From the NCBI RefSeq assembly GCF_964204865.1, contig NC_135263.1, positions 12,400,001-12,464,000 on the forward strand: a DNA stretch of 64,000 nt. Direction: 5' to 3'. The position numbers and the translations under genes were made by a program. The notes under the pieces are model-generated. The model saw only the letters and a program-made list of their open reading frames with translations. It was not told the DNA's origin and ran no database searches. The DNA is from Styela clava (lineage: Eukaryota). This document shows positions 1-64,000 of the stretch, piece after piece. Every line of letters starts with the position of its first letter. Positions within the stretch are counted from its first letter, which is position 1.

Positions 1-2044
1 TTTCTGTATTCAAGGTTCGAAGAAACATCCGATCCGTCGAATCGTTGTCATATATATATATATTAAACTTTTCCCGTTCTCAGTATGTAATACTCGAGTT
101 TTTTTTTCGCAGCTTGGGCTGCTGGTTATAATTATTGGCTTATCGATCGTCCTGAAATGCTCATCCAGAATGGGATTTATAGGTGGTGACCTTAATTTCC
201 AAAGGTATTAATTATTTATAGGTGGTCGACTGTCGCAACTCACAGCATAAGAAACACTCTGCTCTCGCGAGAGATACATTACATGACAATACTTACATTG
301 GGGGACTGCGATTTGCTCTTGTATTGCTGAAAACGATTGTTATATATCGCGACAGTAGGCTGCAGCGAGGGTTGCCAAGTTGTAAACAAAGCTCGTAGAT
401 GAAAAGTACTACCGCCGTTCATTTTATAACTTCAGAAATACATGAGAGTCGTGTTATCGATTTGTTCTTGTTTTAGTTTTCATTTTGTTCTCAGCAAATC
501 ACTGCGATGCCCATTTGGAAACCGCTGTTCTGTGGGATACTCATAGTTGGATAAATGGCTTTATATCACAATCGCATGCCTGCCGCTGCCAACATCCGAC
601 ATCGTTTTTACAGTCTGAGGAGGCTTAAGCATAATGAACGAAAATTAAGCCTTCACTTTTATGGATGCTCTCCCGGACATCGGTCTCCTTGTTTATTTCC
701 GTAACAATGACCAATCAGCCAAAAAGTCAACGGCGACGTAAAAAATCAAAATAGATATTGTAATAGCTATACGTAACTACAAATCGTGGAATAGAAGGTG
801 AGCGCGCGTTCAGAAAGAGTGACACGGGATGTTGTAGAAAACCTAATAGTTGCTCAAAAAGTTCTCTTTAGCATGAGAGTACAAAATAATTCCGGAGAAT
901 CGGCTGAGGTGCAATGACGCTGACAAAACGTCAACAGTAAAAGCGACATCTAAAATAGAAACCTTCCGCTTCCGATGCCATATACACAAAAAACTCTTTT
1001 GCTTCAAAATGTTTACAACACCCAACCACAGAAATTGCTTTCCTCAATAGAAAAATGTTTCCAACTAACCGCAGTCAGATATTTCCAGTAACGGAGGTAG
1101 AGAGTAGCAATAAGAGTAGCCTGTTATATCGGTGGCACACAGGTGTAACTGTCATGATTGAAAACGGAGTGATCTCAAATTAAAATGATCCGGAAATCTG
1201 AAACATACAAATGGCCATATTTTCAACTCAAAAGTAAGCACTGGTTTTAAATTCTGAAACTAATGTTTCTTTTAAGATTATTCCGATCCAAAGTTTGACG
1301 ATGAAACAGAAGGAAATGGAAAGGTACCAAATTCCTGGTGGCGAAAATGTACGCTAAATGCATTAAAATAAATATTTACCAGAAAATATATGACGAAGAT
1401 CGTTTCATCAACAATAAGAAAATTTCAAACATAATTTCGTTACAATCACCATTCACTTATAAGCCCTTGTTGCGACACCACGCCCTGTCACCCTCTTGTT
1501 GTCGAGATAACAAAACACGTGCGCTTAAATTTGACCATGCTTAGTTACAGTCTCAATATGATGAGTAGGGAATTTGTGTGAAAGAATTCCTACAATGTCT
1601 TTTAAATTTTACGAATTAACCGATGCGCGAACAGGCAACTCCCAAATTTTTGCCGGGCTACGAAAGTTTTGTGTATGGGAAAAGTACGATTGGTGAAAGG
1701 TCGTAACGCGTTTTCCTTGAAAAGGGTAGTTTTTATTATTCTTTCTAACCAAACCTCATGGAAAATCTCAATTAAACAACCGATTCTGCACAATGTTTAT
1801 ATTTTCGCGCCAATATTCGTACTTTTTAAATTTATAACCAATGCAGGCAAATTGGATCAAGATGCATATTGTCATATATGTTGTACCTTCGGTATGTGAT
1901 CTGTGTGATTTTATATTTTAATTGGGTATGTGACCTCAATATATATATTTTAATATTTCATATCGATATTTTATTAATTAATTGTAACAATATCAGATAA
2001 GAAAGCAGAAAAAATATCAACGATTTTCTCATTTTTCGCCAGCA

Positions 2045-2413
2045 GAAATAATCCAGATGAGATTGGAAGGTATTTGTAGGTACGTCTCCCAATTTATTTT
2101 AGTATTCCATTTTCGGGATCTAACCATGACCTCTCCATATGCAGATTATATAAGATCCAGTAGCTGAGTTCACATAATTTACTTGGAAATTAACTGTACG
2201 ATGATTGTAATTCAAGTGAATTAAGTTTGAGTATGAAGGACATTCATCCGAATGAATGATTGAATTTTCCTCCACTTCTCACTGAATTATGGGTATCCCC
2301 TTTCTCTACATAAAAATATCTGCATTCATCCGCTTTTTTTAGTCCAAATACCCATGGACCGCCAATGCTTGTTCTATTTGAACTGGCTCTTCTACAGTGC
2401 CAACCGGTTTTCC
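2045..2413 (-). mobile_element. Degenerate Merlin/IS1595-family DDE transposase remnant
   Basis: Broken minus-strand frames read GKPVGTVEEPVQI, GPWVFGL..CRYFYVEK.D and IIHSDE.PSYSNL..LNYNHRTVN...NYVNSATG, the characteristic IS1595/Merlin motifs. Stops and frameshifts are present. Confidence 0.75.
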
Positions 2414-4800
2414 ACGATTTGTTACGGTAACTATTTGTGAGTATATTTCACGACAAAAATTGAACCAATCACAGATCATTTTAGTTTCACGACGCAGTCA
2501 GTATGTGAACCATATCTTTTATTGTATATCCCGAATGAAATAAAATATTACCTCCAAAATCTGATAGTTTACTCTATCATTCAAATCACAGAACAAGAAA
2601 AATGTGTTACTACAAATGTGCACCAAAATTTTTATCACCTCGGTATGCGATGGAGGTCACTTACCAAAGTGAGATCGTAACATATATATCACACGAGTCA
2701 GATTTTGTGAGCTGTGTTACCAGTAACATTAGCTGATAATACCTTCGTTGGTGTCATATTTTGGTTTCGACATACACTTACCAAACGATAATAGTGATGA
2801 AAAAACAGCACCAACGCTGCCGACAATAAATAAATATATACATAAATATATTGTTTACTTCGACTTGTTGATCAAAAATTGATATGTTTATCAAAAATCG
2901 GTGTTTGATTCACCCGCACTGGCTGCTAGGGGGAGTAGATTGGAAAATGCAAATGAACACGGAACGTCATAATATATGATGCATTCAAACACAGCAAGTC
3001 GAGAATCTATTTTCATAGTCGTAAATATTCTTTTTATTATGCGGTATCTGGTAGATTTACTTTAATCGCCCACATAATATACGTCGAACATGATTGAGGA
3101 AGAATATTCAAGTCGTAAAAGACGCATTACATTCTTAGAGCATTAGGATATACATGCATAAATGGTAGATAGAACAAGCCATCTTGCTGCTATCGCAGTA
3201 CTACTTTGCGTCATCGCTTAGTTATTTCTCGGTTCCGGTTCTTGACGACCTATCCAAGCCAGTTTATATTTCACGTTCCGCTTTTGCAGATTCTAAATGC
3301 TGGTTAAGTAAACACCTTGGGCGGTCGAGCAATCTCAGATCAGCTGACAGTGTTTTCCACAAATATAAACCTAAACAACATTATATTAAAAGACAGCTGG
3401 TTCCAGTTGCTGAACTGCAAACAAATTTTACCCAGTAGTTTGTCATGAAAAAGTTTTCGGCTCATCAGAGACATAAGAATGACCATGCTTTGATTAGCAA
3501 AATATTTAAAGGGCAACACTTATTTAAAACGGGTATGCGTGTGTGCGCGCATCGTCGACGATTGACGCTTAGTGTAACCATCGCGTTATGGGAGACGATA
3601 GCGGAATTTTGAGATTTCTAAAATAACCAAACATTCTTTGAGTAAAGGTCTTTATCTTTGAGTCCGTCCTTTCATCTTCTTACCAATAATTTTTGCCACG
3701 TCACTCAAATACTTGAGTCGGAAAACTTACATTTCAGATAACTCGAACGGTTTCGAATTCTTAGAAGCGTTATATCGTTCATTGCTGGCACTACAATTGC
3801 ACAACAATTCTTTGCCAGCTTTTAAAATTGTCGCCGAGAAATTCTCCACTAAAGTCTCGAAAACCTCTGCGCCTTTCGAGCTGTTTCCCCGACAGTGGAA
3901 TCTCCAAATGTTTGGAGCCTCGTGTCAAGCGATATTCACTGACATCCCTTTCACAGGAGTAAAACTCTCAGCTCGTTAATAGACGCCTGCAATTCTTTCA
4001 TCTGTACTGCTTCCATTTTTGGCTCGGTACCTTGCTTGCAGACTTTTTACTTTCGTTGATAATGTGACATAAAGAGTAACTGTGGCATTTAAAACCAATA
4101 TTCAATTGACCAAATTCAAATTCGGATCTTGTCACATTTGTGGATTTTTGAAAAGGGGAGAACTTCTACACCACACATTTATAAATATGTCACAGTGTTG
4201 AAATATCAGTACATAGGTTTAAGTGATTTTTTGACATGTTTTGAAGCAAGCCAATATGAATAGCCAAATCTTTGGGTACGTATTATACTTGGTAATGGAG
4301 TGATATTAGTCATCGACCTATATAGTTTCACGTTTCGCATTCAAAACCTTTGAATGATTTCGTTGAAACAAGAGCTGTTAGAAACAAGTAATAGTATAAA
4401 TATGATGTATGCACAAGCTCACATACGAGATGTAGCTTTTTAATACATGCCGTGTTTTTGTCTGGAATTTATATGAGGTGGATACACTTATTCAATCGTA
4501 TCGCACGAACATGCGGCATTTGTTGAATGCTCAAACAAAGTCCCGTCAGGCAAGACATTTCCGAAATATGACCCGTGGTTAATGGCGGGAAGCTTTCTGG
4601 GAAAAAGGGCGCCAACTTTTGAGAGTAAGGCCATGTGTTTGTAACAATTTGCAGCGCAGTGCCATGTGTTTCAGCAGAAATTTAGTGCACGGGGTTCAAA
4701 CTGTATGCGAGTAAAATAACATTTCAATACAATTATGAAGAACATTAATAAAATGCCAGTTTTTCGCATGGGAATAAATTTCCAATTCGTGGAAGAACTC

Positions 4801-5005
4801 GGATCTTTTGTACAAAGCCCTCGCCACTAATGCAAAAATGTGAGATTTGAGAGAAACACCCCCGCCAAGTTTTTAAATAACAAATTAGTGATTATCCAGT
4901 TAGGGTTGAGAATGATTTAAAAATTCGAATTATCCATTGAAATCCTAACCCTAACTGAATAAGTATTTATTTTGAGCGTTGGCGGGGTCTTTGTATAAAA
5001 GAGCC
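4801..5005. mobile_element. MITE-like foldback element
   Basis: Inverted termini GGATCTTTTGTACAAAG..CGCCA / TGGCGGGGTCTTTGTATAAAAGAGCC, plus an inner inverted repeat (cagttagggtt / aaccctaactg). Confidence 0.6.
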
Positions 5006-8000
5006 AAGAATTCTATTTGCAGTTTAGGTTGTATTGACTTTAGGCCCCACCAGTCTGCCCGAAACGCTCATTCATAAAATCGACATATTTAGTGCTATGA
5101 TACGGCGACAATACAGAGAAGAGAGAGGAGATGTGTTTGATGTTCGTTCTATGTTGAGACAAGTGGTGCGTTTTGCAATGAATAGTAGCTGACCTAATTG
5201 GTGCGTAAAGTGCAATATCCTGGCTGACGTTTTCCTATGCTTCCTGCCTGCGTGCATGGGATTGCACTTTGCTGTCGACGAATAGGAGAGCGACTGAACA
5301 TCAATAAACAAACCGCAGGTCGGTCTGCGACTTCTCATTCAGTAGAGAGAAAGAGCAGCAAGGCCCAAAATTGACGAGGTCATTGTAACGATTTGGCGGG
5401 CTCTTCCATGCGGTCAATAAGTAGATTTGTTAGAATACGTAGAGACTGAATACATTGGGGCACATCATCGTAAGTGAAAGAGTGACAATAATCTAATTTA
5501 ATATTTTATAGGTCATTGAAATCTTGACGTAAGTCAAGCTCTCGATGCAAAGTATTTTAGTTCTGGGATAAGCATTTTGGAATCGACGCACGTCTGTGAG
5601 GGAAAACTCTTTGACATCGTTGAAAGCAATTGTACGCGGTTGTCGAGTTATGTGCGCATCGAATGCTTATGTAATCGCGCTCTGTCAACATTTCGTTCGC
5701 CAAACGCTAGAATTGTTCTCATGACAGTTTCATAGCAGAGTTCGCTTTGATAAGTTGGTCTGTTGGTGGAACATTAACCACGATCTCTATAATCTATTAT
5801 CAATGCCTGTTTTCCGCTGTAGACTTTGCCTTGGGGGGATCTGCATTCTGTAGCTTTCAAGAGAAAAATATTAGTGAAATATGTTTGCATGTGAATCAGA
5901 CCAGACGGTCGCTGTTCATCACTTTTAACGCGGATGACGTTTTCGGTACCAGTTGAGAGATAATTATAAAATTGCAATCTAGATCAGCATTTCAATATTA
6001 CAAAATAAAAATCGTGTAATAATCTATGACTCTATGTTATGTGTAGGAGTTTACTAAATCATGCGGATAATACCAAAACGAACGATTCATCCCAGTATCA
6101 TATCTCATTAGTGTACTTACCAGGATGATGATTAGTTACAGACTCTGCATTCCGATATGGTGAATGGCGTCGGTTCTCCATATTTCTTATTATCGGAATT
6201 CACTTTTGTGTGGGCGGAGAAACATATATATTGCCTGGACTCGAACAAGACCAGTCATGTTGAAGTTTGATCGCGATGGAATTCATGATAATATGCTGCT
6301 GGTGGAATACTGGTTTCCGTTTTTTGTGGTGTCACGCTGCTGAGTTCCCGCCCTTTGCTTTGTACTAAGGCAAGCTCTTTATCCATAAATGGGACCCCCG
6401 TCGGTAACGCAACAATGAACAGAAATATTTTAACGCCTAAATAAACGTGTGGGATAATTTCGCGTTTGCTCTTCTGCAAAAATCTACCACATAGCTACTT
6501 CGGCTCCTCGAACCGAATCGCTGAAAGATTCGTTTTTATGCGATTAGATAGCTATATTATCATAATAATTTTGTGAAGAAGCTTATGTACAAAGACTGCA
6601 ATAAATCGGCTTCTTTTGAGTATGATTCCTAGGTCTTGAAATACACCTCTGCTGTATTGAAATCATGCTAGGACATCCCTTAAAACACCGATACAATAGA
6701 TATTACGGGATTGCTCCGCATGTCTTTAGATACTTGGGCGTGTCAACATATACGATAAACCGGAAGGAAATGAGTTTCCCGACCATGTGAACTACGCGCC
6801 GCGAAAATTTCGAGCGAGATATGCTCTGTTTACATTGACTTTGTGGTCGCCGATTTGGTGGTTGGTTCTTGTAATAGAGAAATGGAAGCGGCGGGCGAAC
6901 ATGTTAACTTTCTCTAAACTTCAAATATATTCGTACTTTATAGGTATAAAGTAGAAACAGCATTTCTTGAAGAAGTGAGAGAAATGCGGGGAGCGGATTT
7001 TCTTATCAATTCAATTTACCAACTGAACATTCCTAACATAACGTGGCCAAATGTAATAGTTATACTCAAAATTGCAGGTTAGAGGCAGGGCGTATGCGAA
7101 TCGTTCAAGTGTGCGGCCCGAGATGTGTTCTTTCTTTATATAATGCTTTACATAATATCGCATACTTGAATGATCATGGGGTGGCAGAGGAGTTGCACTA
7201 AAATTGTCTAGTGGATTTTTTGTTATTAGATCATTTTAACATTACCTTTAGGGTTACTGATGGGAAGTAGCATATTTCTTATCATATATAAAGGAACGCT
7301 ATCTACCTATATTAAACTACAGGTTTCTATTTCTTTGTTCTGTTAGTTAGATGTTTCACGCTCCATTCACCTGTGGAATTTTGACACTTCTTTTAATTTA
7401 CACAAGTTCCTTCGGGCATGCGTTGTGGGTGTGCGGTGGCGCAGTTTTGTTCAGTGCATGATCATATTAACTTCGTTCAGAGCTTCGAAATATCGGATGT
7501 TTAAAGTGGCGTAGTTTTGCACGCGATATTTGTCGGCATTTTGGAGGTGGCTTAGCCAGAAACACCTGATCGTCTTGCCTTTGGCGTAATACCAAGTATT
7601 GCAAGGAGCAGAACCGACTCATGTCTCTCTTCTGAGTTTACGGTGTTGTCAAATTACATTGCCTGTCGGGTGGTATAAGAGGACGCTAAACGGGTTGTCG
7701 AGATTTTGCACTCACTATGTTGGTATAATAGAAATATTTTCAGAATAATATTTGAAACGCCGGTGGCAAAAATGCAGTTCACATTGCTCAATTATATTTC
7801 GCGCCGATGGATGCCCGGAGCGTTTTATAGTCGCTGTAATCAAAAGAATTAGATATGGAATTTTACAGCAAGTGCGTTTATTTACATTTTCGCTCGTTGC
7901 TGGGCATATATGTGTAATATTTCTAAGCAAAGCTGCGAAGTAAAGTGCGGGGAATGCAAGCAAGTTTGTTAGATTGGACAGGACAATGACTAAATTACAT

Positions 8001-11000
8001 CATTAGGGGCGAGGTTGTGGCTCAAAATGCCCGTTTTATGACGTCACAGTGGAGGTATACCTTGTTGTTTGACTATTTCTTTCCAAATTGGAACAACAAA
8101 TACCACCATTGTAACTCTATATCGGGAGCTAGCATCAATTACCGTCACATATAAAGGGAAGACCTAGTTTTACTCTTAACTGGTGACTATATTATAGTTC
8201 GACCATTAGACGATATAGAAGAGAATGAATAAACTAACACCGATCGGCATGATAAAGGGGAAGGTTTTATTTGAGGACACGCGTCGCGATGTCGATTTAA
8301 TTAGACAAGATTTGGCGACACAGCGCTCATAACGTTGAATAGAATTCTTTTCTTAGTTTGTTTGTCGGGTGTGGCGTCTTCTACATTCCAAAATTGAGAA
8401 TGGAAGCAGATAATATAACAGTCCATATTTCTATTCAGGAAGCCACAAACTACAGCTCATGTAATAAAAGTGCCCACCAGTGAACGGTATGATAATTTTA
8501 TTAGATGAAATACACCATACTGACACGCTTTTTTAAAACACCACGCTTTTCTGTTTAAACCGTGCCGATAATGACAGATTCTTGACGGTATTTTAGAATG
8601 ACTCATCACGGTTCGCTTTCCGACGCCCACAGTTTAATTTTGCGGTATGTTTCGAAATATACGATCACCGGAGGCTGGGTTCAGATCTTTCGACGAAACG
8701 AATTGAAAACTTGAGAGTTTTGGTGGTACTTCGTCAAAGCTAGTCGATTTATTAATCTATTAGTTACCTGAAGTGTAATGCATTCATCAATCAATTTTCT
8801 TTTGAAGTGATCTGGTACGAAGAAATGGCTTGGACAAAGATGTGGGTTTATAACAATTGATATGTTAACAACGGTGGTATATCGTTTATGTTTGTTCATA
8901 AAACTTTCAAATCAGTATAAAAATATTCCAAAACTTCACTTCGTGGGACCTCATATGCTAAATAGTTTTATACACACACAATTTAATGTATACAGAATGA
9001 TAAGTTCGATGAAAAGTCGAAACTCTGATTATACCCTTGAGTTTGATCCGAAAATTGTAAAAACATGTCATGAAAAGCACATTGTTTTACGAACTCACCT
9101 TAACAGGTATACATGATTTGACCACGCGAACATTGTGTTCAAATAAATTCATGGAATTCGCGTAGAAACTATGACAAGCGTAAAGCCTCGCCCAAAATGC
9201 CTTATGATTGAATCACGTGAGTTATGAAAAACTTCCCGATAACATTTCGTGTCATTTCACACGTTTCGAAAAGCGAAAAGTCCCTTCACTATAACATGAT
9301 GTACTTTTGAATAATATGATAAGCAGCTTGCGTTGGAAAATGCTCCTCAACAAGTTGTGAATATCCCTCTAACTTACATTTCTTCCTTTACAGATTTCAC
9401 GTGTTCAAACCTCACATGTAGCGGTTGCTCATCAATGTTTTCCGACATTCGGTAAAATAATATTAATACGCAAATTATAATGTGCAGTATATACTTCTTC
9501 ATTACAGCTTCATCACCAAAGCATTAACGTCAGTGAAGCATTCAAAAATGTCGACTAATGTTACAATTGCCAAGTAAATGTAGCTTTCAAACGCCAGCTG
9601 CCAATTCCTCCAAAATTTGTTGGTTCGATGGTTAGATAAGAAGCATCATCTTGAAGCAAACACTTTTTAACTTGAAATAACACATATTATATGCACATCA
9701 CATTATAAGTAATTGTAAGAACTTGTTCCTGTCACTCATTATGACTATTAAAATTATCCACCGACTCTCTCAGTGTATGATAACGAACTACTACATTTTT
9801 TAATCGATTTTGTAAACTACCATCATCATTTTTCTTAATGGACAGGAAGTGCACCTGTCGATCGTTTTCATTTCATTTTCTATTTTGGTTACGGTTTTGA
9901 AATTATCCCTCTCCTTGCAATTAATAGACTAATTAGTTCGGATTTTCCGTAATGATGGAAGAAGTTGCTAGAAATCACTCCGAAGATTGTTGGCTTTTAT
10001 AAGTCACTGGCACCTTTAATGATATCAGGTAGTTTTTTTTATCATTTGTCTGAAAATTTACAGATTATAGTTATTTGACCCCGGTACCATATAATTTTGA
10101 TATTGTTTGTAGGTGACATACTGCTGAACAATGCAGTCATGTTGTCTCAAAAACTGTGGTATCGTTGTGTTTGAAATATTAACTCTTATCGCGGACCGCT
10201 TGAAACGGCATGTAGACCGCGTGTATGGACAAAATGTAATGTCCCACGTTGCATCACTCTGTGGTCTAATGACTTTTACATCCAGATTGAGAAAACTACC
10301 CATATACATGTAAGGCTTAAAAATATATATATGGTTAAGACCCTATTTCAAAGTTCATTCTTTCAGTACAGAGCGATTTTCACATACCAAAAACTTAATC
10401 ACCATGACGACAGTGTACGATTTCTTAAGTTAACTTTTGTTTAAATAATAGAAAAAATTAGAAAAGAATTCCGTCGAATTTGCCTCTAGGCTAACTCTTA
10501 CAATGCTGGTATGCGTCATTCTTTCTTTGACCTTACATACTCGGTCAAATCCCGACCACAAAAGCATATATATAGATTAGGCATGAAGATTAGATGGAGC
10601 CTATCCATCTAGCCGTATTTCATGTTTGAAAAGGCAATTATTTATATGAATGAAACAGAGAAACACGAAAGAAAAACGGAGCGCAAGAAATGCTATTTTG
10701 GACATATTACCTCATCGATATATTTAGCGGAATGTTATGCAGACCCACCGTAGCGTACTGCAGGGGAAACCAAAAATCGGCACAGGAAAATGGTCGGTTA
10801 AGTGCAAAAATCATGAATACATTTATAAAAGAAAAAATTGTCAAAAATCACAAACCCTTTTAAGTGAAATAAACGCAATGTCCTCGTGTATACCAAACGC
10901 ATAAAGAATATTACTGAGTCAAGTTTGCGTAACACGAGAAATCACGAATTCTATGCGTCATACTCATTGGACGTGAAAAGCATTTACCGAAACCCAGCTA

Positions 11001-11734
11001 TCTACAACTATTGACTGGAACGCGGTTAACCATTAGGTTCGTCAGAACCGGAATGGGGCTACCTACTTGGTACTCTCGCAAATTATCTTGCACTGGACAG
11101 CCAAGTACTCCACATCTCCAACCTGAGATGTCACCAAAAATTCATGTGCACGAGGGATGACAAATGTACTGGTTTAAGAATAAGTGAATGCTTAAGATGT
11201 TCGACTTGGAATTAATTAGATAGATCTACAGTATTATATTACTTTAGGAAATCGTATGTTGCAAGACGGATAAAATGATATATTTCACTTAATCCTACTA
11301 GTGGTGAGCTGCTGCTTCTCGAACAGTTCTTACGTAGGTTTCATTTTTGTGATGAACTCGTCGTCACGACAGAAGAATGCAGGCGCTTATACTGACGTTT
11401 TGTCATAATTCAGGTTATCATCTTCTAGAAATATATTGTATTTTTGCACAAGACTCCACCACTGAAATAAAGTCATTATGAGTATTTAGCAGGGTCCAGA
11501 CGTATAGGCGCTCTGTGATTCTTCAATCGATACAGACAGTGGCATAACCAGATGGAAATAGAGTTTTTTTTTAATGCAACGTCATAATGGATTTTCTCAT
11601 ATATATATTCCAATCACTTATGCAAAACACGGAATATTCATTAAAAAGAATTGCGAACAGCTGGCTAAAGCCTCCGTTGCATTGCCATCATTTAAACGTG
11701 CTTTTATAAGGATAAGATTTACATACAGTATTTA

Positions 11735-12235
11735 TCTCGAGGAGAGAAAAGACGGCTTAAACATATGGCGATGGCGACCCACGGCTTCTCGTCCGGTTAC
11801 CAAGCCACGTCGGGTATGGCCATGAAATTAGTAATTTGTTTCAAATGCGTAGGACTTGGTGGTAGGTTGAGTCGTAACCGATCAGCGGTTTCCTGAACCA
11901 CTCCATTGCGACTAGCAACCCCTCTTGCACATAATTATCCTCCATATACGGCGAACCACGGCCTCTTACCAGGGTATGGGATTAGTGAGCCAGATATTCG
12001 TTTTCAGATGCATGAACTTGATAGACGAAGCCATCCTCGTAACCGATTAGCGGTTACGTGAACCTCCCTACAGCGACGAGAAGCCCAGCAATCCTTTCGC
12101 ACGTAATTATCCCCCAAAGGATTTGAACCTGTGAACCCACACCTTTTCGAGGCAAATAAACATACATACCGGGGAATCGCAGGTGCGGTGGCAAGCGTAT
12201 TCCCCACGCTTGGCACGATGCGCCACACCACCGTT
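11735..12235 (-). mobile_element. Two adjacent degenerate copies of the tRNA-derived SINE family
   Basis: Similar to the SINEs at 55232-55582 and 56818-57165 (gacggctta..catatggcga.ccacggc.tctcgtccggttacc; ..gccacaccaccg). Confidence 0.7.
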
Positions 12236-13322
12236 AACGTTACAACAAACTCCAGTTTATCCTGTAGGTAGACCAGTGCTCTTCAACAGGGGTTCCGTGA
12301 GTTTATAGGGTTCCTTAGGGGTTCCGCGTTTTTTTTTTTTCAGGGGAAATCATTTCTTGCTTCAGCATGTTGATGCGTCATTATAAATATTCTTAGACCA
12401 CCTTGTCTCATTCAAACTCCAAGTAGGCCAGTTCGTTAAATAGGAGGTTTAGTCACAGTGCAGTTAATAGACAAAACAGAAAAATTTTCGGTTGTTGCGT
12501 CACTTTGGTCATTGTTATGCAACTAACAAGAAAAGAACGCCATTGTCGCACCATAGTTACATGATGTTCAGCTTTTGTTGGAATATAGTAAAAATAGTGT
12601 GAAACCAGACTTTTTAATACCTTCAAAAAACACTGAAAGGAATATTTTTAGATTTCTCTCCACAAAGCTTACCGATCTTAAGATCGATAAGTAACAACCA
12701 GACGGAAAACTCCTTACTGGTGTAAATTGGTGAATTGTCCGTCAGCCAACATGAAAAACAACATATCAGCGGTAATTCGCGATCTCAATCACCAACTGCG
12801 CAACAGAATGGAATGAATATTCAAAACAATGTGTCAATTTTATATTTCAATAGAGACTACTTCTGTTTGTTGTGAACGAGATATTTTGAAACAAGCAATG
12901 TAAATAATGACAGGAACTCCACAAAAACGCTCGTGGAATGTTCATTTATCGGTCTTAAAAATGTTCACGCAATATGTTGATTTTTGTTGAACACAGTGGA
13001 TAATTAGATCTATCAAAACTCGTTTGGCAAAAAATACTAATACAATTTAGCATTTGTACTCTGTTTTACGTCGACACACCAGCGAAGGATTCAAAAATAT
13101 GCCATATTCTTCAACTTTTCCCATCCATATGTGTATATGCAAAATCTAAAATCATTAAAGAATGATCCACATTAAAACAATTGATAGAATTCTGCAAGTT
13201 ATACTTAACTGGGAAAGTAACAATTAAATCAATTAATCAATCACTATTACCTCTTTATCTGGTCCTCTGCCATCGAGCTGGTCCGCAGTGGGTCATACCA
13301 TTGATTCAAGTACTCAAATCTT

Positions 13323-16300
13323 TCATTTCAAAGACACCAAGACAATACTATCACCTCTGACAAAAAGATTATCCAGGTGCCGATGATAAAGCTGTGGTGT
13401 TCCCCCGTGAAAAACTTCAGGCTTAAAATAATCCTTTCCAACAACTTTGATTTTCGTTTTACTGCTTGAAGGGAGCTCTGTGCTTGGCTTCTTTTTATCA
13501 GAAGCTGTTGCAACAATTTGTACACCAGTTGTTGCTCTATGTTGCACAGTTTTCTTGAATTGTGTTACTTTGGAACTGGTCTTGCCTTCAAAAAATACAT
13601 ACATGAAAATGTGTAACATAATTTATATACATGAAACATTTATGCAGCCATCATTTTTTTCACACATACAATATGATGGGTACAAAGTTTCATTATCTGA
13701 AAGTATATGACTTCATACAAAACTTCGAATCATGACAAAAACACTTAAAAATGACAGGTTTTCGAAAATACCCCAAAGTTTAAAATACCGAAATGGAAAA
13801 TGAAATTTTCAAAGTCTAATCTTATAAGTATAAGTTTATTTTGACTCCATAATCAGCAGAACAGACAATATAATAATTGATAAAAGCAAAACAAAAAAAT
13901 GATAACGGAATCAGTAGAACAAACAAAACCTTAATAATGATGTTTAAGATTTTAAAAATAGTTTTAACATACCCAGACTTATATTCTTCATAGCATCCAT
14001 TAGCTGTAAAGAACATATCAAAATTTAATAGCAATCATAAACACAAGAATTTAATTACATTTTTGGTACATACCAGAGGATGCATAATATGACACTGTAA
14101 TATGAACATTGAAATGACAAACTTGGAATAGAATATTCATGTTAACAACAGTTCTGCTGTCACTCATGTTTGGGATGGAGGTACCAATTAATAATTATTT
14201 GAACAGGTACTACACTCAAGCAAATAGGAATACTTACTGAAGCAACATTAAGTTGTTTTTGATGATCAGCAACTCTTCCCAAAGGTGGTTTTCGAAAAGT
14301 TTCATCAACGTCAACCATCGCCTGAGTGCATGGAACAGAGTGGTATTATTTGGGTGCTCATGAGGTATACGTACCAAGGTACCCACTGGAACGTAGTATG
14401 TATACCAGGTTAGTGTTAGGCCATATTTTTTTTCCAATTTTCCTTATTTTAGTTCTATTAGATGTTCGGGGAATAGCCAAGTGACTCCCGTAGTATTTGT
14501 ACCTAAAATTATCGCCTAACCATAACCTGGTACACATACTATGTTCCGGTGTCCGCTTTCATGGTACGCATACTTCAGGAGCGCCATTATTGTTATCAGG
14601 ATTTTGAAAGCTAATTCCATCTTAGAAAAATACCTAACACATCAGCATAACTGTGTGATAAATAAGTGTTGTCAACTGAGATCCCATCACTAAAAGGATA
14701 TCCTATATACCAGTGACAGGTGTATACTCAAACTTGAAGTTAGATTACCGTTTGTTATTGAAAACTCCTTCCATCAGGTTTTCTGTCAACTTATTTGAGG
14801 CATAATTTGTTTATGTGTCAAATGGTAAAATTGTAAATATTTTTAGGTTAATTCCTGTAATATACTTATTACCACAGTCGAATATGTGAAAAAATCTTCT
14901 CCGGTGTGCCATGTGTCTATGAGAAAATGGGGAAATATTTCTATCAAACAATTAAATGGGGCATGATACATTTATGATTTTAGAAAAAATGTTTTAATTA
15001 CCAAATTAGTGAATCGATCAAATGCAACCACATATCCACTGCAAACACCTCGCAGTCCACAAAAATCTCGAACATAAACATTACATCTCAAATGCTCTCT
15101 TACAATCCGATGTATTAGACTGTATGGGCCTTCACTCAGCTCTGAAAACAATTCCCTTCTATAATTTGGCGTCATAATTATTGCTATGCACACACATAGA
15201 TGAATAATAAAACATTTTTTAAATACCAGTAATATTTTAAAAAATAACAACAAAAAATAATCGTCGGGTGTGGACGTGTCTGCTTGAAAAAACTAGAGTA
15301 TGCTACGTGCTGTATGTTTTTGTATTTGTAGCGCGTAATATCAACATGGGCAACATCCACCGGAATTAAAGAAGTTTATGGATAAAAGATTGGATTTGAA
15401 GTTAAATAAATGGTGGACAATCTGTTCAGGATTTATTGCGAGGTTTCGATCCTTTTATGAATCTAGTTGTGGATGATGGAACAGAGCGCAGAAAAGATGG
15501 GACCACTGCACCTGTTGGAATGGTGGTCGTTTGTAGAAATTCGATATTAATGTTGGAAGCATTGGAACGGATACAATGACTTTGAATTGAACTAATCGAA
15601 AACGACGAAAGAACCCGATACCCCAATCCATGATTTGTGCATAGACTGCTATGGAACATTCAATCTATTTACAGAGCCTGTTTTTTAGTAAAAATTTTTG
15701 TGTTACTGTGTTATTTTTGCAATAAAATTGAACTAGGCCTACAGCTTCACCATTTTACGACAGCGAGTGTTTTCTATTCCATAGTTTTGTAGGAAAAGCA
15801 CTGTTGTGTTACACATACACGTCTCACATTTTAAATTAAGTTTGAAAGTATTGCCCGATTTTATATCGTGTTTTTGTTTTATTGTGTTTTGACTGTTTTT
15901 GGTGGACGGGCATGTACTTGTACGTTTTTAACTTTTCTATTAAGACATGCCCGTCTCCAGGTCTTCTGTATTTTGTTTGTTCGTTTCTTGTTGTTTTGTG
16001 TTTTGTTTCTATCAGAGTGACCAAATAAAATTGATTGATTGAACATATAAAGAAAAGTGTTACACACGAATTGGACTTTGATAGAGTGAGAAGAATAGAT
16101 GCAAAATATCATACTTTCCATTGAAGTAAAAAGTGTTTTTCTTGTTCGAGTTCTTTGAGATCTAACTTTTTTCTCTGGTTTTTCATCCCTGACAAATTAA
16201 AATTTTACTTGATTAAATTCAATCAACTGCTGGAGACTGCATGAGACATTCCATATGGAAAATGCTTCAAAATACACTTGAACTGGTGTAAAATGGAAAA

Positions 16301-17649
16301 CTTTATTAAACATGTTGATTGTTGAATCTTGAATAAAACAAAATTCAACTGTGCCACCTAAACCTCAATTTGTAGCTATACTGTTCCCATCCCCAAACAG
16401 TGAGGAATCTCACCAAATGAAAAGCATTTTTAACAGACAAATATAAGAGGCTTGCATATGTTAAATTGTTTGGAAGTAAAATTGGATTTTGACTTAGGAG
16501 CTAGAGTTGATGACTTCATGAAAAAGGTGAGGAGTCTAGCTAGTCAAATTGTAAATGAGGAGTCACTTTTTAAGTGAATAAATAACTGAGTCTCAGAATC
16601 AGATATTCTTGAGCTGGTTGAATGATGAGACTACTTGACTAATACAAGCGAATTTGATAGAATATTGTATATGCTACTCACTCAGGTTTTTCCCCTCTAT
16701 CAATCTTTTTCCTCATTTCCATAAATTCTTTTAATTTTCCGAGATCTCTGTTCCTCGCTTCTTCTTCCATTCTCTTTCTTTGTGAAAAACTTTTTTGACT
16801 TCTTTTCGAGGATCCTGGTGCATTTTTCTGCACAAAAGAAATATGCGATAAAGAAAAAATAATAACAATTCAATTGCAAAACCGATATACGTGACAAAAT
16901 TGGACTCTGTGAACAATACCAATTTATAATATTATTATCACTTTACAATGTCTATAGTGCCTATATTGAACGATTATATCATATTTCCTAATACAATTAG
17001 TAGTAACAGAAGCGTAGGATCAGGCCCGTTTCAACTTGAAACATATCGTAAAAAAATGATAGTAGCACACTTTATTCGTATACACTTCATCACACTAATA
17101 CAATATTACATTTGAGGAATATAGAATTATTTTAAAGAATAAATTCACAACAAAATACTTTCTTAATCACATATCGGACAGTCCAGTATGTTCAGAAGGG
17201 TTTGAAATTATATCAAATTGATATATAAACAAAGGGTGAACATTTAAAACTTAAATGGATTGTGTTTGAATGCATTATACGATGTCTCTAATTGTACACT
17301 GTAGATAATATACTATATTTCAAAATAAACCTATAATATGATGCTTTATATGCATGTTTAGCAAAACTAAAACTTGTGAAAGATTAAGACTAAGTTCGAT
17401 GAAAGCAAAAACAACAAATGAAATGAGGAATCTGAAAAGCGAAATATTATATGTATCAAGTAAAATCCGAGTGTGCTAATATCTAAACAACAAATTTACC
17501 GTTTTCTCTGAATGTTGCTGCCTTTTCAAGCTACCTTCAAACATTGCAATATTATCGAAAACCTTGACATCGCTGGTCTGTGGTTCATTATCACTTGAAT
17601 ATAGAGCCAACAAGGGATCGAAGTCTGATGAAGTAGGGTCAGTGCTCAT
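13323..17649 (-). CDS. LSM11: U7 snRNP-specific Sm-like protein LSm11, 7 coding exons
   Basis: Phase-consistent GT-AG exons: 17649-17500, 16827-16682, 16188-16115, 15141-15002, 14321-14238, 14003-13973, 13585-13323. Motifs: N-terminal SSDFDPLLALY..FDNIAMFE; Sm1 [37 protein letters not shown]; Sm2 RHLDNLFVRGDSIVLV after the long LSm11-type spacer. Confidence 0.93.
14348..14586. mobile_element. MITE in an LSM11 intron
   Basis: Long imperfect inverted repeats (ggtgctcatgaggtatacgtacca.. / ..tggtacgcatacttcaggagcgcc). The core is shared with copies at about 27380-27610, 37035-37145 and 43170-43355. Confidence 0.65.
15346..15579 (+). pseudogene. SNRPG: Intronless SmG (SNRPG) pseudogene, antisense in LSM11 intron 3
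   Basis: Reconstructed as MG(KA)[73 protein letters not shown]. An apparent 4-nt deletion after codon 2 gives TAA at codon 8. There is a 4-nt AAAT duplication, and the Sm2 RG is changed to CR. AATAAA at 15721. Confidence 0.9.
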
Positions 17650-18049
17650 CTTTGATGCAGACCTAGTCCATATGCCTCGAGAAGAAGATAAAATATAAAC
17701 AGCTACAAGATCTATGAACACCACTAGTCTGCTAGTAGTCAATCCAGATGACCAATATAAGTTTTAAAAGTGTTCAATTACCGGTACTGTTTTTTAGTTC
17801 AGTTTTTAGTTTTTTTAGTTCATCTCACTGTAAATCAAAATTGAGTAAATTTTTTTTACCCCTTTCTTACCAAAGATAAGTAGATAATCATATATCTTAA
17901 TCATCAGATCTCACTTAAACAGGCGTTACCTGATCACCCATTACTTTATTAAACCTTTATAGGTTAGTTGAATCTGACACTAATAGCAACTTTATACTTT
18001 CGTCTAGGCTTTTAAGAGGTAAGTGAAAATGCCAAAAACGTAATTTTGT

Positions 18050-18275
18050 GATTGTCATAAGAGGAATGACGAATTTTTTTTTACCTAGTTGATATCAAGA
18101 AATCTCTTCTACACGTTTAAATGATTGATAATCTATTTTTTGCAGTTGTTATGAATAAAAACGTGTTATTTATAAGTAAATGGATATCGGTTTTCATATT
18201 TTGTATATTTGAAAACCCCATAATTTATTACATTGTAATTTTGTTTTTGATAAATGAAAATATAAGACATCCCCA
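18050..18275 (-). mobile_element. Fragment of a Tigger/pogo-like MITE
   Basis: Reverse-complement similarity to the interior of the element at 58557-58963. Confidence 0.6.
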
Positions 18276-19119
18276 TACACCATACTGCCATACTGGTACT
18301 TATATATTTGTTTTTTTACATCAGAAATTAGAGTAAAGGCCGGAGGGTTTCGCTGCGTTGAAGGTATTTATTGGTATTGGTGAATGCACTTGGAGGTAAT
18401 CCTGAATATGTCAAGTTTATATGTTTCAGTGTTTGTAGCCGATGCTTAGACCTCATTCACTCTTTGTTAAACTGTTTTGTTTGCCTGTTTCTGAATTGTC
18501 TTGCCTCATGTTAGAGGAGCCAAAGTACTACATATTATGTTCTAAGTATAATTTTAGTGATTTAGTGTTAATTTTAGTGATTTATAACCTCCCTGCGCAT
18601 ATTATAATAGAAAGGGCTAATCAAAGCTAGATCCTAATCCTTATCTATCACACAAAGTGCGAGCGCGGTTAACTTTTGTGATCATTTTTTGGGGAATCCC
18701 GGAGTCACGTGATAGCTCCTTTTCGTTTTTGGATTTTATAAAATAAAAACATGGATATAAATAGTAGTGTATCAGGATTTTACCATTTTTTATTGCTATA
18801 TATTTCTCATTGTTTCGAATATCAGAAATAAATTTATAAAAAACATCAGGGACTGGTTTAAGCTTTTGAATCCGGCGATTCCAGATCCTGGCGGATCGAA
18901 TATGATTTCGAAATTATTATTAAAGACATAACAGGCCCCCATTCTCTACAATAACAACTTATGTATGTATTAGCAGTATATCATCACTTCGACTCGATTG
19001 AATTCGATATTGTATATTTATTACAAAAAATGATTTTTTTCAGAGATTTCGTTAACACTACACACAAAACAAGTGATACGAGCGCGGGTAATTATTTAGT
19101 AGCTTTCATTTTTTTTTAT

Positions 19120-22100
19120 GGTTCATAAGTTCCTTTTGTGACCACACGCGATTCCGGCGGCCGCTCCTGATTGACAAATACACTGGTAGGTATGCGCGTA
19201 AGTTGAAGCAATGACATTAAACAACATGATAGGCAACTCTGACGTCACTCCATAAGACTACAGGCGAAACATTATATTTCATGATACGCTCCAATGCACA
19301 TATTTCTCGTCGCCTTTCGCGTCCGTTTTCCGCTCGCTTTTGCTACTCGGCGTCTTTTTTACGTGTAGTACCTGCCTTTTTGCGCCTGTAACGAAACAAA
19401 ACAATCTCTATATCTAAGAAGTTTTGCTTACTTGGAAAGCAGGAATAACAGGCAAGCTGTAAAGAGCAATTCTGGACATCATAGACGTTTTTTTTTATCA
19501 GAGAAGATTACAAACGCGATAGCGGAAAGATTTGTGTGGAACATTTTGCAGATAATGACAAAGTTCAAAGTTAGTAATTTTAATGTTTGCGCTTAATCAT
19601 TGAAATTTCATTTAAAGAGGGTGTCATACAAAACTGTGCTGCGATACAATTCCATAACACAAAGTTTGCACCTATCGAACTTGCTTTTGTAGGTGAATTT
19701 ATTAGACGTATTACATATTCAGTTAATCGTAGGTAACATTGCTGGTACATAATGCATCGTAGATAGGTTTGTTTAAATTTAGGAATTTAGCTCATAGCCC
19801 ACTAATTAATATTATCTTCTATGCAGGAGGTTGCAGGGCTGAATTCAACTTGCAGCCTTACCGATCACCTGACGATGCTCATTTAGTTTGGCTCGAGCAA
19901 GTCTTCTTGAAATGCTTGTGTGGATGGAAACTACCTATATTTTTTGCCTTTCTCCGATTTTAGACAAATTTATTCTGAGGGATTTCGCATATAATTCTCA
20001 CTGATTGTTGGCTGTTTATAATTCCTATTGATTGTGAATTCTGATTATAACAATGAGTTGAAAATTTTTTTACCTAATTTACTGGCACCTTTTTCTTGTC
20101 AATACTCCAAGCTGAGGTAATAAACATGACAATACATTTATGTCATCTGGAAGCAAAATATGCACACTAATTAATAGTTTGACACATTGAGATAATACAT
20201 CATGAAAGAAAATACAAGTTAAAGATATGTATGACCATCACATGGTAATTAAAATTAAAAAAATTAATAGGGGCTGTGGAGTATGAAAAGTTCAAGACAA
20301 AGAAAAGAACAAATGTTCATAGCTCAAGAACTCTCAATTTTGCCTCCATTGCTTTGTGAAGGCCAATATATTTCGAGTGGCTGAATTGGTTTACCTTTAT
20401 GATAGCAACGATTTTGTATTCAATATAGCGAGATTATTTCAATTTAATTGAAGTGATATAATTTCCCATAGCAATGCTTGAATCGTCTAGAATAGATCAG
20501 TGGTGTCAAACTCATGGGTTTTCGAGAGGCGCATTGCATTTTGAAAATTGTAAAAAGAGACGCAAACAGTTTTTGATAATGTATACTTAAAAGATATTTT
20601 TAAGATAGTTTTAGTTTGTGACATACAACCAAACTAAGCAGTTGGATTAAGTTTTATTATTTTCTTCAATTTCAAATGCAATTACATATTAATATTTGCA
20701 TTCCACTATTATTGCAACATTTGCAAGTTACAGTATTTATTATAAAAAATCGTAAAATTCTATGTACAACCATCAAAATCATTTTTGAACAAGCTTTGAT
20801 TAAGGAAAGAATAATACATACACTAAAAATAACTTAATCTAAATATATGAACCTAAAATTAACAAAAATACTACAGTATAAACTCAATGTTTTAATAATT
20901 ACATTTGTCCTGGCGTTTGGCATCCTTTTTGTGTCACCAGCATACTAAGGCCAGTCTGAAATGATTTTATAGTACCAACTCTAACTAACGAGGCCACATG
21001 ATCATGGGTTTATCTGGATCTTTACGAATGTTTAATTAATTCCAGTAATGCAAAAAAGTTACTTTTATCATTTCATGTATAGATCAGTAAAAAAACAAAT
21101 GACAGATTTTTTCGACAAGACATTTCGCACTACATTGCGTGGCATAGAATTGCTTGAATTATTATTGATATTGATTTTTAGTAACTAAGTCGTTGTATAA
21201 TTATATTAATATACAAACACATGGAAATTTTCTGTTCGAAGTTGGTCTTCGAATTTGTCATATTGACTGCTGAGCTTATTGTGTTTTTTGATTGTATTGA
21301 TGGAAATATGACAAATTAAACAATGTGCTTCAGAATTTTGTGAAGAGCAGAAATGTTACAACTCCAATTTTCTTCGAAAATGCCACCTTCTTCATGTACT
21401 TTGCGTTTAATTTAATTACTCAAGTGTTTTATTCAAGTATTCTTTTGCTAGCTTGATGTGTATTCTTAATTGGGCCAAAATGTGGACAAAAAAAATTAAC
21501 ATTCCAAAACTACTTTCAGTAAATTGTTTTCTGTGTGAATAATCAATTTCACTTTAGAAGGTTTGAAAAATCTATTACATTTAGATAAAAAAAAAAACTT
21601 CCAAAATACTATTACAATTATTGTTAAGCGTTCGAGGGCCGCACTGGGAGTTCTCTGGGGCCGCGAGTTTGAGATCCCTGGCCTAGATTGAAGTTGTTCA
21701 AAAAATATATGATAGTATTTTATCATGAATGATGATTATACCCCTTCCGGAATTTCTTCTATAGTACTACCAAAAGTTGATGAACCAAATATAACACAGG
21801 TGCAGTGAGGTACCCGTAATCCTCATTTCCAAAGCTGTTTTAAGTATGTCTGGCGTGTTTTGTGCCTTTTTACAAATAAGACCGCTTATGCAATCTTACG
21901 CTTTGGACTTTTTAGTTATTTTCCTCAAGCCCTGCAGGATGTGGGGGCCATACACAACTCTACCGGAGGGTCAAATGTCTTTGCATGCCTCCATAGGTTG
22001 TTTTTCTATTGCAAACATTATATTTCTTGGAATCACACTGTCACTGATATGTCGCCAGACTTCTGATATCTTCCCGTCCGCTATAGTTGTCCTGTGAATA

Positions 22101-23110
22101 AATAATAGGAAATTGAGATTAGACGAATAGTTGAAAGTTTTGCTTTATGTCGGCTTAATTTCTTGATTGATATACTCACTATTTCTGCTATTCCCTCTTG
22201 TACTGCAAGAGTCTCACAATGCTTAGACAGGTTTGTCCACAACTTTCACATCTGAAGAAAGAGAGGAGATTTATTAATTTTCGTTAAGAATAAATAAAGC
22301 AGTCTATATGATTTAGAATGGAAAAGCTAATAAATCCAATATCTCATGTTTTATGTAAAAAATATTTTACTGAATTTGGTATATAAACCAACTAATAAAA
22401 GGGTTTAGTCAGAAAATTACAAGCATTCGTGGCTCCAAATACTTGAGAAATCAGACTGTACAATATAGACCGGTATGAGTGAAATGTTAGGTGAACTTGT
22501 TAACACTTTGATTCAATACGCAAATAAAAGTGAATGCGCAATAGTATGTTACAATGAGCAGCAATCAACGATGAGTATATATCCTCACTGATTAAAAAAA
22601 TCTAACTGGAGGTGCATGAACTATTTGAAACCATAAGGGGTAAGTAAATATGTAATTTCGGCAAATGGGCAACTACGTACCGTACTGAATTAATAACTTC
22701 GTAGTATTTGACAAAGGCTGGCTTTCCCACATGTACTTAACAGTGCGATGCCCGGGTGTGATATACAACAATAGTATTCACCTTACCTTTTACCGATTTC
22801 TTTTTACCCCAACTTTCAAAAATATCATTAAAATCGACAACAACTGTCAAAGCAGGCACAAACACCATTCGTGCTACGCCTTGAAAGCAGCACACATCCG
22901 CTCGTTTTCGTCTCGTCAAGTATGTGCATTGGAGCGTGCTATCGAATACGATCTTCGGACAAAAATGCCGGAGTTGCGCATCATGTTGTTTAATGTCATT
23001 GGTTGAAGTAAATTTCCTGTCGTTTTTCACAATCATTATCACACAACAACTATGATCTGTTTAATGCGAGGATTGGCCTTTTCAACCATTATCAATTCGG
23101 TGCGGACCAT
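19120..23110. mobile_element. Old, internally deleted P-element-like transposon (ends uncertain)
   Basis: Inverted blocks caatgacattaaacaacatgat..gcaactc (~19209 vs ~23002) and cgctccaatgcacata (~19288 vs ~22936). Plus-strand remnants: THAP-like KICVEHF (~19530) and P-transposase-like LQPYRSPDDAHLVWLEQVFLKCLCGWK (~19850-19930). Confidence 0.55.
20498..21680 (-). mobile_element. Non-autonomous hAT element with decayed transposase C-terminus
   Basis: TIRs CAGTGGTGTCAAACTC / GAGTTTGAGATCCCTG and imperfect 8-bp TSD gaatagat/gcctagat. Minus-strand remnant F..L.LIK...RSR...H...L.R near 20980-21060. Confidence 0.65.
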
Positions 23111-23888
23111 TATTATTTTTTGAATCTGCTATAAATAATCTAATATTAAACATTAAGCAAGGGCCCGGAAATCTAAATGGAGTCTGGAGGCGATGACTAT
23201 ATAATTTTCAAGATACCTATATGTCGTCTTGCGCAGAGATTTTGTCCACATGAACTGGGTGCATATTCCCATCACCCAATTGTAGTACTCATTACATAGT
23301 AATTGCAAAAAATATAATAGAAGATTGATGATACTTTTTATTAAAATAATAATAAGCTATAAATATTTGTGCAAAATAGTAGAAATGATCATACACAATA
23401 ATACTACAAATTAATTTTTTCTCGATAGTCACGCTCAAGTCAATTGAGCAGGTCAGTTTTTGAAAGAAATATAACAACATAATTATTTACAATATGTAGG
23501 TACTTTTAAATGACGATCAATCAAATGTTTATTACATTATTCCTTCAGTCACACAAATTAATTTAAAAATATGAAATGTTTTGACTGTATGTACTTTTAT
23601 TAATGCTTTGGCAAATTCACTCGTAGTCCTGGCGCAGAAGGCGATGTATTTAATATGCTATTTATGAAAATGAGATTTTAACCCAAACAAACAAAAGAAA
23701 TTGAATGTGTATTGAAAATTGAAATATAAACATGATAATAAATATACTGCTTATCTAACTGAGCCTCAAAGATGAAGAAGTGAAAAATAGGCTGGTATTC
23801 AGCTGTGCACAAGATCATTTTTTCCCAACTTGAATCATAACAAGTAGTTAACAAATCTTGCATAGTCTCAGAGCAACCATGAACTAAT

Positions 23889-26444
23889 TTAGTAGGATAT
23901 GCTGTTAATGTAAGTGACAGCATCTCTCCATAATTTCTGAAACTTTTGTGCTACAGATTTTCCAGTTTCTGCTAAGCCAGTTTCTTTTTTAGCCTTATTG
24001 ATGCAAGCAGTAAATTCTGATTTTGTGAGTCCAGAAATAACACCAAGTTTGCAAAGTAAAAAAGTCTCTGAGTCTTTAGATATATCAGATAATGTTTTCG
24101 ATGTTGATTTGTCAAGATTCATTCTTTCGATCAAAGCTTGCTGTGAGCTTTCATTCTCTACTGAATCAGCAGCTCTAAGAACTTGATATTGTAGTAATAT
24201 TTGCTCGAGAAGAGGCTGGATATCATATGCCATACTACTGGATGACGGTGAATGTTGTGCAATCCGCTGTGCTTTGATCTTTAAGCGTCCCTGTCTTTTT
24301 AAGTGTGTGGCTCTAACATCTCCTTCGACCATTGAAGTAGCCATATCATGTCTGTTAATTTCTTCTTGTATTACTCTTGCTACTTCATCAACATGATCTT
24401 GGGCAATGGTAGCACTATTTAACAATGTGTTCTTCTTTGTAATACCTTCAATAATGTTATGCTTTGCTGAGTCAAAAATGAAAGTTTCGTCTTGCTTTGA
24501 TAGCTGCTCATGAATCAAGTTTGACACGAGCTTGTGAGATATTATTTTACACATTTCTTCACTAGATATAGTTAATATTGACTTTATACATGTAACAGAT
24601 GCTGTTTCTTTTATATAATTACGCATCATGTTTCGTTCATTCCATAAACGTTCAATGATTTCGAGAACTTCCTTCATATTTTCATTCACTAGGCTTGTAC
24701 TTTTCTTCATTAGTAAGAATGCTTGACACTTTGCTAGGTCATTTTCAATTATGTGAAACCACTTAGCTCGCAATAAGTTTATTTGATTAATCAACAACAA
24801 GAATAAACTCTCTCGCTCTTGTATAATAGCGTGCCCATCTTCATTTGACAACGAGATTTGGACAGACAAAAATCTTTCTAGAGCTAATAGGTCATCTGTT
24901 ACAGCATCTTGTAAGATACTAGCGTCAACACAATTTTCTTCTTCTTGTTCCAACATGCAGTGACTGTCATAACGTTTCCATAATTCTGTTATATTTCGCT
25001 TGCACAATCCTAATACTTTATCACGAGAGGCCTCTAATCTTTTTCTGAACTCATTCGTCATTTGATGAAGTTCAGATTCACTTAAGGCATCACTTTCCTC
25101 AAGAAGTTTACAGAATGTTAGAAGAATATCATTCCTTTTTTCGTCTTGTAATTCGGATAGCTTGGCAAATTTGTTTGCAATTCCTGAGTTCTCATTCTTG
25201 GCCAGTTCCTTGAGAAGCATCAGTCTTCTGAGTTTCTGCTCACAGGTAGTTGACAAATAATTTCCAACAAAACCTTCAGAACTTGTTTGGTTTGTGTAAC
25301 TGTATAGAATATTTTGAATAGCTGTATTACTGCTATCTTCATGTTGTTGCAAGCTTGTCTCATAATGAGCAAGGATGTTTGGATGCATTTGTGAAAATAC
25401 CTCTTTTACTTCTAATGCACTAACATTGAAATCATCGGGAAGAGAATCTTTAACTTTTTCCTTTGTTACTGATGAAATACGGCCTGTTTTCACAAGCTTT
25501 TCAAGAGAATTGTTGCAAGTCATGCTCAATAGTCTATTTAATTCACATTCACATATTAGAGCAACTACCAATTCACGAACTATGGTGCCAAATTCCTGAA
25601 AAAGTGCATGGATTGATTCTATGACTTCGTCTTGATTTTCTCTAAAATTTCCTTCTATTTCATCAATATAAATCATCAAATTGTATTGAATCTCTTCTGT
25701 ACTTGCTTTATCAACATAGTGAGATATACTTTTCACAAATCGTTTTGGGCTTTCTCGATATATGATAACCATATTTTTTATGATGTTTGTATATCCTTCT
25801 TGAAGTGGGATGAAGGGATCCATCAATGACTGTCCTTGAAAATCATCCATTTGATTAATATGAGCCTCGTAATCAGATTTCATCTTTGAATAAGCATTCG
25901 ACAAAGCCCTATTTTCGATCATTAGAATATCTTGATATTGTGAATCATTTATATATTTTCTTACAAGAAAATCATTGAGCATACAACGATACCATTGCAG
26001 TAAACAAGTGTGCCTCTCCTCCCATAAAGATAATTCCAACTGCATAATTTCGAAAAGTTCTTGTTTTCCAAGTTCAAGAACCATTTTGTCCCAAGTCATA
26101 TCAGAAACAAAGTCATCAAGAACAAAAAATTTCTTGCGGTGACTTGTTTTCTCATCATAGCTATCTCTCTTTGCCTTGGGTTTCTTAGCAATTGCATTCG
26201 CAGTCATGTTTTCGTAAACCAATGAAGTTTCTTGCTGTTCTGTATGTATTTTATCTGAAGCTTCCACACTAACAGTATGATGGGAATGAATTCCAAGTTT
26301 CTTCGATAAAAAGCATTTAAAGACAATCACACCAATGATGGCACCAACAATGACACCTACGATTCCGCTTACAATTAAAGCGACTTCATCAACAGTTTGA
26401 ACAACTTGTTCTTCCTCAACAACTATGTTCAAACAGCTTGACAT
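23889..26444 (-). CDS. EVC: Ellis-van Creveld protein (EVC)-like; single coding exon, ~851 aa, N-terminal TM anchor plus long coiled coil
   Basis: Uninterrupted 2.5-kb ORF, first ATG at 26444 after an acceptor at 26481-26482. TM segment VALIVSGIVGVIVGAIIGVIVF. The block LFEIMQLELSLWEERHTCLLQWYRCMLNDFLVRKYINDSQYQDIL resembles the conserved EVC segment as I recall it from human EVC. Confidence 0.72.
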   Translation of the reverse strand: MSSCLNIVVEEEQVVQTVDEVALIVSGIVGVIVGAIIGVIVFKCFLSKKLGIHSHHTVSVEASDKIHTEQQETSLVYENMTANAIAKKPKAKRDSYDEKTSHRKKFFVLDDFVSDMTWDKMVLELGKQELFEIMQLELSLWEERHTCLLQWYRCMLNDFLVRKYINDSQYQDILMIENRALSNAYSKMKSDYEAHINQMDDFQGQSLMDPFIPLQEGYTNIIKNMVIIYRESPKRFVKSISHYVDKASTEEIQYNLMIYIDEIEGNFRENQDEVIESIHALFQEFGTIVRELVVALICECELNRLLSMTCNNSLEKLVKTGRISSVTKEKVKDSLPDDFNVSALEVKEVFSQMHPNILAHYETSLQQHEDSSNTAIQNILYSYTNQTSSEGFVGNYLSTTCEQKLRRLMLLKELAKNENSGIANKFAKLSELQDEKRNDILLTFCKLLEESDALSESELHQMTNEFRKRLEASRDKVLGLCKRNITELWKRYDSHCMLEQEEENCVDASILQDAVTDDLLALERFLSVQISLSNEDGHAIIQERESLFLLLINQINLLRAKWFHIIENDLAKCQAFLLMKKSTSLVNENMKEVLEIIERLWNERNMMRNYIKETASVTCIKSILTISSEEMCKIISHKLVSNLIHEQLSKQDETFIFDSAKHNIIEGITKKNTLLNSATIAQDHVDEVARVIQEEINRHDMATSMVEGDVRATHLKRQGRLKIKAQRIAQHSPSSSSMAYDIQPLLEQILLQYQVLRAADSVENESSQQALIERMNLDKSTSKTLSDISKDSETFLLCKLGVISGLTKSEFTACINKAKKETGLAETGKSVAQKFQKLWRDAVTYINSISY

Positions 26445-27379
26445 GATGCTGAGTATAGTTTTGTTTGGTTTTTTAAGCAACTGAACAAAAATAATGAATA
26501 TTTTAATTCAATGTATTACATTTTACAATCATATAAATTCTTGGTTGTTGAAACGAGGAAATAACTATGATATATACTAAAAATCATCAGATAGAATATT
26601 TAACATTTGATATAAAATAGTTGACATTAAATGTCCAAATTATAACATGTGTCATAATTGTTAAAACGAAATTTCAAGGTTGGGAAAAAATAGAACACGA
26701 GTCAAATCTAATGCAACACCATACTGCCATAATCGCATGTGTACTGGAAAAGTTGATTGTCAGCATAATCTCACTGTATATAAGCAAGTGGCAGGGAAAT
26801 CTGAAACCATTAATTAGTAACATAAACTGTCATGTGAAAAATCGTCGACAGCTGCCGTCAACCACATTCAGACATACTGGTATTATTTGCTACTGGTACG
26901 GTTCTTTATGACTTTTGAAACTGCAATTGAACATACATATTTATCCTGGGGGAGAGGAAAGTCGATAAGACGACTTAAACATATGGCTACGTGAACCACC
27001 CAAGAACTTTTTTAAATTCATGTCTCCAACTTCAACTAGTCTCACAAATATTTACCTGATCAAAATATTATTTAGCAACAAGGTGGACTATTCACTTTCA
27101 TTGTTTTATGGGTTTGTCTACACTGCATACCTGCTATGCTTTAAACAGGTCAGTGGTAAGTAAGTAAACATATCTAACACTGTACAGCCATCCATTTGTT
27201 TACAATCACTATATGAGCATTATGTTACCATAGCGATATGTGACAAGAGGGCGCAAATGAGTTGATAACGCCGACGGCGCATTTTGTCTCTGAATAAGTA
27301 TGTTGATTTTTCGACTACCTTGTCTTTTCATTATAATTTATGACGAATGCAATGAAGCATACACAAATAAAAATAAAAT

Positions 27380-27612
27380 ACGCTACTTCCGTAGTGTGTG
27401 TAACAAGGTTAGGCCATATTTTGATTCCGATTTACTTTATTTTAGTTTTATTACCAGTTCGGGAACTGTCTGTGTTAGCCAAGTGAATATACCCAGTCTA
27501 TATGCCTCCGTCCCTTTATACAACTCGATAAGAAGTAGGCAAACAAAATTATTTACCTCCATATTGGTAGTGTACACACACTTTCGAAGCGCCAAAAATA
27601 TAGCCGGCCAAC
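27380..27612. repeat. Dispersed MITE-family copy
   Basis: Same core as 14348-14586, 37035-37145 and 43170-43355 (ttaggccata..gtagg/taagcaaa.aaaatt..ttacctccatattgg..gcgcc). Confidence 0.6.
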
Positions 27613-27658
27613 AAAAAGTTGGTGGGTGAATATACACCGTCTACTCTACACTCTATAG

Positions 27659-28189
27659 CAGGGGTCGGGAACCTTTTTGGTCAAGAGAGCCCTAAAATAT
27701 ACATATTTTCAATTGCATTTCCGTGCGAGCCATATCACATTTCTTCACTTAATCAGGCCTGAAACGTTTACTCAAAAGTCAACACATACATTTAATGTGA
27801 CTTCTGATGCTGCATGTTGTCGCTGCGGGCCTTGAACGGTTGCTCACATGCAGCCCAAGTTGAAATCTACGATACTCATCACCCTTTTTCGTTTAGGCAT
27901 CTCCGTAGTATTTTAAAACTCTATCGCTTTGTGATGTCACAATATATGTTCCAGAATCCCCATGTTTTGTCACAATGCCTGTCTGGTAATTCTCTTGCAT
28001 AACATAGACATGCGCTGGGCCCGCGTTGTCAAACGTATTGGGAATTTTTTGCCAAATTTGGCTATAAAATAGTTTGAAGTTCAGTAACAATAGTAAGCTT
28101 AATCTTAGAATAATAGATTTTTCTGGGAGCCATATGCCGTCATCAAAAGAGCCATATATGGCTCGCGAGCCATGGGTTCCCGACCCCTG
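27659..28189. mobile_element. hAT-type MITE
   Basis: Perfect TIR CAGGGGTCGGGAACC / GGTTCCCGACCCCTG; 8-bp TSD CTCTATAG/CTCTATAT. Confidence 0.85.
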
Positions 28190-28777
28190 CTCTATATAAT
28201 TATAGAGGGTCAACATAGAGATACCACCTCTGTGTGACGTCATAGTTCCGCATGAGTAAAGAGGTATGACCTTCTCAGCGCTTAACTTTGCCGCCAAATA
28301 TTTTGACCGAAGTTTTTTTGTTGCCCCAAGCTGCGGGCATTTTTAAGTTATTTTGTAACGCTTCGTATATATATATATGAGTAGATTAGCTCTAAAAATC
28401 ACGCTAGCTTTCGTTTCGATGCGATATTTATGTCACAGACTGTGAACTTGACCTAACACGGTACGATAACCTGGCACCGGTAAGGTAACTGCTGAACTGA
28501 CAGCAGTAGCAATAATATTATTCAGATATTGCTATTTCATTTTCGGTAATTTTGCTTTCAGGCCCGTACCACAGTATTGTAGACAACTTAGCTCTAATCT
28601 ATCTACCGGTACATATAGTTCTAATCGTAGGTACCGTACTTGCACAGGAATCCTTTATTTCAACTTATGTGAAGAGAGAACACAGTTTGGAGAAGCAAAC
28701 CAAGTATTTGTGGTATCGATACGTGAGTATTGTTATATACAGATATATATATTAAGTGATTTAAATATTTTTTTACT

Positions 28778-31700
28778 ATGCCAGCTGGAACGCATTGTGC
28801 AGTGCCGGGATGCAGCTACTCCTATGTCAAGTCTAGGAAAGCAGGACAGTCTGTAAAAACACTATTTTCTGTTCTTCGGCCCGATCTGGCAAAGACTCCT
28901 CAGGAAAGGAAACACCGGGAGGGGTTGTCCAATTTTTTATTGGCGATGAGAGACAGTAGCAGAGGAGATAACATCAAGGCTATGCTGCACAAAGAAACGT
29001 AATATACTTATCTAGGCATACTAAACATATAAACAAATTTATACAGCCTATAATAGTATATTTGAGTAATTGCGTTCAAAAATTCTGCTGTGTGGATTAT
29101 CAGAAACCCGGAATATTTGTTAATTTTTCCAATCGTATATTTATCGTTATAATTTGCTAAGCCTACCAAGCCATCTAATTTGTTTTGCATTTAATTCAAG
29201 TTTTGCACAAAATGACCATAGCTAGCTTTTGACATCTTCATATTGTTATACCAATATACTTTACCTTTTTATATTTAGGGCCTCAATATGTGAAGACCTT
29301 TTCCTGGGAACCGATATACTTCGGCATCGGAAAAAAAGCTCTTTAAGACTCGGAGCAGTTCCATGCAGAAATATTCCCAGGAGTTCAGCTGTGTACCAGG
29401 AAAAAAACAAGACCTCTCCCAGCTGTGCGTGAACCACTGCCGGAAAAAATTCGATATCGATCTACTAGGAGTTTGGTCAGTGCCACTTCATACTTGTCGC
29501 AATCTATGAAAGGTATGCATCTGTAGAATTTTTTTTTGCTTGTTAAGCAAATTTTGATTGAACTTTTTATACAGATAAGTGGGCTTTGTATGAGCACCGA
29601 GGAAAATTTATTGCAGAGATGAGAAAGGATGATTACTGCGTGCCTAGTATAAGGTAGTTGTTTTTAAACAGAAGTTATCAATTATAGTTTGGTTTTCAAC
29701 TTGCAGAGAATAGGATAACATGTTAGTTTTCAATTATTTTGTTGCTGTGTCATTTGAGTAGTAATTGAGTTTGACAGCATGAATTGTAAGTTCAGCAGTT
29801 TTTCATTGTAGCGCACGTTTTTAGATAGCAGAATATTAAAACTCATACTAGGAGGCTACAGGATTGTACAGAGTAAATAGCTAAGATAAATTGCAAATAC
29901 CAAATCACAAATATACCCATGAGCCATATGACATACCAAATTGTATCTAACAACTTATCAATCTAAAACAAACTGAAATAATTTTACACAATGATGAAAA
30001 AAGAGTTGAGTATGGAGAAGATGGTGCAATGCAAAGTGCTCATTTTTCTGGCTGGAAAGTCGAGATTGCAAAGCTAGGATTTGACAGATGTGATACTCTG
30101 AATTCTGTTTTAGGTATACATTTTCTTTTGACAAGTTCACCTTTGTTTTATTCTGTAACTCAAATTTGTGTTATCCATTTAAGACAAATTAGGCAAATTG
30201 GAGTTGTGTTGCGGTATTGATCGGCGGGATGGCAGTACATTGGTTCACCCAGTTTTGTCGTGGGGAGGTGACAAAATTAATATCAAAAATATATATCGGT
30301 CAACATCATGTAGCACAATTGGTATGTTAGTAAAAAATCGCTGTTCGACTGTCTCGAGAGCATATATATGATTGCAGGATATTTTTAGTGGATGTGTCAA
30401 TTGGATGCCCAATGTGCAGCAGCTGCATGTCAGAACAGTTCAAAAATGACGAGGAAGAACACCATCCAAGCCAGGTCATGTTGCAAGTTGATGATACTGT
30501 GCATGATATGATCAAGGTCATGTTTACTTTTTGTTTCATTTCACGATCAAATAATTTTTAATGTACTAGACTCAAGAGATTAATTGTATGACTGACTTGT
30601 GAATATTTTCACAGGCCACTTTCGCTTCTGAAAGTTCCATCTTGAATACTTGGCAGCAAATGTTTTTTGGTCAGCAGCTTGCCAACTCCAATGCTCACCC
30701 CTCTTCACGTCGGTACCATCCAGATGTGATTCGTTGGGCTATGGAACTCTATTGCAGATCGCCTTCTGCCTATGATCATCTGCGAACAAGTCAGGTGCTG
30801 ACTCTCCCTTCCCCAAGCACTTTGAATCGCTACAGGTAAATGTAATGCTTCTGACAATTGTTGGGGTGTACTATGGTGAATTTAAATTAACTTTGATAAC
30901 CATTCGGCCATGTTGTTTTCTTTCAGTCTATTTAAAAAAAATATTTTGTCTATTATCTGTCTACTTATTATATCATACATTGGTCAGGGACTTGCGATTG
31001 CTGATTTATTTTTTATTTTTGCAGAAATGTCATTCCACCACAATCTGGGATTAACAAACTGGCATTGAAAGAAATGGAGAGAGTCATCAAAGACAAGGGT
31101 TAATTGATTGGATTTGTTGCTCTCGGTGAGATGAAGGGTAAGCTCACTTAAATTTTTATTTACAATCTTACATCATTGTCATATATATGAATCTCTGATA
31201 CAGTTAGAGAAAATCTGGTCTGTCGTAACGGCAAATTGATTGGTTTCGTGGACAAAGAAATGGCAATAATGACCAGCTTGCTTCACACATTTTAGGTAAG
31301 TTGTTACTGGGGTTTTACTACGGTAGACTTTTTATGTAACGCAGTATTAATGTTCTACATGTTTCTTCAGTATTCTACGTTAGAACCGTGAAGCGAGATC
31401 TGTCGATTCCTTTGGCGTGGTATGCAACCCGTAACTCCCCAGCCTCCAAGCTTTGTCGGGTGTTTTGGGAACTTTTAATTGAATGTGAGAGCCGAAGCGT
31501 AAAGATCCTTGCTGTAATCGCAGATGGTCACAGTACCAACCGCCGCTTTTTCCAACTTTTAAGTGGCAACTTGGAATTGCCTTGTGATGGTGTATTGTTT
31601 GCTCCTAATATATGCGACTCTGACAGGAACATATACCTATGTTCTGATCCATCACATTTGATCAAGGTAATAAAAGAAATGGGCAAATGGCATTGTATAA

Positions 31701-34696
31701 TGTTTACCATGATGCGTTAATTTTCAACAGTCTTTTTTTCATTTGTTCAGACTGTTCGAAACTCGTTATATGCATCAAAAGTTGGTGGGAAGAAGCATAT
31801 GCGCCGAGGTGGCCAGGACATTGTGTGGAGGCATATTAAAGATCTTTATATGCAGGAATCTGTTCAGGTCCTTGGCCATACCAGACTGAGTCCATCACAT
31901 GTAGAGTTAACACCATATAGTAAGGTAAGCTAATAGTCTAATTGTGTTGGTTTGGCCGCACGACACGCTGATGAAATCCCTGAAATGGACTTATTTCAAC
32001 TAAAATTTTTGATTCGCTGCCAATGCCCTTGACTGTGGTAACAGGATTTTCAATAACTAATTTTTTTTAATACAGAGTGATTTGGGAAAATCTTTTTTAT
32101 TTTCAGATGAAAGTCAATCTTGCAACTGATGTGCTGAGCTGGAACGTCGGCCAATGTTTAAAATCAATGAATGGGACGAATGGAACTGCCAAATTTGTTT
32201 TGATGTTTGCAAAGTAAGTCGGTCATTTTTTAAAAGAAAAAAAATTCCCTATTTTTGTGTCAGTTATGCATGTATCGTCCATTCAGATGGTATGAAATTG
32301 TCAACTGTTCCTGTAATTGCCCCATACGATGCGTCGACGATAATAGGCTGTCTTGGTTGAAGAATGACTTCATAGGTTCACTGTTGGAGTGGGAAGTGAG
32401 TTGTATTTTTTGTGCGATTTTATTCAATATGATCACAATCTCTAAAAAGATCTACAACCATAGCATTTGAAGATTATATTGTATTCATTATGCCCTAACA
32501 TTGTAAAAGAGAGATGTCATTTTGGGGTTGGCTATTGTTATTTTCATGCATTATTTATTCTTGAAAACAATTATAGAATGAGCATGGTGGAGATGAAAAG
32601 AGTTTTCTGGCTCGCCCAACCTTAGAGGGACTGAAATTCACCACACACAATTTCATAGAGATGTGAAATTACCTTCTGGCAAATGGTTTGGAATATGTGT
32701 CTTTGCACTGCTTTAATCAGGATGTTTTGGAAGCTTTCTTCGGAAATTTGGTGAGATTTTTTGGGGGGCTGAACTGTATGGGTATCTATCTAGCCATGTA
32801 TATATCTAATCCGCAGCATCACATTCATAGAGACAACTTGGATCTAGATCAAGCAATCCAGACATATCTCAAGTATTCTATGGAATAACCCAAATTTCGC
32901 AAAGTAAGATCATCAAGAAGGTCAAAGGTGGTAATACAACCTATGGGAAAGCGAATGCCTGGACAGACATATGTGTCAAGTCAAGTCAAGTCAAGTTTAT
33001 TTTTTCCAACCAGTAAAAAACAAGAAACACATGCAAAAATATATAGAAAAAATGATATTTAAATTACTGGGGAAGGGAAGCCGCGGGGAACCAAAACTGG
33101 TTATCGAGCTGCGACACCCAAGGTTCTAACACCTAGTTTGACAGATCGGGGAGAAGAGTTTCAACAAATAGATACCATATAAATTTTACTAGAGAGCTAA
33201 CTAATTGCAATTGTTATATATTATTACTAAAAATTACCGTGCATTAAATGTGCCATAATAGCAGCGATAACGGGGGATTTCCCGTTTGCATAGACCTAGC
33301 TGTAGCGAAATGTTGTTCTGTAGAATAACTGGGGAATTTTGAAGGTGACCTGACCACAACGTGGTTGTGCTATGAAGCGATATAGCAATGGACACCGATC
33401 AGGTAAATAAATAAAGTGAAATTAGCACGCTGGATGTTGAAATAAATATTCACCATTGGTGTCCTGACGCGTTATCTCAGTACCGGTACCGTACTGCTTG
33501 TAAGCTAACAAGAAAAATATTAGGAACAAATATAAATGATATGATACTGTCAGACTGTGATAAGAATACAATGAAAAAACAATATTGACATTTGTTGAGG
33601 TGAAAATATATGTTGGTATAAAATCACTAGACTATGGAGTCCTTCAATGATAGAAATATCTGAATATAGGAAGCACTGTGATAGGAATACTCCATTGCTT
33701 AAACTGGTACCGGTACCGTAAGTTGATGTTAACTAATACTAAAATATGAAACATAATTAGTAATACTTTTTCATGTAACATAGCACAATTAATAGTTTTT
33801 GTCCATCCTAAAGTATATATTGAGACACTAAATGTCTTTTTAGATTTGATTTGAATATCTGGTGGGACATGCTTTTTAACTCACTTGGTAAATTGTTCCA
33901 CATTTTTGCTCCAGTGTACTTTAGGCAATTTTGGGTTATGGAATGTGACAAACGACGTAAATAAAAAGAGTGTGTGGAGGCTGATCTTGTGTTATGTGTG
34001 TGTATAGTACTTTGTCGTATAAAATAACCATCAAAAGCACTTGGTAGACAATGGTTGTGATATTTGTGCATAAGCTTGCAGATCTCTAATTTATAAATAT
34101 CTGCAAGCTTTAAAACATTAATTTTGTTATAAATTATGTTAAGATTTATGCGAGCAGACGAACGATAAAGGATTTTAACCGCCCTGTTCTGAAGTACATT
34201 AATTCGATGCAAAATTGATTGAGATGCGGATCCCCAAGCTACAATAGCATATTGGATATATGTTTGAAAAAGTGAGAAATATACCAATTTAAGGGTTGCT
34301 GTATCTATATAGTGTTGAAGTTTACCTAACATACCTACAGTTCGAGAAAGTTTTTTACGAATATCATTAACATGGACATCCCAACGTAAGCAGTTATCTA
34401 TATTTAGTCCTAGATATTTGTAAGAAGGGACAGATTCTATCTCTGTTCCATTGATGTTAATAGAAATTGCGGTGACTTGATGACGTTGTTTAGGGCATAT
34501 ATGAACAATTTTAGATTTATTAATATTGATTGTTAGCTTGTTGCTAATCATCCATTCGAATACCTTTGCCATCTCGATATTTACATGTTTTTCTAAGGTC
34601 AACACAGATTTCGCACTGTCCAGAAGACCGGTGTCATCTGCGAACAATTTTGTCAAGAGGTCAGACTGTGAACATCCATTGCCATCAAAAAAATGA
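28778..34696 (+). pseudogene. Multi-exon THAP-domain P-element/THAP9-like transposase, inactivated
   Basis: THAP: CAVPGC..ICEDLF..LRLGAVP. HTH: RRYHPDVIRWAMELYCRSPSAYDHLR..LPSPSTL. Core: ALGEMK (first Asp changed to Gly), VIADG, SDPSHLIKTVRNSL, KMKVNLA, FNQDVLEAFFGNLRQ. Frameshifts, a TGA at ~32664, and a LINE inserted in the last exon. Confidence 0.88.
32976..34666 (-). mobile_element. 5'-truncated LINE (CR1/L2-group-like) inserted in the transposase last exon
   Basis: ORF 34656-33808 is an RT C-terminus (SDLLTKLFADDT..YKYLGL.ID..LRW..H). It has a long 3' UTR, AATAAA and a (CTTGA)4 tail, with TGTG repeated at both junctions. Confidence 0.9.
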
Positions 34697-35362
34697 ACAT
34701 TAGCATAATTTCGGCTGCAATCATGACTTACGATATTTAGAATATGCAGATTATGCTTTTTCTCTTATAATATCGTGGATTGTTGCCGTAAAATCAATAT
34801 TGGTCTTTTGTTCGAAACATTTGACCATACACACAAGGCTTTGGAGTCGGAAGTCCAACATTTTTTTATATCGTAGCTGTGCGCAAAATTTGGTTGAATT
34901 AATCAGAGTCAAATTTTTATCGTAATATCCCATTCAAATTTTTCTAAAAAACTAAGCATTGAATTGACTAGAGTATTTTCAATAGATAATTAAATTCAGT
35001 AAGACTCAATAAAGTTTTTGTAAAAGTTTGGTTTGTTGTAGCCTGTTTCGAACTCTTCGTCAAATTTGAATTATGGTCTAAATTTACTGGACTTCACAGC
35101 CTGCTCGGAAACTTATTAGTGCTGTTTTATAATAGCATGGCAATCAAATAACAAGTTTGGATGGCAGAAGATTGAAGTGGATGATGCAGTTTATTGCCTG
35201 GTGTATTTGAGACTTTGTGTATTTTAGTCGAATCAAATTTAATTGGGTGCTTTTTGTTTGGTACATAAGAGAAACACTGAGATAACCCGGCCCATACAAT
35301 AATTAAACAATAGACTCAATCAAGTACCTCAAGCTTTTTATTTTAGCAGTTACTAAAAAAAA

Positions 35363-36278
35363 TTAATTGAAAATATGACTGTTGCTGATTCTTGCCAAAT
35401 CTGGTTTAGTACCTCTAGAACAGACACCAGACCCCGGGGCCCTCTTTTTGAATAATTTGTAAAACAACATTCTTGCATATGCATGTGAAAGCACTCTTAT
35501 AAATAAACTTGTTACATATCTTGCTATCTTGACACTTTCTTTGTGTCCATTGCAATAGGGTAGCATGTCATTGGTATCAAAGTTTTGAGACTCTTCTAAC
35601 TTATTTTCAATTCCTGCAAATAAGATGTGGCTGTTTAGCACATTCCTGCGCTACTTTTTGGTAAGCCCCTTCTAATAGTAACAAGTATGCTTGAGTTGGA
35701 TAATTTAGCTTTCCCTCCGGGAACTGCAGTAATGGGATTGTTGAATGGGAGGGCCTTTTTGCACAGAGACAGTCCAGGGCTTTTGCTGATTCTGCAAATT
35801 TAATATACCCTTTTTTCAGGGTATATCCTGCAATGTACTCAATTATGCCTTTTTCATAACTGTCGACCTGTTCGCAAAATAAATTCTTCGGGGTGGCAAA
35901 TGTTACATTGTCATCCAGTGGCTTGAGAATGTAGTTGGTTATTTCCAACATGGCTTTCGCTGTAAAAAAATTTTCCGTATGCCCAGCGAACATCTTTGGC
36001 GAGAGGTGTGAGCATTGAGAGAATTTTAGCATGAATTGGTCAGCTCCTTTCTCTCTGGCAAAGACTTGCATGAGGGCTTTTATAATATTCAAGCCTTCAA
36101 ATGTTAGCTCTAAGTCGGATCTTACGTTATTGACTAATTTTATAACTTGATCATCGGAAACTTCCGGAGTTCTTCTATTTTTTACTTGTGTTGATGCTTT
36201 CGAATGAGGAAATTCTACGATTTTATTGAAATCCTCGAAAAGGAACTCAACAATTCCATGTATCTCGTTAGTAGCCAT
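35363..36278 (-). pseudogene. Second transposon gene resembling the P-transposase C-terminal domain; one frameshift near 35620
   Basis: ORFs 36278-35607 and 35641-35363 join to give IIEYIAGYTLKK..CLC..GKLNYPT..C.GH..LFIRVLSH, matching the YIAGY..GGL.YP..R pattern of P/THAP9 C-termini. Lies inside the TIRs. Confidence 0.7.
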
Positions 36279-36586
36279 TACAGATGAATAACAGTAAGTA
36301 AGATAACTTATAAGTTACTGAGTAATAATCTAGAGATAGGCTGGGTATGTGAAAAATAATTAATTACAGAGATTGTGCAAATTGACAATCTAAACGTGGT
36401 AATGCTTTTGACTTTTAATTAATCAACACTCCTTTTTTTTCTCACTAATTAGGCTATGTGGCTGATTTCAGACAGATAACGGTTTTAGCATCGATTTAGT
36501 ATGAGAATAAATGGTAAGATAGCAGTCCAATAAAAATAGAGTAAAATACAGTGGTTTTCAATCGCAGAGGCCAATACAATATTGAT

Positions 36587-36912
36587 AGAGAGAGAGAGAG
36601 AGAATTTATTGTTTCGTCAAACCAGAAAACACATACAATATATATATGATAGCAAAATGAGTAAAATTAGATTTCGGTAGATGACAGGGTGGTAACGATA
36701 CGACCATTAACAGTCATCTGAGTCGGTTACCACCCAAAGCAAGCACATGAATAAATAAATTAATAACACAGGTTCTGTAATATTACACTCTCAGGATATA
36801 CAGTAAAGAAACATATTTAATAATTCTGAAAGCAAACTACCGAATCATGACCCTGAACTGATGGATTGGCTGGATACGAACCCGCGACATCTTGACACTA
36901 AACGGCCAACGC
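36587..36912 (-). mobile_element. SINE-like insertion with (TC)n tail nested in the P element
   Basis: (GA)n run at 36587-36603. The 3' part resembles 58098-58260. B-box-like GGTTCGTATCC on the minus strand near 36880. Confidence 0.5.
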
Positions 36913-38527
36913 TGAAATAGATCGCGCTGAGAAAAACATCGCAATTCCTACTTCCGTACCTCTTTACTCATGTGGAACGACCTTTGAACCCGCGAGTGAA
37001 TTCTCTATTATCATTCTCTGTGATATAATATAAAGGCTTCCGTCCCTTTACACAACTCGATGTGAAGTAGGCAAACAAAATTATTTATCTCCATATTGGT
37101 GTACACGCTTCTGGAGCGTCAAAAATACAGCCAGCCAACAAAAAGACAGATCAACAAGATGTTGGTGGAAAATCTATGATGGGTCATTCACGTTTTTTGC
37201 ACCACTCGCTGTCAGAAAATGTTACACACACCTAACCGGAGCATTGTAAATCGATCTCTTGCACAAAGCCAAACCTTGGGACTATGGTAATAAACTGGAG
37301 CCTCTCAAAAATACAGTTTTTAACAAGAGCTCCTACAGAATGAGAGATTTTCCATAGAGTTCGCCGGTGATCTACTGGTACATTCGAGTATGATAAGAAT
37401 TCCTATTTATCATTGTAAAAATTTGATGATTCAACCTACTATAAGCAACTCGTGTAAAACTAGGTGTTTTGAGACTATATGTTTTTCTTTCTGTATCCAA
37501 CTATATTGAAACTAATCGACTCGGAAGTAGTACTTTATTGACATGTTAATTTATGCAATAACAAATTATTGGTACAGACTGAAAATTATCATTTGGGGCA
37601 AAATAGTACAAAGGAATATCACAAATTCACTTAATCTCTGAAATTTAATTGATCACTTTACACGTCTTTTTGATAAGACGGTAGCAAAACATAAGGCAAT
37701 AATAGCAAGCTACTTCTAAGCAACAATGAAACACCGATTTATCAAATTATTAATCAAAAACCATCAAAAAAGTAAGAATATAAAAATAGAAGTAAAAATG
37801 ACGAGTATATAATTTCTAGCATGAATCTGCTAATCTTAATAAAAATGCAAAAGGCTACTTCAAAAGATGACAAAGAAATAAAATAAGCCTGACTTAGTAC
37901 GTAGATCAAGAATAAAGAAATTGGAATGCCAAAACCAGATACACCACGCAAGGTAGGCAACAATGATAACTTACATTAAAGAGATACAATCTCTTAATTA
38001 TCAAAATAATGATAAAATCCTTGCTAATAATAGAAATCAAAGTATTCCAGATGATAAAAATCCATTGACAAGCTGTTTTAGTAATAATGATAACTAATAA
38101 GGATAGTCGCCATTTACTATTCACTAACACTGTTCAACTAGGATTTAGATTTTGTATTTAGCATTCTTCTGCTGGTATTAACAAAATTTGGATGTATGCA
38201 CTCAGGTCACTGTATTGGTTCAAACATTTAACTAAGTGTTTTTCACTTTCAGCATACAAACATGATTGAACATTTGAAAGAAGTATGCATAAAAACAAAT
38301 GTACCGGTAATTGTTACGGAAATTTTCAAGATAATAACATTTCAAGTAAAAGGCGACACCATGCTAGTACAAACATTTTAATCAAAATCGAATGGAAGTC
38401 AAGAAATTTAGGTAGTATATGATTATGATGTAAAATGATCCAGTTACTATATCACTTATCTCTGAATAAATGGAAAATAAATGCAAAGAAATGAATGTGG
38501 CAGAGGCTTAGTCTTCGATCACCAATG

Positions 38528-54580
<16,053 letters not shown>

Positions 54581-55119
54581 TTTCTGATGCTTGACAAATT
54601 CCCAGATAAGTTAGGCTTATTACAGTATTAATACCAATTACTGAATTAAGTTCAATAAATGATATTCCCAATTTAAGATATTTCAATATACTAATATAAG
54701 AATATCTGATAACAGGATAAAGACTAAAGCATTAAATTTTCCTCAAACTAAGCATGTGCAGATGTGAGTCAGTGTTATACCGGTACTGGTGTTTTAGGTA
54801 CTTCTATTTTTGACCATTTTACATTTCCACAGTCTGTTGCTGTTGTAGCGTACTGCATATACTGATATAACTTATGACATGACCTGGCAGTATTGGTCAC
54901 CGGATTCAGGGATTACCGGTACCGGTACTGTACAGAATTAAGCAGTCTCACTGTCTTATATGTTATAACGCAGTCATGTCTGCATGTACCATCGTCTTTC
55001 AGCTCACACAGTCACAAGCTTCGAATACGGTACACATTTTACCATGTACATTCGCTTCACTGATGTCGAAGAAAGCGGTCACCGTTTTTGTTTACTATCG
55101 AAAGTCAGCAATGAGAAGA

Positions 55120-55215
55120 TGGGCGTCACGCACGTAATGGACAACAAAACACACGTGATCAAACGTCAGTTCAAAGTCACGCGTCTAAATTGTGACGTCG
55201 CGACGCACGTGATGT
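55120..55215 (-). promoter_or_regulatory. Candidate copine promoter: CpG-rich cluster of E-box/CRE-like sites
   Basis: CACGTG twice, TGACGTC, ACGTCA and GCGTCA within ~95 bp, about 550 bp upstream of the ATG. Confidence 0.35.
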
Positions 55216-55231
55216 TATTATATCATCAAAA

Positions 55232-55582
55232 TAGATAGGATAGGGATAGGGTTTACATATTTATCCCGGGGGAGAGGAGAGCCGATAAGACGGCTTATCC
55301 ATATGGCGAACCACGGCCTCTCGTCCGGTTACCATTCCAAGTCGGGTATGGGATTAGTTTTTACTGTATTGTTTGTTTTCGGAAGCATGGACTTAGTGGT
55401 GGAGGAAGCCATAACCGACCAGCGGTTACGTGAACCACCAACGACGGCGAGGAGTCCAGCAATCCTCTCGCACATAACCATCCCTGCATGGGATTCGAAC
55501 CTGCGAACCCACGCAGAGTGATTAGAGATGCGGTGGCGAGCGTATTCCTAACGCTTAGCCCGTTGAGCCACACCGCCGCGCC
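55232..55582 (-). mobile_element. tRNA-derived SINE, full length
   Basis: A box TGGCTCAACGG, B box GGTTCGAATCC, (CCTAT)n-like tail; near-identical to 56818-57165. Confidence 0.85.
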
Positions 55583-55840
55583 AAAATGCAGCGTATCACA
55601 AAGGACTTTTTTGAGAATTATTATTTGCCAGTGGCGGCGCGTGGTCATTTTGACAACCGGGGCAAGATGTATGCCATTATCTTAGTCATTAACATCACAC
55701 TAACCCTTACACATTTGCATGCTATACACAGCATAAATTCGACCAAGGATAAAAACTTTGTACACACGCAGGACACAGCATATAGTACTACAGCAAGTTA
55801 AAATGTAGGGGAGAATCCAAATATACCTCGACTGGTCACC

Positions 55841-56346
55841 TAATGGACCTTTCCCCGAGCATCGACTTCCTTGTTTACTTCATGACATTGGCCAATCAGC
55901 AAGATGTAAAAAGTGACGTAACAATGCCCCCTTTTCGTAACCGCTCAGACACTTTTCTCACTCAGACAGATTTTCAAGCGTGGTTGTAAACATTACCTCG
56001 TTTTCGCGTTTTTGAACTGTATTTGTTAGTTTTCAGTTGTGTATTGGAAACTTAAATAAAAATCAGATAATTCAATGATCACTCTGTCTTCCTAGGAGTT
56101 TTAATTTAATTGCAGTAATGAAAATTAGTGTAGAAATAGCTGTGATAGACTAGCCTGAAATTCTTTACCGGTACCTTTAAAACACAGATTGTTGTATGCG
56201 ATGAAGCATAATGATGGTTTGAAACACATACCCCATTTTACAGGCACCAACTCGCAAAAGCACTCTCAAAATAGCCCCGAAAATTTTGCAATGGTAAAGT
56301 ATAGGAAGAATTTTCCGGGGGTCAAAGGTCGGGGAAAGGTCCATTA
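55841..56346. mobile_element. MITE with an 18-bp perfect inverted repeat
   Basis: TAATGGACCTTTCCCCGA / TCGGGGAAAGGTCCATTA; the outer TA may be the TSD. Confidence 0.7.
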
Positions 56347-56817
56347 CAATATTAGGTACAGTAGTTAAATTATACCGTCTACAACCCTCACAAAGAATCA
56401 CACCACCCAAACAGAAAACAAAGTTCACGCATGTGGAATATCAGTAGTCAGTACTATTGCAGTAATGTAGGTTTTCTTGCAAATTTAGCCTACCGTATTT
56501 GTTAATTTTGATAAGAGCAAATTGAATTGAGTTTTTATATGCCAGAGAAGAACCGTTCCACGATCGAATAGCAGGCCTACATACAGCAACAAGTAGGCTA
56601 CTGCAGTACTGGTAAGGTACCGTACGGTACCGCAGTGAATTACGCTCTCATCTTTTTGTTACAGTTCTGATGTAAACAACATAAATTTTGTAGCCTACCT
56701 TATTTTTTTTATTTGATCAGGAAGAATGAGGAATCAGATTCAGTTAATTTATTTTCGTCGTGCATGAAACATTGTAACAGGAATGAAATGAGTTCTTATA
56801 TGACAAGGAAGAACCGC

Positions 56818-57165
56818 GGCGCGGCGGTGTGGCTCAACGGGCTAAGCGTTAGGAATAGGCTCGCCACCGCACCTCTAATCACTCTGCATGGGTTCGAATC
56901 CCATGCAGGGATGATTATGTGCGAGAGGATTGCTGGACTCCTCGCCGCCGTTGGGTGGTTCACGTAACCGCTGGTCGGTTACGGCTTCCTCCACCACCAA
57001 GTCCATGCTTCCGAAAACAAACAATATATAACTAATCCCATACCCGACTTGGAATGGTAACCGGACGAGAGGCCGTGGTTCGCCATATGGATAAGCCGTC
57101 TTATCGGCTTTCCTCTCCCCCGGGGGCCGGGATATATATGTAAATCCTATCCTATCCCTATCCTA
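56818..57165 (+). mobile_element. tRNA-derived SINE, full length
   Basis: GGCGCGGCGGTGTGGCTCAACGG..GGTTCGAATCCC..(CCTAT)n tail. Confidence 0.85.
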
Positions 57166-58556
57166 ACCGGTCTGCGAATGAATTTCAGGTACTGATAAGT
57201 AACCGTACCGCATATTATCGGGGAATCGATATATTTTTTAATTTTGCCCTGGTACCGTAATGGATAAGTGACTTGGATCACTTGGTATTTCAATTCACGT
57301 TGGAAGTGGAACAAAACAGGCTTTTGATGGCCGGAGTGGGCTACCTGTCAATCAAGTCATCGATCTAGTCACACTAGAGTGATTTTGGCGTATAGAGGCC
57401 GTTAATCTCCGTTCTCGGAGCGGGATAGCTTTCGCCCGGATAATGGGAATTTTTCATGTGGCATTGGGGATGGGGGCAGTGCCTCCGCCCCTCAGTGGTA
57501 AAAAACGTGTGGAAAGCCACGCCCACTTGTTACCCAATTCTAAAAAGTCGTTTTTCTCTTCAATTACTGGACCAATTGCTCTGAAATTTTTAGTGCTTAA
57601 AGATAAAAATTTTCTTTAAACGGCTATTACTTTCATTTACTCCAAACGTGTCCATATATTTAGCATAGCTCCCATGTTCAGAGAAATAAAAATTTTGCAT
57701 CGTTGTGGACAAGTTTGGGAGAGAAAGAGTGAGATTTTATTTTAACAAACAATAAAAAATATCAATATCGATAATGTTGATAGAAATAGCCTATTCAAGC
57801 CTGTTTTGTGTTGGCCAGTATGCAAGACCGTTGAAAGTCATCGAGGCTCCTGACCAAAGTAATACAGACCAGCGAATCACCTATTGCCAAAGTAGCGTAC
57901 CTTTTCCATGTTCTTATATTTTGACACCGCGGCACGTGTGAGCAGAAAGAAACAACACAAGACTAATGTCCATGCTGCTTCTAACTTTGCATTCCACCAC
58001 TGAATTCTATTTCTGTCCGTTTTAGTACTTGCATATCTCGACTGCGGAAAGACTCAGGTGAAGTGAACACACAAAAATCTCTTTCGCTCCTGGTAGGAGG
58101 AGAGAGAGTTCATTTCATTCAACAACAACAACATTTTGTCAAACCAAGAAAACAATATAAATACAAATATGTATATCAAATAAACAGATGTTTTCGGTAC
58201 ATTACTGGGAGACAACGATACGACCTTTAGGGGTCATCAGAGTCAGTTGCCACACCTAAGTAGTATTTGATAACGAAATGGACAGGTGTCAAATTCATCA
58301 TAGAAATTGCCACCAAGACGCCCCAGAGAAAATAATACCATACTTCTTTCGCCATTGATTCCTGCCACTTTGGCGCAGTCAAGTACATGCAATTGGAAAT
58401 AATGTCTCAACGACTCGGTTTTTCTCTGCCCCCACCAAGAGATTCAACTGAACTATGATGATGTCATTGTGAGAATTAGCTATTGTCATCCGGATTTTAT
58501 TTAATTAATGCGAATGATTATAGGCCTATTTGGTTGTAAGTTTAAAATCACATATA

Positions 58557-58773
58557 TACCATGTTTCCCCGAAAATAGAACCGGGTCTTATTTCAATTTT
58601 CCTCCGAAAAATGCCACTAGGTCTTATTTTCGGGGGATGTCTTATATTTTCATTTATCAAAAACAGAATTACAAAGAAGGGAATTACGAGATTTTCAAAT
58701 ACACAAAATATGAAAACCGATACATATTTACCTATAAATAACACGCTTTTATTCAAATAACTGCAAAACAAAG

Positions 58774-58806
<33 letters not shown>

Positions 58807-58963
58807 ATCATTTAAAACGTGTAGGAGAGATTTCTTGCTATTGACTAGAACTAGGTCAAAAAATAATTTCGCTTTATTAACTAGGTCTTATTTGAAGGGA
58901 ATGGCTTATATTAACATCATTTTTAAATTTTAAGGCTAGGTCTTATTTTCGGGGAAACACGGC
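58557..58963. mobile_element. Tigger/pogo-like MITE
   Basis: taCCATGTTTCCCCGAAAATA / TATTTTCGGGGAAACACGG, repeated GGTCTTATTT subterminal motifs, internal (TA)n. Confidence 0.75.
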
Positions 58964-59635
58964 AGATAGACACACAATTTGTAAAAGGTTACACAAAAAA
59001 TTATCGTTAATCACGTTCATATTCTTGATTATGGTATTTCAAAACCTATGTTGTTTGTTAATTGGATCATAGGTGATGGATGCTCGAGGGTCACATTGGA
59101 GTGCTCCGCGACCCGCATGCGCCCGCAAGCTGCGAGATTGACAACCCTGGTAAATCTAGTGTGGTATAACCTGTGTCGGGCTGTATAACTGTAGAATTTT
59201 TGAAAAATAATTTAACACAGACACACTAGTTTTTGTTTGCTTTTGAGAAAATTTGACAGTAAAAGATGTTGCCGCCCGATCGGATATTTTTATATTAAAT
59301 TCAGAAATTATATGAATTTTGTTGTCGTCAACAAGACTAACTCACCGGCGAATTTGTTATTCATCTGAAAATGCCATGGTTAGAAATTGGACACCAACAC
59401 CACTCAAATCAAATGAATTGTTGCGCACATCGAGGGCAATACCACTATCGCAAAATTAATGTTTCCGATAAAAACAAATAAAGCAATTGAATAATTTTTG
59501 AAAAGTTTATTTGGAATATTCAGTCATTTTAGATATATAATCGATGTAATCGAAATCAAATTTGACAGAAATGATCATAATAATAGTTAATACCAACGCA
59601 AATTAAAATACTGTGATTTAAATGAATAACAGAAA

Positions 59636-62600
59636 CTAGTTTAATTGTCTTTCGCACAAATATGCATATGAATGATCGCACGGAGAGTCATTCATTTTCC
59701 ACCCAGTTCCTTGTGCTAACGTTCCACAATCTTCATTCCCGCCGTAATCATTGGGCTCACCAGTGTACCAATCAGTAGATTGAGGGTTTGCAATCACACC
59801 ATCTGCCCAGATAAACTGACCTTCGGTTTCAATATCATCCACACCAATCCATACCTGTTCATCATATTTCAAGTTTTCCAGTAATATTTTTATTAGATCC
59901 CTGTAAAATGAACAACGCTTCAATAGTTTCGGAATATCAACGAAAATGAATGATGATGAATATTTTCTATCCTAGTTTTTACTTATGGGCACTGATTTTC
60001 GAATATTACAGTTTTTCTGTCGTGCCGTAGATCTAGTTATGTGATCCTTATTCACTGTTTTCAGGCGTTGCCATTGGTTTTATCTGTCGTTAAAATTTTC
60101 ACCCTCACCTTCGAACTTTAGAATCCCGCAATCCTACAGAGGCAAGATTTGCGCTAAATTTCTGACAGTTTGTCTTAGCTTTTTCGTAATCTAGACGATC
60201 TTCAAAAAGTTTGTAATAGAAGCCGTTGCTTGCCAGGTACCAGGTAAATAAGAATGCTGTATTTGAATATCAATTAGCTTATATAGCCTTATACCAAGAA
60301 ATAATAATATATTATATATATAATATAATTATAAATAACCACTGTTAGATTTTTCAAGCCTTCACAAGAAAGAACGTAAAATATTAAATCGATAAATGCA
60401 CATTTTTTTTTCAAATTTTCCTACATTTAATCTTACCGCTAATATTCGCAGATTGCGGACGGACTCCGAACTCCGTCTTGATATACGCAGTGGTGTGTTA
60501 AATAGAAAATAATATACTGTGTTGGAGTCGTTTTAAAGCGTCCAAATATATTCTAATGAGTTTTTGTAATACCCGACTGAGTTGTATTTTGGAATAATCT
60601 AAAGCGCTTTAAATAAGCTCTAATGTTTAAAATTGCGGCTAATTTGACAGACTTGTAAGTGAAAGTTGACCAAACTTGGAGAGAGTACATAAAATATTCA
60701 GTATTCAAAAGTAGGCAATTCATACTACATCACCTCTTGCTTTAGCATCAGCAACGTTTCGCTTGAGTTGAGCAATGACATCTAAAGTTGAAAATAAATG
60801 AATCTAATTTTAAATGCTATTCAGTGTGAAATAACGGAGAAGCCAATTATAAAGTTATGTCATCACCGATTACGACTTTCGTCGACAAATCGGCACCTTT
60901 ATTGGATGGATAAGAACAGGCGTCTGATCTAAGTAAGGACCAAAACATCATTAGAGAGAACAGGGCAAACATTCAAATTAAAGTCCATTGTAATATTATT
61001 AACAAAGCAAGCGGAGTGAAGCCACATTTGGCCGACGGAGTAATTAATCTAGTCTGAAACTAGTTTATCTGTATGGAATTCTGTTAGAGTCGACACAAGC
61101 GCACCGGTTGCGTCCTCAAAATTCTGCCGTATCATTTATTTTCATAAATGCCGACGGTGGATGTATATGACCATAATGAAAAGGGATTTAACTTTCACAG
61201 TGAAGGGTGCAATGTCTTCATGTCATGGCCTATCTATATGTTTGAAGAATCCAAAGAAAAATTTTCGGTTATCGTGACCAACATATATATCAGCTTTGTG
61301 TTTGGAGGAATATATATAAACTCCCAGGCCGGAAACCAACAATTCTGATTATTTTTTCAAAGCCTTCGTGACTTGCAATTGGTTTTGGTCCACATTACCT
61401 GCCTAAAATCGAACCTACTGCTCATTTGCAGCCCCATACGGGTATTGTATTCAAATGATGATCCGAACCATATATTTGTCTCTATTTCTGACTATTTCTT
61501 CAGAATCTTTAAATATCTTATTATATGATAATACTGTAATCCGCTTCATGTAAAAAATTCAGAAGCAATAAAGTTGAGTTTTATAAATGTAAGATATGAC
61601 AACGTTAATATGTAAATACTTATTATACCAGAAGAGTCAGGATTTTGACAATCGCCTTCTAAGAAGAAACGTCCGTTTCTCCACTTCCCCACACAAACAC
61701 CATCTGTGTACAAATTTAGAATATTATTCACCTAATTAAGATGAGTAGATTTTTGTTTTATCATTATATCGATAGCATTGTCAATTGGCCAAATTTATAT
61801 TTTTAGGTGTGTCGTAGGTTAAAGTTCCTCAGTTTACGTATTAAGTTGTCAATCTATATTTATTTACAAGAGATAACAAACTGCATAGCATACACCGAAC
61901 TAATGGAACTATGTGAAAAACCCGGTTTCAACGCCCGGAAAATGAGCGTGATCAAATTTGTTAAAACATCAACCGCGTTGACTCAACGATTCACAAGGTT
62001 TTTGACATGGAATAATCATTTTTTGGCCAGAAATGCGCAATCGAATCCATTAGTGAGTATCATATACAATAGATTCAAATTTAGATTCTGGTTTAAAACT
62101 TTTCTCACTTAAATAGAACGTAACGATCATTTAGATCAGGGTGGTCCAAAATTATTATTGCATTGTTCGCGGGCCACAATATTGCCAAACATAGGTAAAC
62201 AGGGCAATACAAAACAAACACTTTTATTGTGCAAATACATTGATCATGATTTGACATGTCATCACGCGTAAACATAAAAAACATCAATAACATCACTAAA
62301 ACGTGCAAAAAATTTTCTATATCTACATCAAGTGTAAGATTTCAAACTCATAACGGAAAAAGCGCTTCCGCAAATGTAACTGCTTTCGAACATCGATAGG
62401 ATTCTCAAGCAAAATTCATTAAAATGTGGAACTCCTCATTGCTCACATGATTGAAAAATGCCGTTTTAGATTAATTTTTCCCTAATTGCTGATTGATTAC
62501 CAAATGTGAGGTACAGGAGAGTAATTACAAAGTTTTCTGGCATATGAATTATATTGACAGAACATAATATTAATATTTAGTTATCATAACTAGTTATTAT

Positions 62601-63162
62601 ATTGATAGCATATATCCCCACCAAAAAAATAGAAGGGCAGTGAACAATTTGGACTAAGCAAGCACATTATTCGACTTCGCTAAAGTGATGTAACAAGTAG
62701 TCAGTGAATTTTTTGAGTATTTTTGTGGCGAGACAACACAAAATGCGATTTTTTGATTACACTTCAGTAAATGCGACGCGGGCCACAGAGAATGATGCTG
62801 CGGGTCACCGCCCTGGGTTTGGACCACCCTGATAAAAGGTCTCACTTGTTTAATTGTCCATATTTTCATACTGTGTGGAAGTATGTAATAACGACTGCAT
62901 AATCTCATCGACTTGGTAGGGAAACAAATAAATATTTTCTTAGATAATCCTATAACAAGAGTTTCTTTCCATTTTTTTGAATGAGAAAGAATTAACGGGA
63001 TAGAGTTCATTTGGGTCTTACCAAGGATCTGATATCCGTGAGTACGAGCGTCTTTTTATGATTAGAAAATAACTGAATAATAATATTGTTCATACCTCCT
63101 TTTGCCCTAGTTGCAGCAGAAGCCTTCAGAAGACAAATGATAGCGATAATTTTGACATTCAT
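59636..63162 (-). CDS. Secreted C-type lectin with EPN-type CRD
   Basis: Signal-peptide exon 63162-63096 (MNVKIIAIICLLKASAA). CRD exons ~60258-60109 (WYLASNGFYYKLF..AKTNC..ANLAS) and 59901-59636 (WIG..EG.FIWADG..W..GEPND....EDC..WKMND.PC....YLCE). Less certain in-phase middle exons at ~61702-61628, 61487-61399, 60781-60734 and 60476-60437. Confidence 0.85.
62137..62831. mobile_element. hAT-type MITE in lectin intron 1
   Basis: Perfect TIR CAGGGTGGTCCAAA / TTTGGACCACCCTG. Confidence 0.8.
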
Positions 63163-63810
63163 CCCTTGATCTTGATAACTCTTTTATCAAGCCTCGACTT
63201 TATTTAGCTAAATGAGACTCTTGTGCAAGTGAATGTCTATAAGCGTTCTAATCGATTCAAATTGATGAATAGACTACCAGACTACCAATATCACGCGGCA
63301 TTTTTTAACTTCCGAGTTCGTGAACATTGCCTGATTCAAAATTTAGGTTAATGATCATTAAGTTTCAGGAAACGAGCGTTAAAAACTTTTGCCGTTTTGA
63401 CCTGGTGGACCCTAGCATCAGATTTCTCACATTCTAATCATTGCGAATGAAAATTCAATGCGAAAATTAACCAGAGATCTAACCCGCTTTTGTTTGTTGT
63501 TATCGAATTTAAGCTCCACACTAATTCGTCCATCTTTGTATATCTGTATGGCCAAAGTTCTCAACTTTTATTCTCTCATTTACTTCTTCGCAAATTTCAA
63601 ATTCATTAAATTTACCCCTTCCCCTCAAATATTTTTCATATCTCTACAAATACACCTATATTGACTAATTGAAGATGGAAAAGTGTTTAGAAAAAAGGAA
63701 TTTCTACGTAGTATTGTGCAGATGTCTCACTTGATTGTGTCGAGTTCCCGTACCTACAGTTAAACCACGCTGCAATGCTGCTTCCTTCTTCATAGCGCGA
63801 TGGCCTTGTA

Positions 63811-64000
63811 CAGGGTCGTCCAACCCGTGGCCCGCAAAGAGTTCCGAGTGGCCCGCGCAGTATTTTTCGAAATTAAATAAACTAAACTTAACACGATGTC
63901 TCCCACAAATTAGACACTTCCCCAAAAAATTAAGTAAATCAATATTAAAAAAATAATACCTCGTAGTTCAAACGCGCGAGAGACACGACTAAATGAAAAT
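63811..64000. mobile_element. Left end of a hAT-type MITE, cut by the window edge
   Basis: CAGGGTCGTCCAACCCGTGGCCCGC..GTGGCCCGCG. Confidence 0.55.

What the first reader, a model, noticed from the sequence alone, without database searches (positions are those of the whole stretch)
28201..37022. Bipartite P-element: transposase apparently split into a THAP+DDE gene and a convergent gene for the C-terminal domain
Seen in sequence: one element, bounded by matched inverted ends and a 7-bp TSD (ATATAAT), carries two tail-to-tail genes. Gene 1 is intron-rich and encodes THAP, HTH and DDE core. With the LINE removed, it ends about 55 aa after the catalytic Glu (..GNTTYGKANAWTDICEHPLPSKK*). Gene 2 (36278-35363, no coding intron, ~300 aa) has EYIAGY..K..C.C..GKLNYP..LFIR. 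Established: Drosophila P transposase and THAP9 carry this YIAGY-type C-terminal domain in the same chain, after the RNase H fold. Inference: this is a two-subunit P transposase produced by gene fission, each half probably transcribed inward from one end, with a new ~140-aa N-terminus on gene 2. I know of no description of this layout but cannot rule out a Repbase entry.
Basis: partly seen in the sequence, partly recalled or inferred. Interest (0 to 1): 0.85.

Follow-up and report, generated by a model that had tools for sequence, protein, structure and literature searches.

The report
Two-gene P transposon, end domain split off
This is a dead copy of a young P-type jumping gene that encodes its cutting enzyme in two facing genes, the second carrying the DNA-contacting end domain that known P transposases have fused on. 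That offers a natural test of what the domain does.

Summary
Window 28201-37022 is one copy of a ~6.95-kb P-superfamily DNA transposon. The same ends and a 7-bp target duplication recur in six copies.

- **Window copy:** dead. It has a LINE fragment in gene 1's last exon, a 208-bp insertion, a 10-bp exon deletion, and 6+5-bp deletions in gene 2. Five other copies are nearly identical to each other.
- **Gene 1:** intron-rich, with THAP, HTH, RNase H (D, D, E) and the GTP-binding insertion. It stops 62 residues after the catalytic Glu, inside what is the linker in fused P transposases.
- **Gene 2:** convergent, intronless, 308 aa. Residues 136-282 are the P transposase C-terminal domain (CTD): hhalign E 1e-5 against fused P transposases of the same genome, and Z 9.0 to Drosophila transposase 617-734, the best of 48,161 chains.
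- **Gene 2 N-terminal half:** a conserved helical domain, not a private novelty. All 29 database relatives are stand-alone proteins of 106-331 aa, the fuller ones near 300 aa.
- **Layout:** the short transposase tail and the facing gene recur in two sequenced divergent lineages of this genome (partly in three more loci), and by coordinates in two more.

That the two products assemble into one transposase is an inference. Expression, interaction and necessity were not testable.

The parts
28194..28200 (.). Left target-site duplication, ATATAAT
   Evidence: Identical 7-mer at 37023-37029. Five other copies have their own 7-bp duplications.
28201..28266 (+). Left end: terminal TATAGAG, ATAGAGA at 28215-28221, and a 22-nt subterminal inverted repeat at 28245-28266 (a likely transposase binding site; inferred)
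   Evidence: The same end is found in 6 copies.
28778..34696 (+). Gene 1: intron-rich P transposase without the C-terminal domain. Broken in this copy.
   Evidence: Approximate exon cores: THAP 28778-28999 and ~29274-29400; HTH 30603-30836; first Asp ~31005-31187; 31191-31336 (10-bp deletion); RNase H N part with second Asp 31340-31717; GTP-binding insertion 31721-31930 and 32071-32214; 32234-32467; catalytic Glu exon 32577-32754; last exon 32831-32975 plus 34667-34696. Pfam PF12017, PF21787, PF21788 and weak THAP. Mapping to an intact copy. Only the last intron's splice sites were read.
32976..34666 (-). Nested non-LTR retrotransposon fragment (reverse transcriptase C-part) inside the last exon of gene 1
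   Evidence: Absent from all other copies. Weak RVT_1 match. (TCAAG)n tail and TGTG duplicated at the junctions.
35363..36278 (-). Gene 2: stand-alone protein (308 aa when intact) made of an N-terminal helical domain plus the P transposase C-terminal domain. Frameshifted here by 6+5-bp deletions.
36589..36796 (.). 208-bp SINE-like insertion private to this copy
   Evidence: Absent from all other copies. Sequence.
36957..37022 (-). Right end: 22-nt subterminal inverted repeat at 36957-36978, terminal ...CTCTGTG
37023..37029 (.). Right target-site duplication, ATATAAT

Best explanation
**Shown.** The region is a decayed copy of a recently active, low-copy P-superfamily cut-and-paste transposon of ~6.95 kb with a 7-bp target duplication. 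Its transposase coding capacity is divided between two convergent genes inside one pair of ends.
- Gene 1 encodes the THAP DNA-binding domain, HTH, RNase H catalytic core (D, D, E) and GTP-binding insertion. It stops in the region that forms the flexible linker of single-chain P transposases.
- Gene 2 encodes a conserved ~130-aa helical N-terminal domain followed by the all-helical C-terminal domain of P transposases.

**Inferred.** The gene 2 protein joins the gene 1 protein in the transpososome and supplies in trans the domain that contacts transposon and target DNA in Drosophila. Its added N-terminal domain and gene 1's conserved short tail would replace the covalent linker as the attachment. 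Transposition would then need both genes to be expressed, giving a two-key control comparable to the Drosophila switch between the 87-kDa transposase and the 66-kDa form lacking the C-terminal third. The layout most likely arose by inversion of the 3' part of a single-gene ancestor.
For: **The element is real.** Ends and 7-bp TSD recur in 6 copies. Five copies are nearly identical, and four (other than the window's) encode the identical 308-aa gene 2 protein, so transposition was recent.

**Gene 1 is a P transposase.** It matches PF12017, PF21787, PF21788 and, weakly, THAP. The D, D and E motifs are present and collinear with fused P transposases as far as '...KVKGGN'. It stops about 20 aa later.

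**The short tail is conserved.** The tail exon is the best-conserved exon (62-66% identity) in three other divergent loci, L044, L045 and L046. Between lineages only exon fragments align at DNA level, which indicates purifying selection.

**Gene 2 carries the CTD.** See hhalign, Pfam PF12596 in 9 of 16 family members, and the structural match to 6p5a_B at Z 9.0, top of 48,161 chains.

**The two halves are complementary.** Against fused P0032, gene 1 covers up to ~744 and gene 2 covers 765-872.

**The convergent layout recurs.**
- L044 and L045 hold the full exon set facing a gene 2 homologue.
- L043 and L047 show it partly.
- C18:4.78 Mb and C19:15.77 Mb show it by coordinates only.

**No fused relatives of gene 2 were found.** All 29 database relatives are stand-alone proteins of 106-331 aa, the fuller ones near 300 aa; several align over nearly the whole query.

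**Published structure makes a split plausible** (review PMC7776569).
- The Drosophila CTD hangs on a flexible, disordered linker.
- It contacts transposon and target DNA.
- Only the full-length 87-kDa protein transposes; the 66-kDa form lacking the C-terminal third is a repressor.
Against: - There is no evidence of expression, splicing, interaction or requirement.
- The gene 2 query itself has no Pfam hit, no PDB sequence hit, and a Foldseek E-value of only 0.3.
- Z 9.0 is within the range that helical domains can reach by chance, according to the tool's own note. The case rests on three concordant weak-to-moderate signals.
- Within the young family, variation is neutral and mostly private to the window copy.
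- Two paralogous gene 2 copies, L042 and L043, evolve at dN/dS 0.73, so no selection is visible at short range.
- Gene 2 diverges much faster than gene 1 between lineages (~26% versus 42-66% identity).
- One pair of loci (C5:17.02 and 17.04 Mb) has the two genes on the same strand.
- The genomic context of relatives in other organisms could not be seen.
Confidence: 0.6

Rival explanations
1. Gene 2 is a regulator rather than a subunit. On this reading the detached CTD-derived protein modulates transposition (inhibitor, chaperone, nuclear import or target-choice factor), while the gene 1 protein is catalytically self-sufficient in this clade.
For: - Gene 2 evolves much faster than gene 1.
- It carries an extra conserved N-terminal domain of unknown role.
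- Second ORFs of other DNA transposons have accessory roles, for example the Myb-like protein of PIF/Harbinger (own knowledge).
Against: - In Drosophila the form lacking the C-terminal third is inactive, and the CTD contacts both DNAs (PMC7776569).
- The break lies exactly in the linker, and the two halves add up to a full enzyme.
Confidence: 0.22
2. The family is non-autonomous. Gene 1 is a truncated, inactive transposase, gene 2 is a relic, and the copies are moved by a complete P transposase encoded elsewhere, for example the single-ORF 813-833-aa family in the same genome.
For: - A standard P/THAP9-like family with long open frames and ~99% identical copies coexists in this genome.
- Copy number of the split family is low.
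Against: - The truncated tail and the facing gene are kept in the divergent lineages L044 and L045, and the tail also in L046, with exon-only DNA conservation. Relics would not be maintained this way.
- The standard family's left end and fetched sequence lack the split family's termini and 22-mer. This is a weak test, because its right end was not seen.
Confidence: 0.08
3. The resemblance of gene 2 to the P CTD is convergent or a generic helical bundle. Gene 2 would then be an unrelated passenger gene.
For: - There is no significant single-sequence hit.
- The Foldseek E-value is 0.3.
- Helical folds give middling Z scores by chance, as the tool's note says.
Against: - Three independent kinds of evidence point to the same domain in the same order of elements: profile-profile comparison, Pfam hits across many members, and the top structural match covering 114 of 118 residues.
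- The YIAGY helix and the 'G.L.YPS' hairpin align.
- The position is complementary to gene 1's truncation.
Confidence: 0.05

Closest known systems
Drosophila P element transposase and THAP9-type single-chain P transposases (PDB 6P5A; Pfam PF05485, PF12017, PF21787, PF21788, PF21789, PF12596/PF22824)
   Same: - The same domains occur in the same order: THAP, HTH, RNase H with D, D, E, the GTP-binding insertion, and a helical CTD with the YIAGY helix.
- The target duplication is 7-8 bp.
- Inverted repeats are subterminal, internal to the termini.
   Different: - The CTD is on a separate polypeptide encoded on the opposite strand.
- It is preceded by an extra ~130-aa domain and lacks the CxxC that follows YIAGF in the fused forms.
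- The transposase gene has about ten introns.
- The termini are barely inverted.
Drosophila 66-kDa P repressor (retention of intron IVS3)
   Same: It is a transposase form that keeps DNA binding but lacks the C-terminal third. Presence or absence of the C-terminal part decides activity (PMC7776569).
   Different: In Drosophila the switch is alternative splicing of one gene. Here the C-terminal part is a separate gene with, presumably, its own promoter.
Two-gene DNA transposons: ProtoRAG/Transib-type RAG1-like plus RAG2-like (tail-to-tail), PIF/Harbinger (transposase plus Myb-like protein), ISL2EU (THAP-DDE plus exonuclease)
   Same: Two genes lie inside one pair of ends and both are presumed to be needed. 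ProtoRAG shares the convergent orientation (own knowledge).
   Different: In those elements the second protein is not a detached domain of the transposase itself. Here it is homologous to a domain that relatives have fused.

Membership tests
P superfamily of DNA transposons | Transposase with an N-terminal THAP zinc finger | tested here: met
   The C-x4-C ... C-x2-H pattern is split over two exons. Pfam THAP scores only E 0.062 on the second exon. Both exons are conserved at 36-71% identity in two other lineages.
P superfamily of DNA transposons | P-type HTH and an RNase H core interrupted by the GTP-binding insertion domain | tested here: met
   PF12017 E 1.5e-6, PF21787 E 6e-7, PF21788 E 0.006-0.06 on single exons. 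PF21789 is weak (E 0.093), but the QDxLExFF motif aligns to fused P transposases.
P superfamily of DNA transposons | 7-8-bp target-site duplication and terminal or subterminal inverted repeats | tested here: met
   A 7-bp TSD in 6 of 6 copies. 1360 and Galileo also make 7 bp (PMC3698922). A 22-nt subterminal inverted repeat is present, but the termini themselves are imperfect.
P superfamily of DNA transposons | One polypeptide carrying the C-terminal domain after the RNase H fold | tested here: not met
   Gene 1 stops 62 aa after the catalytic Glu in the intact copy. In L044, L045 and L046 the homologous tail exon ends at about the same place; a nearby stop was read in L044, but L045 stays open for at least 10 more codons. 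The only CTD coding is on the minus strand. This is the variant feature.
P transposase C-terminal domain (PF12596 Tnp_P_element_C / PF22824 THAP9_C) | Sequence match to the family model | tested here: inconclusive
   The query itself has no hit. Of 16 family members, 9 match PF12596 at E <= 1 (best 1e-5) and 1 matches PF22824. Paralogue L042 scores E 0.011, below the cut-off. hhalign to fused transposases gives Prob 82%, E 1e-5.
P transposase C-terminal domain (PF12596 Tnp_P_element_C / PF22824 THAP9_C) | Same fold as the solved CTD (6P5A residues 617-734) | tested here: met
   AF2 model with pLDDT 82. Z 9.0, rmsd 2.6 A, 114 of 118 residues aligned. It is the only chain with Z >= 8 among 48,161; the next is Z 6.6.
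Heteromeric (two-subunit) transposase | Both genes lie inside the ends and are intact in recently moved copies | tested here: met
   L031 and L033 have gene 2 intact, and all homology-supported gene 1 exon segments are open in L031. The spliced gene 1 product was not assembled.
Heteromeric (two-subunit) transposase | Both expressed, physically associated, and both required for transposition | not testable with these tools
No multimer prediction is offered.

The most novel reading that the evidence does not exclude
A clade of P transposons, present in several lineages of this genome and (unverified) possibly in other organisms, uses an obligate two-protein transposase. The DNA-contacting C-terminal domain was cut off at the flexible linker and moved to the opposite strand. 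It gained a docking domain and is delivered in trans, so transposition is gated by co-expression of two convergently transcribed genes.
Probability: 0.5. Interest if true: 0.8.

Novelty: new variant of a known kind. Interest (0 to 1): 0.7.

Why it matters
P transposase is a model eukaryotic transposase, and the role of its C-terminal domain is known only from one cryo-EM structure and from the inactive 66-kDa form. A natural version with that domain on a separate protein would show three things:

- that the domain can work in trans;
- where the enzyme tolerates a break;
- a ready-made two-component (split) system for controlling transposition experimentally.

It would also add the P superfamily to the short list of eukaryotic DNA transposons with two required genes. 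In the papers searched I found no description of such a layout. Repbase and Dfam could not be consulted.

Tried and rejected
**Searches that gave nothing useful**
- Pfam on gene 2: no hit.
- PF12596 against the whole genome: no match.
- PDB sequence search with gene 2 and with two gene 1 exons: only noise.
- Foldseek alone: E 0.3 for 6p5a_B, though prob 0.90.
- N-terminal domain of gene 2: no match to fused P transposases (hhalign Prob 0.2%). ESM Atlas scores were under 0.8. The best structural Z was about 6, to generic four-helix bundles.
- The search for homologous proteins: one fused relative and almost nothing with the family profile.
- Metagenome scan: the first try had no usable pattern and the second found no relative.

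**Analyses that failed or were uninformative**
- Control model of the fused CTD of this genome's standard P family: failed at pLDDT 38, so the Z scale has no calibration.
- Selection tests: within-family variation is neutral. L042 versus L043 gives dN/dS 0.73, so there is no sign of domestication.

The C18:4.78 Mb and C19:15.77 Mb loci are therefore judged by coordinates only.
- Kimbacher et al. 2009 on Ciona P elements is not held.

The joined spliced protein was neither built nor searched.
Full report
**1. What is there**

Window 28201-37022 is one insertion of a DNA transposon. When the element was compared with eight other genomic places that hold gene 2, the similarity started and stopped at exactly 28201 and 37022 in four of them (L031, L034, L035, L036); L033 matches through both ends and a few flanking bases because its target duplication resembles the window's. 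Each of the six copies examined is flanked by its own 7-bp direct duplication.

An undisturbed copy is 6,933-6,949 bp. The window copy is longer because it holds a 1,691-bp antisense non-LTR retrotransposon fragment (32976-34666) and a 208-bp insertion (36589-36796). It also has small deletions that break both genes.

The ends are poor inverted repeats:
- 5 of 7 terminal bases match;
- a shared ATAGAGA lies at nt 15-21;
- a 21/22 inverted repeat lies 45-66 nt from each end.

The family has roughly a dozen to twenty copies. Five copies are almost identical to each other, and the window copy differs from them by about 2%, mostly through private changes. The family therefore moved recently, and the window copy is an older, dead member.

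**2. Gene 1**

Searched exon by exon on the intact copy L031, the plus strand matches several P transposase models:

| Model | E-value |
|---|---|
| PF12017, P-type HTH | 1.5e-6 |
| PF21787, RNase H N part | 6e-7 |
| PF21788, GTP-binding insertion (two exons) | 0.006 and 0.06 |
| THAP | 0.06 (weak) |

Translated comparison with fused P transposases shows the three catalytic motifs. These transposases were the 833-aa ORF of L039 in the same genome and the 967-aa P0032. Collinearity continues through '...FFGNL | RQLGSRSSNPD...KVKGGN' against '...FFAAVRARGGWNNNPT...KVKNGN'. The last intron has a GTGAGA donor and a CATAG acceptor in phase.

The protein then ends after about 20 more residues, 62 residues past the catalytic Glu. 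The only CTD-like coding found anywhere in the element by translated search is on the minus strand.

Only the last intron's borders were read, and the other exon limits given are approximate.

**3. Gene 2**

In L031, L033, L034 and the chromosome-3 copy the minus-strand ORF is 308 aa and identical. Taken alone it hits nothing in Pfam or in PDB sequences.

A full HMMER pass over 1.84 billion representatives found 29 relatives (12 at E <= 1e-10). All are stand-alone proteins of 106-331 aa. The best align from about residue 9 to about residue 283; many others match only the C-terminal half or part of it. Gene 2 therefore belongs to an old family of free-standing ~300-aa proteins, and the N-terminal half is part of that family.

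Three lines of evidence tie residues ~131-285 to the P transposase C-terminal domain:
- **Pfam.** 9 of 16 family members match PF12596 at E <= 1 (best 1e-5), and one matches PF22824. A paralogue in this genome scores 0.011.
- **Profile comparison.** The family profile aligns to residues 660-781 of the fused 833-aa transposases with Prob 82% and E 1e-5, covering the YIAGY/YIAGF helix and the 'G.L.YPS' hairpin.
- **Structure.** An AlphaFold model (pLDDT 82) superposes residues 136-282 on chain B of 6P5A, which is Drosophila transposase residues 617-734. The match has Z 9.0 and rmsd 2.6 A over 114 of 118 residues. In an exhaustive comparison with 48,161 chains it is the only one with Z >= 8; the next is 6.6.

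Each line alone is moderate. Together, and given the position, I take the homology as established.

The N-terminal part is an acidic helix followed by a confident four-helix bundle (residues 40-120). It has no specific relative.

**4. The two halves fit together**

Against P0032, gene 1 covers up to about residue 744 and gene 2 covers 765-872. Against L039, gene 1 reaches about residue 611 and gene 2 starts at 660.

The break therefore falls in the segment between the RNase H fold and the CTD. In the Drosophila structure this segment is a flexible, disordered linker. [quoted passage not shown] A domain that already works at a distance on a loose tether is a plausible candidate for delivery as a separate protein.

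**5. The layout is conserved, not an accident of one family**

Two other loci, L044 on contig 5 and L045 on contig 4, hold a gene 2 homologue (24-27% identity). It is faced by a P transposase gene with the same exon set (36-75% identity), including the short tail exon. That exon is among the best conserved, at 62-66%. L043, L046 and L047 show parts of this arrangement.

Between lineages only exon fragments align at DNA level, which is the signature of long-term purifying selection on gene 1, including its truncated end.

A profile search of the genome found more gene 2-like frames. Two of them face a P transposase on the opposite strand, judged by coordinates only because the DNA could no longer be fetched:
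- C18:4779514-4779813, facing a 402-aa open frame that holds both RNase H motifs;
- C19:15771900-15772496.

By contrast, the standard P family of this genome has the CTD fused (PF22824) in the 813-833-aa ORFs read, and no gene 2 hit lies near its listed copies. Its left end and fetched sequence do not share the split family's termini.

**6. How it most likely works**

Shown: two convergent genes inside one pair of ends, one encoding the catalytic and DNA-recognition modules, the other encoding the CTD plus an extra domain. Both are intact in young copies, and the arrangement is kept in the divergent lineages L044 and L045.

Inferred: the proteins assemble, with the CTD supplied in trans. Gene 2's N-terminal domain and gene 1's conserved tail would serve as the joint. 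Transposition would then depend on both genes being on.

In Drosophila only the full-length 87-kDa protein is active, and the form lacking the C-terminal third represses (PMC7776569). By analogy, gene 1 alone may be inactive or even inhibitory. An inversion of the 3' part of a single-gene ancestor is the simplest origin. The direction (fission rather than fusion) rests on fused forms being the only ones described (PMC7776569, PMC3698922) and was not tested by a rooted tree.

**7. Weak points**
- Short-range selection tests are uninformative.
- One duplicated locus has the two genes on the same strand.
- The structural Z score is not far above what helical domains can reach by chance, and my positive control failed.

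**8. Comparison and novelty**

The element meets the P-superfamily criteria except the single-chain architecture. I file it as a new variant of a known kind.

Searches of the held literature found P-like elements reported in Ciona and many animals, but no two-gene P element. Repbase and Dfam, and the 2009 Ciona paper, were out of reach.

That is not independent evidence, and I tested the claims myself. Another note names the organism as the sea squirt Styela clava, which I did not verify.

Noticed in passing
window 32976-34666 (-): A non-LTR retrotransposon 3' fragment (282-aa RT C-part ORF at 33808-34656) with a (TCAAG)n tail, nested in the last exon of gene 1. TGTG is duplicated at the junctions.
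   Followed up: partly
window 36589-36796: A 208-bp insertion private to this copy. It begins with (AG)n and contains a short hairpin, and looks SINE-like. Its family was not identified.
   Followed up: no
L039:2017-4518 (+), also L040 and L041 (contigs 9, 13, 10): A standard single-ORF P/THAP9-like transposon family with 737-833-aa ORFs in the three copies read. The fetched copies L039-L041 are 98-99% identical; one search lists about 8 near-full RNaseH_N hits of this type. It matches HTH, RNase H, GBD and THAP9_C, but no THAP match was seen in the ORF as listed. It may be currently active.
   Followed up: partly
L042:7060-8430 (+): A 456-aa ORF with DUF4371 (hAT-like or ZMYM-type transposase relative), 1.7 kb downstream of a gene 2 paralogue.
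   Followed up: no
G000 C5:17020819-17021217 (+) with 17023929-17024105 (+); duplicate at 17040433 and 17043543: A gene 2-like frame and a P RNase H exon on the same strand, 3 kb apart, in a ~19.6-kb duplicated segment. This is the one exception to the convergent layout and is unexplained.
   Followed up: no
L042:4473-5372 and L043:4504-5391: Two open gene 2 paralogues (299 and 295 aa, ~97% identical DNA). The transposase partner is not detected beside L042 and only its two THAP exons are detected beside L043. dN/dS is 0.73, so they are probably decaying copies rather than domesticated genes.
   Followed up: yes
TSDs of six copies: Four of the six target duplications read GTTnnnS (GTTTGAG, GTTTGAC, GTTGGTC, GTTTCAC), which hints at a target preference. 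The sample is too small to judge.
   Followed up: no
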